From positions 128,001-192,000 of the forward strand of contig CBEUCH010000005.1 in the NCBI GenBank assembly GCA_965541585.1: a DNA stretch of 64,000 bases, given 5' to 3'. Made by a program: the position numbers and the translations under genes. This DNA is from an uncultured bacterium (GTDB lineage: Bacteria; Zixibacteria; MSB-5A5; UBA10806). The first letter of the stretch is position 1, and each line of letters starts with the position of its first letter. This document shows, one piece after another, positions 1-64,000 of the stretch. The notes under the pieces are model-generated. The model saw only the letters and a program-made list of their open reading frames with translations. It had not been told where the DNA came from and ran no database searches.

Positions 1-2
1 AT

Positions 3-728
3 TATATTTTTGCAGATGAGATGCACCATCTCGGACGGTATTATGAAGACGAAATCATCTCCGCCGATATGTCCGACGAAACCGTTTGGTGTGAGATCGT
101 GGACGATGTTTCGCATGATATGCGATGTTATCTTGATCATCTTATCGCCATAGACATAGCCGTAATAATCGTTATAGGACTTAAAATTATCCAGGTCGGC
201 ATAGCAGACTGCAAATTGCTCGCCAACCTTCAGCCGCCTGTCTATCTCGAATTCGATGGCATTGGGTCCCGGCAACCTGGACGAGGGATTAACGCTTAAA
301 TCTCGTCGCGAACGGAAGATCATCATCTCGATCTTGGCCAGGATGATATCGGAATCCCAGGGTTCCGATGTAAAATCGTTCCCACCCTCTTTCAGAGAGG
401 ATATGATCAATCCCTTTTCGGCGCCGGGGGCAATGACCATTACGGGAATATACTCCAGTATCGAATGCGATTTTATTCTGCGGATCATATCCGGTATCCA
501 CGATTTTTCCTCGCCGCTGGCGATTATTATCAGATCTAAATACGAACGTTGATTCTGCTCAAGCAGTTGATCGGGCGTGTCGAATCTGTGGATCACGACC
601 TCGAAACCATATTGCAGCATTCGGAGTCTTTCCTCGATATCTATCCACGACTGGCAAAGACCCAGGTGAAGTTTCGGGACTTTGACCTTTACAGAAGCGG
701 TTTTTTTCTTTTGATCGACTTCTACCAT
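3..728 (-). CDS. Receiver-like + GGDEF (GGDDF variant) diguanylate cyclase, runs off the window start
   Basis: Absent from the ORF track. Hand translation from ATG at 728 (overlapping the xerD stop) gives MVEVDQKK...LDLIII...IPVMVI...NPSSRLPG...YADLDNFKSYNDYYGYVYGD...GHIGGDDFVFI, open to the window edge. Confidence 0.9.
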   Translation of the reverse strand, partial: MVEVDQKKKTASVKVKVPKLHLGLCQSWIDIEERLRMLQYGFEVVIHRFDTPDQLLEQNQRSYLDLIIIASGEEKSWIPDMIRRIKSHSILEYIPVMVIAPGAEKGLIISSLKEGGNDFTSEPWDSDIILAKIEMMIFRSRRDLSVNPSSRLPGPNAIEFEIDRRLKVGEQFAVCYADLDNFKSYNDYYGYVYGDKMIKITSHIMRNIVHDLTPNGFVGHIGGDDFVFIIPSEMVHLICKNI

Positions 729-1675
729 TTTTCTCGAGGATGAAATTCCCCGTGCTCCGAAACCAGAAAATCTTTGTCAAGATGGGTGTAAATCTCGGTG
801 GTGGCAATATCGGCATGCCCCAGTAGTTCCTGCACGGCAAACAGGTCAGCCCCCCCCTCTAGCAGGTGGGTTGCAAAACTATGCCTGAGAGTATGAGGGC
901 TCACGTTTTTGGTTATGCCTGCGGCATCCACATACTTCCTCAGGATCTTCCAGATTCCCATGCGAGAGAGTTTCCCGCCGCGATTATTCAAAAACAGGTA
1001 ATCTTCGCTTCGTGCTCCGGCCAGCCTAGAACGGCAGGCACGCAAATAGATATCGATTGCCGCCCAGGCAGCTTTGCCCATAGGAACGACTCTCACTTTC
1101 TTCCCCTTACCATAGAGCTTAACAAGACTCATTTCGGTGTAGAGATCTTTTCGTTGAGCCTCGACCGCCTCCGATACCCTGGCACCGGTTCCATAGAGGA
1201 ATTCAAGCAAAGCCAGGTCCCTTGAAGGCAACTTTTTCCCCGAGCTATCGTTATCGGCCGCCCGCCTGGCGGAATCCAGCAGACTGAAGACCGCCTCCAC
1301 CGTAAGCGCACCGGGATGAGACCTGTACAGTTTGGGCCCGGCAATAGATTCCACTGGATTGGAGGCGGTCTCACCCACCCTGTTGAGATAACGATAATAT
1401 CCCTTTAGCGAGCTTAGCTGGCGAGCTATGGAGGACGGCGCCATTCCCGCCGTACGAAGATATTCCAGATAGGCTGACAGATCGTACTGCCTGAGTTGAT
1501 TGGGGTTCTTTCCGATTTTCTCAAGGTACCCGGAAAATTTCTCAATATCAGAGCGATAGGACTTGCAGCTTTGATCCGCCAATCCCTTTTCGAGACTCAG
1601 ATAGCCCAGGAATTGCTCGAGGCTTTCAGTCATCCGAGCAGACATCATATCACTATTTTCGGCAACAGGCAGCAT
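722..1675 (-). CDS. xerD: Site-specific tyrosine recombinase XerD
   Basis: YGTGARVSE, GKGKKVRVVP, SPHTLRHSFATHLLEGGADL..VQELLGHADIATTEIYTH (R-H-R-H-Y catalytic set). The true start may be a few codons downstream. Confidence 0.9.
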   Translation of the reverse strand: MLPVAENSDMMSARMTESLEQFLGYLSLEKGLADQSCKSYRSDIEKFSGYLEKIGKNPNQLRQYDLSAYLEYLRTAGMAPSSIARQLSSLKGYYRYLNRVGETASNPVESIAGPKLYRSHPGALTVEAVFSLLDSARRAADNDSSGKKLPSRDLALLEFLYGTGARVSEAVEAQRKDLYTEMSLVKLYGKGKKVRVVPMGKAAWAAIDIYLRACRSRLAGARSEDYLFLNNRGGKLSRMGIWKILRKYVDAAGITKNVSPHTLRHSFATHLLEGGADLFAVQELLGHADIATTEIYTHLDKDFLVSEHGEFHPREKW

Positions 1676-1740
1676 AAAGTTTACATAATATATCGAGAAT
1701 CTCCGAAAAATCTGCTTTTGCCCTTTTCCTCAGGCATATT

Positions 1741-1772
1741 AAAAGCCCCCCAATTTTCCGAAGGTGGGGGGC
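1741..1772 (-). terminator. Intrinsic terminator after the large surface-protein gene
   Basis: Minus strand GCCCCCC-loop-GGGGGGC followed by TTTT. Confidence 0.7.
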
Positions 1773-1792
1773 CGAATCAGCTGTCTTTGCGG

Positions 1793-4700
1793 CTATTTCA
1801 GCAGGGTCATTTTCTTGATGTCTGTATAGCTTTCTGCAGCGATTTTATAATAGTAGATACCGGATGACGAATTTGAGCCGTTCCAGCGGACGCTATGAAA
1901 ACCTGCAGGCAAAAGCCCCTCATAAAGAGTTACTACCTTCTGGCCGAGTATGTTGAAGATCTCGATTTTAACGTCGGACTGCTGCGGCAATCCGAACTTG
2001 ATTTCGGTGGACGGATTAAAGGGATTCGGATAATTCTGGAAAAGCGAGAACTCCAGTGGCAGATCGGAGGATTCGTCGTCGATGCCGGTACGAGGCGTTG
2101 AAACCACTGTGACCGGGATCTCGGGGGTTTCTGCACTATTGTTGTATATGGTTATGGCGGCCTGATATGTAGTATCGGGAATAATATCATTACCGCTAAA
2201 ATCGACCGTTATAGTCAAGTCTATATTCTCTGAGGGGGCGAGAGCGCCTGCCATTGGATCGACTGTCAGCCATTGCGTGAAAGGAGTGATTTCATAGCCC
2301 TGGACCATATCCGGCGAATCCTGCACCAGGCCGAAAACGACACCCAACGAAGGTTCCCAGGAAGTTGTGAAGCACATCCCGCCTGCCACAGCGTCGTCGC
2401 CCCCGCTGTGATCTATAGCATAGAATACGACACCGGTATATGAGCCGATCCCCGGATCAAACTGGCTGATCTGAAGTTGCGGTGTGCCATCCTGCGAGAA
2501 TACCCATAGCCAGGGGCCGCCCTCGGATACATTGTCCCAGGCCATACCATAAATGATATAGCCGTTGGCATAAGTGGCAAGGGTCTGGCCGCTGCGGTCA
2601 AACTCAATAATATTCGAGCCAAAATTAGCCGACCAGAAATGATCGGTATCCGGATCCCAGGCCAATGCCCTCAGAGGAGGGCTGATGCTGGTGGGCATCG
2701 GCAATTCATCTACCTTCTGTCCGGTGTTGGGGTCGATTACCGCCAGTTCGTATTCATCGGAGGCGTACAGGTAGGTGCCGTCCCACGCAAGATCGCGCCA
2801 TCCCCAGTCGGATGAGGTGCCCTGATCGAATGTATTCACAAGGATGCCGTCGCGATCGAACTTGTGCAGGTAGTGGGTTTCAAGATCGTTGGCCCCGGTA
2901 ACCCAAAAGTATTGCCCGTCGAACTCGACGCCGAGGCAACGAACGTCCCCGGTCTGGCCCTCTGTTTCAAACGTGAATACTTCGTCCCCGAAATCAAGAA
3001 CGGTCGGCGGATCGCCTGTGCCATGGACTGGAGCATACTCGTTCAATGCATAAGCCGGTTCAATCTCTACGCGCCGGACGATTTCACCTGTTCGGCGCAG
3101 ATTGATCTCCGGTTTCACTTTCAAAAGCCTGCCGCCCATTCTGATAACGACATCAAAACTCAAATCGCCATCTCCGACATTGGCGAGATTGCGAACGAAA
3201 TCCACCGTCTGACCCACTGCAATATTGGTATCTATGGGAGTAGTGTCGATCTGAATCACCGGAGCTGTAAGAACAAAATCCAAGGTTGTCGTCTGGCCCG
3301 CAAAAACCTCGATACCGTTAACCGTCATTGAGTTGTGGTATATCGCCGAAACAGTGACGGAATAGACGCCCGGGATCAATTCGAGAATATAACTGCCCTC
3401 GTTATCGGTCGTATCCGTCACGGTTCCCGTTTCGACAATTGCGCCTTCAATCGGGCTGCCGCCGGCCAGATCGGTGACGATACCGGTGATGTAGCCGGGT
3501 TCGCCACCCCCGCCTCCATAGACAACAAAATCGTCAATATACCAACCGGGATCTTCGACAGACGTATCCGATCCGAAGTCAAACTTTATCAATACCATCG
3601 CTCCGCTATATGCGGATAGATCAAAAGTCGCCAGTTCCCAGCCGTTCGATTCCCCGAAGAACGCCTCCTGACCACCAATGGGATTTTCGAAATTCGTGGA
3701 GAGGATACCGTCATAACCACCCTCGGGCGTGATCAGATCCCAACTAATGCCATCGGTGGATATCTTCACGTTACCGCCGTCGAATCCGCTTTCGGTATTA
3801 TACCAGTGCCAGAACGTAAGGACCGGATCGCTGGTAAGGCCCAGCAGAGGAGAAATCAGCGCGGAAAGGAGCGGACCGTTGGAATATGATCCGTTAAGAA
3901 TCGTGCCCCAGAGATTGGCTCCGGAATGAGCGTCACCCGGCCCTGATTCCGGGACTCCCCATTCCCAGTCGTTGTCCGCTTCGAAGAAACCGTTGTCTTC
4001 CTCAAAATCCTCCACAAATATGCTGGCAAAGGCGATGAATCCCATACGAAGAGTGTCATTCCCCGGGATTTCATCACCTGCAAGTTCGGTTATAGCCACC
4101 AACTCGAAGACGCCCTCCTCAAAGGGGGCATACGACGGGAACGTTATGTCGACAGTGGAGCCCTGATCAAGATCTACAATCTGTTCAGTTTCGTTATAAA
4201 CCTCACCCTCATGATTTATCACGAGGCGAGCGCCGAAGCTCTCGGCGCTGTTTCCGCCATTTGCAATTCTGATCTCGGTGTCAAACGGATCCCCCACCTG
4301 GCCTATACCGGGCGGCCTGAGGAATGCCTCCGGACTCACATCGTGTTCAGCGAAGATCGGCCCCTCGAGTCCGAAGTAGATGGCGGTCCCGGACTCGTCC
4401 CGGGAGATATTGTAAACATACTGCAATCCGATGCCGCCATCGGAATCCTCAATTCCTATAGTATGGGAATCGAGAATGCCGATCAGGGAAAGGTACTGAT
4501 AATGTATATCGCCGTCGGCAGTTAGAATCAGCTGAAACGTATAGGAACCTTCATCGGGGTAATGCGGGATTCCCTCCCAGGAAACGATTGCAGAATCTGC
4601 ATCATTTGTATAAAAATAGATCATGCCCCCGTTGCCCGGATTCAAATCATCCCAATAGGCAGCCAGAAGGTTATTCGGCTCAACGAGTGTCGGGATCGGC

Positions 4701-5125
4701 GAATTAACATAATTATTAACCGTGGATGTAAAAGATGCCCAGCCATTCGAGCAGATGTTGATGGTATTGAATCTGTTGCCGTAAAACTCGAAATCGAAAC
4801 CAAGAGTGAACGGCCCTTGATTCTCGTCGTCCGAAAACGTCAAAGGCTGGCCGATACCTGTAATATCGATCCATTCGAATTCCGGCGCGTTGTTGGCATC
4901 GTCCTCGGAATCTATATAGTAATAGCCGTATTCATCAGGGCCACCATTATCCAGGATCACCGATGGATCCGCAGAGTGAATCTCAATGCTGGCGGCATTA
5001 TCCTTGAGCCATTGTTCCTTCTCCGTCAAAGCGTCGGCGTTGGAATACAGCACCAATACTGCGCCCACCAGGATCACTGCTGCAAATAACTTTATAGCAA
5101 ATAAGCGTCTCAAGATAACCTCCAT
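1793..5125 (-). CDS. Large secreted multidomain protein (signal peptide, nidogen-like, Ig/CARDB-like, jelly-roll, carboxypeptidase-regulatory-like, beta-propeller, T9SS-type/FlgD-Ig C-terminal domain)
   Basis: 1110 aa with N-terminal hydrophobic signal, GGPDEYGY..., AYWDDL, DPGWYIDD and C-terminal LFQNYPNPFNPSTEIKFGLP...KKMTLLK. Domain names are by motif resemblance. Confidence 0.8.
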   Translation of the reverse strand: MEVILRRLFAIKLFAAVILVGAVLVLYSNADALTEKEQWLKDNAASIEIHSADPSVILDNGGPDEYGYYYIDSEDDANNAPEFEWIDITGIGQPLTFSDDENQGPFTLGFDFEFYGNRFNTINICSNGWASFTSTVNNYVNSPIPTLVEPNNLLAAYWDDLNPGNGGMIYFYTNDADSAIVSWEGIPHYPDEGSYTFQLILTADGDIHYQYLSLIGILDSHTIGIEDSDGGIGLQYVYNISRDESGTAIYFGLEGPIFAEHDVSPEAFLRPPGIGQVGDPFDTEIRIANGGNSAESFGARLVINHEGEVYNETEQIVDLDQGSTVDITFPSYAPFEEGVFELVAITELAGDEIPGNDTLRMGFIAFASIFVEDFEEDNGFFEADNDWEWGVPESGPGDAHSGANLWGTILNGSYSNGPLLSALISPLLGLTSDPVLTFWHWYNTESGFDGGNVKISTDGISWDLITPEGGYDGILSTNFENPIGGQEAFFGESNGWELATFDLSAYSGAMVLIKFDFGSDTSVEDPGWYIDDFVVYGGGGGEPGYITGIVTDLAGGSPIEGAIVETGTVTDTTDNEGSYILELIPGVYSVTVSAIYHNSMTVNGIEVFAGQTTTLDFVLTAPVIQIDTTPIDTNIAVGQTVDFVRNLANVGDGDLSFDVVIRMGGRLLKVKPEINLRRTGEIVRRVEIEPAYALNEYAPVHGTGDPPTVLDFGDEVFTFETEGQTGDVRCLGVEFDGQYFWVTGANDLETHYLHKFDRDGILVNTFDQGTSSDWGWRDLAWDGTYLYASDEYELAVIDPNTGQKVDELPMPTSISPPLRALAWDPDTDHFWSANFGSNIIEFDRSGQTLATYANGYIIYGMAWDNVSEGGPWLWVFSQDGTPQLQISQFDPGIGSYTGVVFYAIDHSGGDDAVAGGMCFTTSWEPSLGVVFGLVQDSPDMVQGYEITPFTQWLTVDPMAGALAPSENIDLTITVDFSGNDIIPDTTYQAAITIYNNSAETPEIPVTVVSTPRTGIDDESSDLPLEFSLFQNYPNPFNPSTEIKFGLPQQSDVKIEIFNILGQKVVTLYEGLLPAGFHSVRWNGSNSSSGIYYYKIAAESYTDIKKMTLLK

Positions 5126-5249
5126 TTACACAGATGGAAACCCGTGGAAATTGCCCTGTCTTTCCAATTGTTGTCCATCACCCGTTAGTTAAGATAAGCT
5201 TCTGGAGCCAAAATCCTGCAGGTTTCCTGCGTTTTTTCGGCTCAATTTC

Positions 5250-5277
5250 AAAATAAATAAAATACCTGATTTGTCAA
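5250..5277 (-). promoter_or_regulatory. Putative sigma70 promoter for the surface-protein gene
   Basis: Minus strand TTGACA-16 nt-TATTTT. Confidence 0.5.
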
Positions 5278-5324
5278 GCGTTTTTACAACACGCATTTAG
5301 CCTAACTTAAATATTAATATAATG

Positions 5325-6035
5325 TTACGAGCTTCCGAGCCAGATTTTTGCGGGAATCGAGGGGTTTATTCGGATCTTATTGATCTCAAGCGATATCCTC
5401 CAGCTTTCGGTCCTGTCAAAGATCTCCACCCGTGACGGGTAGAAACCGCCTCCGTGATTTATTCTGTGGCTGTAAAGCGCTACAATATCGGCATTCCAGC
5501 AGCTCAACAGGAAAGACCGTTTTCCTGCTCCGGATTCGAAATAAAATTCCATATCTTCATATGGCGAGATCAGCCTGTTAGTGGAACTTTCGGAATCAGC
5601 TAAACGCAGATAATACTGGGGTAAAATATAGTTTCCCAGCAGGAACGGGGAAAGTTTTTCTATTCCATATTCGGGGATTTCCAGAAAATCGCCTTTTTTA
5701 AACCTGTACCACTTTCTATCGTCCCTGGAGTACGCATAAGCGCGATGGTCGGCAATTACCAGACGGAACAGATCTACTTTGAATGGTCCCTCGATAAGAA
5801 AAGACAGCGAATCGGGGCCGTTCAGAAAGAGCTGGAAAGAACCTGATTCTATCGCGACGCCGCTTTTAAACTCGATTGATCCTTTAATGGCCAGAGTCGA
5901 TGCATCATGCAGAAACATCGAGCCGGTGGAAAACAATATCCTGGGATTCAGAGGCTGATCCCCTCTGGGGCCGTTGCACGATAGCAGGCCAAGAAATAGA
6001 ATTGTCGAACCAATCCTGAGAAGGCGATTCTTCAA
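5325..6035 (-). CDS. Putative lipoprotein (LolA/LolB-fold or DUF4292-like)
   Basis: Likely TTG start at 6035 (LKNRLLRIG...), lipobox LLSC and beta-rich body. The family call is tentative. Confidence 0.55.
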   Translation of the reverse strand: MKNRLLRIGSTILFLGLLSCNGPRGDQPLNPRILFSTGSMFLHDASTLAIKGSIEFKSGVAIESGSFQLFLNGPDSLSFLIEGPFKVDLFRLVIADHRAYAYSRDDRKWYRFKKGDFLEIPEYGIEKLSPFLLGNYILPQYYLRLADSESSTNRLISPYEDMEFYFESGAGKRSFLLSCWNADIVALYSHRINHGGGFYPSRVEIFDRTESWRISLEINKIRINPSIPAKIWLGSS

Positions 6036-6048
6036 TTCGCCTTTATCA

Positions 6049-6687
6049 TCATATAGGCATGCCAATCAGAAATCCTCCGAGAATCCTGACTACAGGTGTG
6101 AAGATGGCGCCAAAGATATCGAGTCCGCTGAAACTGCTTAAGAATATCAGGCCCAACAACAGCATGGGGCCCATGGATTGAAGCTGCTGAAGCTTCAGGT
6201 AAGTCTCATATGATACCAGACCCTCGAGAATATGGAAACCATCCAGAGGCGGCAAAGGAAAGAGATTGAAAACCATAAGGATTATATTCAACCTCACTGA
6301 GAACTTAATCATGGCCAGTACAAAGATTCCTACATCTGAATAAATAAGAAAAGGAATCAGCATACGAAAAACAGCCGCCGACAGTACGGCCAGAATGAAA
6401 TTTGATGCAGGCCCGGCAAGGGAAATCCAGAGACCGTCTCTAATCGGCTCTCTTAAGTTGGCCGGATTAACCGGCACGGGCTTGGCCCATCCGAAATGCA
6501 CTATAAACAGAGCAATGAATCCGAAAGGATCTATATGAGGAATGGGATTTAGCGTTACCCTGCCCAGATCCTTGGCTGTAGGATCACCCAGCCTGTAGGC
6601 GATATAGGCATGGGCGCTTTCATGTACTGAGATGGCCAGAAGGAAGGGCGGGACAAATAAAATCACCTGTTGAATGAAATCCTGCAT
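6049..6687 (-). CDS. Site-2 protease family (M50) membrane zinc protease
   Basis: HESAH, GDPTAK..GR.TLNP, AGPASN, FNLFPLPPLDG. Confidence 0.92.
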   Translation of the reverse strand: MQDFIQQVILFVPPFLLAISVHESAHAYIAYRLGDPTAKDLGRVTLNPIPHIDPFGFIALFIVHFGWAKPVPVNPANLREPIRDGLWISLAGPASNFILAVLSAAVFRMLIPFLIYSDVGIFVLAMIKFSVRLNIILMVFNLFPLPPLDGFHILEGLVSYETYLKLQQLQSMGPMLLLGLIFLSSFSGLDIFGAIFTPVVRILGGFLIGMPI

Positions 6688-6859
6688 AGTCTAAGTTCTT
6701 ACCTCGTGAATCGTCATTACATTGAAAACCCTTTTGAAGACCGGCATAGACTCTTCAATCGCCAATCCCTGCTAACCGACTATCTTACGCACATCGACAG
6801 CCAATATATGAGACCGAAATTCCAAAAACCACCATTATTCCGCCGGTCTTCGCAGGCTG

Positions 6860-7504
6860 TCAACTCAACGAGAACTTCATCGCCTTGGCCTCGGATAATC
6901 CAAAGCTCTTCTCTCTAATAGATCTCGGTGCAGATGAGACATGAGGATGGTCATTTATAAAAAAGCGCCACAGCTTTTCGCTCCCCATCGAGCCGATCCC
7001 GATTCTCGGGGACGCCTGGATCTCATTCTTGCCGCCGGACGGCCCCCTTATGTATATATGCGAGCTACTGAGGTCTGTTCCGTTCTCAGCGGTGGTAACG
7101 CCGAGCGCTCTCGCCAGCTTGCCGGGGCCCGAGGAGATATTCTTCGGATCAGTTGTCCCTCGCCTTTGTGCCATTGTCTCGATATTATAGCGAGGCTCTA
7201 TGGCCCGCAACAGGACTGCCGACGGGTATCCCTTGATTTCCGTGACCACATTTAACATGAAGTGATTCCCGTATGTAAAATAGACATACAAATATCCCGG
7301 GGGACCATACATAATCTCATTTCTCTTCGTTCGGCCGCGGGAGGCGTGGCAGGCGGGATCATCTTCACCGATATACGCCTCGGCCTCTACAATCATCCCA
7401 CCACTCCTGATGCCATTCGTGTTGCAAACGAGATGACAACCGATCAGTTCTTTAGCAACGTCCAATGTCCGACGATTATAGAATTTCCTCGGAAGCTTTC
7501 TCAT
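6860..7504 (-). CDS. mpg: DNA-3-methyladenine glycosylase (MPG/AAG family)
   Basis: IVEAEAYIG..DPACHA, YVYFTYG.H..LNVV, AVLLRAIEP, GPGKL, SPRIGI. Confidence 0.9.
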   Translation of the reverse strand: MRKLPRKFYNRRTLDVAKELIGCHLVCNTNGIRSGGMIVEAEAYIGEDDPACHASRGRTKRNEIMYGPPGYLYVYFTYGNHFMLNVVTEIKGYPSAVLLRAIEPRYNIETMAQRRGTTDPKNISSGPGKLARALGVTTAENGTDLSSSHIYIRGPSGGKNEIQASPRIGIGSMGSEKLWRFFINDHPHVSSAPRSIREKSFGLSEAKAMKFSLS

Positions 7505-8331
7505 ATCATTTTCGGGAATACAGGCTCTAAAGCTCTGCGATTGAGAAAGTCATAGGCCTCCGCGACCCCCTTGCCGAGATCGGCCGGCCTGTGACAATCG
7601 GAGCCCACGGAGGTTATTGCGACACCGCAACTGATAGCTCTATCGATTATCTTGCTCGACGGGTGAAACGTATCGCCACCTCTCTTGAAGGGGCTGGTAT
7701 TTATTTCAATTCCGATACCGTATTTTTTCAGCTTATCGAAAACAGGGTCGAATCGCTCCACCTCGATCTCATTTATCGAATCCCCGTAATACTCCCGGCC
7801 GTAGCGGATATAATAGTCCAGATGCCCCAGACAATCGAAGCCCTGACAACTTGCGGCTCTCAGCAAGAGCTCGAAGTAGTCGTCAGCCATCCGGTCGACG
7901 GATCTGTTCTCAAAATATGATGGCGCTTCACGTTTATCGGATATGGCAATATCATCCAGGCAATGAACGGAACCGACAACAAAATCAAGCGGGAATTTCG
8001 CTCTTAAGCTTTCGACCTCTTCCTCGACGCCCGGATAATAATCTACCTCGATACCACAGAACAGATCCAGCCCCAGGCGGTCATAAATTTCGCGTGCTCT
8101 CAGAATGTCCTTTACATAATCTCCTATGATCGAATCGGAGAATTTTACTCTTTTGCCGTTGTGTCTCCAGTAGCCGTCGATCTCCCTCCGCTTCGGATTC
8201 GAATCATAATGAGTGGTAAAACAAACGGCACCGAGTCCCATTTTCTGTGCCCTGTCGCAATACTGCCCGATACTGCCTTCGGCATCGATGGAATAATCGG
8301 GATGGATATGGAAATCGACTATATTTTTCAT
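7501..8331 (-). CDS. Histidinol-phosphatase HisJ family (PHP domain)
   Basis: DFHIH, GIEVDY, DFVVGSVH, GHLDY, EINTS, GSDCH. Confidence 0.85.
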   Translation of the reverse strand: MKNIVDFHIHPDYSIDAEGSIGQYCDRAQKMGLGAVCFTTHYDSNPKRREIDGYWRHNGKRVKFSDSIIGDYVKDILRAREIYDRLGLDLFCGIEVDYYPGVEEEVESLRAKFPLDFVVGSVHCLDDIAISDKREAPSYFENRSVDRMADDYFELLLRAASCQGFDCLGHLDYYIRYGREYYGDSINEIEVERFDPVFDKLKKYGIGIEINTSPFKRGGDTFHPSSKIIDRAISCGVAITSVGSDCHRPADLGKGVAEAYDFLNRRALEPVFPKMI

Positions 8332-8960
8332 GAGAGGAAAGGATTGAATTCCCGTTCCTGGCCAATGGTCGAATCCGGTCCATGGCCGGAATAGATAATC
8401 GTATCGGCGGGGAGCGTCAACAGCTTGGTCTTGATCGAGTCGATAAGCGTCGCGTGGGAGCAGCCGGGGAAATCGGTTCGTCCGATGGAACCGAGAAACA
8501 ATGCATCGCCGGTAAAGGCCACGCCATGTCCATACAGGGAGATGGAGCCGGGAGAATGTCCCGGCGTCTCCAGAACCTTGAAATTAAATCGGCCGACCGA
8601 GATCGTATCGCCCTCTTTGATAAATTCTTCCGCCGCCCCGGTTATGATCTGTCCACCCGTCATACCGGAGAGATTGGTTATCGGATCGGTCAGCATGGCA
8701 GCGTCTTTCTCGCCGATCAATACCGGCGCTTTGAAATGACCGCGTATATCCTCCAGAGCCCCGATATGATCGGCATGGCCGTGAGTTATTACGATCTTGT
8801 CAATATTCAAACCATGCTTGCCCACGTGCGCAATAATCCGGTCCGGCTCCCATGAGGGATCGATTATCATCCCCTCTCCGGATTCGGGATCGCCCACTAT
8901 GTAACAATTTACGAAATACGGCCCGAGTTCCAGTATGTCAATTAGAGGATTGTCATTCAT
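8328..8960 (-). CDS. MBL-fold metallo-hydrolase (glyoxalase II-like)
   Basis: THGHADHIG, TPGHSPGS, FTGDALF.GSIGRTD, GHG. Confidence 0.92.
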   Translation of the reverse strand: MNDNPLIDILELGPYFVNCYIVGDPESGEGMIIDPSWEPDRIIAHVGKHGLNIDKIVITHGHADHIGALEDIRGHFKAPVLIGEKDAAMLTDPITNLSGMTGGQIITGAAEEFIKEGDTISVGRFNFKVLETPGHSPGSISLYGHGVAFTGDALFLGSIGRTDFPGCSHATLIDSIKTKLLTLPADTIIYSGHGPDSTIGQEREFNPFLS

Positions 8961-10785
8961 CCGTTACCTGCTCGTTGAAATGTTTCCAGATTGTCTTAGC
9001 TACATTCTGCGGAAGATACGGGGTCGCCAGCAGGTCGTCAAGCGACGCTTTCTTTATCGCCTCCAGCGAACCAAAGGCGGCCAGAAGATCCATCTTTCTT
9101 TTCTTGCCCACGCCGGGAATGCTGTCGAGTTCAGACTCCTCCAGCTTTCGAGAGCGAAGCTTACGATGGTATGTTACCGCGAACCGATGAGCCTCGTCGC
9201 GGATTCTCTGCAATAATCTTATGGATGACGACGTTTTCGGAATGGAAAGCGGCTCCCGGCGGCCCCGCAGATAAACCTCCTCGAAACGTTTGGCCAGCGA
9301 GACGGTTTGCTGGTCGGGGAGGTTCAATTCCTTTAGAGCATCCAGCGCAGCATTGAGTTGCCCCTTGCCCCCATCGATCAAAAGCAGATCGGGATAGTCT
9401 TTCTGATTTTCCGCCAGATGAACAAAGTAACGGCCGACGATTTCCTTCATCATGGAAAAATCGTCCTGACCTTCGATGGTCTTAATCTTCATGCGTCGAT
9501 ACTCAGATTTCCTGGGGCGCCCATCAGAAAAATATACTATCGAGCCGACCGCCTGTTCCCTCCCGAGATTAGAAATATCACAGGCCACAATCGACCGGGG
9601 AAGTCTTTTAAGATACAGGTCGCGGCTTAGTGAATATATCGGATGGGGCGCTCTTGTCCTGGCAATGCTCTTCTCTGCAAGATACAGATCCAGGTTATGC
9701 CTGGCATTATCAAGGGCCATTTTCAGAAGCGCCATCTTCTCCCCTCTCCGGGGAACGATTAGCTTGAGTTTATGCCTCGCTCCTTCTATAAGGAAATCCT
9801 GCATCAACTCCATATCCTCGAATTCTTCGGGGATCAATATCTCCTCCGGGGATATCGTTGCCGTCTTATAATATCTCGGCAGAAAATTCCTCGTTATCTC
9901 GGCCGTATCGAACCCGGCGGTGGCTACGATATAGCGCTTCTGACCCAGCAATACACCCTCTCGAACCTCCAGAAGGGCCACACACGCATCCCCGCCCTCG
10001 GCTGATACTGCTATGATATCGCGATCTGCCAGGTCATGACTGACAACGCGCTGTTTCTGGATTACAGATTCTATCGCCTTTATTTGATCGCGGACGCTCG
10101 CCGCCTCTTCATATTCGAGTTGGTCGGAAAGCTCAGCCATTCGTTCTCTTAACCGGGAGGCGATCTTTTTTGATCTCCCCGATAGAAAGAGAATGACCTC
10201 GCCGATCATGGCATTGTAAGACTCCACCGTGGTTTTCCCTTCTTCGCAGCAACCCGGGCAGCGCCCGATGGAATAATCGAGACAAACCCGGTACCTGCGC
10301 TTCGATGGTAACTCCAGCGAACAGGAACGTATGGTGAAGATACGCCTGATAAGTTTCAACGTCTTGCGCATGGATGCGACTTTTGTATACGGTCCAAAAT
10401 ACCTGGCTTTATCATTTTGAATTCGGCGAACCACAAGCATCCTGGGATACATCTCGTCAGTCGTAATCTTTATATACGGATAGCGTTTGTCGTCCTTGAG
10501 ATCGATGTTGTATCGAGGCTTGTGCTCTTTGATCAGGTTCGATTCTAAGATCAGCGCCTCTTTTTCAGATGACGTAACGAGAAGATCCAGATCAGCGATT
10601 CGGGAAACTAATTTTTCGGTCTTTGAATCGTGATGAGTCTTCTGAAAATATGAGCGCACCCTTTTTTTCAGGGAGCCGGCCTTGCCTATGTAGATTATGC
10701 GATTGTCCTTATCCTTGAAGAGATAGCATCCGGGCCTATCCGGGAGATTGTTGAGTCTTACATTCAGATCGATAGTTTGATTCAC
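8953..10785 (-). CDS. uvrC: Excinuclease ABC subunit C
   Basis: LPDRPGCYLF..IIYIGKA (GIY-YIG), DISN, PDLLLIDGGKGQL, RIRDEAHRFA and a C-terminal HhH. Confidence 0.97.
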   Translation of the reverse strand: MNQTIDLNVRLNNLPDRPGCYLFKDKDNRIIYIGKAGSLKKRVRSYFQKTHHDSKTEKLVSRIADLDLLVTSSEKEALILESNLIKEHKPRYNIDLKDDKRYPYIKITTDEMYPRMLVVRRIQNDKARYFGPYTKVASMRKTLKLIRRIFTIRSCSLELPSKRRYRVCLDYSIGRCPGCCEEGKTTVESYNAMIGEVILFLSGRSKKIASRLRERMAELSDQLEYEEAASVRDQIKAIESVIQKQRVVSHDLADRDIIAVSAEGGDACVALLEVREGVLLGQKRYIVATAGFDTAEITRNFLPRYYKTATISPEEILIPEEFEDMELMQDFLIEGARHKLKLIVPRRGEKMALLKMALDNARHNLDLYLAEKSIARTRAPHPIYSLSRDLYLKRLPRSIVACDISNLGREQAVGSIVYFSDGRPRKSEYRRMKIKTIEGQDDFSMMKEIVGRYFVHLAENQKDYPDLLLIDGGKGQLNAALDALKELNLPDQQTVSLAKRFEEVYLRGRREPLSIPKTSSSIRLLQRIRDEAHRFAVTYHRKLRSRKLEESELDSIPGVGKKRKMDLLAAFGSLEAIKKASLDDLLATPYLPQNVAKTIWKHFNEQVTDE

Positions 10786-10791
10786 CTGGAG

Positions 10792-10819
10792 AAAATAACA
10801 TCGGGCGGAATTTTGTCAA
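10792..10819 (-). promoter_or_regulatory. Sigma70 promoter of uvrC, leaderless geometry
   Basis: TTGACA-16-(TG.)TATTTT-6 nt-GTG start, no SD. Confidence 0.6.
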
Positions 10820-10837
10820 GCCGCCAATATCCCGGGG

Positions 10838-10948
10838 CTATCGGATGGGGATTAAGACGATTGCGAGAGCAGCAAAGACAGCCAGGACGATCAACCCCAA
10901 CTCGAGATTATCGAGGATTCTCTTTTTCTCTTCTTTCATTACAATCAT
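10838..10948 (-). CDS. Small single-TM membrane peptide (36 aa), unannotated
   Basis: MIVMKEEKKRILDNLELGLIVLAVFAALAIVLIPIR*. GGGAG SD 7 nt before ATG; charged N-terminus followed by a hydrophobic helix. Confidence 0.6.
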   Translation of the reverse strand: MIVMKEEKKRILDNLELGLIVLAVFAALAIVLIPIR

Positions 10949-10955
10949 TTTCGGT

Positions 10956-11044
10956 CTCCCAGAAAATTTTCATGGGAGTGGCGGAGGGGGAAACCCCGAA
11001 TCGTTCGGGGTGGCTGGATGGTGGTCCAGCACACCACTCCCATG
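10956..11044 (-). ncRNA. Candidate cis-regulatory structured RNA (three-way junction plus alternative SD-sequestering hairpin)
   Basis: 11-bp outer stem 10971-10981/11034-11044, inner hairpins ACCCCGAA/TTCGGGGT and GCTGGA/TCCAGC, and alternative pairing CTCCCA/TGGGAG covering the SD. Confidence 0.5.
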
Positions 11045-11083
11045 TCTTTCAGAACCACATTTGTGCCTTCGCTCTTAAAAAAG

Positions 11084-11098
11084 GCAAGATCAATGCCA
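11084..11098 (-). promoter_or_regulatory. Putative sigma54 (-24/-12) promoter
   Basis: Minus strand TGGCATTGATCTTGC = GG-N10-GC with TGGCA and TTGC boxes. Confidence 0.55.
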
Positions 11099-11281
11099 GA
11101 ATCCCGATTTTGATCCGCAAGGAACGGGCAGTCGAAACTGCACCTTTAATTTATTGCCATACAATAAGTTAAGCAGAGAAATGCGGCTATTGCTCGAAGA
11201 TTTCATTTTCCCTATTCATAGTGAATCTCGTACAGATTGTCGCAGATTTATGAATCTCTGCAAAAAATTGCAGGATCGCAC

Positions 11282-13651
11282 TTATCTTAAGAGAGTCATG
11301 GATCGAATCTTCAGCCCATCTGATATCCTGTAGAAATAGATCCCCGATGACACCGGCTGACCACTATTATCGAGTCCCGTCCAGATATATCTGCCGCCTT
11401 TATGATCAACCTGAAGGCGTTTTACCAGCCTACCGAGAATGTCATATATCTCTAATTCCGGATAATTTTCCTGACCACCGGCCAAGCTGATTACCGTCGT
11501 TGAATTAAACGGGTTGGGATAATTCTGATTCAACTCCAGATGCTCCGGCGGCCCGACTGTCCCGGCCAACCCTGTTGGAAGACCCGTTCCGCCGAAATAG
11601 AAATTATCGATATAAACACCGTCATTGTTGGTCTCGGGGCTGGAGAAAAACCTGAAGCGAAAAGCCATATTCTCAAATCCCGGCCCGCAATAATCATCGA
11701 GAGAAATATATCGAAGTCTCCATTCGGACGATGAATAACCGGTGAGAGTATCGGGTAAAGCAGCCCAGGTTGCACCCCCGTTAATTGAAATCTGGTTAAA
11801 CACAAAATCATAGTTCGGCTGCAGGAAGTGTTCTTCGAAATAGTATATGCCTGCTGAAAGGTATGATGAAAGATCGAAAATCCGGTCGATTCGCGCCCAG
11901 CTAAGGCTGTTTGAATAATAATTATACGGCGAATCCTCGAGCGAATGATCCGATTGAAATCCTCGATTTGCAATCCCCCATTGATTTTGCGAGCCTCCGA
12001 AGACCCAGCCGGATGGATCCTCTTCAAAATCGTCCGTGAACAATTCACTTTCGAAACTCTGGAGAAAATACTCACTGCTTACGTAGCCTGTAATGAAACT
12101 ATGGTCGAAATCAGGAAGGTATCCCGGAACCAGGATTTCGATATCGTAAATATCGGCATCCAGGGTAATGGTGACAGGAGAACCATCGGTGACGACCAGC
12201 GTATCGAAATTGCCGGAGTGGATCTCCACAAACGCCGGTAGCGGTTCGCCCATCGAACTGTCGGATACGGTGAATTCGAATACCGCCATTTCAGCCGGAA
12301 CCAATTGGAAATCGTATCTTTGCGCAGGGCCGGGTCCGACCTCGATCGGCCCCATCTCAGCTGAAATGTAGCCCGGCGATTCCACCCTGATATGATAGAT
12401 ACCGGGTAGCAGCGGCCGATGATAATCGCCCACGATCGGGTCGGTATAAAACGGAAATCCTCCCTCCTCGATCCATACGGTCGCTTCCAGAGGCTCGCCC
12501 GTCGTCGAATCGATAACGATTCCTCGTATGCCGATATCAGCGGCATCGATAATGAATAGTATGGCCTCGCGATTGGCGTACCAATAAGTCTCGATATCTC
12601 TCTCCGGTGGCGTTTTTACCTCTGAGATTTCGATTGTCCAGTCGATATCGGAAAGATAGCCATAGGAGAAGTCGTTGGCGTCGCCATGCGTGGAGTACCA
12701 ATCGCATCCGTTGGTAACATAAAAACCGGGCGTCCCGTTAAGACCGGCATACGAATATGAGAGATCCATAATAAGCTCATCGTCAGGGGTCGCATGATAT
12801 TCTCCGCTGCGATGAAGCCCATCGTCGTAATTCCAGACAGCGTTGATATTCGTAGCGCCGGAGTGCATCGATAGTGATAGAACGTAACGATTAGTCATGG
12901 CATCGCCCCGAACCGCCTGAGTTTCAGGCTCTGAAAATGAGTATAGATGGTTGGCGTACGACGGGCAATCATCGCCCTCCGGACACAGGTAATCCCTGTT
13001 AAGATCCTGATACCGGTCATTATAACGTGAATTATTAGTGACGCCGTCGGGGTTGACCATGGGGATTATATAGATCTCCCGTTCGTTCACCAGGCGAGTG
13101 ACGGTGGTATCGCTGCCATAATTCGATGTCAAACAATCAACTATGTACAAAGGCAGCTCCACAGAGATCCTCTCGTCGCCGTGATGCGCTCCCATGATCC
13201 TCACTTCCGCCTCGTCCTCCTCGACTCCGGGATTGTCGCTTATCCGGATACCGATTATCAATCTACCTTCGATCGATTGCCCCAACGTATCCAGCTGGCA
13301 TATAGTGGGATTAGCAGTTGCTACCGAATCGAGAAAAAAGACTGTTTCCTCATAGCTGTGATATTCTCCCAGATCCAGAAGCGAAAAGACCCAGGCGGAT
13401 TCGTCGCGGTAGTCCTCGAACATTATCTCATAACCGACTCCTACGGAATCGAGCAGCGATCTTTCATATGCGGTGAGATATCCATACAGGTAGTCAAGGC
13501 TACCACGTTCTATATCGAGGTTATGTTTTAGTACCAGTTCCTGTAATCGATCTTGCGGAATAGGAAGTTTTAGTTTTGCTCTTACCGGTTCTTCGGCAGA
13601 CAACCGGTTGGCGGTCAAGAAAATCGTCAGGGCTGTGAGAATAATCCTCAT
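11282..13651 (-). CDS. Secreted M14 zinc carboxypeptidase with C-terminal T9SS-type/FlgD-Ig domain
   Basis: Signal peptide, YHSYEE, HHGDE (HxxE), PMVNPDG, DLNRDY, SEPET, H of SMHSG, TIEIS and C-terminal QNYPNPFN. Confidence 0.9.
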   Translation of the reverse strand: MRIILTALTIFLTANRLSAEEPVRAKLKLPIPQDRLQELVLKHNLDIERGSLDYLYGYLTAYERSLLDSVGVGYEIMFEDYRDESAWVFSLLDLGEYHSYEETVFFLDSVATANPTICQLDTLGQSIEGRLIIGIRISDNPGVEEDEAEVRIMGAHHGDERISVELPLYIVDCLTSNYGSDTTVTRLVNEREIYIIPMVNPDGVTNNSRYNDRYQDLNRDYLCPEGDDCPSYANHLYSFSEPETQAVRGDAMTNRYVLSLSMHSGATNINAVWNYDDGLHRSGEYHATPDDELIMDLSYSYAGLNGTPGFYVTNGCDWYSTHGDANDFSYGYLSDIDWTIEISEVKTPPERDIETYWYANREAILFIIDAADIGIRGIVIDSTTGEPLEATVWIEEGGFPFYTDPIVGDYHRPLLPGIYHIRVESPGYISAEMGPIEVGPGPAQRYDFQLVPAEMAVFEFTVSDSSMGEPLPAFVEIHSGNFDTLVVTDGSPVTITLDADIYDIEILVPGYLPDFDHSFITGYVSSEYFLQSFESELFTDDFEEDPSGWVFGGSQNQWGIANRGFQSDHSLEDSPYNYYSNSLSWARIDRIFDLSSYLSAGIYYFEEHFLQPNYDFVFNQISINGGATWAALPDTLTGYSSSEWRLRYISLDDYCGPGFENMAFRFRFFSSPETNNDGVYIDNFYFGGTGLPTGLAGTVGPPEHLELNQNYPNPFNSTTVISLAGGQENYPELEIYDILGRLVKRLQVDHKGGRYIWTGLDNSGQPVSSGIYFYRISDGLKIRSMTLLR

Positions 13652-13657
13652 AACCCA

Positions 13658-13685
13658 AATATATCCGGGATCAATAATGTGTCAA
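13658..13685 (-). promoter_or_regulatory. Sigma70 promoter, leaderless geometry
   Basis: TTGACA-16-TATATT-6 nt-ATG. Confidence 0.6.
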
Positions 13686-13815
13686 TCTAATAAGTTTTAT
13701 CTTCGAGATCCATTTTTGATATCAGATACAAATGATTTACATACAAGAGGAAATGCTGCCCTGGCATCTTGAGAAGTGACATTCTCGTATAGACTTATGC
13801 GGAACCTCTCTATTC

Positions 13816-14691
13816 TTATCGATCCAGCTTATCGCGGACCTCATTTATATCATCGGTATAGATCATGGGAACGGAATCGAGGAATTCTTCGAAATATATT
13901 TTTGCCAGGGCCGAATCCCCTTTCGCCTCGTGAAGCTCTCCCAGACGCTTCCGGGCGGCAAAAACCCCCGGATTCAGAGCCAGAGTTTTAGAAAAATACG
14001 AAATCGCAGCCGCGGTGTCGCCAACAATAGCCATGATTTCAGCGAAATTGAAACAGACCTCCGGAGAATCGGGTTTTACCTTTAGCGATCTTTCCGTATA
14101 TATTCGGGCCGAATCGATCTGCCCCCAGTTTCCCCAGATCGCGCCTATATTCAGATTTGCCTGATAATCGGCGGGATTGAAACCTAACGCCATATGGTAG
14201 TAAAAAAACGCCGAGTCAGTCTGTTCGAGCATATCATAAGAATACCCGAGATCGTAATAAAGGTTCTCCGGTGACGGGGAGAGGTGTATTGCCTGGACCA
14301 TGTATCGATTGGTTTTCTCGTAATCTGCCATAATATCATAAATATAGGCCAGATCTCGATAGGCCTCCCAGAAAGTGGAATCATGGCTGATTGCCAATGT
14401 ATAATATCCCATGGCCTCTGCAATGTTATCGGTCAGATCCAGAATCCGTCCGTAGAGGTATAATGCCTCCGCGTTGACACTGTCTATGGAGAGGTAATTA
14501 CTTAAGATAACCTCGCAGGCGCCATAATTTTCCTGATCAATGAGGATTCGCGCGAGTTTTTTGACCGAGCTAAAATCGTCGGGATGCTCCTTTATATTTC
14601 CTTCGAGTCCGGCGATTGTATCCTCTCGCGTAAATGAATTCAATGCTGACAGGATATATAAAGTCCCGATCATTACTATAAGCGATTTCAT
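13816..14691 (-). CDS. Tetratricopeptide repeat protein, probably exported
   Basis: Signal-like N-terminus and repeated helical TPR patterns (ALYLYGRIL, LYYDLGYSY, ALALNPG). Confidence 0.85.
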   Translation of the reverse strand: MKSLIVMIGTLYILSALNSFTREDTIAGLEGNIKEHPDDFSSVKKLARILIDQENYGACEVILSNYLSIDSVNAEALYLYGRILDLTDNIAEAMGYYTLAISHDSTFWEAYRDLAYIYDIMADYEKTNRYMVQAIHLSPSPENLYYDLGYSYDMLEQTDSAFFYYHMALGFNPADYQANLNIGAIWGNWGQIDSARIYTERSLKVKPDSPEVCFNFAEIMAIVGDTAAAISYFSKTLALNPGVFAARKRLGELHEAKGDSALAKIYFEEFLDSVPMIYTDDINEVRDKLDR

Positions 14692-14736
14692 AGAAGGTTT
14701 ATCGGCAAGAGAGATCAGGGTATTGATGACAGCATT

Positions 14737-16134
14737 TCAGATCTTTCGCTTCCACTTGGTGCCGGTAGAGGTATCCTCGAGGATGATGTCGCGTTCCAGC
14801 AAATCTGCTCTGATCCTATCGGCCAGGGCAAAGTCTTTTCCCCGTCTGGCCTCATTCCGCTCTTCTATCAGCTTTTCGATATCCTCATCGATAATTTCAT
14901 CTCCGGTGTAGATTACGCCCAGCACACTGTCGAATCTCCTCAACGCATCGAGAACCGATTCCTGATCGGCTTGAGAGAGACCACTATTGGCGACCAGAGC
15001 ATTGATCTCCCTGACGAAATCGAATATAGCCCCCAGTGACGGTGAAATATTCAGATCGTCATCAAGGCCTGCCTCGAAACCTCTCACGGCTTTAGCGATT
15101 GCCTCTTTAACCGCCCTGTTGTCAGGCCCGCTTCCGGAATCCTCTACGGTTGACCTGAAATCCTTAAGACGTGTAATGGCCGCCTTGGCCGCCTCCAGGC
15201 CTTCCATCGTAAAATTCAGTTGCTGACGATAATGTGTAGCTATTAGAACATATCTGACGGCCAGGGGATTATGTCCCTGGCTGACCAGGTCTTCAACCGT
15301 GAAAAAATTGCCTTCCGACTTCGCCATTTTCTTGCTTTCGACTATGAGATGCGCATTATGAAGCCAGTAGTTAACGAATCTCTTCTCCGTAGCACCCTCT
15401 GATTGGGCTATTTCATTCTCGTGATGGGGAAATATATTATCCACGCCCCCGGTATGGATATCGAATTGTTCACCGAGATATTTCATGGCCATAGCCGAGC
15501 ACTCGATATGCCATCCGGGACGGCCTTTGCCCAACGGGGTCTCCCAGAAGACTGCACCATCGCTCTCGGTCCAGCCTTTCCAGAGAGCGAAATCCGAGGC
15601 CGATTCCTTTTCGTATTCATCGGAGCTAACCCTTGCTCCTGCCTTCAGATCGTCGAGCTTCATATGGGATAAATCTCCATATCCCGGGAATGTCGATATC
15701 TTGAAGTAGATGGAATCTCCTGATCTATAGGCGTGCCCTCGCTCCATGAGTTTCTGAACCAATTCAACCATCTCATCGATATGCTCGGTGGCCGCCGGAT
15801 AGAATTCGGCTCTTTGAATATTCAACCTGTCCAGATCGCGAAAGAACATATCTTTATACTTACTGGTATGTTCGGTCAGGGAGATTCCGGCCGCTTTGGA
15901 ATCGCGAATCGTTTTATCGTCGATGTCGGTCAGGTTCATGACCTGCGTAACCTCGAATCCTCTGTAGATCAAATACCTTCTTAAGAGGTCCTCGAACAGA
16001 TAGGCCCTGTAATTGCCTATATGCGCCGGCGCATAGACTGTCGGCCCGCAGGTATACATTCTCACGACTCCGGGTTCGATTGGATTGAACTCCTCCAGCC
16101 TGCGGGTCATGGTGTTGTAGAATTTCAATGACAT
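14737..16134 (-). CDS. cysS: Cysteine--tRNA ligase
   Basis: MYTCGPTVY..HIGN, GRPGWHIECSAM, FPHHENEIAQ, KMAKS. Start taken at MSLKFYNT after GGAGG. Confidence 0.97.
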   Translation of the reverse strand: MSLKFYNTMTRRLEEFNPIEPGVVRMYTCGPTVYAPAHIGNYRAYLFEDLLRRYLIYRGFEVTQVMNLTDIDDKTIRDSKAAGISLTEHTSKYKDMFFRDLDRLNIQRAEFYPAATEHIDEMVELVQKLMERGHAYRSGDSIYFKISTFPGYGDLSHMKLDDLKAGARVSSDEYEKESASDFALWKGWTESDGAVFWETPLGKGRPGWHIECSAMAMKYLGEQFDIHTGGVDNIFPHHENEIAQSEGATEKRFVNYWLHNAHLIVESKKMAKSEGNFFTVEDLVSQGHNPLAVRYVLIATHYRQQLNFTMEGLEAAKAAITRLKDFRSTVEDSGSGPDNRAVKEAIAKAVRGFEAGLDDDLNISPSLGAIFDFVREINALVANSGLSQADQESVLDALRRFDSVLGVIYTGDEIIDEDIEKLIEERNEARRGKDFALADRIRADLLERDIILEDTSTGTKWKRKI

Positions 16135-16217
16135 CGCCGAATCCCTCCGCAAGGATCAATTACCTTATACAACAATAATCGAAAAAACATCGCCTAGGTT
16201 TAGCATGTCTCGCAAAT

Positions 16218-17288
16218 TTATCTGTCGGTCAGTGATTCAACAGTTTTTGAATCGAGCTTCTTTATGACTTCGACTATCAGTTTTACAAGGTTTTCGAAAT
16301 CTCCTTTATGTATGATACCCGTATGGCTATGTATATATCGGGTGGCGATTCCCATATATATGCAGGGCACGCCTCCCCGGCTGATATGGATTCTGCCGCC
16401 ATCGGTGCCGCCCCTGTCGAGGGCCGCAAGATGGAACGCTATATTATTTTCGGTTGCAGTGTCTATTACAAGATCGCGAAGCTTTCTATTAGGTATCATG
16501 GAGCCGTCGTAAACAGTAATGGACGGCCCCGAACCGAGCTTGGCGGAGGAGCCTTTGGGGGCGTCCGGTCCATCGGCGGCCAGTGATACGTCGGCCACAA
16601 ACGCAACGTCGGGATCGACCACGTGGGCAGCGGTATTGGCGCCGCGCAGGTCCACTTCTTCCTGCACCGTGCCGACTCCGAAAACCGTATTGGGATGCTT
16701 AACCCCGGCCAGTTCATTGATCACGGCCACGGCCGCGGCGGCTCCGATTCTATCGTCGAAAGCCTTGTTCATATATAGATCCGGATTGCCCATCACCCGG
16801 AATCTGGAATCAGGGACGATCGGATCTCCCGCCCTGACTCCCAGAGACTGAACGTCGAAACCGTCACAGGCTCCGACATCGATGAACATTTCCTTGATCT
16901 CCTGCACCTTTTTCCTCTCGTCTTCCTTGAGAATATGCGGCGGCTTCGAGCCTATTATACCGGGAATATCGCCTTTCGACGTTTTGACAATCACCCTTTG
17001 CGAAAGAGCCACGTGGCCCCACCATCCCCCGAGCGGCAGGAATTTGATATAACCATCCGGCGTAACCTCTTTGACAATGAACCCGATTTCGTCGATATGT
17101 CCGGCAATCATCACCCGGGGTCTCTCCGATGATCCTTTCTTTTTTGCGATCAGACTCCCCAGCTTATCATAGGCGATCTCATCGGCCTGTTTAAGATGGC
17201 TTTTCATTACGGCTACGGCGTCCTCCTCGAATCCCGGTATGCCGTGCGCATCGGTAAGCTCCCGAAGCAATTTCTCATATTTACTCAA
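16218..17288 (-). CDS. M42 family aminopeptidase
   Basis: GHIDEIG, KAFDDRIG, VQEEV, GGTDGG, RYIHSH. Confidence 0.93.
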   Translation of the reverse strand: MSKYEKLLRELTDAHGIPGFEEDAVAVMKSHLKQADEIAYDKLGSLIAKKKGSSERPRVMIAGHIDEIGFIVKEVTPDGYIKFLPLGGWWGHVALSQRVIVKTSKGDIPGIIGSKPPHILKEDERKKVQEIKEMFIDVGACDGFDVQSLGVRAGDPIVPDSRFRVMGNPDLYMNKAFDDRIGAAAAVAVINELAGVKHPNTVFGVGTVQEEVDLRGANTAAHVVDPDVAFVADVSLAADGPDAPKGSSAKLGSGPSITVYDGSMIPNRKLRDLVIDTATENNIAFHLAALDRGGTDGGRIHISRGGVPCIYMGIATRYIHSHTGIIHKGDFENLVKLIVEVIKKLDSKTVESLTDR

Positions 17289-17300
17289 AATTCCTCCCTT

Positions 17301-18029
17301 TTATTCCAGGATGATTTTCCCGAGCTCATCAAGACCATGAACCGTCCGGTAAGGTTCCGCGGGATCGCTGTAATCCCGCCTCTCGTCGAACTTCAAAATC
17401 GCTTTCATCCCCACCGCTTGCGGTCCGGCGACATCTTCTAATAAACGGTCGCCGACGAAAACCGTTCTTTCCGATTGCGATTTCGCCAGTGACAACGCCT
17501 TAAGATAAATCTCTTTATTGGGCTTGCGGATCATAACCTCGGATGAGAAGATGGTGAAATCGAAATAATGCAATATGCCGAATCTTCGCATCTCGTCGCG
17601 ATGAAATTTCGCCGGAAATATAGAGTTTGAAATAAGGCCGATTTTCAGACCGGCATCTTTCAATTTCGACAGAAGCTCGACGGCTCCTGGAACAAGGATA
17701 ATCTGATCGGTTGTCGGTTCGTAGTAGGAATCGACGAATTTCGCGGGAAGCCCGTCGCTAATTTCAACGCCGAGATCCGAAAGAACAACGGAAATGATCT
17801 CATACAGGTCGATTTCGGCCAGGTCCTCGCTGTGCGCCTGAATCGCATCATCCAATACTTGAAGCAGATGCGACCGGATTCTCTCGGCCGGAATCTCCGC
17901 ACCGGAAAGCTCTTTCAGAACAGGCGCGGCATTCCGACATCCCAGAAGCGCCAATTCCTTCCAGGAATGCTTATTTTCATAGATGATGAGCGTTCCGCCA
18001 AGATCAAACAAAGCGGCATCGAATTTCAA
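17301..18029 (-). CDS. HAD family hydrolase
   Basis: FDLGGTL (second Asp of the DxD motif replaced), ISN, KP, VGDRLLEDV.G. Confidence 0.85.
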   Translation of the reverse strand: MKFDAALFDLGGTLIIYENKHSWKELALLGCRNAAPVLKELSGAEIPAERIRSHLLQVLDDAIQAHSEDLAEIDLYEIISVVLSDLGVEISDGLPAKFVDSYYEPTTDQIILVPGAVELLSKLKDAGLKIGLISNSIFPAKFHRDEMRRFGILHYFDFTIFSSEVMIRKPNKEIYLKALSLAKSQSERTVFVGDRLLEDVAGPQAVGMKAILKFDERRDYSDPAEPYRTVHGLDELGKIILE

Positions 18030-19087
18030 ACCTCTTTTCCTTTCTCGAAATCCTCCAGGGCGATCCGGGCAATTCGGTTTAGAAGCTCCGGAAAATCTAT
18101 ACCGGCGGCTTTTGCTGCCTTCGGCACGAGCGAGGTTTGAGTCATGCCCGGAAGGGTGTTTGCCTCCAGAAAATAAAATTCACCCTCGGAGGACATTCTG
18201 AAATCTATCCGGGCGTAACCTCTGCATCCAAGCGCCTTAAAAGCAGACATTCCCAGTTTCTGAATATTCTTCGTTTCCTCCTCCGTAATGGGCGCTGGCA
18301 CAATCTTATCGGTCAAACCGGGGGTGTATTTGTGATGGTAATCGTAAAAACCATCTTTGGGTTTGACCTCGGCCACCGGCAAGATCTCGTTGCCCAGTAT
18401 GCTGACGGTCAGCTCTCGTCCCGGAATGAATCTTTCAAATAAAACCTTGTTGGAATATTCGGCTGCCAGACGAGCTTTTTCAAAAAGCTGATCGGGCGAT
18501 TGAACAATATCCAATCCGACCGATGAGCCCTGGTCATTAGGCTTGACTACAACGGGAAAACCAACGCTTTCCTTGACCGCCCTGATAAGTTCGTCTTCGT
18601 CGGTCAGGCTTTCTGAATCTCTTACCATCCAATCCGGGGTCTGGATTCCGGATGCAGAGGCTACCTTCTTGGCGGCCTGCTTATCCATGGAAATTGCGGA
18701 TGCCGCAACGCCGGAGCCGGTGTAGGGTATCTTCAAGAGGTCCAGGAGAGCCTGGATAGTACCATTCTCGCCCACACCACCGTGGAGTGCGATAAAAACC
18801 AGATTCACCCGTCGCAGATCCGGAGAACTGACTGTTTGAATAGTGGTTTCGCCTTTGTAGGTTGAGAGCACTTTCGAATCGGGCGGCTTCTCTTTTATCA
18901 GCGGAGTTTTTTTAGCCTCCGGACCCGAAAGCTGCCCTGCGCCCAGGGCGGTATCGACTCCTATCGCCTCATGACCAGCTTCACGAAGCCCGGCTATGAC
19001 GCCTGCGCCGGTCGCCAGTGATACGTCCCGTTCGGCCGACTCGCCCCCCATCAGGACCGCTATTCTCAGCTTTTTCTTTTCCGCCAT
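18026..19087 (-). CDS. ddl: D-alanine--D-alanine ligase
   Basis: GGESAERDVSL, LHGGVGENGTIQ, GSSVG, YDYHHKY, LEANTLPGMT. Confidence 0.95.
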   Translation of the reverse strand: MAEKKKLRIAVLMGGESAERDVSLATGAGVIAGLREAGHEAIGVDTALGAGQLSGPEAKKTPLIKEKPPDSKVLSTYKGETTIQTVSSPDLRRVNLVFIALHGGVGENGTIQALLDLLKIPYTGSGVAASAISMDKQAAKKVASASGIQTPDWMVRDSESLTDEDELIRAVKESVGFPVVVKPNDQGSSVGLDIVQSPDQLFEKARLAAEYSNKVLFERFIPGRELTVSILGNEILPVAEVKPKDGFYDYHHKYTPGLTDKIVPAPITEEETKNIQKLGMSAFKALGCRGYARIDFRMSSEGEFYFLEANTLPGMTQTSLVPKAAKAAGIDFPELLNRIARIALEDFEKGKEV

Positions 19088-19674
19088 ACCCTCGATACTA
19101 CCAGTGCCAGGATTACTGCTGCCCCTGAGATAAAAAGAAGGTAAGTATATTTTCTTACGATGTCCATGATCATCTCCCAGTTCGATTTACTGGCGATCAT
19201 AAGCCCCAGTAGAATTCCATTCCAGAGGAGAAAACTGATAAGCGATAATCCCACCATCCGGGATGGTCTGACATCGCCTATACCCGCTGCGATTGCAACC
19301 GCCGATCTCACCCCGGCCAGAAACCTTGAAACGATAAGTAACGAATTCCCGTATCTTTGGAATAGCGCTTCTACCCTCTCTAAAGCGGCCTTTCCAATAT
19401 ATTTGCTGTTTCTCCTTTCAAAAAATCTTCGCCCCTTCGACCTTCCCAGATAATATAATACCAGCATGCCCAGAAGACCGCCGGATGTTGTAGAGACCAG
19501 AACCCCGATATAGCCGATATTCCCCTCGCCTGCAACGAACGCCCCCGCCAGAGTCACCATGTCTCCGGGGAATGGTGGAAACAGGTTTTCTATAAAAGCG
19601 CTCATCAACAGTATGCCATAAATGACAAACCCATTCTGAAACCGAATAAACTCTAAAACCTGATCGAAACTCAT
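19066..19674 (-). CDS. DedA family membrane protein
   Basis: IENLFPPFPGD, SRFLAGVR and several TM helices. Confidence 0.9.
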   Translation of the reverse strand: MSFDQVLEFIRFQNGFVIYGILLMSAFIENLFPPFPGDMVTLAGAFVAGEGNIGYIGVLVSTTSGGLLGMLVLYYLGRSKGRRFFERRNSKYIGKAALERVEALFQRYGNSLLIVSRFLAGVRSAVAIAAGIGDVRPSRMVGLSLISFLLWNGILLGLMIASKSNWEMIMDIVRKYTYLLFISGAAVILALVVSRVWRKRKS

Positions 19675-20150
19675 GTATACAACAGGACAACCGAAAAGGC
19701 GGCTATCCCTTCTCCCTTTCCGATAGCGCCGATTTTTTCATTAGTAGTCGCCTTGAGTGAAACATCACCCAATGAAATTCCGACTGCCTCCGTCACTCTG
19801 CGTTTCATTTCCGTGACGTATGGTGCCAGCCTGGGACTCTCAGCGATTATCGTAACATCAATATTGCCCACGGCGAAACCCTTTTCTTCAACCATGGCTC
19901 TGGTTTTTTTCAAAAGCTCGATTGAGTCAGCATCCTTGTAGGCGGGGTCATCATCAGGGAAATGTGATCCTATATCACCCAGAGACGCGGCCCCCAGAAG
20001 TGCATCGATAATTGCATGAGACACTACATCGGCATCGGAGTGCCCGTCGAGGCCGAGATCGAAAGGTATCTCGATTCCACCCAGGACGAGCCTTCGTCCG
20101 GCCACCAGCCTGTGAATATCGTAACCGAGTCCTATTCTGAATTTGCTCAA
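19671..20150 (-). CDS. ispF: 2-C-methyl-D-erythritol 2,4-cyclodiphosphate synthase
   Basis: RIGLGYDIH, GHSDADV..HAIIDALLGA, KATTNEK. Confidence 0.97.
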   Translation of the reverse strand: MSKFRIGLGYDIHRLVAGRRLVLGGIEIPFDLGLDGHSDADVVSHAIIDALLGAASLGDIGSHFPDDDPAYKDADSIELLKKTRAMVEEKGFAVGNIDVTIIAESPRLAPYVTEMKRRVTEAVGISLGDVSLKATTNEKIGAIGKGEGIAAFSVVLLYT

Positions 20151-20842
20151 GCAGAACCTTTCAACAACTCCGCAGCCAGGATTAAATCGCCGGGCGTGGT
20201 AATTTTTATATTGTTATAGCTGCCATGGATTACCGATACACGACCGCAATACTGTTCATAAAGCTCCGAGTCATCGGTGGCCTCATTTCCGGCGGCCTCG
20301 GCCCGCTTGTGAGCATCAAGAATCTTTTCGAACCTGAAGACCTGTGGCGTTTGCGCGATCCATATTGTATCTCGCATCAGAGTCCTCACGACGGATTCAC
20401 CCTCGACCAGTTTGACGCTCTCCGTGGAGGGCACCGCCAGTATTGCTCCGTCTGTTTGGTCTGCTTTTTCCATCGTCTTACTTAGAAGATCCATAGTTAA
20501 AAGCGGGCGGACGGCATCATGGATAACCACCAGATCCACCCCCGGCTGGCAGGCAGAAAGTCCGGCCAGCACAGATTCCTGTCGATTCTCGCCGCCGGTG
20601 GTGAGTTTGTTGATTTTTTTTAACCTGTACCTGTCCATAATCTCCTGCGAGGCATATACAAGATAATCCTCAGCTACCACAAGCACTACCTCGTCGATCA
20701 GGCTACAGCGCTCGAAGAGTTCAAGACTATACACCACTATTGGCTTCCCCAGGAGATCTGCAAATTGTTTGGAGAGTTCTCCTCCGAAACGGCTGCCACC
20801 ACCCGCTGCAACTACCAGGGCTGTATTTCGACGAGTCTTCAT
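20147..20842 (-). CDS. ispD: 2-C-methyl-D-erythritol 4-phosphate cytidylyltransferase
   Basis: AAGGGSRFG...KQF, RQESV, IHDAVRP, QTPQVF, TDDS, NIKITTP.DL. Confidence 0.95.
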   Translation of the reverse strand: MKTRRNTALVVAAGGGSRFGGELSKQFADLLGKPIVVYSLELFERCSLIDEVVLVVAEDYLVYASQEIMDRYRLKKINKLTTGGENRQESVLAGLSACQPGVDLVVIHDAVRPLLTMDLLSKTMEKADQTDGAILAVPSTESVKLVEGESVVRTLMRDTIWIAQTPQVFRFEKILDAHKRAEAAGNEATDDSELYEQYCGRVSVIHGSYNNIKITTPGDLILAAELLKGSA

Positions 20843-21879
20843 AGTATCAACATGGCATCGCCATAGCTATAGAAACGATAGCCGGCAGTGATCGCTTCCC
20901 TGTAAGCGGCCAATACCTGCTCTCTTCCTGCCAGGGCGGATACCAGAAGCAACAGGGTCGATTTGGGAAGATGAAAATTGGTCAAGAGGCCGTCAATGAC
21001 TCTAAATTCATAGGGCGGTTTTATGAAAAGATCCGTTTTACGCCAATCGCAGGCGTTGATTCTGCCATTTGAACCGCACGACGATTCAAGCGCCCGGGCA
21101 GTTGTGGTGCCGACGGCAATCACCCGCCGGCCCTCCTCTCTGGCCAGATTTATCATCCGGGCGGTTTGGGCAGGGATTGTGTATTTCTCCGGATGCATCC
21201 TGTGCTGGCTGATATCCGTTTTTGTAATCGGCCTGAAAGTTCCCAGCCCCGGATGCAATGTCAACCTGGCGGTTTCTGCGCCTCTTGATTTGATTCCATC
21301 GAATACCGCTTTCGTAAAATGAAATCCTGCCGTTGGCGCTGCAACGGCGCCCACCTCTTCCGCATATATTGTCTGATAGCGAGCCTTATCCTCCTCCTCC
21401 GCGGAGCGGTCTATATATGGCGGTAAAGGAACCTCGCCGCACTCCCAGATTATGGACATCAGATCGCCGTTAGTTTGGAAATAAACTATTCGTCCACCGC
21501 TCTTTGTTCTCTCTCCGAGCGTGGCCGAAAGCCTGTCTTCAAAAAAGACTACTTCGGTTCCGGGCGGAAGACGTCTGCCTGGCCGAACCAGCGCCTCCCA
21601 TGAGCCGTCATCGAAATTCTCCAGCAGGAAAATTTCCACCTTGCCTCCGGATTTTCTTTTCCTTCCATACAGGCGGGCCGGGAATACCCTGGAATTGTTC
21701 AATATCAGAAGATCGCCCGGACGAAGATATTCGGCGAAATCGGTAAATTTCCTATGCTCCGGTTTTTCATCACTTTTTGACAGAAATAAAAGCCTGGAGC
21801 TGTCCCTCGGTTCTGCCGGATAAAGCGCAATCATCCCCTCCGGAAGGTCGTAATCGTATAGGCTGATATCGAGTGTCAT
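20839..21879 (-). CDS. queA: S-adenosylmethionine:tRNA ribosyltransferase-isomerase
   Basis: PLPPYI, RYQTIYA, AAPTAGFHF, AVGTT, TNFHLPKSTL, YRFYSYGDAM. Confidence 0.97.
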   Translation of the reverse strand: MTLDISLYDYDLPEGMIALYPAEPRDSSRLLFLSKSDEKPEHRKFTDFAEYLRPGDLLILNNSRVFPARLYGRKRKSGGKVEIFLLENFDDGSWEALVRPGRRLPPGTEVVFFEDRLSATLGERTKSGGRIVYFQTNGDLMSIIWECGEVPLPPYIDRSAEEEDKARYQTIYAEEVGAVAAPTAGFHFTKAVFDGIKSRGAETARLTLHPGLGTFRPITKTDISQHRMHPEKYTIPAQTARMINLAREEGRRVIAVGTTTARALESSCGSNGRINACDWRKTDLFIKPPYEFRVIDGLLTNFHLPKSTLLLLVSALAGREQVLAAYREAITAGYRFYSYGDAMLIL

Positions 21880-22103
21880 TTTTTTAAATGGCCGAGCGAG
21901 TAAAAAACGATCGAAAGAACGATGCTGATAAGAATCGATGTGGCGATGGGGAAATAAAATGTAACGTTTTTTCTTTTCACTACAATATCGCCCGGAAGCC
22001 TGCCAAGCAATGGAATCTTATCGGAGACAAGCAGAATAAAACCCAGAATAACGAATGCGGCTCCGGCTATTACCAGCAATTTGCCGAGATAATTCAGATT
22101 CAC
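21876..22103 (-). CDS. DUF2905 family small membrane protein
   Basis: LGRLPGDI.....TFYFPI.TSILISIVLS; usual position between ruvB and queA. Confidence 0.85.
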   Translation of the reverse strand: MNLNYLGKLLVIAGAAFVILGFILLVSDKIPLLGRLPGDIVVKRKNVTFYFPIATSILISIVLSIVFYSLGHLKK

Positions 22104-23122
22104 AGCAGATCCTTCTGCATGCCGCCTTTTTTCTTCAGGTTTAGATGAGTGAACGCTGCATCACCCACCACGCGGCCGTTTCTCGTTCGCTTGACGAAGC
22201 CGATCTTCAATAGATAAGGTTCCACCATCTCCTCCAGTGTTCCCGACTCCTCGTTCAATGCCGCCGCGATCGACTCGATACCCACAGGTCCGCCATTGTA
22301 GTAATCGACGATGGTGGTGATAAGCCGCCTGTCGAGATCGTCCAGCCCGGCGGAGTCGATTCCCTCCATTTCAAAAGACTTATTGACCGAAGGCAGGTCG
22401 ATTTGTGCAATGCCATTCACCTGACAGTAGTCGCGAACTCTGCGAAGCAGCCGGTTGGCTACGCGAGGCGTGCCCCGGCTCCGGCCGGCGACCTCAACGG
22501 CCGCCTCATCCACTATTTTTATATCCAGAATGCCGGCGGTGCGTTTCACAATTTCGGCCAGTTCGGCTGGTGGATAGAAACCAAGATGGTGGACGATTCC
22601 GAATCTATCGCGAAGAGGCGAGGAAATCAACCCCGCCCTGGTAGTTGCGCCAACTAAAGTGAACTTCTTCAATGGAACGTTGATGACCCGTGCGAACGCC
22701 CCCTTGTCAACAACGAAATCGACTTTGAAATCCTCCATGGCCGGATAGATAAACTCCTCCACCGACGGCGCCAGCCTGTGGATCTCGTCTATGAGCAGAA
22801 CATCGCCTTGCTCCAGATTGGTCAATATGCCCATAAGGTCGCCGGTCCGTTGCAGAGTCGGCCCCGATGATACGATCAACCTGGTTCCCATCTCCTCGGC
22901 CAGGATATGGGCCAGAGTAGTCTTGCCGAGGCCGGGAGGACCATATATCAGCATATGTTCGTGCGGCTCGGCGCGCTCGAGGGCCGCCTGCAGAGAAACG
23001 ATTAGCTTCTCAACCAGCTTCTTTTGCCCGATATACTCCGCCAGACGCCTGGGTCGCAATCCGGCAATATACTTTTCTTCTTCCTCGGAGTATCGTCCCG
23101 GGGTCACGATTCTCTCTCTCAT
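22100..23122 (-). CDS. ruvB: Holliday junction branch migration helicase RuvB
   Basis: LRP..L.EYIGQ, GPPGLGKTTLA, IDEIHRL, GATTRAG, SRGTPRVANRLL. Start taken at MRERIV. Confidence 0.97.
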   Translation of the reverse strand: MRERIVTPGRYSEEEEKYIAGLRPRRLAEYIGQKKLVEKLIVSLQAALERAEPHEHMLIYGPPGLGKTTLAHILAEEMGTRLIVSSGPTLQRTGDLMGILTNLEQGDVLLIDEIHRLAPSVEEFIYPAMEDFKVDFVVDKGAFARVINVPLKKFTLVGATTRAGLISSPLRDRFGIVHHLGFYPPAELAEIVKRTAGILDIKIVDEAAVEVAGRSRGTPRVANRLLRRVRDYCQVNGIAQIDLPSVNKSFEMEGIDSAGLDDLDRRLITTIVDYYNGGPVGIESIAAALNEESGTLEEMVEPYLLKIGFVKRTRNGRVVGDAAFTHLNLKKKGGMQKDLL

Positions 23123-23126
23123 CTGA

Positions 23127-23756
23127 CTATCCCGGAGCGGTCTGATTAAATATCTGCTGCAAGAGGTCCTCGGACGATTTAAAACGTTTGCCGGTGGACA
23201 GCGCGCGCTCAAGCATCGCCTGAGCTTCCGATTTCTTGTATTGAAGCTGGAGCAGGATCGCCATCACCTCTTCCGCATGGTCGGGTTTGGTTTCCGGCCT
23301 GGCCAGCGGTTTGCTTTCCTTTGCCAGTGCGAATCGAGCCGTTTTTCCTTTCAATTCGGCGATAATTTTCTCGGCCAGCCTGGGGCCGACACCGGGGAGC
23401 CTTTTCAAGGCCGAGACCTCCTCGGTCTCGATGGCCCTGGCAATCTCATTTATCGGTATCGTTAACGACTTTAGAGCTTTCTTGATCCCCAGCCCGGAGA
23501 CAGAGGTGTATAGGCTGAAAAATTCTTTGTCGATGGCCTCCGCAAATCCCACCAGGCGAGGATATTGATTTCCCACCTGCCCCCCCTCGATATAATCGAG
23601 AGTGTAAAATTCTATCTCAGATCCTTTAGCACCATTTCTTTTCAGGGAGTCAACAAGCGCGGACGGAAGCATGATTTCATAGAATAAGCCACCCACATCA
23701 ACCGACGCCGAAGAGTCTCCGACCTTATCGAGCATCCCTCGAATCTTCGCTATCAT
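23127..23756 (-). CDS. ruvA: Holliday junction DNA-binding protein RuvA
   Basis: MIAKIRG, VSGLG.K.A, LPGVGPRLAEKIIAELKGK. Confidence 0.93.
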   Translation of the reverse strand: MIAKIRGMLDKVGDSSASVDVGGLFYEIMLPSALVDSLKRNGAKGSEIEFYTLDYIEGGQVGNQYPRLVGFAEAIDKEFFSLYTSVSGLGIKKALKSLTIPINEIARAIETEEVSALKRLPGVGPRLAEKIIAELKGKTARFALAKESKPLARPETKPDHAEEVMAILLQLQYKKSEAQAMLERALSTGKRFKSSEDLLQQIFNQTAPG

Positions 23757-24232
23757 CTCGAAGCCTCGATATGGCACAGCGCGGTGGCGATGGCGTCCGC
23801 AACGTCCGGCGGCTTCGGAATTGAATTTAAGCGTAAGACGCTTCTGACCGATCTTTGCATCTGCAGCTTTGACGCCCTTCCACTTCCGGTAAGCGATTTC
23901 TTAATACGAGTGGCGGCATAACTCTCTACCGGTATCCGATGATTGGCGGCACATAAGAATATCATGCCTCTGGCATGGCCCATATTTACGGCCGTCTGGG
24001 GATGTTTATAATGCGAGTACAGCTTTTCGACAGCCACGGCGTTCGGCTTGAATTCAGAGATTATCTCTTCAAGGCCGTCATAGATGGTCTTGAGCCGCAT
24101 TTCGAAAGTGTCTTCGCTCTTAGTCTTCAAAACACCGGCTTCCCTGACCTCGGGACCGTTGCCGTCCAGAGATACAATCGCATAACCTGTAACTCGCAAT
24201 CCGGGATCTATACCGAGAACGGTCAGGGCCAT
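23753..24232 (-). CDS. ruvC: Crossover junction endodeoxyribonuclease RuvC
   Basis: LGIDPG..TGY, AVE, HARG, G.ASK.QM, DVADAIA.ALCH. Confidence 0.95.
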   Translation of the reverse strand: MALTVLGIDPGLRVTGYAIVSLDGNGPEVREAGVLKTKSEDTFEMRLKTIYDGLEEIISEFKPNAVAVEKLYSHYKHPQTAVNMGHARGMIFLCAANHRIPVESYAATRIKKSLTGSGRASKLQMQRSVRSVLRLNSIPKPPDVADAIATALCHIEASR

Positions 24233-24985
24233 CTAACCCTCTGAGAATTTTTCCATTACGGAATCATCAATATCGAAATTAGCGTAGACATGGACCACGT
24301 CGTCGTGGTCCTCGAGGGACTCATAGAGCCTCAGCATCTGTTCGGCCTGCTTGCCATCGAGTTTGATGGTGTTCTGCGGGATCATTGCCGGTTCTACCGA
24401 TGCGATCTCGATATTGCGGTTTTCAAGCTCCGACCGCACTGATTCGAGATCGGAGAAATCAGTGTAAATTTCGTATAAATCATTGGACGATTGCACATCA
24501 ATAGCGCCGGCGTCGAGAGCTTTCTCCATCAATTCGTCTTCGTCGATCCTGTTTTTATCAACCGTAATATATCCCTTACGATTAAACATCCACCCAACGC
24601 AGCCAACCTCCCCCAGAGAGCCATTATGTTTCGTGAGGATATGGCGAACCTCCGCCACTGTCCGTTTTTTATTATCTGTAAGGACTTCAACCAGAATGGC
24701 TACTCCACCCGGGCCGTACCCCTCATAAGAAAATTCCTCATAGCGGACACCCTCGAGCTCACCGGTCCCTTTTAGAATCGCCCTCTTAATGTTATCAGCC
24801 GGCATATTGCCCGCCCTGGCGGCGGCCACGGCGGTTCTAAGCTTGGGATTGGCCTCAAGATCACCGCCTCCTTCCCGGGCAGCCACCGTAATTTCACGGA
24901 TCAACTTGGTGAAGATCCTACCCCGTTCTGCATCCGCCTTGCCTTTTTTCCTCTTTATAGTTGACCATTTGGAATGGCCGGACAT
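24233..24985 (-). CDS. yebC: YebC/PmpR family protein
   Basis: [42 protein letters not shown]. Confidence 0.95.
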
Positions 24986-25116
24986 AACTCCTCCTGTCAC
25001 TTATTACAAAAATGCCTCAACCAATTATACTAACACAACAACTATGTTATTGCAATATGTTTCTAATCGATAGAATCATAGTCTATTGCAGAAACTGGGG
25101 CGCAAAAACATAATAT

Positions 25117-25148
25117 AAAAAAGGGCCCCCGCTTCCACGGGGACCCTG
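25117..25148 (-). terminator. Intrinsic terminator after fusA2
   Basis: Minus strand AGGGTCCCCG-TGGAAG-CGGGGGCCCT followed by TTTTT. Confidence 0.8.
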
Positions 25149-25168
25149 AAAAAGACGGATTTGCAATT

Positions 25169-27256
25169 CTATTTTTCTTCTTCCTTCGCCTTCTTGGCGT
25201 CCTCGATCACCTTGGCGGCAATTTCACGGGGTACTTCCTCATAACAGGAGAATTCCCTGGTGTGGATACCCCTTCCCTGGGTTAAGGAACGCAGGGAGGT
25301 GGAGTATTTGTATAGCTCCGCCAGCGGCACCTGGGCCCTGATCTTCTGATTTTTGCCATCGGGGTCCATACCCATGATCTTGCCGCGACGAGCCGATATA
25401 TCTCCCATCACATCGCCCATATGATCTTCCGGCACAAGTACCTCGATAATATAAATCGGCTCCAGAAGGTATGGTCCAGCCTTTAAGAAACCGTCCTTGA
25501 AAGCCATGGAGGCGGCGATCTTGAAAGCCATATCGGATGAATCGACATTGTGGAACGAACCATCGTAGACCGTAACTTTGATATCGACAACGCGGCTGCC
25601 GGAAAGACCTCCGGAAAGCCTCGCTTCCTGGATGCCTTTTTCGACCGACGGTATATATTTGGTGGGGATTACCCCACCCGCGATGGCATTGACAAACTCG
25701 AAATCCGCGCCTTTCGGCATAGGCTCGAGTTTGAGCCAGCAGTCTCCGTATTGCCCACGCCCTCCGGTCTGCTTTTTGTATTTGCCCTGAACTTCGACCT
25801 TACTCTTGATGGTCTCCCTGTACGGAACCCGGGGCTTTTCCAATTCGACCTCAACCCCGAATTTTCGTTTCAATCGATCGACGATGACCTCCAGATGCAG
25901 TTCTCCCTGGCCGGAAATTATGGTCTGTCTGATTTCGCCGTCGACAACTACCTTAATCGAGGGATCCTCCTCCTTCAAACGTGCTAGTCCGCTGGCAATT
26001 TTCTCCTCATCGCCTTTGGCCTTGGACCGGATAGACATCCTGATAACTGCTCCGGGCACCTCCGCCCGTTCGTACTGGATCGGGGTTTTCTTATCGCAGA
26101 GAGTATGACCGGTATGCGTCGATTTCAATTTCACCAGGGCGCCGATATCACCCGCGGTTAGCGTTCCAATTTCTTTCCGCTCCTTACCGTTCATCAGGAA
26201 AATCTGGCCGATCCGCTCGCCCGAACTGCTGATGACATTATGTAAGTCGTCTCCGCTAGATACCTTGCCGGAAAACACTTTAAAGAAGGAAAGCTCACCC
26301 ACGTGCGGTTCCGATATGGTTTTGAAAATGTACAACGAGGTCGGAGCGTCATGGGCAATTTTTCTCCGGACTATATCCTCCGTTCCCGGCTTAAAGCCGA
26401 TCTTCTCGCCGGCATAATCAGGAGAGGGCAGATAGTCAGCAGCGAAATCCAGAAACAGGGATATGCCCGAGATCTCGGTAGCCGCCCCGGCGAATATGGG
26501 GAAGATTTTAGCTTCGGCAATTCCTTTTGCCAGCCCTTGTTTGAGTTCGTCACCGGTCAATTCACCGGCATCGAAAAACTTCTCCAGAAGAGCATCGTCC
26601 GCCTCGGCAGCAGCCTCCACCAGTTTCTCGCGGTAAGATTCAGCCTCCGATTTATGATCTTCCGGTATGGGAGCCTCTGTGGCTTTTCCGGATTTATCAA
26701 ACGTAAACGCTTTTTGGCCTATGATATCGATTACACCTTTGTATGAAGTCCCTCCACCCCAGGACATGATTACCGGCACTGCTCGATCTCCATAATTCGA
26801 TTGAATCTGCCCTACCGTTTTGCCAAAATCGGCATGCTCTTTATCCATCCTGTTTACGAAAAAACCGCAGGGAAGGGAGCCCTTCGAGGCTGCGCGCCAG
26901 GCTATATCGGTTCCAACCTCGGGGCCTGCCACGCCGTTGACCACAATCAGTGCAAAATCCGAGGCGCTCAGACCGGAATACAACTCCCCGCAGAAATCAG
27001 CGTAACCGGGTATATCGATTAAGTTTATCTTGCAGCCTTTCCAATCCAGATTCGAGAGAGCCAGCCCGATGGAGATCTTTCTGGAGATCTCATCCTCCGT
27101 ATAATCCGAAATCGTAGAGCCGTCGTCTATAGTGCCCATGCGAGTCGTTACTTTGGCGCAAAAGAGCATGGCCTCGTTGAGGGAGGTTTTCCCGATGCTC
27201 CCATGTCCCGTCAGTCCGATATTCCTCAATTTATCTATCGAATATTCCTTCATCAT
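25169..27256 (-). CDS. fusA2: Elongation factor G paralog (EF-G2-like)
   Basis: Full EF-G architecture (GQGELHLE, KKQTGGRGQYG, DGSFH.VDSS) but divergent G motifs GHGSIGKT, RKISI and DIPGY; not in an str operon. Confidence 0.88.
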   Translation of the reverse strand: MMKEYSIDKLRNIGLTGHGSIGKTSLNEAMLFCAKVTTRMGTIDDGSTISDYTEDEISRKISIGLALSNLDWKGCKINLIDIPGYADFCGELYSGLSASDFALIVVNGVAGPEVGTDIAWRAASKGSLPCGFFVNRMDKEHADFGKTVGQIQSNYGDRAVPVIMSWGGGTSYKGVIDIIGQKAFTFDKSGKATEAPIPEDHKSEAESYREKLVEAAAEADDALLEKFFDAGELTGDELKQGLAKGIAEAKIFPIFAGAATEISGISLFLDFAADYLPSPDYAGEKIGFKPGTEDIVRRKIAHDAPTSLYIFKTISEPHVGELSFFKVFSGKVSSGDDLHNVISSSGERIGQIFLMNGKERKEIGTLTAGDIGALVKLKSTHTGHTLCDKKTPIQYERAEVPGAVIRMSIRSKAKGDEEKIASGLARLKEEDPSIKVVVDGEIRQTIISGQGELHLEVIVDRLKRKFGVEVELEKPRVPYRETIKSKVEVQGKYKKQTGGRGQYGDCWLKLEPMPKGADFEFVNAIAGGVIPTKYIPSVEKGIQEARLSGGLSGSRVVDIKVTVYDGSFHNVDSSDMAFKIAASMAFKDGFLKAGPYLLEPIYIIEVLVPEDHMGDVMGDISARRGKIMGMDPDGKNQKIRAQVPLAELYKYSTSLRSLTQGRGIHTREFSCYEEVPREIAAKVIEDAKKAKEEEK

Positions 27257-27286
27257 GCCTCCGTCATATTATTCAGACAAGCGCAC

Positions 27287-27315
27287 AAAATAAAGGGCGG
27301 AGTGCCTGATGTCAA
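27287..27315 (-). promoter_or_regulatory. Putative sigma70 promoter of fusA2
   Basis: TTGACA-17-TATTTT. Confidence 0.5.
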
Positions 27316-27408
27316 TATCAAATCGGATGTCCTAATATAACGTTCAGATCCCGGGGGAATCAAGCTGCAGCCACACCGGAATAATTCGTGGCGGCTTATC
27401 CGGCATAT

Positions 27409-27744
27409 TCATCCCGGCGGCCAGGTAAACCATCGCCCGCCCAATACATGAACATGAAGATGATCGACAGACTGGCCGGCATGCCGACGGCAGTTGACCA
27501 CCGTTCGAAATCCATCTTTCCCCAGACCCTTGCTTTCCGCTATCCGGGCCGCCGTATATAAGAGCTTCCCGAGTATGCTCTCGTCGCCGTCGAGCACCGT
27601 TTCTATATGTTTTTTGGGAATTACCAGAAAATGCACCGGCGCCTGAGGACTGATATCCTCAAATGCCATACAATTCTCGTCCTCGTGCAGAACTCGGGCG
27701 CTGAGTTCGCCGCCGGCGATTTTGCAGAAAATACAATCGCTCAT
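27409..27744 (-). CDS. hinT: Histidine triad nucleotide-binding protein (HinT)
   Basis: DCIFCKI, PQAPVHFLVIPK, HLHVHVLGGR..WPPG. Confidence 0.95.
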   Translation of the reverse strand: MSDCIFCKIAGGELSARVLHEDENCMAFEDISPQAPVHFLVIPKKHIETVLDGDESILGKLLYTAARIAESKGLGKDGFRTVVNCRRHAGQSVDHLHVHVLGGRWFTWPPG

Positions 27745-28451
27745 AGATCCCCGAGATGGTTGAGAACCAGAGTGGGGAATAAGACGCCGGCCGTCTCCGC
27801 GCGCAAACGGCGAGGCCCAAGCCTTACCGGCGAGAATCCAGCATCGATCACCGAAGATACCTCATCATCCGTAAAACCGCTTTCCGGTCCAACCAATAGC
27901 AACAATCTTTTAAGATCGTGAGATTTTCTAACCGCCTGTTCCATGGTTTTGGAAGATCTGTTCGAAATCGCTATAAGCGAGAGATCGAAATCGCCTTTAA
28001 TACCCAGGGTTTCGGCGAATGTTTTGAATTGCATAACCGACGGTATTACCGATCTTTTCGATTGCTTGGCGGCGGCCCTGACGATTTTTTTGAGGCGCGA
28101 GATTCTCCTCACAGACGATGAATCCCCCTTCATCTTTAAGTAGCTCTTTTCAGAATAATAGAATATGAACGATGCCACCCCGATTTCGGTGCCTTTCTCG
28201 ACTATGAAATCCATCCTGGACGGGCGGCAGATCCCCATGGCCAGAGTGATATTGTGAAACGGTTCGTTTTCCAGGCGAGTCACGTTCGAGATCAAACCCT
28301 TGACAGTGGAGCCGGAAACGGATTCGATAACAACTCGATATTTCAACCCGCTGCCGTCGATTGCATAAAACGAATCCCCGATCTTGGCACGCAATACCTT
28401 TTTCAAATGGTGGGCCTCGGTGCCGGCTAATACCAGCCGCTCATCGTTCAC
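27741..28451 (-). CDS. rsmE: 16S rRNA m3U1498 methyltransferase RsmE
   Basis: EAHHLKKVLR, IVEKGTEIG, AAKQS.R, VGPESGF, LGPRRLRAETA. Start uncertain (see findings). Confidence 0.93.
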   Translation of the reverse strand: MNDERLVLAGTEAHHLKKVLRAKIGDSFYAIDGSGLKYRVVIESVSGSTVKGLISNVTRLENEPFHNITLAMGICRPSRMDFIVEKGTEIGVASFIFYYSEKSYLKMKGDSSSVRRISRLKKIVRAAAKQSKRSVIPSVMQFKTFAETLGIKGDFDLSLIAISNRSSKTMEQAVRKSHDLKRLLLLVGPESGFTDDEVSSVIDAGFSPVRLGPRRLRAETAGVLFPTLVLNHLGDL

Positions 28452-28611
28452 CCGGGCGGGATCGATTATGAAGTTCGTAGCTGTAATTTCGATTTCGGCA
28501 CCTCTCAGTTGAGAGTATTCGAGCAGGAAATCTATTCCAGTCGGTTTTGAATCTTATGAAAATTCATACTATCAGTCAACGTAAACTTTATTTAAATCGG
28601 TTGTATCGACC

Positions 28612-29769
28612 TCAAACGCCGAGCGTAGCGCGCAGTTTCTCAAAGAACGATCTGTCCGCCGGAGGGGGTTTCTCGCCTCGCGAGTCGGCCAGCTTTATGA
28701 AGAGAGCTTTTTCCTCATCCGAGAGTTTGGTCGGCGTCCAGATTACGACCCTGATCAGCTGGTGGCCCCTCCCGTAACCGTTCAGGTGCGGAATACCCTT
28801 GTTGCGAAGCATGAATATCTTCCCGGATTGTGTACCCGCCGGGATTTTCAAATTTGCCTTGCTGCCCAGCGCCGGAACCTCGATCTCCGCCCCCAGGGTG
28901 GCCTGTGAAAACGATAACGGCGTCTCACAGATGATATCGTCTCCTCTCCTGGTGAAATGCTCGTGCTCTACCTCATCGATTATCACCAATACGTCACCGG
29001 GCGGGCCGCCACGCGGTCCATAATTTCCAGAACCGCTGACAGATATATAGTTCCCAGCCGACACTCCAGCCGGGATCTTGACCTTAATGGAAGTTCGTCC
29101 GTCTACAAGGCCGTTGCCGGCACAGCGGCTGCACACTTTTTCAATGATCCGACCCTCTCCGGCGCAATGCTGGCAGGTCTGGATATTTACAAATTGCCCG
29201 AAAAGCGATCTTGACACTTTCCTGATCTGCCCGTTTCCGCCGCATGTGGGGCATGTCTTTCTCGATGATCCGGCCTCGGCGCCTGTACCAGAACAACTCT
29301 CACAAGCGACCAGACGCTTGATTTTTAAAGTTTTCTCAACACCTGCGGCGATCTCCTCCAGCGTCATACTCAGCTTGACCTGCAAATCCTGGCCTCGCTG
29401 AGGGCGGGCATCCCCGCCGGAGCGAGAACCGCCAAAGCCAAATACATCATCGAAACCGAAGCCCCCGAAATCTCTCATGAAGGCTCGCAGGGCATCGCCG
29501 AGATCGAAGCCCTCGAAGCCCCCGAAGCCTCCTGCCCCCGCTCCTCTCAGCCCGGCATGACCATACTGATCATATAGCTGACGTTTCTGAACGTCTTTCA
29601 GGACTTCATAAGCCTCGGTGGCTTCCTTAAATGACTCCTCCGCTGACTTATTGCCGGGATTTTTGTCGGGATGATATTTTACGGCCAGCTTGCGATACGC
29701 TTTTTTAATTTCGTCCTCGCCGGCGTCCCGCCGTAAGCCCAGGATTGTGTAGTAGTCTCTTTTTGCCAT
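28612..29769 (-). CDS. dnaJ: Chaperone DnaJ
   Basis: J domain with HPD, G/F region and four CxxCxGxG repeats. Confidence 0.98.
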
Positions 29770-29812
29770 TTTTCAGTAATTTGAAAAAATTATCTATTCC
29801 CGAAAACCTTTT

Positions 29813-29841
29813 AATATATCCTTGACCATCAGTCAAGTCAA
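29813..29841 (-). promoter_or_regulatory. Sigma70 promoter of dnaJ with an overlapping inverted repeat
   Basis: TTGACT-17-TATATT; CTTGAC-N5-GTCAAG palindrome at 29821-29837. Confidence 0.6.
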
Positions 29842-29857
29842 CATACGCTCTACGAAA

Positions 29858-29954
29858 AGTTTCGCCAACAGCCGAAACCGCCAACTCCAGATCCTTAAAA
29901 CTATAATCCCTTGATAAAAAGTAGGTTCTACAAATTAATCCGAAATTATGGGGA
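29858..29954. repeat. Copy A of a ~100-bp diverged direct repeat
   Basis: Aligns by hand with 32004-32101 (shared blocks AAACCGC, AAAACTATA, TCCCTTGA, GTTCTA, AAATTAATCC, ATTATGGGGA). Confidence 0.85.
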
Positions 29955-30056
29955 GGCTCCCGGAAAGGGGGTGGTAAGTCACCATACTTTCAGGGTACCG
30001 CTAAGAGTCTATTCTTAGAGATGCAATTATCCTGGTGGTCATTTTTACGAACGAAA

Positions 30057-30089
30057 GGTAGGTCAAAACCACAAGGGTCTCGACCTACC
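30057..30089. repeat. GTAG-footed REP-like hairpin
   Basis: Minus strand GGTAGGTCGAGACC-CTTGT-GGTTTTGACCTACC. Confidence 0.55.
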
Positions 30090-30131
30090 CGGATAATCCT
30101 GAGCGGCGAGTGTCCTCAATCTCTCAGGAAT

Positions 30132-30491
30132 CTACCTTCTCTTAAGGTTAATCACGTCGGATATTGCTCCCAGCCGATCCATATCGACATTCCTGATTCT
30201 ACCCATCCTATTCTTGAGGTCCCTTACGACCCGGCTCGAGAACTTTCTCCACTTCGCCTCGGACATCAAATAGATTCTACCTCCATAGTGCAAATGAGGT
30301 ACGGGTATTCCCGGAAAATGTCGCGGCCATCTGATCGGTCTTTTGTCTACAAGAACGCTCAATTTGACGGACTTAAGTCTTTCAGTACGGATGAACGTTC
30401 TTGTAATGGCGGTAAATTCTCTCCACATCAATCGCTTACCGCCAGCAGTCCCATCGAACAAGTACCGTCCGTCTATAACTACTACGCCCAT
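30132..30491 (-). CDS. Hypothetical basic protein, partner gene of the radical SAM enzyme
   Basis: AAGGAG SD before MGVVVIDG (the ORF track starts 6 codons earlier, at 30509). Contains WPRHFPGIPVPHLHYGGRIYL and a helical C-terminus. Confidence 0.7.
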   Translation of the reverse strand: MGVVVIDGRYLFDGTAGGKRLMWREFTAITRTFIRTERLKSVKLSVLVDKRPIRWPRHFPGIPVPHLHYGGRIYLMSEAKWRKFSSRVVRDLKNRMGRIRNVDMDRLGAISDVINLKRR

Positions 30492-30578
30492 TTGTTCGTT
30501 CTCCTTCATTTTCTGAATGTTGATATCATATTCGAATCCCCAAGCTATGGTCTGTAATACCTATCACCCCCTCTCTTG

Positions 30579-31694
30579 CTATTTAAATAGCGTTTTTACG
30601 TGCGGTCTTCCTGCAAGATGTTCTACGAAATGGTTTCCCGGTTCTTTTTCAAGTTTTTGAAATACATCGTAGGCAGTCTTTACGGCCGCTCTTTCCGAGG
30701 CGCAGAGAAATGTACCTACCCGATTATAATAGCCCGATGAAAAGTAATTAGAGCAACCACACCAGTTCATACAATAGTCCTTAATGCCGCATTCGAGACA
30801 TTCAACGTTAAATTCGCCGCCCGACTTGGAATGGCACTTACTGAGGTTTACGTCTGTGCCCACAGCTATATTTCCTAAGCAATGTGGGGAGCCATTATCG
30901 TCGCCGATAAGCCTCTCACACCCATAAATATTGCCCGTGGGAGCGAAAGCTAATTCACCGGTACCCATTCGGCAACGTTCGGATGCCTGATATCCTCCAC
31001 GAAGAAAGACCGTAATTTTATTATCAATTATATTGATAAAATAAGGGTCGCCCTGCAGATGACTGGCGATATATTTTTCCGCGATACAAGCATATTCCCG
31101 TTCCAGAATTTCGATATCCTCTGCCGACCAAACGGCAGAGAAATCCGGACTTAAAAATAGCCTTCTAAGACCAAGTGAACGAAAGTAGTCCACCGTTCTC
31201 GCCAACAAGGAAAGCGTATCCGGCGTATAAACGGCATTGACCATAACCGTGGGGAATATATTCACGGCCTTCCTGATTGTATCTTCTACTATAGCCGATG
31301 TTTTTCCACCGTTGCGGAAACGTCTGAAACGATCCTGCGCCGAAGGAGGACCATCGCAACTTATACAAAAATCTATACCCTCGGCATCTATAAACTCTGC
31401 TATCTCTTCGCTGAATACGGTTCCGTTTGTAACTACAGAGAGAACCACTCGTTCGGCATCATAGTGACGATGAGATTTTATCATAGATGTGATTGAGCGG
31501 ATCAATTCGAATTCCAGCAAAGGCTCTCCCCCGAAAAACCCGATGTCCAGCATTTCCTGAGGGGGAGTTCTTGTGAAAATAAAATCGATAATCTTCTCGG
31601 CGACATCAAGAGACATCGAAATGTTTTTTTTGCCTATATAGCAATAACCGCATTTAAGGTTACATTTTTGAGTTATACAAAAGATGTATTTCAC
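30579..31694 (-). CDS. Radical SAM enzyme with SPASM domain
   Basis: CNLKCGYC (CxxxCxxC), FFGGEPLL, TNG, SCDG; SPASM C-x12-G-x4-C...Cx2Cx5Cx3Cx18C; GGAGG SD before GTG. Confidence 0.93.
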   Translation of the reverse strand: MKYIFCITQKCNLKCGYCYIGKKNISMSLDVAEKIIDFIFTRTPPQEMLDIGFFGGEPLLEFELIRSITSMIKSHRHYDAERVVLSVVTNGTVFSEEIAEFIDAEGIDFCISCDGPPSAQDRFRRFRNGGKTSAIVEDTIRKAVNIFPTVMVNAVYTPDTLSLLARTVDYFRSLGLRRLFLSPDFSAVWSAEDIEILEREYACIAEKYIASHLQGDPYFINIIDNKITVFLRGGYQASERCRMGTGELAFAPTGNIYGCERLIGDDNGSPHCLGNIAVGTDVNLSKCHSKSGGEFNVECLECGIKDYCMNWCGCSNYFSSGYYNRVGTFLCASERAAVKTAYDVFQKLEKEPGNHFVEHLAGRPHVKTLFK

Positions 31695-31958
31695 CGCTGA
31701 GCCTCCGATTATTCGCTTGTGTGATTATTTTTGCCTTTACATTTTTGGATTGCTTCCTCCTTGCCATCAGGTCGATCATGAAACCGACTCTTAGCGGAAA
31801 TAAAACGCGCAGTAAGATTCTAAATTGCTATTCCAGGAGAGTGATTTAACCCGGTGTTTCAGGCCGATCTGGAATGCAAAACCTCCTTACGCATAACAGT
31901 AAGGTACTATGACCGGGAATTGATGAATCTCTATAATGCTATACTCAACCCAGATCTA

Positions 31959-31987
31959 TTAATAGTTTATGGCGTTATGATTGTCAA
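31959..31987 (-). promoter_or_regulatory. Putative sigma70 promoter of the radical SAM cassette
   Basis: TTGACA-17-TATTAA (imperfect -10). Confidence 0.45.
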
Positions 31988-32003
31988 GCGTTTTTAGTAA
32001 AAT

Positions 32004-32101
32004 AGTTTCCCCGAAGTTCCAAAACCGCTAATCCCGGATTCTCAAAACTATATTCCCTTGAAAAAAATAAGTTCTATGAAATTAATCCAGGATTATGGGG
32101 A
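32004..32101. repeat. Copy B of the ~100-bp diverged direct repeat
   Basis: Aligns with 29858-29954 at an offset of about 2146 bp. Confidence 0.85.
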
Positions 32102-32203
32102 AACTTTTGACACTCTTCGCAAATTAATCGAAGTGTTTTCGCGAGCTTTAAAAAGATGAACTATAAGCCCAACGGAGACTTCGAGCTCAAAGGATGTTTT
32201 ATG

Positions 32204-34129
32204 TTACTTCTTTTCTTCCTTATCGTCGTCCACCACCTCGAAATCGGCGTCCACGGCGCCCTCGTCGCCTTTGCCTTCGTCCTTTTTCGGTGGTTCCTCG
32301 GATGCCTGAGCTTGCGGCCCGCCGGCCCCGGCCTGCTGTTTATACATCTGCTCGGCCATCTTATGCGATGCCTGCATCATCTCGTCGACTGCCTTGTTGA
32401 TTTCCTCCGGATCGGACGAATTCTTCACCGTTGTGGCCTTATCAATGGCTTCCTTTATTTTTGCCTTCTCATCATCGGAGAGCTTATCACCAAATTCCTT
32501 CAGACTTTTCTCGACTTGATAGATGGCGGAATCGGCTTTGTTGCGGGCCTCGGTGAGTTCCCTGGTCTTTTTGTCTTCGGCAGCATTCGCCTCGGCGTCT
32601 TTGACCATTTTGTCTACCTCTGCCTCGGAGAGACCGGATGACGATTCAATCTTGATCGATTGCTCCTTACCGGTCCCGAGATCTTTGGCCGAGACATGGA
32701 AAATGCCGTTGGCATCGATATCGAAAGTCACCTCGATCTGCGGCATTCCACGAGGCGCCGGCGGAAGTCCGATCAGGTCGAACCGCCCCAGCGTCCTGTT
32801 ATAAACCGCCATCTCCCGCTCCCCCTGCAGGACATGGATAGAAACCGCTGTCTGGTTATCTGCCGCGGTCGAGAATATCTGAGATTTCTTTGACGGAATG
32901 GTGGTATTTCGCTCGATGAGCTTGGTGAATACCGCCCCCAGAGTCTCGATCCCGAGCGAAAGAGGGGTTACATCGAGTAAGAGAACATCCTTCACATCAC
33001 CGGAGAGAACACCGGCCTGGATTGCAGCTCCGATTGCGACTACCTCATCGGGATTGACACCCTTATGCGGCTCGCGGCCAAATAGTTCCTTTACAACCTC
33101 CTGAACTTTCGGCATGCGGGTCATTCCACCGACAAGTATGACCTCGTCGATGTCCGATTGAGAAACTTTGGCATCGGCCAGCGCCTTCTTGCAGGGCTCC
33201 ACAACCCGTCCGACAAGATCATCCACGAGCTGCTCAAGCTTTGCCCTGGTCAACGTTAAATCGAGATGTTTGGGGCCGGATTGATCTGCAGTTATGAATG
33301 GCAGATTCAACGAGGTCTGCGTGGTAGTGGAGAGTTCGCATTTGGCCTTCTCGGCAGCCTCTTTCAGCCTTTGCAGGGCCATGCGGTCCTGTCTTAGGTC
33401 TATCCCCTGACTCTTCTTGAACTCGTCTGCCATCCAGTCGATTATTCTCTGGTCAAAATCATCTCCGCCCAGATGTGTATCGCCATTCGTGGAACGCACC
33501 TCGAACACGCCATCCCCCAACTCGAGTATGGAAACATCGAAGGTCCCGCCACCCAGATCGAAAACCGCTATCTTCTGATCTTTCTTTTTTTCGAGACCGT
33601 ATGCCAGCGATGCCGCCGTCGGCTCGTTGATTATACGCAAGACCTCCAGGCCCGCAATCCTGCCGGCGTCCTTGGTCGCCTGACGCTGGGAATCGTTGAA
33701 ATAGGCCGGCACGGTAATCACCGCCTGTTTGACCTCGCCGCCAAGATAGTCCTCGGCCGTCTTTTTGAGATACTGCAGGATCATAGCTGAGATCTCCGGC
33801 GGTGCAAATTCCTTACCCTCGGCAGCTACACGGCAATCATCGTTGGGCGCCCCGACGACCTTGTAAGGGACCAGTTTCTCCTCCTGAGAAACTTCCGAGT
33901 GACGTCGGCCCATAAACCGTTTAATGGAGAATATGGTGTTTTCAGGGTTGGTTATCGCCTGACGTTTAGCCACCTGTCCCACCAGCCTCTGGCCGTCTTT
34001 AGCAAACGCCACTATAGACGGCGACGTGCGGCCTCCCTCCGGATTGGGGATCACGACCGGATCGCCGGCCTCCATAACAGCCACGCAGGAGTTAGTCGTT
34101 CCCAGATCAATGCCTATTACCTTGCTCAT
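32204..34129 (-). CDS. dnaK: Chaperone DnaK (Hsp70)
   Basis: [45 protein letters not shown]. Confidence 0.99.
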
Positions 34130-34248
34130 TTTATTATCATCCTCCCTTAATTATCATAACATGAATATTATCAGCAAAAATGTCCAGCAATAAAACAGCT
34201 TCTATCTGATCATCCGGCAGATTGTCACAGACCATAAATCTCGTATAG

Positions 34249-34713
34249 CTACTTTTTCTTCCTTCGCGCTCCGGTAACTCTCATATGAATGTTGGCCAGT
34301 ATACACCCATTGATTAAATTGCTGACCAGCCCTGCCAGGGCCAGGCTCCTGGCAACGGTGCCCGGCATCATGGTCGTATAGCCGGTATGGACGGCATAGG
34401 GCAGATCCGCCGCCAGAAAAAGAAATCCTCCTATCAACAGGCCGCGGACTATCCATCTCGATGGCAGATGCGGCAGAATAATCGTATACACCAGGGTCAA
34501 AGCGAAAATAGCGATAAACATCACAATTAGAAAAATCAGGGGGAAATAATCGGGCTGGTAAAACGCAAAATAACCTCGCATGCCCGCATAAGCGTCAGCG
34601 TTAAAGCTCTTCTGAATAAGCACAAAAAGCCTGTTGATGACCGTTACCGGTATGGAAACCAGGACCGTCGTCCACCAAACGGCCTTCCAGTCAATTGCTA
34701 TTGCTTTTACCAT
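34249..34713 (-). CDS. Hypothetical membrane protein (~4 TM)
   Basis: Four hydrophobic stretches and a basic C-terminus. Start taken at MVKAIAIDW. Confidence 0.7.
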   Translation of the reverse strand: MVKAIAIDWKAVWWTTVLVSIPVTVINRLFVLIQKSFNADAYAGMRGYFAFYQPDYFPLIFLIVMFIAIFALTLVYTIILPHLPSRWIVRGLLIGGFLFLAADLPYAVHTGYTTMMPGTVARSLALAGLVSNLINGCILANIHMRVTGARRKKK

Positions 34714-34770
34714 TTCTTTTCCCTGCTTAACGAATTTTAGAAACAAGCCCTCCGAAATAAAAGAACGCGG

Positions 34771-35601
34771 TCAATTGGGAAAATCAAGATGTTGTTCGGC
34801 CGCCCTTTTTACGCGACTCAGATGCTTTTTGGCTACGAAAAAATCACCGATTTCGATAATGACCTGCGAATAAAACCAGCCCCAGAAACCATCATAGTCA
34901 GCGCGCATCACTACATTGATCCTGGTCCTGTTGTCCCCGGCCTCCTTGAAATAATAGCCGCCATACATGCAGTTTATTCCGAGCTTCGGAAATTTGGGAT
35001 CCGACCCGATGTCGAAGGTGATGCTCTTGCCGGGCTCCACGTTCACTACCCTGCCGATCAGGAAATCATTGCCGACGCTCAACTCCGGAAGGTTATCCAT
35101 GAGCCTTTCCAATTCTCTCTTCCCACCGAAATCAAGAAAACTCCATCCATACGATTCAGCTTCCGGCAGTTGCCGGACCCAGCGGAAAATATATTCCGGG
35201 GGAGCATTCACCTCCATTGTCCTGACCGTTCTTACGTCGGCGTCAGGGCAATACATGTCGGCCTCATATTCAGTATCGATCTCCTCCTGAGTAGAGCCCC
35301 AGTTGTTCCATGAGGGAGCCAAAATTATTTTGAAATAACCTATCGCAACAATAATCAGAATTGCAAAAAAGAAAATGATCTTGATCGCCTTGAAATCGGG
35401 ATTGAACAGATAAACCACCCGATAAACCATGTGTCCCAGCCAGATCATAACCAGAAGAGCACCCAGGATAGCCCAGAACATCAGATACACGATCTTCCCT
35501 GTAAATAAGAGTATCGCAGCAATTACAGCCCAAATGAGAATGCTGAATACGTACCTAATCAGCGTTATCAAATATCCTCCAATATCGCCGGCCCCCCGCA
35601 C
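34771..35601 (-). CDS. Membrane-anchored SRPBCC/START-like domain protein
   Basis: About three N-terminal TM helices, then WGSTQEE...RTMEVNAPPEYIFRWVRQL...VEPGKSI, which resembles SRPBCC-family patterns. Confidence 0.65.
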   Translation of the reverse strand: MRGAGDIGGYLITLIRYVFSILIWAVIAAILLFTGKIVYLMFWAILGALLVMIWLGHMVYRVVYLFNPDFKAIKIIFFFAILIIVAIGYFKIILAPSWNNWGSTQEEIDTEYEADMYCPDADVRTVRTMEVNAPPEYIFRWVRQLPEAESYGWSFLDFGGKRELERLMDNLPELSVGNDFLIGRVVNVEPGKSITFDIGSDPKFPKLGINCMYGGYYFKEAGDNRTRINVVMRADYDGFWGWFYSQVIIEIGDFFVAKKHLSRVKRAAEQHLDFPN

Positions 35602-35893
35602 TTACAAGAACCGCAAATGTGGATTCAATCATAATAAATCGTCATTGAAATTTCAAGGTAAAGATAATGCCGGTTTGCAGAATGGCCGGATCGGTCAGAT
35701 GATCACCAAACCGGGATAAGGATCTCCTGCCCTTCCTGCAGCGCTCCCCAATCCCGGCATCCGGATAATCCGAGCGCAATCGTCTGGCCTTTTGTGCCGG
35801 CCCTGACGACTAAAGGTAGCGCCCGGGTTGAGATTTAGAAAAAACTTTCCGCCTCGATATTTAAGACTACAGCAGGGTAGAAGACCCCGGGGT

Positions 35894-36115
35894 CTACAAC
35901 TTCTCGATGGCGCTGAAGATCTCGTCATGTTCGGGAAATCTTCCCGTCTCCTTCTTGGAGAAGATCTTCTTACCGTCTACGACAACCTCGAAGACTCCCC
36001 CGTCTGATTTTATCAATTCGGGCTTGACGCCGAATTTATTCTCAATTGCATCCGCCAGACTGACGGCATTGGGATCGTAATTTCAGACTACGCAGTACTC
36101 AATGGACACGTCCAA
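35894..36115 (-). CDS. SelT/SelW/SelH (Rdx family) selenoprotein with CxxU motif
   Basis: Missed by the ORF track. AGGAGG SD, TTG start, then (M)DVSIEYCVV-U(TGA 36083-36085)-NYDPNAVSLADAIENKFGVKPELIKSDGGVFEVVVDGKKIFSKKETGRFPEHDEIFSAIEKL*. Confidence 0.92.
36050..36076 (-). promoter_or_regulatory. Bacterial SECIS-like hairpin
   Basis: CCGUC-AGUCU-GGCGG stem-loop whose G-containing loop begins about 21 nt 3' of the in-frame UGA. Confidence 0.65.
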
Positions 36116-36238
36116 CTTATCATACCTCCTTATTCTCTTATCCTGCAACACATTCATGAGAACCGAACGCCCGGTGGACGGGTTCCCCGCTCAATATGTG
36201 ATTCAACTCTCCACTAAATGCAATATTGCCAGTGACGT

Positions 36239-36751
36239 TCATTTATCTTTCGAAGATGCCACGACCACTCTTGCGTGCCTTATGACTTTATCATTTATCA
36301 GGTATCCCGGCGAGACGACACTTATAACGGTGCCCTCTTCCTCTTCCGACGGCGATTGCATGACAGCATCATGATAGACGGGATCGAACCGCTCACCGAG
36401 CGCTTCCATAGACCTGACACCTTTTTTCTTTAATGTAGTTAACAGCTTTTCGTATATCAGCTTCATCCCCGGCAGGAAATTCTCATCCTCCCCTGTCTGC
36501 TTATCATTATCCACGCTCGTCGATTCCAGCGCCCGCTGAAAATCGTCCAGAATCCCCAGCAGTTCCAGAATTAATTCCTCGTTTGCATTCTTGATGATTT
36601 CTGCATATTGCCTGGCAGATCTTTTCCTGAAATTATCAAACTCGGCCGCCAGGCGGATATACCTTTCCTCGTCTTCCTCCGCCGCCGGTGATTTCAGCAA
36701 TCCTGTTTTATACGCGGCCAGTTCGGCCGCCGGGTGTATCTTTTTCGACAT
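36239..36751 (-). CDS. grpE: Nucleotide exchange factor GrpE
   Basis: RLAAEFDNFRKR, LDDFQRAL, FDPVYHDAV, GY....VIRHARVVV. Start taken at MSKKIH. Confidence 0.95.
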   Translation of the reverse strand: MSKKIHPAAELAAYKTGLLKSPAAEEDEERYIRLAAEFDNFRKRSARQYAEIIKNANEELILELLGILDDFQRALESTSVDNDKQTGEDENFLPGMKLIYEKLLTTLKKKGVRSMEALGERFDPVYHDAVMQSPSEEEEGTVISVVSPGYLINDKVIRHARVVVASSKDK

Positions 36752-36815
36752 TGCTACAACTCCACAACCCAGCAAAGTTAGTTATTTATTAGAGGTAATA
36801 AATGATGTCAAGCAT

Positions 36816-37862
36816 CTATTCGGATAAAATCTCGGAAAGTCTCTTAGCCGTATAATCAACTACCCCCATCAATTTGGAATATGGCATCCTGGTAGGGCCA
36901 ATAACACCCAGGATACCTCTGAACTTTCCGGCAGAATAAGTCGATGATAAAAGCGATAGCCGTTCGATATTTCTCGAATCATGGGCTTTCTTGCCGCCTT
37001 CCACGCCGATAGTAACGGTTATCCCCTCCATTATTCCCGCTCGCGACACCAGCTCAAACACGGTTTGTCTTTCTTCTATCAGATCGAAAAGCTCGCGGGC
37101 CTTGGTGGGATCTTTGAATTCGGGCTGATTCAAGATATATCGGGCATCCCCCAGATGAACCTCGGCCCCCTCCGAGAATTTCAAAAGTGTCTCTGCCGAT
37201 TCTATAAACATTTTTATTAGACGAGGGTCCCCCATAGTTGGCTCGGCCAGCCGTCCTTCTATGGTCATCCTCATCTCACCGATTGTCAGGCCGCAGAGTC
37301 TCTCGTTCAATACAGTTGCCGTATCTGAAAGGGCAACATCGCTAAGATCCGTCTCCACTTCCAGCAGCACAGTTTTCGCCAGACCCGATTTCATTGCCAG
37401 CACAACCAATACTCGCCGTTCTGCAACCGGAATCAATTCCAGCCGTGTTATGATACCGGATTCGAATTTCGGTGAGATGGTAACCCCGAGTTGGCTCGAA
37501 ACGCTTCCCAGCACTCGCGATGTTTGTTCCAGCACCTGGTCTATTCCCGAATACTCCTTTTTAATATTATTGCGGATTTTCTCCCGATCAACTAACGAGA
37601 GTTTCTCGGGCTGAAGGAGATAATCGACATACAAGCGATATCCCTGGGCAGTGGGTACTCTCCCCGCAGATGTATGGGGCTGATTCACAAGCCCCATCTC
37701 TTCCAAATCCTTAATGGTGTTTCTGATTGTTGCAGGCGACAGACCCAGGTCGTACGTTTTCGCCAGAACCCTGGATGCCACCGGTTCGGCCTGGGTTATA
37801 TAGTGGTCTATCAGGACCTTTAGAATCTGGCTTTCTCTGTCCGAAAGATTCTCAAACGACAT
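36816..37862 (-). CDS. hrcA: Heat-inducible transcription repressor HrcA
   Basis: EPVASR, LSPATIRN, QPHTSAGRVPT..GYRLYVD, LNQPEF, GVIGPTRMPY. Confidence 0.96.
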   Translation of the reverse strand: MSFENLSDRESQILKVLIDHYITQAEPVASRVLAKTYDLGLSPATIRNTIKDLEEMGLVNQPHTSAGRVPTAQGYRLYVDYLLQPEKLSLVDREKIRNNIKKEYSGIDQVLEQTSRVLGSVSSQLGVTISPKFESGIITRLELIPVAERRVLVVLAMKSGLAKTVLLEVETDLSDVALSDTATVLNERLCGLTIGEMRMTIEGRLAEPTMGDPRLIKMFIESAETLLKFSEGAEVHLGDARYILNQPEFKDPTKARELFDLIEERQTVFELVSRAGIMEGITVTIGVEGGKKAHDSRNIERLSLLSSTYSAGKFRGILGVIGPTRMPYSKLMGVVDYTAKRLSEILSE

Positions 37863-37885
37863 TCGCTACAATTACCTCCCGCCCT

Positions 37886-37913
37886 AATATATCCAATGTT
37901 AATACCTAGTCAA
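37886..37913 (-). promoter_or_regulatory. Sigma70 promoter of hrcA
   Basis: TTGACT-16-TATATT, followed by a GGGAGG SD. Confidence 0.6.
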
Positions 37914-37972
37914 GCAGATTAAGGTCTCCAGATGCAAATGTATTTCGGTGTAATACGTTATATTCCATTAAC

Positions 37973-39649
37973 TTACAGTTTTCCCGATCTAAGGATGGAG
38001 ATCACGAGACCAGCTCCCAGTATACCGGCAAATAAAAATCCCACAAGGCCCAACAGCGGCAGGCCATAGATCTTTATACCTACATCCAGCGTCAAGATCA
38101 GCGATGAACCCACGATAATGGCCGCTATAACTAATGCGAAGGCCAATCGATTTGTCGATCTATCCAGCTCAATTGTCAGTCTGTCGAGGCCCCGAATCTC
38201 AAGTCCGAGCCGTGCCTTACCCTTGTTCAGCTTGCTGGCAAATTGACGTGCCTCGGCAGGGAATCTGCTTGCAAAATCGCGCAGTTCTGTCAGACCCATT
38301 TTCAATTCCTTGAGAATCTGCGGAAGGCCGATTCTTTTAAGCGCCAGCTTTTGTACGTATGGAGAGGCGCTCTTGATAAGATCGTATCCGGGATCGAGCT
38401 GACGGGCAACCTCCTCATAGGTTACCAACGCTTTGCCAAAAACCATAAATTCTGATTTTACCTGCAGATCATGCCGATGAACGATTTCGAAGAACTCGTC
38501 GAACAATGTGGCCATATCGATCCGCGCCAGAGGAATCTTATGATAACGGACCAAAAGCTCGCTGATATCCGTCTCCAGCGCCTGCTGATTTACATATTCC
38601 GGCAGAATACCAGCCCGGGAAAAGGTATAGACTAATGATTGGGCATCGCCGGCAACTACTGATGTCAGTATTTCGCTGAGTTCGCTTAATTGCGAATCCG
38701 AGAGTACGCCTACCATGCCATAATCCACGGGAGCTATGCGACCGTCGGGAGTTATGAAAAGATTGCCCGGATGAGGATCGGCATGGAAGAATCCGTGTTC
38801 GAAAACCATCAGGAAGACCATATCCCCGCCCCTGCGGCAAATCTCCTGCGGGTCGATACCCGATTCTTTCAGTTTCTCGATATCCGTGATCTTGATGCCG
38901 TCTATCCGTTCCATTGTGATCATCCGTCTGGTAGTGTAATCCCAGAAAACCTCCGGCACGAAAATCCCCTCGTCCTTCTGGAAATTGCGGGAGAATATCT
39001 CTATATTACGGGCTTCATACAGGAAATTGATTTCCTTGCGAGTTGATCGAGCCAGTTCATCGACAAGGCCAACAGGCTCGTATTGCCTGCTCTCCGGGAC
39101 ATGTTTTTCCAGGAGTTGAGCCATATCCCGAAGGATAACCATATCGGCATCGATGATCTTTCTAATGCCGGGCCGCTGTATCTTGACCACGACCTTTGTA
39201 CCGTCATGCAACTCAGCGTTATGAACCTGGGAAAGCGAGGCGGAAGCAACCGGGATCTTATCGAAAAATGCAAAGGCCTTTTTAATCTCGCAACCGAGAT
39301 TCTCTTCGATGGCTGCTCTGGCAACCTCCCAATCCAGCGACGATACCTGATCATGAAGCTTGCTCAACTCCACCACCAGCTCATAAGGGATCAGAAACGG
39401 TCTCATGGACAATACCTGCCCCAGCTTGACAAAAGTAGGCCCGAGTTCTTCAAGCGCCATCCTGATCCGGGCGGAGAAGGAAATCTCCTCCGATGGCTTT
39501 CTCCTGAATATTCGTTTTCCGAATTTTAATGCTCTTCCCAGATTAAGGCGGTCTATAATTTCACCGAAACCGTATTTCATGAAAACCCGGGCTATCGTTC
39601 GGTAGCGCCTGATATTCCTTATAGTCAGATCCGGTCTGGGGATTGTCAT
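37973..39649 (-). CDS. AarF/ABC1/UbiB family protein kinase-like
   Basis: LGPTFVKLGQ, SASLSQVH.A, VVVKIQRPGI, FFHADPHPGN, DYGMVG and two C-terminal TM helices. Confidence 0.93.
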   Translation of the reverse strand: MTIPRPDLTIRNIRRYRTIARVFMKYGFGEIIDRLNLGRALKFGKRIFRRKPSEEISFSARIRMALEELGPTFVKLGQVLSMRPFLIPYELVVELSKLHDQVSSLDWEVARAAIEENLGCEIKKAFAFFDKIPVASASLSQVHNAELHDGTKVVVKIQRPGIRKIIDADMVILRDMAQLLEKHVPESRQYEPVGLVDELARSTRKEINFLYEARNIEIFSRNFQKDEGIFVPEVFWDYTTRRMITMERIDGIKITDIEKLKESGIDPQEICRRGGDMVFLMVFEHGFFHADPHPGNLFITPDGRIAPVDYGMVGVLSDSQLSELSEILTSVVAGDAQSLVYTFSRAGILPEYVNQQALETDISELLVRYHKIPLARIDMATLFDEFFEIVHRHDLQVKSEFMVFGKALVTYEEVARQLDPGYDLIKSASPYVQKLALKRIGLPQILKELKMGLTELRDFASRFPAEARQFASKLNKGKARLGLEIRGLDRLTIELDRSTNRLAFALVIAAIIVGSSLILTLDVGIKIYGLPLLGLVGFLFAGILGAGLVISILRSGKL

Positions 39650-40036
39650 CCGGCAAAAGCTCCGCTCAGAATGATTTTAAGATCAGCAGCCTTATCATGA
39701 GCAATTCTAACGGTTTCAGACACAGCGGTCAACTGTTTTTGGCTTTTCCGGGAGGCGTCTCAAACAATAATCTTATTTACCACTGAAACTTCATCAAGAA
39801 AACCTATAACTCCCAACCTCACCGGATCATCAGGCATCAAGGGCCACTAAAACAGTATCTTCAGATAAGAATGCAAACAGGCTGCCGATTTATGATCTCA
39901 TTCGCCAGGTCAGGCAAACTGTGAACCACAGAAAATTATATGCGGTGTTCACACATAATATTACTGGAGACGGTGAGTAAAGCTCGGTCAAACGATATCT
40001 TATAGGACATGGGGCGGCTGCTCTGTCCAGTTGATA

Positions 40037-40594
40037 CTAATTGACCTTTTTCTCAAGATCCGCGACTTTCGCTGAGAGCTTTTCGATTTTTTCTGCCAGA
40101 GTTGACATCTGATCGTCGAATCTGGCTGAGAATTTCTGAGTAAATCTACCGGCGATCTCCTCTACTCTTTCCTTCAACTTCCCGGCACTGTCTTTCGATT
40201 TTTCGACGAAATTCTTTATCGCCTCGGATCTTTCATCACTGGTCATTTCTCCTCTCTTGACCATCTCGTCGAACATCTCCTCCACCTTCTCGCGAGTCAT
40301 TTTGACGGCGCCGATTGAAGCAAGGGTGAGTTTTTTCAATACATCCATGGCTCCGACTCCTCCTTTTTTGATAATTGCGTAGACGATCTTCATTCCCGAT
40401 TTCTTGAAGTCCCCGGCGGTCTCGCCAACTATGCTGGAGAGCACTGCTATGGTGATATCCCGGCCGGAGGCATTGTCGATGATTTTTAAGTCTATATCCC
40501 GCAGGACGTAATCTCTGATATCCATCATGGTGATGGCTTTTTTTAGCTCTGTATCGTAGAGCCGTCGATTGCGGTACCTTTTGATGAGCCTCAT
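40037..40594 (-). CDS. PhaR-type N-terminal DNA-binding domain fused to a phasin-like domain
   Basis: MRLIKRYRNRRLYDTE...IIDNASGRDIT..VL (PhaR N-terminal pattern), then MDVLKKLTLASIGAV.MTREKVEEMFDEMVKRGEM (phasin-like coiled coil). Confidence 0.8.
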   Translation of the reverse strand: MRLIKRYRNRRLYDTELKKAITMMDIRDYVLRDIDLKIIDNASGRDITIAVLSSIVGETAGDFKKSGMKIVYAIIKKGGVGAMDVLKKLTLASIGAVKMTREKVEEMFDEMVKRGEMTSDERSEAIKNFVEKSKDSAGKLKERVEEIAGRFTQKFSARFDDQMSTLAEKIEKLSAKVADLEKKVN

Positions 40595-40600
40595 ATATAT

Positions 40601-40619
40601 ATTATAGTGCACTGCACCA
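40601..40619 (-). promoter_or_regulatory. -10 box with an abutting PhaR-like TGC-N3-GCA operator
   Basis: TATAAT (40601-40606) 6 nt before ATG; TGCACTGCACCA on the plus strand at 40608-40619. Confidence 0.6.
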
Positions 40620-40644
40620 TAAAAGTTTCAAAATTTTTATGCCC

Positions 40645-41385
40645 CTACCAGCCTCCGGTAGCTCCTCCACCGCCACCTCCGCCGCCACCGAAGCCTCCAA
40701 AACCACCGCCGAATCCCCCGCCACCGAAGCCTCCGCCGGAACGACGAGGTCCGCCCATGACGCCGAGCAACAATAGCCAGAATAATCCGGAACGGCGACC
40801 ACGTCTGGAGAAGGCCATAATAATGATCATGGCTATGAAAATCAGCGATCCGATGCCCCTCTTTCCTCTTGCCGTTCTTCTGGGGGGAGCCGCCGTCATA
40901 TCCGCCCCGAGGATACTTCCGATTCTGATCGTAGCAGCCAATATTCCCCCGCCATAGTCGCCCTGCTGGAACCTCGGCACTATCTCCTCCCGGCCTATCT
41001 GCCCTAATAAACCATCGGGAAGGTCGCCTTCCAGCCCGTAGCCGGTCTCGAATCGGTAAGCCTTTAAGCCGGTGGCCTCGTCCATAACAATCAGCAACAC
41101 CAGACCCTCGTCCTGGCCCTTTTGCCCAACTCCCCAGCCGGTGAGATAGGCCAACGCCATTTCCTCGATACCACCGTATTCGTCGAGCGAATTCCGGGTA
41201 ATTACGGCAAACTCCACGCCCGTGCTGGTTTTGATCGATGCCAGGACCCCGGTTAGCCGGTTGATGCTACTCCCCTCCAGAAGGCCCGCATAATCGGAGA
41301 CCCATCCCAATGGCCGGGGGATGCCGGCCAGAGAAATCGAGGATAAAATTATTAGTATGATAACAGCGGCTGTTAGACTTTTCAT
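40645..41385 (-). CDS. TPM domain (YgcG-like) protein with Gly-rich tail
   Basis: Signal peptide, VSDYAGLL, WGVGQKG.DEGLVLL, ETGYGLEGDLPD, a TM helix and GGGGATGGW. Confidence 0.92.
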   Translation of the reverse strand: MKSLTAAVIILIILSSISLAGIPRPLGWVSDYAGLLEGSSINRLTGVLASIKTSTGVEFAVITRNSLDEYGGIEEMALAYLTGWGVGQKGQDEGLVLLIVMDEATGLKAYRFETGYGLEGDLPDGLLGQIGREEIVPRFQQGDYGGGILAATIRIGSILGADMTAAPPRRTARGKRGIGSLIFIAMIIIMAFSRRGRRSGLFWLLLLGVMGGPRRSGGGFGGGGFGGGFGGFGGGGGGGGGATGGW

Positions 41386-41423
41386 TCATGCATTATATTA
41401 AATCGTTCACGAGAGGGTCAAAC

Positions 41424-41447
41424 AAAAAAACCGCGGATTCTCCGCGG
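41424..41447 (-). terminator. Intrinsic terminator after the response regulator
   Basis: Minus strand CCGCGGA-GAA-TCCGCGG followed by TTTTTTT. Confidence 0.8.
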
Positions 41448-41470
41448 AGCCTCAGATTCTATAAATCAGA

Positions 41471-41851
41471 TTACTTCGTCACTGACATCAGAACCATCTT
41501 CACCATTTCCAGCAACCGTTCGCACGAAAACGGTTTCTTTATAAAAAGATCTCCCCCGGATTCGAAGCTGCGTCCGTCGTCGTCGCCGGCATCCTTGCCA
41601 GTAAGAAACAGAACCGGTATCCCCGCCAGATCCGCATTACTCTTAATAGCGGAGCATACTTCGTAGCCGTCCATAAACGGCATCATGATGTCAAGCAGGA
41701 TAAGATCGGGCTTGAACGCCTTGACGCTCTCGACTGCATCAACGGGAGAATTTTCGACCTTGACCTGATATCCGACGTTGGTCAGGAATGCCTTGACAAT
41801 ATCCGTAATTTCGGGCTCGTCGTCCACTACCAGTATTTTATGATTCTTCAT
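41471..41851 (-). CDS. Single-domain response regulator (receiver)
   Basis: ILVVDDE, PDLILLDIMMP.MDG, FLTG, FIKKPF. Start taken at MKNHKIL. Confidence 0.92.
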   Translation of the reverse strand: MKNHKILVVDDEPEITDIVKAFLTNVGYQVKVENSPVDAVESVKAFKPDLILLDIMMPFMDGYEVCSAIKSNADLAGIPVLFLTGKDAGDDDGRSFESGGDLFIKKPFSCERLLEMVKMVLMSVTK

Positions 41852-42650
41852 TGCCAATTTTCCCCGTCCCATAAAATTCGGCTCGGCGATCTTTCCATAA
41901 GTCATTCTTCAAATTAATGACCTTATTATCACTTGCCCTGGTATCTATATCGGCAATCCCATATTCTTCTTTATCTTTTGATGCCCTGTAGAGAATTTCA
42001 CCTTCGGGCGATAGTATCTGACTTTCTCCCGTAAATCCGAAATCGAAATCGCCCCGGGCCTCACGACCTATCCTGTTGGCCGTAATCGCAAAGATGCGAT
42101 TTTCCAGACAACGGGTGATCATGGCGTTCTGGCAATACGACATCACAAGATTGGCGGGATGACATATCAGATGAGCCCCCCGAAGCGCCAGCGCCCTGGC
42201 GACCTCGGGATATATCCAGTCGTAACAGATCATCATACCGATCCTGCAACCACGGAATTCAAAAACATTCAACGTCTTATCGCCGTCGTCGAACCACTCT
42301 TTCTCATAGTAATATAGATGGAGCTTGCGATAGACCTCGATCTCGCCCTCGGGAGAGACGAATGCGCAGGAATTATACAGGCATCCACTATGAGTTTCGG
42401 GGAAACCGTATATGATACCACAATCAAGCCTGGTAGAGAGTTCTCTCATACGTTTCATGGTGAAACCATCGGGGACATTTTCAGCAACGGAGGCGGTCTC
42501 ATTCCTGGACGTGAACGTATACCCCGAGAATGACAGTTCAGGCAAAACGATCAGGTCAGCATCGACCGATGCCATCATGGACCCGGCCCTCTCGATATTA
42601 TCGGAGATCCGGCCAAAATGCGGGTTGAATTGTACGACTGCTACTCGCAT
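41838..42650 (-). CDS. Carbon-nitrogen hydrolase (nitrilase superfamily)
   Basis: E-K-C triad in LPELS, YRKLHL and ICYDW. Start taken at MRVAVVQ. Confidence 0.92.
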   Translation of the reverse strand: MRVAVVQFNPHFGRISDNIERAGSMMASVDADLIVLPELSFSGYTFTSRNETASVAENVPDGFTMKRMRELSTRLDCGIIYGFPETHSGCLYNSCAFVSPEGEIEVYRKLHLYYYEKEWFDDGDKTLNVFEFRGCRIGMMICYDWIYPEVARALALRGAHLICHPANLVMSYCQNAMITRCLENRIFAITANRIGREARGDFDFGFTGESQILSPEGEILYRASKDKEEYGIADIDTRASDNKVINLKNDLWKDRRAEFYGTGKIGNEES

Positions 42651-42731
42651 GCGCTCGACCTTAAAAGAATATCCACTCTCGGTCAAGCTGAAAGTTGTTG
42701 AAATCCTGGTGTAAAACGGTAATGTTGGGGG

Positions 42732-43760
42732 ATGGACAGAGTTAACTTAAAGGAGATGAACAGATCTGAACTGGAGAGTTTTGTATTTTCTCTGGGCCTC
42801 GAGCCCTTTCGGGGAAGACAGATATTTAGATGGATCTTTCGGGAAGGCGTTACGGGATTCGACTCAATGACAGATCTCTCCAGGAAACTCAGGATGGAAT
42901 TCAATGAAAAAACTTTCATAAGCAGGCTATCCGTTGAGAGGATGCTGGAATCCACTGATGGCTCCACCAGGTTTATCTTCAGACTCGATGATGGTTTTTT
43001 CATTGAATCAGTGCTCATACCCGAAAAAGGGCGTTTGACCTTATGCGTTTCAAGCCAGGCGGGATGCGCTCTTCGTTGTAAGTTTTGCGCTACGGGCCGG
43101 ATGGGATTCGAGCGCAATCTAACCGCCAGCGAAATAGTAGATCAATTGCTGCAGGTTCAGAAATACTCCGATAACAGAATCACAAATGTGGTCTTCATGG
43201 GCATGGGGGAACCGACATTGAATTTGAATAACGTGCTCAAGGCTTGCGAGATCATGTCCGACGACTATGGCCCTTCCCTATCACGAAAAAAAATCACCAT
43301 CTCTACGGTGGGCGTTGTGCATGCTCTAAAAAGATTCGTATCGCGGGCCGGCAAGTTGGGACTTGCCGTATCACTCCATTCGGCGGATGAACAGGTTCGC
43401 AAAAAGATCATGCCGGTGGCGCAAGAAAACAGCCTGCAGGATATCCTGGCCGAGGCGAAACGGTATACCGAGCTTTCTGGAAGGCGGGTCAGTTTCGAAT
43501 ACCTTTTACTGGGAAACGTTACTGATTCTATAGAGGATGCCGCCAGACTGGTGAAGCTGATACACGGCATACCATGCAAGATAAATCTCATACGATACAA
43601 TCCTACAATGGGACTGCCCTTCAAAAGGCCTCAAGAGAGAGATGTCCAGGGATTTAAAGAATACCTGTATCCCAGAACCTATGCCGTAACCGTAAGGGAG
43701 AGCCGGGGACTGGATATCGGCGGGGCTTGCGGTCAGCTTGCCGGGGAGCTCTTAGCCTGA
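42732..43760 (+). CDS. rlmN: 23S rRNA m2A2503 methyltransferase RlmN (radical SAM)
   Basis: CVSSQAGCALRCKFCATG, NLTASEIVDQ, VFMGMGEP, DIGGACGQL. Confidence 0.95.
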   Translation: MDRVNLKEMNRSELESFVFSLGLEPFRGRQIFRWIFREGVTGFDSMTDLSRKLRMEFNEKTFISRLSVERMLESTDGSTRFIFRLDDGFFIESVLIPEKGRLTLCVSSQAGCALRCKFCATGRMGFERNLTASEIVDQLLQVQKYSDNRITNVVFMGMGEPTLNLNNVLKACEIMSDDYGPSLSRKKITISTVGVVHALKRFVSRAGKLGLAVSLHSADEQVRKKIMPVAQENSLQDILAEAKRYTELSGRRVSFEYLLLGNVTDSIEDAARLVKLIHGIPCKINLIRYNPTMGLPFKRPQERDVQGFKEYLYPRTYAVTVRESRGLDIGGACGQLAGELLA

Positions 43761-44035
43761 GTGTTGTCTTTTGATTTCTTATCCTTTTTGGAAGATGAAG
43801 AGTCGGCTTTAGGTTCAGGCCGTTTGTCCTTATCAGCCGCCTTTTTATAGCTATCCGAGCGGTAATCGGTGATGTGAAACCCGGAGCCTTTAAACAGCAG
43901 TCCCGATCCCGCCGAGATTAACCTCTTGACTTTCCCATCGCACCGGGGGCAGGATGATACGGGTGGATCGGTTATCTGCTGGAATTCTTCAAACCTGGCT
44001 CCGCATTCATGACATTTGTACTCATAGGTAGGCAT
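43733..44035 (-). CDS. FmdB family zinc-ribbon protein
   Basis: MPTYEYKC..CG..FE, CPRC, FKGSGFH.TDY. Confidence 0.92.
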   Translation of the reverse strand: MPTYEYKCHECGARFEEFQQITDPPVSSCPRCDGKVKRLISAGSGLLFKGSGFHITDYRSDSYKKAADKDKRPEPKADSSSSKKDKKSKDNTQAKSSPAS

Positions 44036-44036
44036 A

Positions 44037-44465
44037 TCAGTCCCCTCCTAAAACAGCGGCATGGGATTTCCCCACGTAATCGGCAAACGTTTCTATATCC
44101 TCGAAAACTTTCTCTGAGCAAAACCGGACCACCCAGTTTGTTTTCATTCCGGTGATTGTCCATACAGGGATCCCCCTCTTGAAGCTTTCCCAGATCTCGA
44201 TCCCAGTCCCCAGGGAGGCGGCCGGCAGATAAGCGATCACAAGGTCGCAATTCTCCATCTCTGCAAGAGAACCATAAAAGGTCGCTTTGCCCTTTTCGTC
44301 ATCGTAGTCAACCGATTGCAGATGACCATCCAGTGGATCGTAAATCGCAGCCTCCGGATATGCTTTCCGGAGGATCGATTTGATCTTTTCGCGGTAATGC
44401 TGCGAGTGGATCGCTCTATTTTTATTGGAGCCCTGAATAATCCCGGCCAGAAAGATCTTTCTCAT
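44037..44465 (-). CDS. Nucleoside 2-deoxyribosyltransferase-like protein
   Basis: IFLAG, YDP, CDLVIAYL, SLGTGIEIW. Confidence 0.7.
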   Translation of the reverse strand: MRKIFLAGIIQGSNKNRAIHSQHYREKIKSILRKAYPEAAIYDPLDGHLQSVDYDDEKGKATFYGSLAEMENCDLVIAYLPAASLGTGIEIWESFKRGIPVWTITGMKTNWVVRFCSEKVFEDIETFADYVGKSHAAVLGGD

Positions 44466-44559
44466 CTTGAATTTTGAACCTCTGTTTGTGCATCCTTAGT
44501 TCCGCCATAACCTTACAAATGTATAAAAATCGCCTACATTTATCAATAGCCGGATTTAT

Positions 44560-44967
44560 TTATCTGCCAGCGACAACTAAATAGACCCAGTTGGCGAGGA
44601 ACAGACCGATTATCCCTGCCCGAAGAGCTTTTTTCTGTCCTTCACTGAAATATGCGATGATGCCTTTTTTTGAGACTGCACTGAATAACGAAAACAATGA
44701 AAACGCCATGATTCCCGCCGCAAACAAAAATAACATCGGATTTAACAAAAACGATGAGGCGATATCAAATTGAGAGAGGGCTACCAGGGAACGTGTGGCG
44801 CCGCAGGTCAGGCAGGGGATTCCAGTCAATCTATGAAATAGGCAAGGCGGCAGGAGATCGAGAAAATCCTTTAAGAAACCTGCGGTAATAACAAAAAGCA
44901 AGGCCATCGGCCCCCAGATGATATGGATTGACCCGATCGCTGGATTACTCTGGACGTAAACTCTCAC
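44560..44967 (-). CDS. DUF2752 domain membrane protein
   Basis: PCLFHRLTGIPCLTCGATRS, LNP. Confidence 0.85.
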   Translation of the reverse strand: MRVYVQSNPAIGSIHIIWGPMALLFVITAGFLKDFLDLLPPCLFHRLTGIPCLTCGATRSLVALSQFDIASSFLLNPMLFLFAAGIMAFSLFSLFSAVSKKGIIAYFSEGQKKALRAGIIGLFLANWVYLVVAGR

Positions 44968-45026
44968 GTTTATATCTTTTTTAGTTTTAAGACGGCCTCA
45001 TCCATCAGTCTGGCCGCCCCGGAAGT

Positions 45027-45842
45027 CTAATAATTATACCCGCTTCCCATCATTTCCTGAAATAATCCTGTCAACGCCACTCCAAATACAAAGGTCAGGA
45101 TAATCCCCAGACAGCAACAGACAATTATAGGCAGGAAAATCACTAACGCTGCCCTGCCTCCAGTTTTAGTCTGCGTATGCTTCAGCCCGATTATCGCCAG
45201 AACCAGCGCCCATATCCATCCAATGGTTCCACCGCACATCGGTACGATCATAAAGGCCGCCGGCCCGGAGGCATAAGCGAATGTCCTGAAGGTTGCCTCG
45301 AAATCTTCTGCGGCCCAGCCGAACATCATCATAATCAAATGGAAAACGCCGGTGATGATAAAAAGCCCAATTATAATAGGAATCGGCGCCAGGATCACAT
45401 ATAGAAACGAGAAACCTGTCTGAAGTCCGGTTGTCCAGTAAAAATCCTCCATGGGGAAATACCCTGTAAACGCATCCATCCAGAATCCGACAAGGAGTAA
45501 ACCCCATAACTGCTCCACCGCCACTCCCAACCACACAACGATTAGCGCATAAAGCAGGGGACTTCCTATTCCACCCTTGAGTGGCAACGCCGAAAAAAAC
45601 CTGTTCGGATAAAAAACCGATTCTTTCCATGTCTGCCAGAGCCCCCCGAAAAAACCTGTATTCTCCCTGTCCTCCCAGGCAACATATTCTCTCTCGGGCG
45701 ATGGTGGTAGAGGCATCGATGGCTGTTCAGGTTGCGGGCTTTCCGATTTCGGTTCCTCAAACGGTTTTCCGCAATTGCTGCAGAACGACGTTCCCTCCTG
45801 ACGGGGCTGGCCGCAATTCGGGCACTTATCCTGGAACTCCAC
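45027..45842 (-). CDS. Zinc-ribbon + YIP1 family membrane protein
   Basis: CPNCG...FCSNCG, WEDR...F..LWQTW, P..FF and about five TM helices. Confidence 0.8.
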   Translation of the reverse strand: MEFQDKCPNCGQPRQEGTSFCSNCGKPFEEPKSESPQPEQPSMPLPPSPEREYVAWEDRENTGFFGGLWQTWKESVFYPNRFFSALPLKGGIGSPLLYALIVVWLGVAVEQLWGLLLVGFWMDAFTGYFPMEDFYWTTGLQTGFSFLYVILAPIPIIIGLFIITGVFHLIMMMFGWAAEDFEATFRTFAYASGPAAFMIVPMCGGTIGWIWALVLAIIGLKHTQTKTGGRAALVIFLPIIVCCCLGIILTFVFGVALTGLFQEMMGSGYNY

Positions 45843-46061
45843 GGCGGCACTCCTTTCTTTTATTCAGACATAATTTCATTATTCAATTCAGCCAACCATC
45901 AAACCGTTGCATTTTACCATACGGCGGTCAGGATGTGCAAGTTGCAATCCGACCATTTTATGGGTATATGGAAAAGAAGGGAGAATAACAGCGCGATATA
46001 TGAATACTACTATAAATGACGATTCTCCGCAGTGCTAAACTATAACTCTCATCATTCCCGG

Positions 46062-47154
46062 TCAGTCCCCCTTATGCGCCAGAAAAGCACGAATAAACTG
46101 GCCGATATCGCCGTCCATAACGGCATTGGTATTGGACGTCTCCTGATTGGTCCTGTGATCCTTCACCATGCTGTAGGGATGGAAAACATAAGACCGTATC
46201 TGCGACCCCCATTCAATCTTCTTTTTCGATGCCTCCACCTTTGCCAGTTTGGCGCGTTCTTCATCCAGCGCCTTCTGGTACAGGCGAGCCTTCAAAACCT
46301 TCAGGGCCGAATCACGGTTTTTGTGCTGCGATCGCTCGCTCTGACACTGCACTACGACGCCCGTGGGAATATGGGTTATCCGCACAGCCGATGACGTCTT
46401 GTTTACATGCTGGCCGCCCGCACCCGACGCCCGGTAGGTATCGATCTTTAAATCGTCCGGTTTTATCTCGATATTGATCTCCTCGTTCGTCTCCGGGTAG
46501 ATGAAAACAGAGGCAAACGACGTATGTCGTCTTTTGTTGGCATCGAATGGCGAGATTCTCACAAGCCTGTGCACACCCGACTCGGATCTTAAAAACCCAT
46601 AGGCATAATCGCCCTTGATCTCGACCGTGACGGATTTGATCCCGGCCTCCTCTCCGGACTGGTAATCCATCATATCGGTCTGGAAACCATGTTCCTCTGC
46701 CCACCGCAAATACATCCTGAGAAGCATGGAGGCCCAGTCCTGGGACTCGGTTCCGCCCGCGCCGGGATGTATTGCCAGAATGGCATCCAGCCGGTCTTCC
46801 TCATTCGAGAGAAAACTGCGAAACTCAAACTCTTCGAGCTTCCTGGAAATCTCATCGGCATGAGAGTAGATCTCGTCTCGAATCGACTCGTCGCCATCGG
46901 CAACGGAGAGCGATATAAGCTCGGCCGTATCGTCTATATCCCGTTTCAGAGTTTCCCAGAGGGAGATGGTTTGTCTTAAGGAACTTAACTTCTTAAGAGT
47001 GCTTTGAGCCTTTTTATTGTCGTCCCAGAAATTGTCGGCATGCGTCTCCCGTTCAAGCTTCTGAGCATCGGAGCGGATCTTTTCTATCTCAAAGATACCC
47101 CCGAAGCTTTTCCAATCGAGCCTTCAAATTATCTATATCAACCGTAATTTCCAT
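46062..47154 (-). CDS. prfB: Peptide chain release factor 2, programmed +1 frameshift
   Basis: First frame 47154-47092 (MEITVD...LRGYL), then CTT TGA G; the +1 frame 47090-46062 is open and contains GAGGTESQDW, SPF and GGQ. Confidence 0.96.
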
Positions 47155-47155
47155 T

Positions 47156-48382
47156 TTAGTTCTTTCTGCCCACCCTGAAATAGTCTTTTTTCCCTAACTT
47201 TAGAATGATATCATCGCCGTCCGATATCTTATGAGCCTTATCCTTGATGGTTTCGCCATTGATCTTAACGCCACCCTGCTTCATTAACCTGATGGCCGCG
47301 CTCGTAGAACCCGCTATACCCGAGGCACAGATGACATGTGGCAACCAGGCTTCGTTATTTTCATCGAACTCCACCCGCAGATCCGGTATTTCGTCGGGGG
47401 TCTCCCTCCGTGAAAATTGTTTTTCGAAATTGGCCTGAGCTTTGTCGGCAACGCCGCTATCGTGATAGATTCTCACAAGTTCCCGGGCCAGCCTCTTCTT
47501 CAAATCCATGGGATTGATCCCGTCAGATTCGAGTTGTCCCTTTACCAGATCGAGCTCCCCGGAATCAATATCGGTCGCCAGCTTGAAATAATCGTAAATC
47601 AGGGTATCGGGGATGGACATGGTCTTGCCATATATTTGATCCGGCGGATCTTCAATGGCAATATAATTACCCAGTGATTTAGACATCTTCTCCACGCCAT
47701 CGGTGCCCACCAGAAGCGGCATGGTAATGACCACCTGGGGTTGCTGGTCATACTCCCTCTGCAGATCCCGTCCGACGAGAAGGTTGAATTTCTGATCAGT
47801 CCCCCCCAGTTCGATATCGGCTTTTAGAGCCACGGAATCATATCCCTGCACCAGAGGGTACATAAACTCCAGCATACTTATGGGCCGACCCTCGGAGTAA
47901 CGCCTCGAGAAATCATCCCGTTCCAATATTCTCGCAATCGTATAATGCGAAGTAAGAGATAAGACTTCATCAAATTTCATGGGAGAACACCAGCGAGAAT
48001 TAAAATCTATGACTGTTTTCTCAGGATCCAAAACTTTGAAGATCTGTTTTTTATAGGTCTCGGCGTTTTCGCTAACTTCCTTTCTGCTCATGGCCCTCCG
48101 AGTGGTTGTTCTCCCGGATGGATCGCCTATCATACCGGTGAAATCGCCAATCAAAAAGACCACGGTATGACCGAGATCCTGAAACGTCTTCAGCTTGTTT
48201 ATCGATACCATGTGGCCGATATGCAGATCCGGCGCCGTGGGATCGAATCCTTGCTTGACGATCAATGGCTCGCCGGTCTTGTAAGAAGTTTTGAGCTTTT
48301 CTAAGAGTTCCTCTTCCCGGATAATCTCCACTGTTCCACGCTCAATCAGTTCAAACTGTTTCTCAGGTTTTGTCTCAATCAT
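47156..48382 (-). CDS. tyrS: Tyrosine--tRNA ligase
   Basis: [31 protein letters not shown] and a C-terminal S4-like domain. Confidence 0.97.
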
Positions 48383-48494
48383 CTGGAACCCTTTCCGACC
48401 TAATTCATAAAATTAACGTAGGTTGAACCTTATTGCAAGGGAATAGTAGCGTTTTGAACTTGACAGCAGTCCGGGCTGAGGTTACTAAAGAGCT

Positions 48495-50642
48495 ATGACG
48501 ATAATCTACAGATACCGGCCATCGGGTCGAATGAAATACGTCTACTGGGGCTGCGGTCTGATAATACTCGCAGCTCTTATGGGCATCAGTATTTCAGTAA
48601 TTTTCCAGAAAGATCTGCCGTCTCCGGCACAGCTTTCCAACATACAGCCGAACCTGATAACCCGGGTTTATGATAGAAACGGCCATTCATTGATGGAGTA
48701 TTATACTGAGAGAAGAATTCTAATTCCTTTCAATCAGATTCCGCCTTATCTGGTCGATTGCCTGCTGGCTACCGAGGATAGAAAATTCTTCAGCCACTGG
48801 GGTGTAGATACCCGGAGAATAGTGGGTGCTACGATACACAACATAATGGAATTCGACCTGACGGCAGAAGGAGCCTCGACGATCACTCAGCAATTAGCTC
48901 GATCCTTATTCCTGACGCGCGAGAAGACCTATATCAGGAAGATCAAGGAGGCTTTAACCGCTCTCAAGATCGAGCGGACGTATTCCAAAAATGAAATACT
49001 TCAGATGTATCTCAACCACAGCTACTTTGGCCCCGGAGCCTACGGTATCCAGGCCGCCGCGCAGTTATATTTTTCGAAAGACGCTCAGGAACTGACATTG
49101 TCGGAAAGCGCCATACTGATAGGTTTGCTTAAAGCACCCAGCAGGTATTCCCCACTGGACTACCCTGAAAGGGCTGTCAAGAGACGTAATATCGCACTGA
49201 ACTCAATGGCCGAATACGGAAGAATTTCAAAGACCATGTCTGACAGTCTCCAGCAGTTGCTGCTGGAGATTAATCCGGCTGAGCGTAAGACGGCCATTGC
49301 CCCGTATTTCACGGAGCTCGTCCGGCAGCATATTCTCAAGGAATACGGAGAGGTAGCGCTTTACTCATCGGGCCTGGCTATCTACACGACTCTCGATCTG
49401 GAAATGCAGGAGACGGCCGAAGCCGCTCTCCTTGAAGAGTTGGACAAAAGGCAGACGGAGCTGGAGGAGTTTTATCCGCCCGACGATGAGAATTACACCA
49501 TTCTGGTTCCCGATACGCTTGGCGGGCCGGATAGCATTCGCGTTTACAAGCAGCTCCAGGGTATGTTCCTTGCAATAGATAATGAAACAGGCGCGGTCCT
49601 GGCGTTCATAGGAGGAAAGGACTTCAGAACGAGCAAATTCAACCGGGTTGTGCAGGCGTTGAGGCAACCGGGCTCATCTTTCAAACCTTTCGTCTATACG
49701 ACGGCCATAGACAACGGTTTTACACCATCGGATAAACTGCTTGATTCGCCCATTGTTCTCACCGTGGGTGGCGAAGAATGGCGGCCGGATAATTTCGATA
49801 TGACTTTTAAGGGGGAAATGACGATTCGCAATGGTCTAAGGGCCTCCAGGAATCTCGTCGCCATCAAACTTATGATGGATCCTCTGGTGACGCCTCAGCA
49901 GGTTGCCGATTACGCCCGTAGAATGGGAATAACCACGTATTTGAATCCGGTGCCGTCGCTGGCTATCGGCTCCTCAGAGGTAACCCTGTGGGAAATGGTG
50001 GCTGCCTTCTCAATCTTCCCTAACGGCGGAATTCTTAGAAAACCGTTCTACATAACTAAAGTAATCGACCGCAATGGCTTCGTGGGATATGAAAAGACTA
50101 AAGCGGACCAGGAGGAGGTTCTCTCCGAGCAGACCACTTATATCATCACCAATATGCTGGAGACAGTGGTAAATCATGGCACCGGTATCGGCGCCCGCCT
50201 CAGGGGATTCAAACGTCCCGCAGGAGGCAAGACGGGCACCACCAACGGCTTCACCGATAACTGGTTTATCGGATTCATTCCTCAAATGACTTGCGGGGTA
50301 TGGATTGGATTCGACGATAAAACCAAGATCGGCACTACCAGGGGCGAGGTCGGCGCCTCCACGGCACTGCCCGTATGGACTGCGTTCATGAAGGCGGTAA
50401 CCGATACCATTCCGGTCAGAGAATTCCCGGTTCCTCCCGGTATTTACACAACCACTATCTGCCTTGATTCCGGCGAACTGGCAAAAGCAGAATGTCCCAA
50501 AACTGTTACCGATATCTATACCGACGAGACGCTGCCAAAAACGGAATGCCGCCTGGATCACAGATCATCCCGAACGGCAAAGGACAACCAGAAAAGATTC
50601 AGAATAGATGATAAAAAGAAGGGGGAGAAAACCCGTTTTTAA
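48495..50642 (+). CDS. Class A penicillin-binding protein 1A
   Basis: TM anchor, EDRKF..H.G, GASTITQQL, RKIKE; transpeptidase motifs SSFK, SRN and KTGT. Confidence 0.95.
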   Translation: MTIIYRYRPSGRMKYVYWGCGLIILAALMGISISVIFQKDLPSPAQLSNIQPNLITRVYDRNGHSLMEYYTERRILIPFNQIPPYLVDCLLATEDRKFFSHWGVDTRRIVGATIHNIMEFDLTAEGASTITQQLARSLFLTREKTYIRKIKEALTALKIERTYSKNEILQMYLNHSYFGPGAYGIQAAAQLYFSKDAQELTLSESAILIGLLKAPSRYSPLDYPERAVKRRNIALNSMAEYGRISKTMSDSLQQLLLEINPAERKTAIAPYFTELVRQHILKEYGEVALYSSGLAIYTTLDLEMQETAEAALLEELDKRQTELEEFYPPDDENYTILVPDTLGGPDSIRVYKQLQGMFLAIDNETGAVLAFIGGKDFRTSKFNRVVQALRQPGSSFKPFVYTTAIDNGFTPSDKLLDSPIVLTVGGEEWRPDNFDMTFKGEMTIRNGLRASRNLVAIKLMMDPLVTPQQVADYARRMGITTYLNPVPSLAIGSSEVTLWEMVAAFSIFPNGGILRKPFYITKVIDRNGFVGYEKTKADQEEVLSEQTTYIITNMLETVVNHGTGIGARLRGFKRPAGGKTGTTNGFTDNWFIGFIPQMTCGVWIGFDDKTKIGTTRGEVGASTALPVWTAFMKAVTDTIPVREFPVPPGIYTTTICLDSGELAKAECPKTVTDIYTDETLPKTECRLDHRSSRTAKDNQKRFRIDDKKKGEKTRF

Positions 50643-51940
50643 GTGATCCTCTCCATGATAAGGACTGGAGGATCGAATTTCTCCTGCCCCACTTGTATCA
50701 ATTCTGTTAGTCTCTGCGAGACCATTGTAGCCTGTGAACGATCTCTGGCATGAATTTCTACTATAGGCTCGCCGGAGGTAACTTTATCGCCTATCTTCTT
50801 GCAGAACCTTAATCCGACCAAAGGGTCAATAATATCATCTTTCGTTTTACGACCTCCCCCCAAAGATACGATAAGCTGTCCGATTGATGCCGTCTTGAAT
50901 CTCTGTAAGTATCCATCATCCAATGCTTTACATTCGATCACTGACCCTGCAGTCGGCAGGCTTGAGGGCTCAAATTTGGACAGGTCGCCCTTCTGGAAAA
51001 CCACCATCTTCTCAAATTTCTCATAGGCCGAACCGTCGCTTAGTTTTCTCTCAAGCAGGGTTCTTGCCATGTCCTCTTTTTCTTCTACACCGGCTACCAG
51101 CAGCATCTCCACGCCGAGTGCCAGAGTAACCTGATAGAGGTCGGGACTGCATTGGCCGCGCAGCGCGTCTATCGCTTCTGCAACCTCCATCATATTGCCG
51201 GCAGTATTCCCCAGCGGTTGACTCATATCGGTGATAAGCGCCCGGACGCTCCGGCCCATCGCTTTGCCGACACCCATCAGGCTCTCGACGAGTTCCCGGG
51301 CTGATTCCATCTCCTTCATAAAGGCGCCATTGCCACACTTGATATCGAATACCAGACCACCAGGTCCGGCGGCGAATTTTTTTGAAAGAATCGAACCGCA
51401 AATCAGAGGAATGGATTCCACGGTTGCGGTGACGTCCCTCAACGCATACATCATCCGATCCGCCGGAGCCATCTGCGACGTCTGCCCGGAAATGACACAT
51501 CCAACCTCCTCGACGCCCTTCATGAACTCCTCGATGGAGAGGTTGGTACTATAGCCCGGGATCGATTCAAGTTTATCAAGCGTGCCGCCGGTATGTCCCA
51601 ATCCTCTCCCGGATAACATGGGAACCTTCACGCCGCAGGATGCTACCAGGGGAGCTAAGATAAGCGAGACCTTGTCTCCTACTCCGCCGGTCGAGTGCTT
51701 ATCGACATAAATGCGATTGGGCTCTGGAAAGATAACCCTCTCCCCCGACTCCAACATCGATTCAGTCAATTGGCTTATCTCTTCGAACTCCATGCCCCTC
51801 AAGTAGATAGCCATCAACAAAGCCGACATCTGGTAGTCTTTTATATCGCCTTCTAAAAACGAATTGATGAAAAATGATATCTCATTGCTTGAGAGTTTCT
51901 GACCGTCGCGTTTCCTTGCGATTATCTCTACGGCATTCAT
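50639..51940 (-). CDS. pdp: Thymidine/pyrimidine-nucleoside phosphorylase
   Basis: DKHSTGGVGDK, SGRGLGHTGGTLDKLESIPG, YALRDVTATV. Start taken at MNAVEII. Confidence 0.93.
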   Translation of the reverse strand: MNAVEIIARKRDGQKLSSNEISFFINSFLEGDIKDYQMSALLMAIYLRGMEFEEISQLTESMLESGERVIFPEPNRIYVDKHSTGGVGDKVSLILAPLVASCGVKVPMLSGRGLGHTGGTLDKLESIPGYSTNLSIEEFMKGVEEVGCVISGQTSQMAPADRMMYALRDVTATVESIPLICGSILSKKFAAGPGGLVFDIKCGNGAFMKEMESARELVESLMGVGKAMGRSVRALITDMSQPLGNTAGNMMEVAEAIDALRGQCSPDLYQVTLALGVEMLLVAGVEEKEDMARTLLERKLSDGSAYEKFEKMVVFQKGDLSKFEPSSLPTAGSVIECKALDDGYLQRFKTASIGQLIVSLGGGRKTKDDIIDPLVGLRFCKKIGDKVTSGEPIVEIHARDRSQATMVSQRLTELIQVGQEKFDPPVLIMERIT

Positions 51941-51968
51941 GCTGATCTGTATTAGAATTTTCCTGTCG

Positions 51969-52631
51969 TCAGCAATTGAAACCGGCAACTATTTGTACTG
52001 CCTGCGATGTTCCTATTCGGGTAGCGCCGGCCTCGATCATTTTCAAGGCCGTGTTTAAATCACGAATTCCACCGGCGGCCTTTACGCCCGGTTTGTCCCC
52101 GACTGTTCTTCTCATCAGGGCGACGTCTTCAACTACCGCCCCGGATGGTCCGAATCCTGTTGACGTCTTAACAAAATCTGCTCCGGCCGCCATGGCTAAC
52201 CTGCAACCTTCTATTTTCTCTTCCTCCGTCAAGTAGCAGTTTTCGAGAATGACCTTGGAGATTATATTCCCGGACGTAGCATCGACAACCGCGGCTATGT
52301 CCTTCTGAACAAATCCTAATTTGCTATCCTTTAATGCGCCGATATTAATGACCATATCGATCTCGTCCGCACCCAGCGATTCAGCTTCCTTAGCTTGAAA
52401 GACCTTTGAGGCCGTGGAATCAGCCCCCAGAGGAAATCCTGCTACCGTGCAAATCTTCACCTCGGAGCCGTCGAGCAACGTCCTGCATCTTCCTATGTGG
52501 ATTGGATGAACACATACCGCCCAGAAGCCAATCTCCAGGGCCTCGTGGCAGAGCTTCTCGATCCCGGCCACCGTGGCATCGGGGCTTAGCAGTGTGTGAT
52601 CCATGATACCGGCCAAATCGGAGGCTTGCAT
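51969..52631 (-). CDS. deoC: Deoxyribose-phosphate aldolase
   Basis: DHTLL, GFPLG, EIDMVIN, FVKTSTGF, VKAAGGIR, RIGTS. Confidence 0.96.
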   Translation of the reverse strand: MQASDLAGIMDHTLLSPDATVAGIEKLCHEALEIGFWAVCVHPIHIGRCRTLLDGSEVKICTVAGFPLGADSTASKVFQAKEAESLGADEIDMVINIGALKDSKLGFVQKDIAAVVDATSGNIISKVILENCYLTEEEKIEGCRLAMAAGADFVKTSTGFGPSGAVVEDVALMRRTVGDKPGVKAAGGIRDLNTALKMIEAGATRIGTSQAVQIVAGFNC

Positions 52632-52654
52632 GGATCGGCGGTCTTCGCCAGCCT

Positions 52655-53041
52655 TCATCCCAGCCTGAATCCCTCCGGCAGGAGATCCGATAACAAGAAC
52701 TTATCCTTGTCGCCACTGGTATTAACGCAGAGGATTTCCAAGTCGGGATTGAATTGGAAAAGCACCTGACGGCAGGCGCCGCAGGGTCTTGCCGGCGGGC
52801 TGGATTGGGAAAAGACGACTATGGCTTCAAACTCGGTTTCGCCCTCGGAAACCGCATTGAAAACAGCAGCTCTCTCAGCGCAGATGGTCAGGCTGAACGA
52901 TGAATTCTCGACATTACAGCCCGTTATTATGCTGCCGTTTTTTGTCAATAGAGCGGCTCCTACCTCGAAGCCGGAATATTTGGCATAAGCGTTTCGCCTG
53001 ACTTTTTCAGCCGCGGCTATCAGCCGTTCCCAATCGATCAT
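52655..53041 (-). CDS. cdd: Cytidine deaminase
   Basis: GCNVEN, CAER, PCGACRQ. Confidence 0.96.
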   Translation of the reverse strand: MIDWERLIAAAEKVRRNAYAKYSGFEVGAALLTKNGSIITGCNVENSSFSLTICAERAAVFNAVSEGETEFEAIVVFSQSSPPARPCGACRQVLFQFNPDLEILCVNTSGDKDKFLLSDLLPEGFRLG

Positions 53042-53170
53042 CTCAAAATCTCAGGTAATGCTCTGATCGATTGTTGGAATCGTCAGATTGCGGGTTCTCA
53101 CAAGCGTAGCTTTTAGCACACCTATAAGAGAGTGTAAAGGGAAATAAGCCTGCGGCGGTCATCATCCGCA

Positions 53171-53196
53171 AAAGAAAAACCGGCCTCTCGGCCGGA
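53171..53196 (-). terminator. Intrinsic terminator ending the alpha operon
   Basis: Minus strand CCGGCC-GAGA-GGCCGG followed by TTTTTCTTT. Confidence 0.8.
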
Positions 53197-53228
53197 TCGA
53201 GGTAGGTAATTATGAATATCGAATCGAA

Positions 53229-53714
53229 TTATCCGGCGGCCTTCTTCGCTGTGCCCTTTTTCTTTGCCGAGGCCTTTGTCTTCTCCTTCGCCTCCTCTGC
53301 ATCTTTCCCGGGCGATGCTGTTTTCTTGCCCTTTTTCTTCGCGTCTTCGACGAATTTCTTTTCGACATTTAATTCGACAACAGATAGAGAAGCGCCATCG
53401 CCCAGCCGCCGGCCATAGAACGCTCGTCTTGTATAGCCGCCCTGCGCATTTTTAAATTCCGGGGCGATATCTTCAAAAAGCTTTTTCACGGTATCGCGCC
53501 GGCGCAGAACACGAAAAGCCTGCCGGCGCGAATGCACGTCGCCCTTCTTGGAAAGCGTAATGAGCCGTTCGACTTTGCTCTGCAGCACCTTGGCACGCGC
53601 CGTAGTCGTCTTAATCTTTCCAATCTCGATTAGCGAATTGGCCATATTTGAAAGCATGGCCCTCCGGTGAGGCTTCTTAACGCCCAGCTTCTTTACGTGT
53701 TTCCCATGTCGCAT
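53229..53714 (-). CDS. rplQ: 50S ribosomal protein L17 (Lys/Ala-rich tail)
   Basis: MRHG..KKLG...HRRAML.N, IKTT.ARAK, GGYTR. Confidence 0.97.
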   Translation of the reverse strand: MRHGKHVKKLGVKKPHRRAMLSNMANSLIEIGKIKTTTARAKVLQSKVERLITLSKKGDVHSRRQAFRVLRRRDTVKKLFEDIAPEFKNAQGGYTRRAFYGRRLGDGASLSVVELNVEKKFVEDAKKKGKKTASPGKDAEEAKEKTKASAKKKGTAKKAAG

Positions 53715-53717
53715 CCG

Positions 53718-54707
53718 CTAAACCTTGACCTCTTCGGTTTCTTTGAACTTATCAACGTCCATTCCGAAAGACAATCCCAACTCGGAAAGTATGGCATTCA
53801 ACTCATTGAGCGATTTCCGCCCGAAATTGCGATATTTCAACATCTCCGACTCGTTCTTGCGACCCAGATCTTCCAGTGTGACTATATTGGCGGCATGAAG
53901 GCAATTCGAGGATCGGACGGATAGCTCTAACTCGTCCACCCGCATTTTCAACAGGTTACGGATCCTAAGAACCTCCTCGTCCACTTCCTCTTCTTCCATG
54001 ATCTCTATTTCCTGATCGATGCCGGCAAATATATTCAGATGATCACGAATAAGTTTGGCGGAAAAGGTCAAAGCCTCTTCCGGTTCGATAGTACCATCGG
54101 TGGATACCTCGATAATCAACTTATCGTAATCCGTCTTCTGTCCTACCCTGGTATCCTCGACGGTATAATTGACTTTTATTACCGGTGAGAACCTGGTATC
54201 CAGGAAAATAGTACCGGCGGGTTTGCCCGGTTTCTTATTTTGATCCGCGCCAACATACCCTCGACCGGAGTCAACTTCTATCTCCATTCTAAACTTGGTA
54301 TCCTCGCTCAGGGTCAAGAGGTGTAGATCGGGGTTGACGATCTCAAGATCGGCGTCGATTTCGATATCCTCCGCCTTGTATTCCCCTTTCTTGGCGGTCG
54401 TAAGGGTAATCGTCTTGGGTTCATCACCGAGCAATTTGAACTTTATTTTTTTAACATTCAAGACGATCTCGGTGACATCCTCCAATATGCCCGGTATGGT
54501 CGAGAACTCATGTAACATACCGTCAATCCTGACGGCAACCGCCGAGGCACCCTGAATCGATGAAAGCAGGACCCGGCGCAACGTGTTCCCGAGCGTGAGC
54601 CCGAATCCTCTTTCCAGTGGTTCGATAAAGAATTTACCATAATATTCGGTGCTCGACTTTTCATCGAGAATCAGATCTTTCGGCATTTGCATGCTTTTCC
54701 ACTTCAT
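53718..54707 (-). CDS. rpoA: RNA polymerase alpha subunit
   Basis: EPLERGFG.TLGN.LRRVLLSSI, LELSVRSSNCL, NFGRKSL. Confidence 0.99.
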   Translation of the reverse strand: MKWKSMQMPKDLILDEKSSTEYYGKFFIEPLERGFGLTLGNTLRRVLLSSIQGASAVAVRIDGMLHEFSTIPGILEDVTEIVLNVKKIKFKLLGDEPKTITLTTAKKGEYKAEDIEIDADLEIVNPDLHLLTLSEDTKFRMEIEVDSGRGYVGADQNKKPGKPAGTIFLDTRFSPVIKVNYTVEDTRVGQKTDYDKLIIEVSTDGTIEPEEALTFSAKLIRDHLNIFAGIDQEIEIMEEEEVDEEVLRIRNLLKMRVDELELSVRSSNCLHAANIVTLEDLGRKNESEMLKYRNFGRKSLNELNAILSELGLSFGMDVDKFKETEEVKV

Positions 54708-54725
54708 CTATTCAGCCTCCAGAAA

Positions 54726-55355
54726 TTACTTGGAGTATAACTCAACAACCATCTGTTCCTGAACCACGGTCGGTATATCAAGCCGTTTGGGGCGCTCCAG
54801 AAGCTCGCCTTCCATTTTGGCTTTATCCAGTCGAAGCCAGGGAAAATCAAAACCTTTTCCGGCATCTTTCAGCGACGAATGGATGATATCCAGGGTGCGG
54901 CTTTTTTCACGGACCCTGACGACATCGCCGGGTCTCAATTGGAAAGATGGTATATCCACGGTTCTATTGTTAACGGTAAAATGCCTGTGCAGTATCAGTT
55001 GACGGGCCGATTTTCTTGAAGGAGCAAGACTGAGACGGTAGAGGGTATTGTCCAGCCGGCACTCCAGCAAGACCAGAAGGTTTTCACCTGTAATACCCTT
55101 TTGACTAGCGGCCTTGACAAAATAGTTGTGAAACTGACGCTCCAGAAGACCATAGATCCGACGCATTTTTTGCTTCTCCCGAAGCTGAAACCCATACTCA
55201 GAACCTTTTCGTCTTCCGGTCTGGCCATGTTGACCTGGCGCATAACCCCTTCGTTCAAAAGCGCATTTATCAGAAGTACAACGGCTGCCTTTGAGGAATA
55301 ACTTCATTCCCTCACGCCGGCAGAGTTTGCAATTTGAATCCGTATATCTTGCCAT
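54726..55355 (-). CDS. rpsD: 30S ribosomal protein S4
   Basis: MARY...[25 protein letters not shown]. Confidence 0.98.
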
Positions 55356-55364
55356 AGTGCCTTC

Positions 55365-55760
55365 CTAGACCCTGCGCTTTTTCGGCGGACGACACCCGTT
55401 GTGAGGTATGGGAGTAACATCCTTGATGGCGGTGATCACGAGACCGGCCGCCTGGAGCGAGCGGATGGCAGCTTCACGGCCGGAGCCGGGACCCTTAACC
55501 CACACCTCTATCTTTTTCAATCCCTGCTCGATGGCTTCCTTCGCCGATGCCTGGGCTGCCAGCTGTGCCGCAAACGGCGTCGATTTTTTCGATCCCTTGA
55601 ATCCGCCCTTGCCTGCCGACGACCACGAAATCACGTTTCCTTTCAGATCGGTAATGGAGACTATCGTGTTGTTGAACGTAGCTTTTATGTGTGCTACGCC
55701 CACCGATTCGACTTTTCGCCCTTTTTTCTTGGTTTTTCTCTTCTTGTCTGGTTCAGCCAA
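55365..55760 (-). CDS. rpsK: 30S ribosomal protein S11
   Basis: [30 protein letters not shown]. Confidence 0.98.
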
Positions 55761-55772
55761 TCGCTCCGTCCT

Positions 55773-56144
55773 TTATTTTTTCGTCTTTCTACCTATGGTT
55801 TTTCTCGGACCTTTCCTGGTTCTGGCATTCGTCTTGGTGCGCTGCCCGCGTACCGGCAGCCCCCTTCTATGTCTTAAGCCCCTGTATGAGCCTATATCGA
55901 TCAACCGCTTTATATTCATGTTGATCTCAGCCCTGAGGGCGCCTTCCACCTTGAACTCCTGCTCGATCACGGAGCGGATCTTGGCAATATCCCCATCGGT
56001 GAGATCCTTCACCCGTGCGTCCGGATCGACACGCGATATCTTCAGTATCTTCTTCGATGACGTCTGGCCTATGCCAAAAATATAAGTCAGGGCCGCTTCG
56101 ACCCTTTTATCGCGAGGTAGGTCAACGCCTGCGATACGTGCCAA
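55773..56144 (-). CDS. rpsM: 30S ribosomal protein S13
   Basis: [27 protein letters not shown]. Confidence 0.98.
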
Positions 56145-56158
56145 ATAAAACCTCCTTA

Positions 56159-56272
56159 TTATCCCTGGCGCTGTTTATGCTTGGGATTTTCGCAGATGAC
56201 TCTGACCACTCCCTTGCGCCTTACTATCTTGCATTTCTCGCATCGAATCTTAACACTGGAACGCACTTTCAT
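56159..56272 (-). CDS. rpmJ: 50S ribosomal protein L36 (zinc type)
   Basis: Too short for the ORF track; hand translation [37 protein letters not shown]. Confidence 0.97.
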
Positions 56273-56285
56273 TTCCTACTCCACC

Positions 56286-56504
56286 TCACTTGTGCCTGTA
56301 AGTTATGCGGCCCCGGTTCAAATCATAAGGCGATAATTCCAATGTCACCTTATCACCCGGCAGGATCTTGATGAAATGCATCCTCATCTTACCGGATATA
56401 TGGGCCAGCACCTGATGGCCGTTATCGAGCTCAACCTTGAACATAGCGTTTGGCAGAGGCTCAATAACCTTGCCCTCAACCTCTATTACATCTTCTTTAG
56501 CCAT
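56286..56504 (-). CDS. infA: Translation initiation factor IF-1
   Basis: [32 protein letters not shown]. Confidence 0.98.
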
Positions 56505-56505
56505 A

Positions 56506-57252
56506 CTACCCTAACGTTAATATCTCCGGGCCCTTGGACGTTACCGCTACCGTATGCTCAAAATGAGCCGAAAGCGAACCGTCATCGGTAACGACAGTCC
56601 ATCCATCGGATAAAACCCGAACCTTGTATCCCCCGGCGTTAATCATCGGCTCGATTGCAACCACCAATCCTTCTTTCAGTTCGATGCCTGTTCCGGGCTC
56701 GCCGAAATTGGGCACCTGGGGCTCTTCGTGCATCTTTTTACCGATGCCGTGCCCCACAAGATCCCTGACCACGGAGAATCCCTCCGCCTCCACGTAACTC
56801 TGGATGGCGAACGAAATATCCCCCAGACGATTACCGACAACACAGGCATTTATGCCGCGATCGAGAGCTTCGCGCGTAACCGACAACAGTTTTCTCGCCT
56901 TGCCATTCACATTTCCAACCGCGAAACTCCTTGCGGAATCGCCAAAATAGCCGTCGATTACCGCTCCAGCATCAACGCTTACAATCTCCCCCTCGACCAA
57001 TGTTCTGTCTCCGGGAATCCCATGGACAACCTCATCATCGACGGAGACGCAGATACTGGCCGGGAAACCCTGGTATCCAAGAAAGGCCGGACGAGCCTTT
57101 TTCTTTTTGAAATGCTCGGACGCCAGACTTTCGAGCTTCCTGGTTGTTGCGCCGGGTCTTACGTTTTCAGAGATCAAATCGAGAACTTCGGCAACTACCT
57201 GCCCCGCCTTTCTTATCTTCTTTATTTCACGGGGCGATTTGTATTCAATCAT
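56506..57252 (-). CDS. map: Methionine aminopeptidase type I
   Basis: [29 protein letters not shown]. Confidence 0.97.
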
Positions 57253-57893
57253 TCCCCAGCACCGACCATTTCGGTGATGGAACCGAACACCTCGTCGAAA
57301 CCTTTACCGCCGTCTACCTCGATCAAGATTCCCTTCTTGCGGTAGTAATTCTTAATCGGTTCTGTCTTCTCGCGGTAAACCGAGAGGCGGTTATTAATGA
57401 CTTCGACGGTATCGTCGGTTCGCTGAAAAAGTTCACCGCCGCATCGATCACAGACGCCCTCCGCCTTCGGGGGCCTGGTCTTGAGATTAAACTCGAATCC
57501 GCAGTTTCTGCATAGACGGCGTGAAACGAGCCTGTCTATTATCGCTTCATCAGCAACTTTCAGGCTGATGACATAATCAATATTCAATCCGAGTTCGCTC
57601 AAGATTTCGTCCAATCCTTCCGCCTGCGCCAGCGTTCTCGGGAAACCGTCGAATATAAGATCCTCACCCTTCCCCGTCAACCCTTCTTTTATGATCCCCA
57701 GAATAATCTCATCCGGGACCAGCTCACCGGCATCGACGAATTTCTTTGCGCTCAATCCCGGCCCGGTTTCATCCTTGACCGCTTTGCGGAGAATATCGCC
57801 GGTCGCTATATGCGCCAGGCCGTACTTCTCCACCAGCTTCTTGGCCTGAGTACCCTTGCCCGATCCTGGAGGACCCAAAAACACCATCCTCAT
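57249..57893 (-). CDS. adk: Adenylate kinase (zinc-binding LID)
   Basis: GPPGSGKGTQ, DGFPRT, CRNC...CDRC. Confidence 0.97.
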   Translation of the reverse strand: MRMVFLGPPGSGKGTQAKKLVEKYGLAHIATGDILRKAVKDETGPGLSAKKFVDAGELVPDEIILGIIKEGLTGKGEDLIFDGFPRTLAQAEGLDEILSELGLNIDYVISLKVADEAIIDRLVSRRLCRNCGFEFNLKTRPPKAEGVCDRCGGELFQRTDDTVEVINNRLSVYREKTEPIKNYYRKKGILIEVDGGKGFDEVFGSITEMVGAGE

Positions 57894-59218
57894 TAACTAT
57901 AACGCCCTTTCATCCTGCCCTTTTTGATGAAACCGTCATAATGCCTCATCAGCAAATGCGATTCGATCTGCTGAAGTGTATCAAGAGCCACGCCGACAAC
58001 GATGAGAAGACCTGTGCCTCCGAAATAGAACTGAACTTCGGCTAGATTGGACATTATATTGGGCATAATTGCAATTATGGCGAAAAATGTGGCGCCGGGT
58101 AAAGTAATTCTGGTAAGAATCCTGTCAATATATTCGGCGGTCCTTTGTCCGGGGCGAATTCCGGGGATAAATCCCCCCTGTTTTTTCATATTATCAGCCA
58201 GATCGACCGGATTGAACACGATGGCCGTATAGAAATAGGCGAAGAAAACTATCAAAAGACCAAAAATAATCATGTATATAGCAGCTCCGGGGTCAAACCA
58301 GGTGGAAACCATTACCATAAAATCGCTATCCGGGAAAAACGACGTTACGGTCTGCGGTGCGAACATGATGGATTGGGCGAATATAATCGGAATAACCCCC
58401 GCCGTGTTGACGGAGAGCGGAATGTGTGTGCTGGTGCCGCCATATACTTTTCTTCCGACGACTCTTTTGGCGTATTGCACGGGGATCTTCCTCTGAGACC
58501 TGGTGACGAGTATTATGGCCGCTACGATGGCTACCATAAATGAAATGATTATCAGTTCCTTTATAACGTTGCCTCGCGGAGCTCCGGTCAATCCGAAAAA
58601 GCCCGGGAAAAACTTCTGTAGTTCATCCATAATGCCCAGCGGTAACCTGGCTATAATGCCGATGAATATTATCAAGGATATACCGTTGCCTATACCCCTC
58701 TCGGTGATCCTCTCCCCCAACCACATAATGAATATGGTTCCTGAGGTGAAGGTCAGGATGGTAATTGCAATAAAATTAGAGCGCGAAAACCCCTGCAAGA
58801 GCAAGGAAGGATTGGTTTGGCTGGCAAGGAAAATGGCCATTCCCATGGCCTGCATTGATGCAATCAGGACCGTACCATAACGTGTATATTGAGTGATTTT
58901 TCGACGTCCCTCTTCTCCTTCCTTCTGCAGCCTCTGGAAAAATGGGATCACAGCTCCTAAGAGCTGAATGATAATCGAAGCCGAGATATACGGCATGATG
59001 CCCAGGGCAAATATGGTGACTTTTGTGAAAGCCCCGCCGACGAACAGATCATAGAGGTTGAAAAGACCGCCGGGATTGAATTGTTCGATAGCATTAAGAT
59101 CAACGCCCGGAGTGGGAATATGCCCTCCGATGCGATAGACAATCAGAAGCCCCAGAGTAAACATAATTCTCTGCCGTAGCTCGTGAATCTTGAAAATGTT
59201 TCTTAGACTTCCAAACAC
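57893..59218 (-). CDS. secY: Preprotein translocase SecY
   Basis: FALGIMPYISASII, GIGNGISLIIF, FIPGIRPG, GGTGLLIVVGV. Confidence 0.98.
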   Translation of the reverse strand: MFGSLRNIFKIHELRQRIMFTLGLLIVYRIGGHIPTPGVDLNAIEQFNPGGLFNLYDLFVGGAFTKVTIFALGIMPYISASIIIQLLGAVIPFFQRLQKEGEEGRRKITQYTRYGTVLIASMQAMGMAIFLASQTNPSLLLQGFSRSNFIAITILTFTSGTIFIMWLGERITERGIGNGISLIIFIGIIARLPLGIMDELQKFFPGFFGLTGAPRGNVIKELIIISFMVAIVAAIILVTRSQRKIPVQYAKRVVGRKVYGGTSTHIPLSVNTAGVIPIIFAQSIMFAPQTVTSFFPDSDFMVMVSTWFDPGAAIYMIIFGLLIVFFAYFYTAIVFNPVDLADNMKKQGGFIPGIRPGQRTAEYIDRILTRITLPGATFFAIIAIMPNIMSNLAEVQFYFGGTGLLIVVGVALDTLQQIESHLLMRHYDGFIKKGRMKGRYS

Positions 59219-59778
59219 TATTTTTCACCGCCGGTTTTTCCTTTATCACCAGAATTACCCCCGGTAGGATTCTTCGTCTCCCCGGAACTGATCGACCGCG
59301 CAGGCGGCTTCTTACCCGATTTATCATCCGATGCCGCCCGGCCAATAATCTCAATTCGCCCTCCGGCTTTCTCAATCTTTTCAATTGCCGTTCTGGAAAA
59401 GGCGTGGGCCTTAATGTTTATGGCCTTTTCAATTTCTCCGACACCGAGGATTTTAATAGGCTTACCTCTTTTCCGCACCAGACCCCTCTGGTGAAGCAGC
59501 TCCGGCGTAATATCGGAAGAATTCAGAGAAGCCACTCTGAATAAATTCACTTCATGATAATCGACCCGGAATATATTGGTGAATCCTCTCTTAGGCAAGC
59601 GCCTTTGAAGTGGCATCTGTCCACCCTCACTCCAGGCTCTGCTTTTGTAGCCGCTTCTGGATTTCTGTCCTTTGTGGCCCTTTCCCGAGGTCTTTCCTGT
59701 GCCAGAACCCGGACCTCTGCCGAGCCTCTTCCTGTTCTTTACAGATCCCGGCGCCGGTTTTAAGTTTGCAAGATCCAT
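59218..59778 (-). CDS. rplO: 50S ribosomal protein L15 with C-terminal extension
   Basis: GRG.GSG.GKTSGKGHKGQ, EGGQMPL.RRLPKRGF. Confidence 0.97.
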   Translation of the reverse strand: MDLANLKPAPGSVKNRKRLGRGPGSGTGKTSGKGHKGQKSRSGYKSRAWSEGGQMPLQRRLPKRGFTNIFRVDYHEVNLFRVASLNSSDITPELLHQRGLVRKRGKPIKILGVGEIEKAINIKAHAFSRTAIEKIEKAGGRIEIIGRAASDDKSGKKPPARSISSGETKNPTGGNSGDKGKTGGEK

Positions 59779-59779
59779 C

Positions 59780-59968
59780 TCATCCCTGTTGTTTGTTTAT
59801 CTTCACCAGGTGTGCGACTTTCCGGATCATTCCGCGAATCGTTGCGCTATCATCATGAATAACCGTTTGCTCCCGTCGTCTTAGTCCCAGCGCTTTCATG
59901 TTCTTTCTCTGGTTTCCATTGGCCCCGGCCACAGATCTCACCTGTTTGATCTCCAGCTTATCCGTCAC
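59780..59968 (-). CDS. rpmD: 50S ribosomal protein L30
   Basis: IKQVRS, ALGLRR, IRGMI.KV.HLV. Confidence 0.95.
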
Positions 59969-60468
59969 GGCTGCTTTTCCTCCTGGTTTCTGTACGCGTC
60001 AAGCTCTTCGATTTCTTTCAACCTCAAGAGCCCCTCCATGGTAGCTCTTACAACATTATGAGCGTTGGGCGAACCGAGGATTTTCGTCAGTATATCCTGT
60101 ATGCCCGCTGATTCCAGGACCGCGCGAACCGGTCCTCCGGCTATGACGCCGGTACCGGGAGAAGCGGGTTTTAGCATGACTTTTGCAGCTCCGTAGCGCC
60201 CTACGACTTCACGTGATATGGTGCCCTCGGTAATGGGCACTTTCACCATGCCCTTCCGGGCTGCCTCGCTCCCCTTGCGGATGGCCTCGGAAACCTCCGA
60301 AGCTTTCCCGAGCCCTATGCCCACCTTACCTTTTTTATCTCCCGCTGCCACAAGAGCCGTGAAGCTGAAACGCCGGCCACCTTTCACTACCTTGGCAACC
60401 CGATTTACATTAATTATTTTTTCCTGAAGGTCTGATTGATCGTCGGTAAATCTCCGCAAACTCCACAC
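59965..60468 (-). CDS. rpsE: 30S ribosomal protein S5
   Basis: [24 protein letters not shown]. The start may be TTG at 60459. Confidence 0.98.
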
Positions 60469-60485
60469 TCCATTTATTTAAAGTA

Positions 60486-60851
60486 TCAGAATTCCAATCC
60501 TGCTTTACGCGCGGCCTCGGCCAGCGTCTTTATCTTGCCATGATAAAGATATCCGGAACGATCAAAAACTATCTTCTTGATTCCCAGCCCCTGTGCCTTT
60601 TTTGCAATGGTCTCTCCGACCGCCTTCGCCTTATCCATCTTGGTGCCTGAAACATCCAGACTTCCCTTCAGGCTAGATACGCCCGTCAGAGTCTTCCTGG
60701 CTACATCGTCAACAAGCTGAGCGTAGATATGATTCAGGCTTTTGAAGACGACCAGCCTCGGGCAATCGGTGGTGCCGTGAATCTTGCCTCTGACTCTCCT
60801 GGCACGTCTGGCCCTGGCTTTGTATTTTCTGGTGCTCTTATCGCTTGCCAT
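60486..60851 (-). CDS. rplR: 50S ribosomal protein L18
   Basis: PRLVVFKS..HIYAQ, FDRSGYLYHG. Confidence 0.97.
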   Translation of the reverse strand: MASDKSTRKYKARARRARRVRGKIHGTTDCPRLVVFKSLNHIYAQLVDDVARKTLTGVSSLKGSLDVSGTKMDKAKAVGETIAKKAQGLGIKKIVFDRSGYLYHGKIKTLAEAARKAGLEF

Positions 60852-60852
60852 C

Positions 60853-61392
60853 TTACGCCCCTGCGGTCTTGCCGGCCTTTCGCCTTATATGCTCGCCAGC
60901 GTATCTAATACCTTTTCCTTTATAAGGCTCGGGGGGTCTGAATGACCGGATCTTTGCCGCTATCTGTCCCACAAGCTGCTTATCTATTCCGGAGACCGTC
61001 ATCTTATTGATTCCCTGGATTTTTATCTCAATATCCTCCGGCGGTATCAAGACAATGGGATGGGAATATCCCAGCGAAAAAGATATCGCCTTCCCGGCCT
61101 TTTCCGCCCTATACCCCACGCCCTCGATCTCGAGATCCCGGGAAAAACCTTCGGTGACGCCGACGACCATATTGGCTATCAAGGCCCTGTAGAGACCATG
61201 CATGGCTCTGTGACGATTGGAATCGGACGGTCTGGTTAGTATGGCCTGGTCATCCTTAATCTCAATGGCAATATCGCCATTTATCTGTTGCGTGGCTTTT
61301 CCCCTGGGGCCTTCAACGGTTACGACGTTACCAGCGCACGCTATTTTCACCCCTGACGGTATGGGGATTGGCTTTTTACCGACGCGAGACAT
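60853..61392 (-). CDS. rplF: 50S ribosomal protein L6
   Basis: MSRVGKKPI, GVGYRA, PEPYKGKGIRY. Confidence 0.98.
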   Translation of the reverse strand: MSRVGKKPIPIPSGVKIACAGNVVTVEGPRGKATQQINGDIAIEIKDDQAILTRPSDSNRHRAMHGLYRALIANMVVGVTEGFSRDLEIEGVGYRAEKAGKAISFSLGYSHPIVLIPPEDIEIKIQGINKMTVSGIDKQLVGQIAAKIRSFRPPEPYKGKGIRYAGEHIRRKAGKTAGA

Positions 61393-61407
61393 AATCTTCC
61401 CTCAATC

Positions 61408-61806
61408 TCACCATATTCTAAATAGAGCTTCTCCGCCGACTCCGGATTCCAGAGCGCGTTTATCGGTCATGAGCCCTTTCGACGTTGAGAGTATCACGGT
61501 TCCCATTTTTCGAGTGCCCTTGGTCAGGTCATTTCTGGTCCAGTAGATTCTCAAACCCGGCTTCGATATTCTTTCCAGCCCGCTGATGATGCTTTTAGAA
61601 TCAGGGGTGTATTTCAACCGTATGCGCAAAATCCCCTGTAAGCTATCCTCAATGAAGTCCACCGAGCGAAGGAAATTCAGCTCCACCAGGAGATCGGCGA
61701 TCTGAAGTTTCAATTTTGACGCCGGTATATCCACACGCCGGTGGTTGGCTTTCAATGTGTTTCTAACCCTGGTTAGAAAATCCGCTATTGGATCGGTCAT
61801 AACCAT
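61408..61806 (-). CDS. rpsH: 30S ribosomal protein S8
   Basis: TDPIADFLTR.RN, ISKPGLR.Y, STSKG.MTD. Confidence 0.97.
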   Translation of the reverse strand: MVMTDPIADFLTRVRNTLKANHRRVDIPASKLKLQIADLLVELNFLRSVDFIEDSLQGILRIRLKYTPDSKSIISGLERISKPGLRIYWTRNDLTKGTRKMGTVILSTSKGLMTDKRALESGVGGEALFRIW

Positions 61807-61813
61807 AATTCAC

Positions 61814-61999
61814 CTACCAACTTGCCTTCACGATGCCGGGAATCTCACCGGCCAGGGCCAATTCCCTGAAGCAGATCCTGCATAGACCGAATTTTCTCAA
61901 ATATCCTCTCGGTCGTCCGCAACGTCTGCAACGGCTATGCCGGCGAACTTCATATTTCGGCGTCCTGGTGGAGGCAACTACTTTGCATTTCTTGGCCAT
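61814..61999 (-). CDS. rpsZ: 30S ribosomal protein S14 (type Z, zinc-binding)
   Basis: RCRRCGRPR...[14 protein letters not shown]. Confidence 0.97.
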
Positions 62000-62003
62000 A
62001 TAA

Positions 62004-62546
62004 TCAATTCCTCTTAAACGGCATTCCGAACGCCTTCAGCAGTTCGAAAGCTTCTCCATCCGTCCTGGCTGTTGTGGCGATAGTGATATTCATGCCACGG
62101 ATCTTATCTATTTTATCATAGTCTATCTCGGGAAAAATGATCTGCTCGGTAATACCCAGGGTGTAATTCCCCCTGCCATCGAACGATTTCGTCGGCATTC
62201 CCCTGAAATCCCTGATCCGGGGGATTGCTATATTGATCAGGCGATCCAGGAATTCGTACATCCGGTTGCCGCGAAACGTAACCGAACAACCTACCGGCAT
62301 TCCGGCTCTCAGTTTAAAATTCGAAATGGACTTGCGCGCTCGTCTGATAACGGGACGTTGACCGGCAATGGCGGTCAGCTCGGCCATCGCATTATCAAGT
62401 TTCTTAGGATCGCCGATGGCGTCACCGACGCCCATATTGACCACGATCTTATCGATCCCGGGCACCTGATTCACATTCTTATAGCCGACGCTTTTCATGA
62501 GATTCGGTCTGATATCCTCGACGTATCGGTTCTTGAGCCTGGCCAT
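62004..62546 (-). CDS. rplE: 50S ribosomal protein L5
   Basis: [29 protein letters not shown]. Confidence 0.98.
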
Positions 62547-62547
62547 C

Positions 62548-62859
62548 TTATTCTATGATCTCCCCGGTTTTCTTGTTGATGCGCACCTTCTTGCCATCGA
62601 CCAGAATCCTGTGACCCAGCTTGGCAACAGTGTTGGAACGAGTATCGAAATACATCACATTGGAGGCATTGATCGAACCCTCTTTTTCTATTATCCCGCC
62701 TTTGCGATTCTTGGGGGTGGGGCGCGTGTGCCTTTTTATCAGGTTCACACCCTCAACTATCACCCGGTCGGCCTCAGGGAATACCTTTAAGACCTTACCG
62801 ACCTTTCCACGGGCATTTCCTGAAATCACTTTAATGGTGTCGCCTTTTCGTATCTTCAT
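62548..62859 (-). CDS. rplX: 50S ribosomal protein L24
   Basis: IRKGD.I.VISG, VIVEGVN, GGIIEKE..I.ASNV. Confidence 0.97.
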
Positions 62860-62871
62860 TATTTAGCTCCC

Positions 62872-63240
62872 TCAGAGCACCTCGGGCGCCAACGATATAA
62901 TCTTCATGAACTGCTTATCCCGAAGTTCCCGGGCCACCGGCCCGAATATACGCGTGCCCCGGGGCTCCTTTTGTTCGCTTATAATCACCGCTGCATTATC
63001 CGAAAAACGGATATAAGAACCGTCCTTACGCCTTGTCTCGCGCGTGGTGCGCACCACAACGGCTTTGCAGACCTCGCTCTTCTTGACGGTCCCTCCCGGT
63101 ATAGCGTCTTTGACCGTGCAGACAATTATATCACCGATTCGGGCATATCGTTTCCTGGTGCCTCCGAGAACCCGGAAGCACTGAACGACCTTGGCCCCCG
63201 AATTATCCGCTACGATCAGCTTCGAATATTCCTGAATCAT
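62872..63240 (-). CDS. rplN: 50S ribosomal protein L14
   Basis: [28 protein letters not shown]. Confidence 0.98.
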
Positions 63241-63259
63241 ACCTGAGCCACCGTTGTTA

Positions 63260-63514
63260 TCACTTGGCCTTCTCTGTAATTTTAACGAGACGCCAGCGCT
63301 TTGTCTTGGAAAGCGGCCGGCATTCCATTACGAGAACCTTGTCCCCTCTGCCAGCCTCGTTCTTTTCATCGTGCACATAGAGTCTTTTACTTTTACGTAT
63401 GGTCTTTCCAAAAACCGAATGCTTCAATAAGCGTTGAATGGTTACTACAATACTCTTATCCATCCCGGAGGAGACGACCACACCCGTTCTGGTCTTGCGC
63501 GATTCCCTAGGCAT
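63260..63514 (-). CDS. rpsQ: 30S ribosomal protein S17
   Basis: [28 protein letters not shown]. Confidence 0.97.
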
Positions 63515-63737
63515 TTTCCGATTCTCCCTTGGCGGCTAATGGCCTGATTTTCATTTCATCCTCAAGCAATATGGTAACGATCCTCGCATGTTCCCGCCTT
63601 AATGTTCTTATCCTCAGGGGATTATCGATCTGCTTGGTTGCCTGACGGATCTTCAAGTTGAATATTTCCTTTTCGAGTTCCTCTTTTTTTAAGAGGATCT
63701 CATCTTTTGTCATGTCCCTGAATTCTTGCGGCTTCAT
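63507..63737 (-). CDS. rpmC: 50S ribosomal protein L29
   Basis: E.FNLK, NP.RIR.LRR..ARI.T; operon position. Confidence 0.93.
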
Positions 63738-63741
63738 TCTA

Positions 63742-63999
63742 TCAATCCTTGGCTAAATCATGCCGGGTGACAAACTTCGTTTTAATCGGCAGCTTGGCCG
63801 CGGCCAATCCTAAAGCCTGTTTAGCCAGATCTTCCTCGATACCTTCAAGCTCGAAAAGGATTCTGCCCGGCTTAACAACAGCGACCCAGTATTCGGGCGC
63901 ACCTTTTCCTTTACCCATCCTGGTCTCGGCGGGCTTTTTGGATACCGGCTTATCCGGAAAAACCCTGATCCATACTTTCCCCCCGCGCTTGATACGTCG
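63742..63999 (-). CDS. rplP: 50S ribosomal protein L16, C-terminal part (5' end outside the window)
   Basis: Hand translation ...[48 protein letters not shown]...KLPIKTKFV. Confidence 0.97.
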
Positions 64000-64000
64000 A

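Follow-up and report, generated by a model that had tools for sequence, protein, structure and literature searches.

Several described bacterial small RNAs (sRNAs) resemble the RNA reported here, each in the features that portions of the cited papers describe. The 6C RNA of Actinobacteria carries unpaired C-rich stretches, is conserved phylum-wide in hosts without Hfq and pairs with G-rich ribosome-binding sites through C-rich loops without a chaperone (PMC6486639). The Qrr sRNAs of Vibrio (RF00378; about 100 nt) have sigma-54 promoters with an activator (PMC3730234), and Pxr of myxobacteria is a sigma-54 sRNA with strong sequence conservation, adjoining two-component genes and occasional paralogs (PMC5684412, PMC5568312). 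GlmY and GlmZ are expressed from sigma-54 promoters, with a switch to sigma-70 in a sub-lineage, and the downstream kinase gene has its own promoter (PMC4152352). CJnc230/FlmE of Campylobacter is an RpoN-dependent sRNA with a single-stranded anti-Shine-Dalgarno (anti-SD) motif between stems (PMC11187230).

The RNA that we describe, encoded on the minus strand of the window (i.e., the whole stretch of 64,000 nucleotides that was analysed), departs from each of them in other respects. The C-runs of 6C RNA, in the portion of the source cited, lie in hairpin loops (PMC6486639), whereas the C-rich stretch here is a junction strand beside an invariant closing helix. This RNA also has a sigma-54 promoter, and neither the two hairpin loops of six C nor the Rfam match that mark a 6C RNA was found (no match to 6C at E values up to 10). 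When seven other motif loci were compared with Rfam 15, the best match was Qrr, at 31.7 bits against a 50-bit cut-off (family f11, L241:1541-1653; in the majority variant, agreeing with the Qrr seed at 12/13 letters). This score comes partly from the terminator, the phylum lacks Hfq, and the Qrr model gave no match in the source genome; the RNA thus has neither the Rfam score nor the Hfq-containing host of a Qrr. Because the letters concerned are paired here and are lost in the window's order and in f13 (three families), we take the likeness to the Qrr seed as chance. Two more weak Qrr-like matches were seen in genome G032 (contig C60, near 27773-28083).

Pxr consists of three separate stem-loops in the portions of the sources cited (PMC5684412, PMC5568312), unlike the closed junction here, which has no Rfam match and is adjoined by kinases in only three families. 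GlmY and GlmZ differ in that RapZ was found in 0/5 genomes tested, Hfq in none of 151 genomes and an Rfam match not at all. CJnc230/FlmE is processed from the flgE mRNA (PMC11187230, in the portion cited), while the RNA here is preceded by a promoter of its own and does not track flagellin (found in 3/5 genomes). On this comparison, the RNA appears to be regulated like Qrr, Pxr and GlmY and is proposed to work like 6C RNA, but neither its Rfam scores nor its host factors place it with any of them.

Locus and predicted fold

Positions 11044-10971 of the minus strand, flanked on one side by a zinc carboxypeptidase gene and on the other by a 36-codon open reading frame (ORF) followed by uvrC, fold into a predicted three-way junction (i.e., the closing helix P1, two hairpins and an unpaired pyrimidine strand) with the following parts.

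11032..11044, minus strand: P1 closing helix, 5' strand; pairs with 10983-10971
11013..11030, minus strand: P2 hairpin, structural and variable; all 5 modelled pairs change on both sides
10993..11011, minus strand: P3 hairpin, structural and variable; 98.5% of cells paired
10984..10992, minus strand: unpaired C-rich junction strand, anti-SD-like, proposed pairing seed; unpaired probability 1.0
10971..10983, minus strand: P1 closing helix, 3' strand, containing a second CCNCUCC unit; its tandem arrangement with the exposed unit is read from sequence

The full fold has a minimum free energy of -49.8 kcal/mol (z = -3.84), and none of 200 shuffled sequences was equally stable. An earlier note on this DNA had drawn the same junction. 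Every sequence element of its two inner hairpins and unpaired pyrimidine tract was found at the claimed minus-strand position, and its outer stem exists as well, although with 13 pairs (including one G-U) rather than the 11 that it had given. It had not recognised the element as a known Rfam class, and this was borne out by Rfam 15, which gave no match at the gathering threshold over the whole window and just two chance matches (E = 5 to 10) around the element. Literature searches on Zixibacteria gave no regulatory RNA, although supplements of motif-discovery papers could list the motif.

Covariation and conserved core

The covariation check that the earlier note had proposed was run on homologues, and all three helices covaried. 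Among 94 distinct model-aligned rows, 96% of the cells pair and two-sided changes occur at 14 of the 23 pairs. The observed covariation score was reached in none of 500 shuffles; this alignment leans towards the model, and a plain MAFFT alignment gave 91% paired cells and 11 two-sided pairs. RNAalifold, applied to 22 picked rows without a supplied structure, returned the same fold.

The helices change in different ways. Two inner pairs of P1 covary (11 and 6 of the 94 rows changed on both sides), while the remaining eight show no two-sided change and keep their sequence. P2 is paired in 94.5% of cells. P3 shows a C-G/U-G exchange in 41 rows, in which the U-G pairs fix the strand, and a shift of register from lineage to lineage accounts for part of its two-sided change. 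All 94 distinct rows share the same unpaired CCCCUC, an invariance that, like that of P1, is partly built in, because the search patterns and models were made from those letters. In family f13, which was found only by the covariance model, a single hairpin replaces both P2 and P3. Since this family swaps both hairpins yet keeps P1 and CCCCUC, we regard P1 and the open C-rich strand as the core and the hairpins as scaffold. The three-way junction is a real, phylum-wide conserved structured RNA that is undescribed in Rfam.

Distribution and copy number

A covariance model built from 71 sequences found the RNA in 128 of the 151 genomes of the phylum and in 15 of its 19 families; in the others (f3, f10, f14 and f17), it was found by neither the covariance model, a looser pattern nor a second model (best E = 0.08 to 0.9). 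The occurrence of a near-invariant RNA in about 85% of the sampled genomes suggests a core regulatory circuit in this uncultured phylum. The source genome has a single copy, as do 121 of the 128 carrier genomes, with two to three copies in the remaining seven. On this copy number we rejected a MITE or REP repeat, which the earlier note had named as an outcome that would overturn its candidate. Some second copies (L251:1423-1485, L233, L253 and L365) have an additional long hairpin, with a C-rich loop, that ends in a U-run; L233 has a tandem of two such units (after 1520 and after 2261) close to a tRNA.

A BLAST comparison with 41 related genomes placed the core both in and away from the uvrC context. 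A pattern scan of genome contigs gave at least 120 loci; among the 80 matches listed, most record titles named Zixibacteria, and the others named Ignavibacteria, Bacteroidetes, Terriglobales, Calditrichaeota or only a bacterium. Because four loci without a Zixibacteria title (L075, L076, L101 and L143) share their downstream kinase with loci so titled, we claim no range outside the phylum. At least 120 further matches came from metagenome contigs and none from viral contigs.

Promoter and upstream site

Upstream of the junction, the predicted transcription unit comprises three features.

11045..11072, minus strand: 5' leader of the predicted RNA, variable; sequence not conserved across families
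11084..11098, minus strand: sigma-54-type promoter (-24/-12) of the pattern GG(C/T)A-N6-TTGC; predicted start near 11072
11259..11272, no strand assigned: palindrome TGCA-N6-TGCA, a conserved upstream motif and likely sigma-54 activator site (putative enhancer)

The promoter and start follow the sigma-54 -24/-12 consensus and its 12-nt offset to the transcription start. The motif precedes 129 of 141 distinct genome loci (0 to 2 in four control windows) and 94 of 107 metagenome loci (control, 0; four of 111 loci were dropped for short flanks), at a spacing from promoter to helix that varies from 28 to 65 nt, and rpoN was found in 151/151 genomes. Among the 165 loci with enough flank, the palindrome was exact in 38 and had one mismatch in 82, compared with 0 and 4 of 157 in control windows, and it lies mostly 130-165 nt upstream of the promoter. 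The source genome gave 16 strong matches to sigma-54 activators. At the motif level, the RNA has both the promoter of its own and the activator site expected of a sigma-54-dependent trans-acting sRNA. In one lineage (L254 and six similar loci), the motif stands between a sigma-70 promoter and a terminator, and no ORF intervenes.

A scan of the source genome for a palindrome regulon found one other promoter (crude ORF calls masked that of the RNA itself). This sigma-54 promoter, at G000:C5:125308 with an exact TGCA-N6-TGCA upstream, precedes the gene for a 160-residue membrane protein and may share its activator with the RNA.

3' end and neighbouring genes

Downstream of the junction, four features were located.

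10963..10966, minus strand: short U-run after P1; weak here, with read-through into the small ORF likely
10956..10961, minus strand: Shine-Dalgarno sequence (SD) of the small ORF; varies among relatives
10838..10948, minus strand: predicted gene for a 36-residue protein with a single membrane span; restricted to the window's order
10792..10819, minus strand: sigma-70-like promoter of uvrC, lying after the small ORF; 10/12 consensus matches

Of the eight positions after P1, at least six were U at 9 of 24 loci in the window's order and at 87 of 117 loci elsewhere. Among 36 loci picked across families, 12 had a separate terminator hairpin within 70 nt and 13 faced a convergent ORF, which Pfam supported in nine. 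Outside the window's order, the RNA is predicted to have the 3' end of its own that a trans-acting sRNA should have (i.e., a U-run or terminator, with changing neighbours), while at this locus that end is weak.

At 89 of 107 loci the next ORF shares the strand of the RNA; 73 of these 89 belong to two inherited contexts. The genes that follow the RNA differ by lineage (the small ORF, kinases, YdjC, convergent MutS2, SpoIIE, a peptidase and others), with YdjC the same-strand neighbour in f5 and f19. Strong matches to two sensor kinases adjoin the RNA in f9, f13 and f16 only, and a general linkage to kinases was rejected on this ground. A promoter-like GCCGATA element, a sigma-28-like motif, lies 30-70 nt downstream of the motif in 96 of 264 loci (control, 2). 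In L191, L262, L263 and L266, a conserved GCCGATA stands before a HAMP/PAS histidine kinase pair (families f9, f13 and f16).

The small ORF has 33-36 codons in 23 loci of the order (L018 was dropped for masked bases), and its third codon positions differ by 0.69/0.67 while its second positions differ by 0.25/0.19; judging from this pattern, it looks like a genuine coding gene. Its protein, which across the order ends near a conserved proline, had no significant Pfam match (best E = 0.015), and its neighbours in the Atlas all fell below 0.9. The ORF follows the RNA only in f1 and f2, being absent in 13 of the 15 carrier families, and the two remain together when relocated from uvrC. Because the U-run is weaker in the window's order, the small ORF is probably transcribed there from the same promoter as the RNA. 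A link between the RNA and uvrC was rejected, since uvrC is served by a promoter of its own and the RNA is found away from it in G014, G018, G019, G020, G022 and more distant genomes; most relatives in the order show a TTGAC element ahead of uvrC, including ones whose RNA lies at another place. The uvrC match of L013 (G011:C89:447-2261) contains one internal TGA.

Proposed function

On balance, we lean towards a free-standing sRNA that is induced through sigma-54, acts independently of Hfq and pairs with ribosome-binding sites rich in G. The gene product would be a regulatory RNA of about 100 nt. The conserved motifs suggest that a sigma-54 activator at the upstream palindrome turns it on, and, in the fold supported by covariation, the closing helix and the two variable hairpins would keep the C-rich strand open. 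This strand would most likely pair with the G-rich ribosome-binding sites of other mRNAs and block their translation without Hfq. The 3' strand carries a tandem pair of CCNCUCC units, of which the first is open and the second, also anti-SD-like, lies within P1; pairing may extend into this second unit through strand displacement. In most lineages the RNA is predicted to end at the U-run or a separate terminator, while in the window's order the weaker termination and the small membrane protein on the same transcript would make it a dual-function RNA.

No hfq gene was found in the 151 genomes of the phylum, which matches the chaperone-free G-C pairing of 6C RNA as given in a portion of PMC6486639. 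The extra hairpin with a C-rich loop in some second copies was also counted in favour of pairing by the C-rich strand. The proposal joins sigma-54 control to Hfq-free C-rich pairing and has testable parts (i.e., the activator site, the promoter, the 6-nt seed and a natural minimal variant).

A more ambitious form of this proposal, which we offer tentatively and think unlikely to hold as a whole, is a phylum-wide translation throttle. An anti-SD toehold would be exposed, with a further anti-SD unit kept shut inside the closing helix; the RNA would open by strand displacement on G-rich leaders or dock on a protein, ribosomal or otherwise, and in this way a sigma-54 signal would retune a class of ribosome-binding sites without Hfq, and in one order it would also be the leader of a small membrane protein.

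A search for SD sites with the pattern over 61 genomes gave scattered matches, and no conserved mRNA target was found, one candidate site having been compared across orthologous loci. The best site in the source genome, before nuoD, is a 13-nt perfect complement to the phylum-majority seed that occurs in the source genome only (1/30 orthologous loci), and nuoD was rejected as a target. A tandem array of genes for paralogous secreted proteins at G000:C16:46048-57100 shares a G-run ribosome-binding site, and these genes are possible seed targets.

Alternative roles

The failure to find a conserved target would also fit the main rival to mRNA pairing, a free-standing sigma-54 RNA that binds a protein, as decoy or scaffold, through the invariant P1 and the C-rich bulge, in the way that GlmY sequesters RapZ. 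We consider this role possible, if rather unlikely. The eight sequence-invariant inner pairs of P1 suit recognition by a protein, and the RNA lies beside two sensor kinases in three families, like glmY beside glrK (PMC4152352, in the portion cited). The invariant unpaired letters, however, are complementary to SD sequences, and the candidate partners fit poorly: RapZ is missing from the genomes tested (see above), Ro60/TROVE was not found in the source genome (0/1), CsrA occurs in 5/5 genomes but the RNA has no GGA loops, and none of the four protein families tried tracks the presence of the RNA.

We regard as improbable a cis-acting leader or attenuator, in which P1 and the U-run would terminate transcription unless a protein or ligand permits read-through into the kinases, YdjC or the small ORF. 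Such a role would account for the many same-strand ORFs and for the U-run immediately 3' of P1 in most loci. The downstream genes, however, are unrelated between lineages and convergent in the 13 picked loci counted above, the GCCGATA element provides a separate promoter-like sequence in many loci, and no conserved antiterminator fold was seen.

The earlier note had read the locus as a riboswitch-like translational switch, in which the junction alternates with a hairpin that sequesters the SD of the small ORF, or as a switch coupled to an upstream ORF (uORF); we consider either very improbable. The hairpin (10978-10956) can indeed be drawn, with -9.7 kcal/mol when folded alone, and several close relatives show it in their best P1-less fold; the joint relocation of the RNA and the small ORF away from uvrC would also suit such a switch. 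In the full transcript, however, its pair probability is about 0 and forcing it costs 7.9-8.8 kcal/mol, so that the alternative state lies 8-9 kcal/mol uphill and the junction forms without need of a ligand. P1 has a pair probability of at least 0.999 in 24/24 loci of the window's order, across which the best P1-less fold is 4.5-20.3 kcal/mol worse. The drawn pairing is to be expected, because any SD complements CUCC, and it is not conserved: one relative (L012) has no SD-like sequence at the position. A pseudoknot between the C-rich strand and the SD of the small ORF (-7.6 kcal/mol) was rejected, being no better than the pairing with 46% of 2831 crudely called genes.

The 32-codon uORF (11043-10945) also exists, but only 13 of the 24 loci in the order keep its start. 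The frame is there 4-68 codons long without a common stop, and at three to four loci it is fused to the small ORF; outside the order the start occurs at 11 of 117 loci. On energetics and conservation, both forms of the switch were rejected. The small ORF itself is missing from most carrier families. Neither a conserved alternative fold that hides a downstream SD nor a set of same-strand downstream genes of one pathway was found, the neighbours being mixed and in part convergent, and one would not expect an aptamer pocket to withstand the replacement of both inner hairpins in f13. The RNA is very probably not a riboswitch, and a false candidate of that class is thereby removed.

Other assignments were rejected: a Y RNA (no TROVE match in the source genome), a stand-in for signal recognition particle (SRP) RNA (a normal SRP RNA is present elsewhere in the genome), 6S RNA (which is longer than the RNA here, and whose model gave no match at E values up to 1 in the source genome, 98% complete) and a tRNA-like CCA end, the letters of which vary along with their P1 partner.
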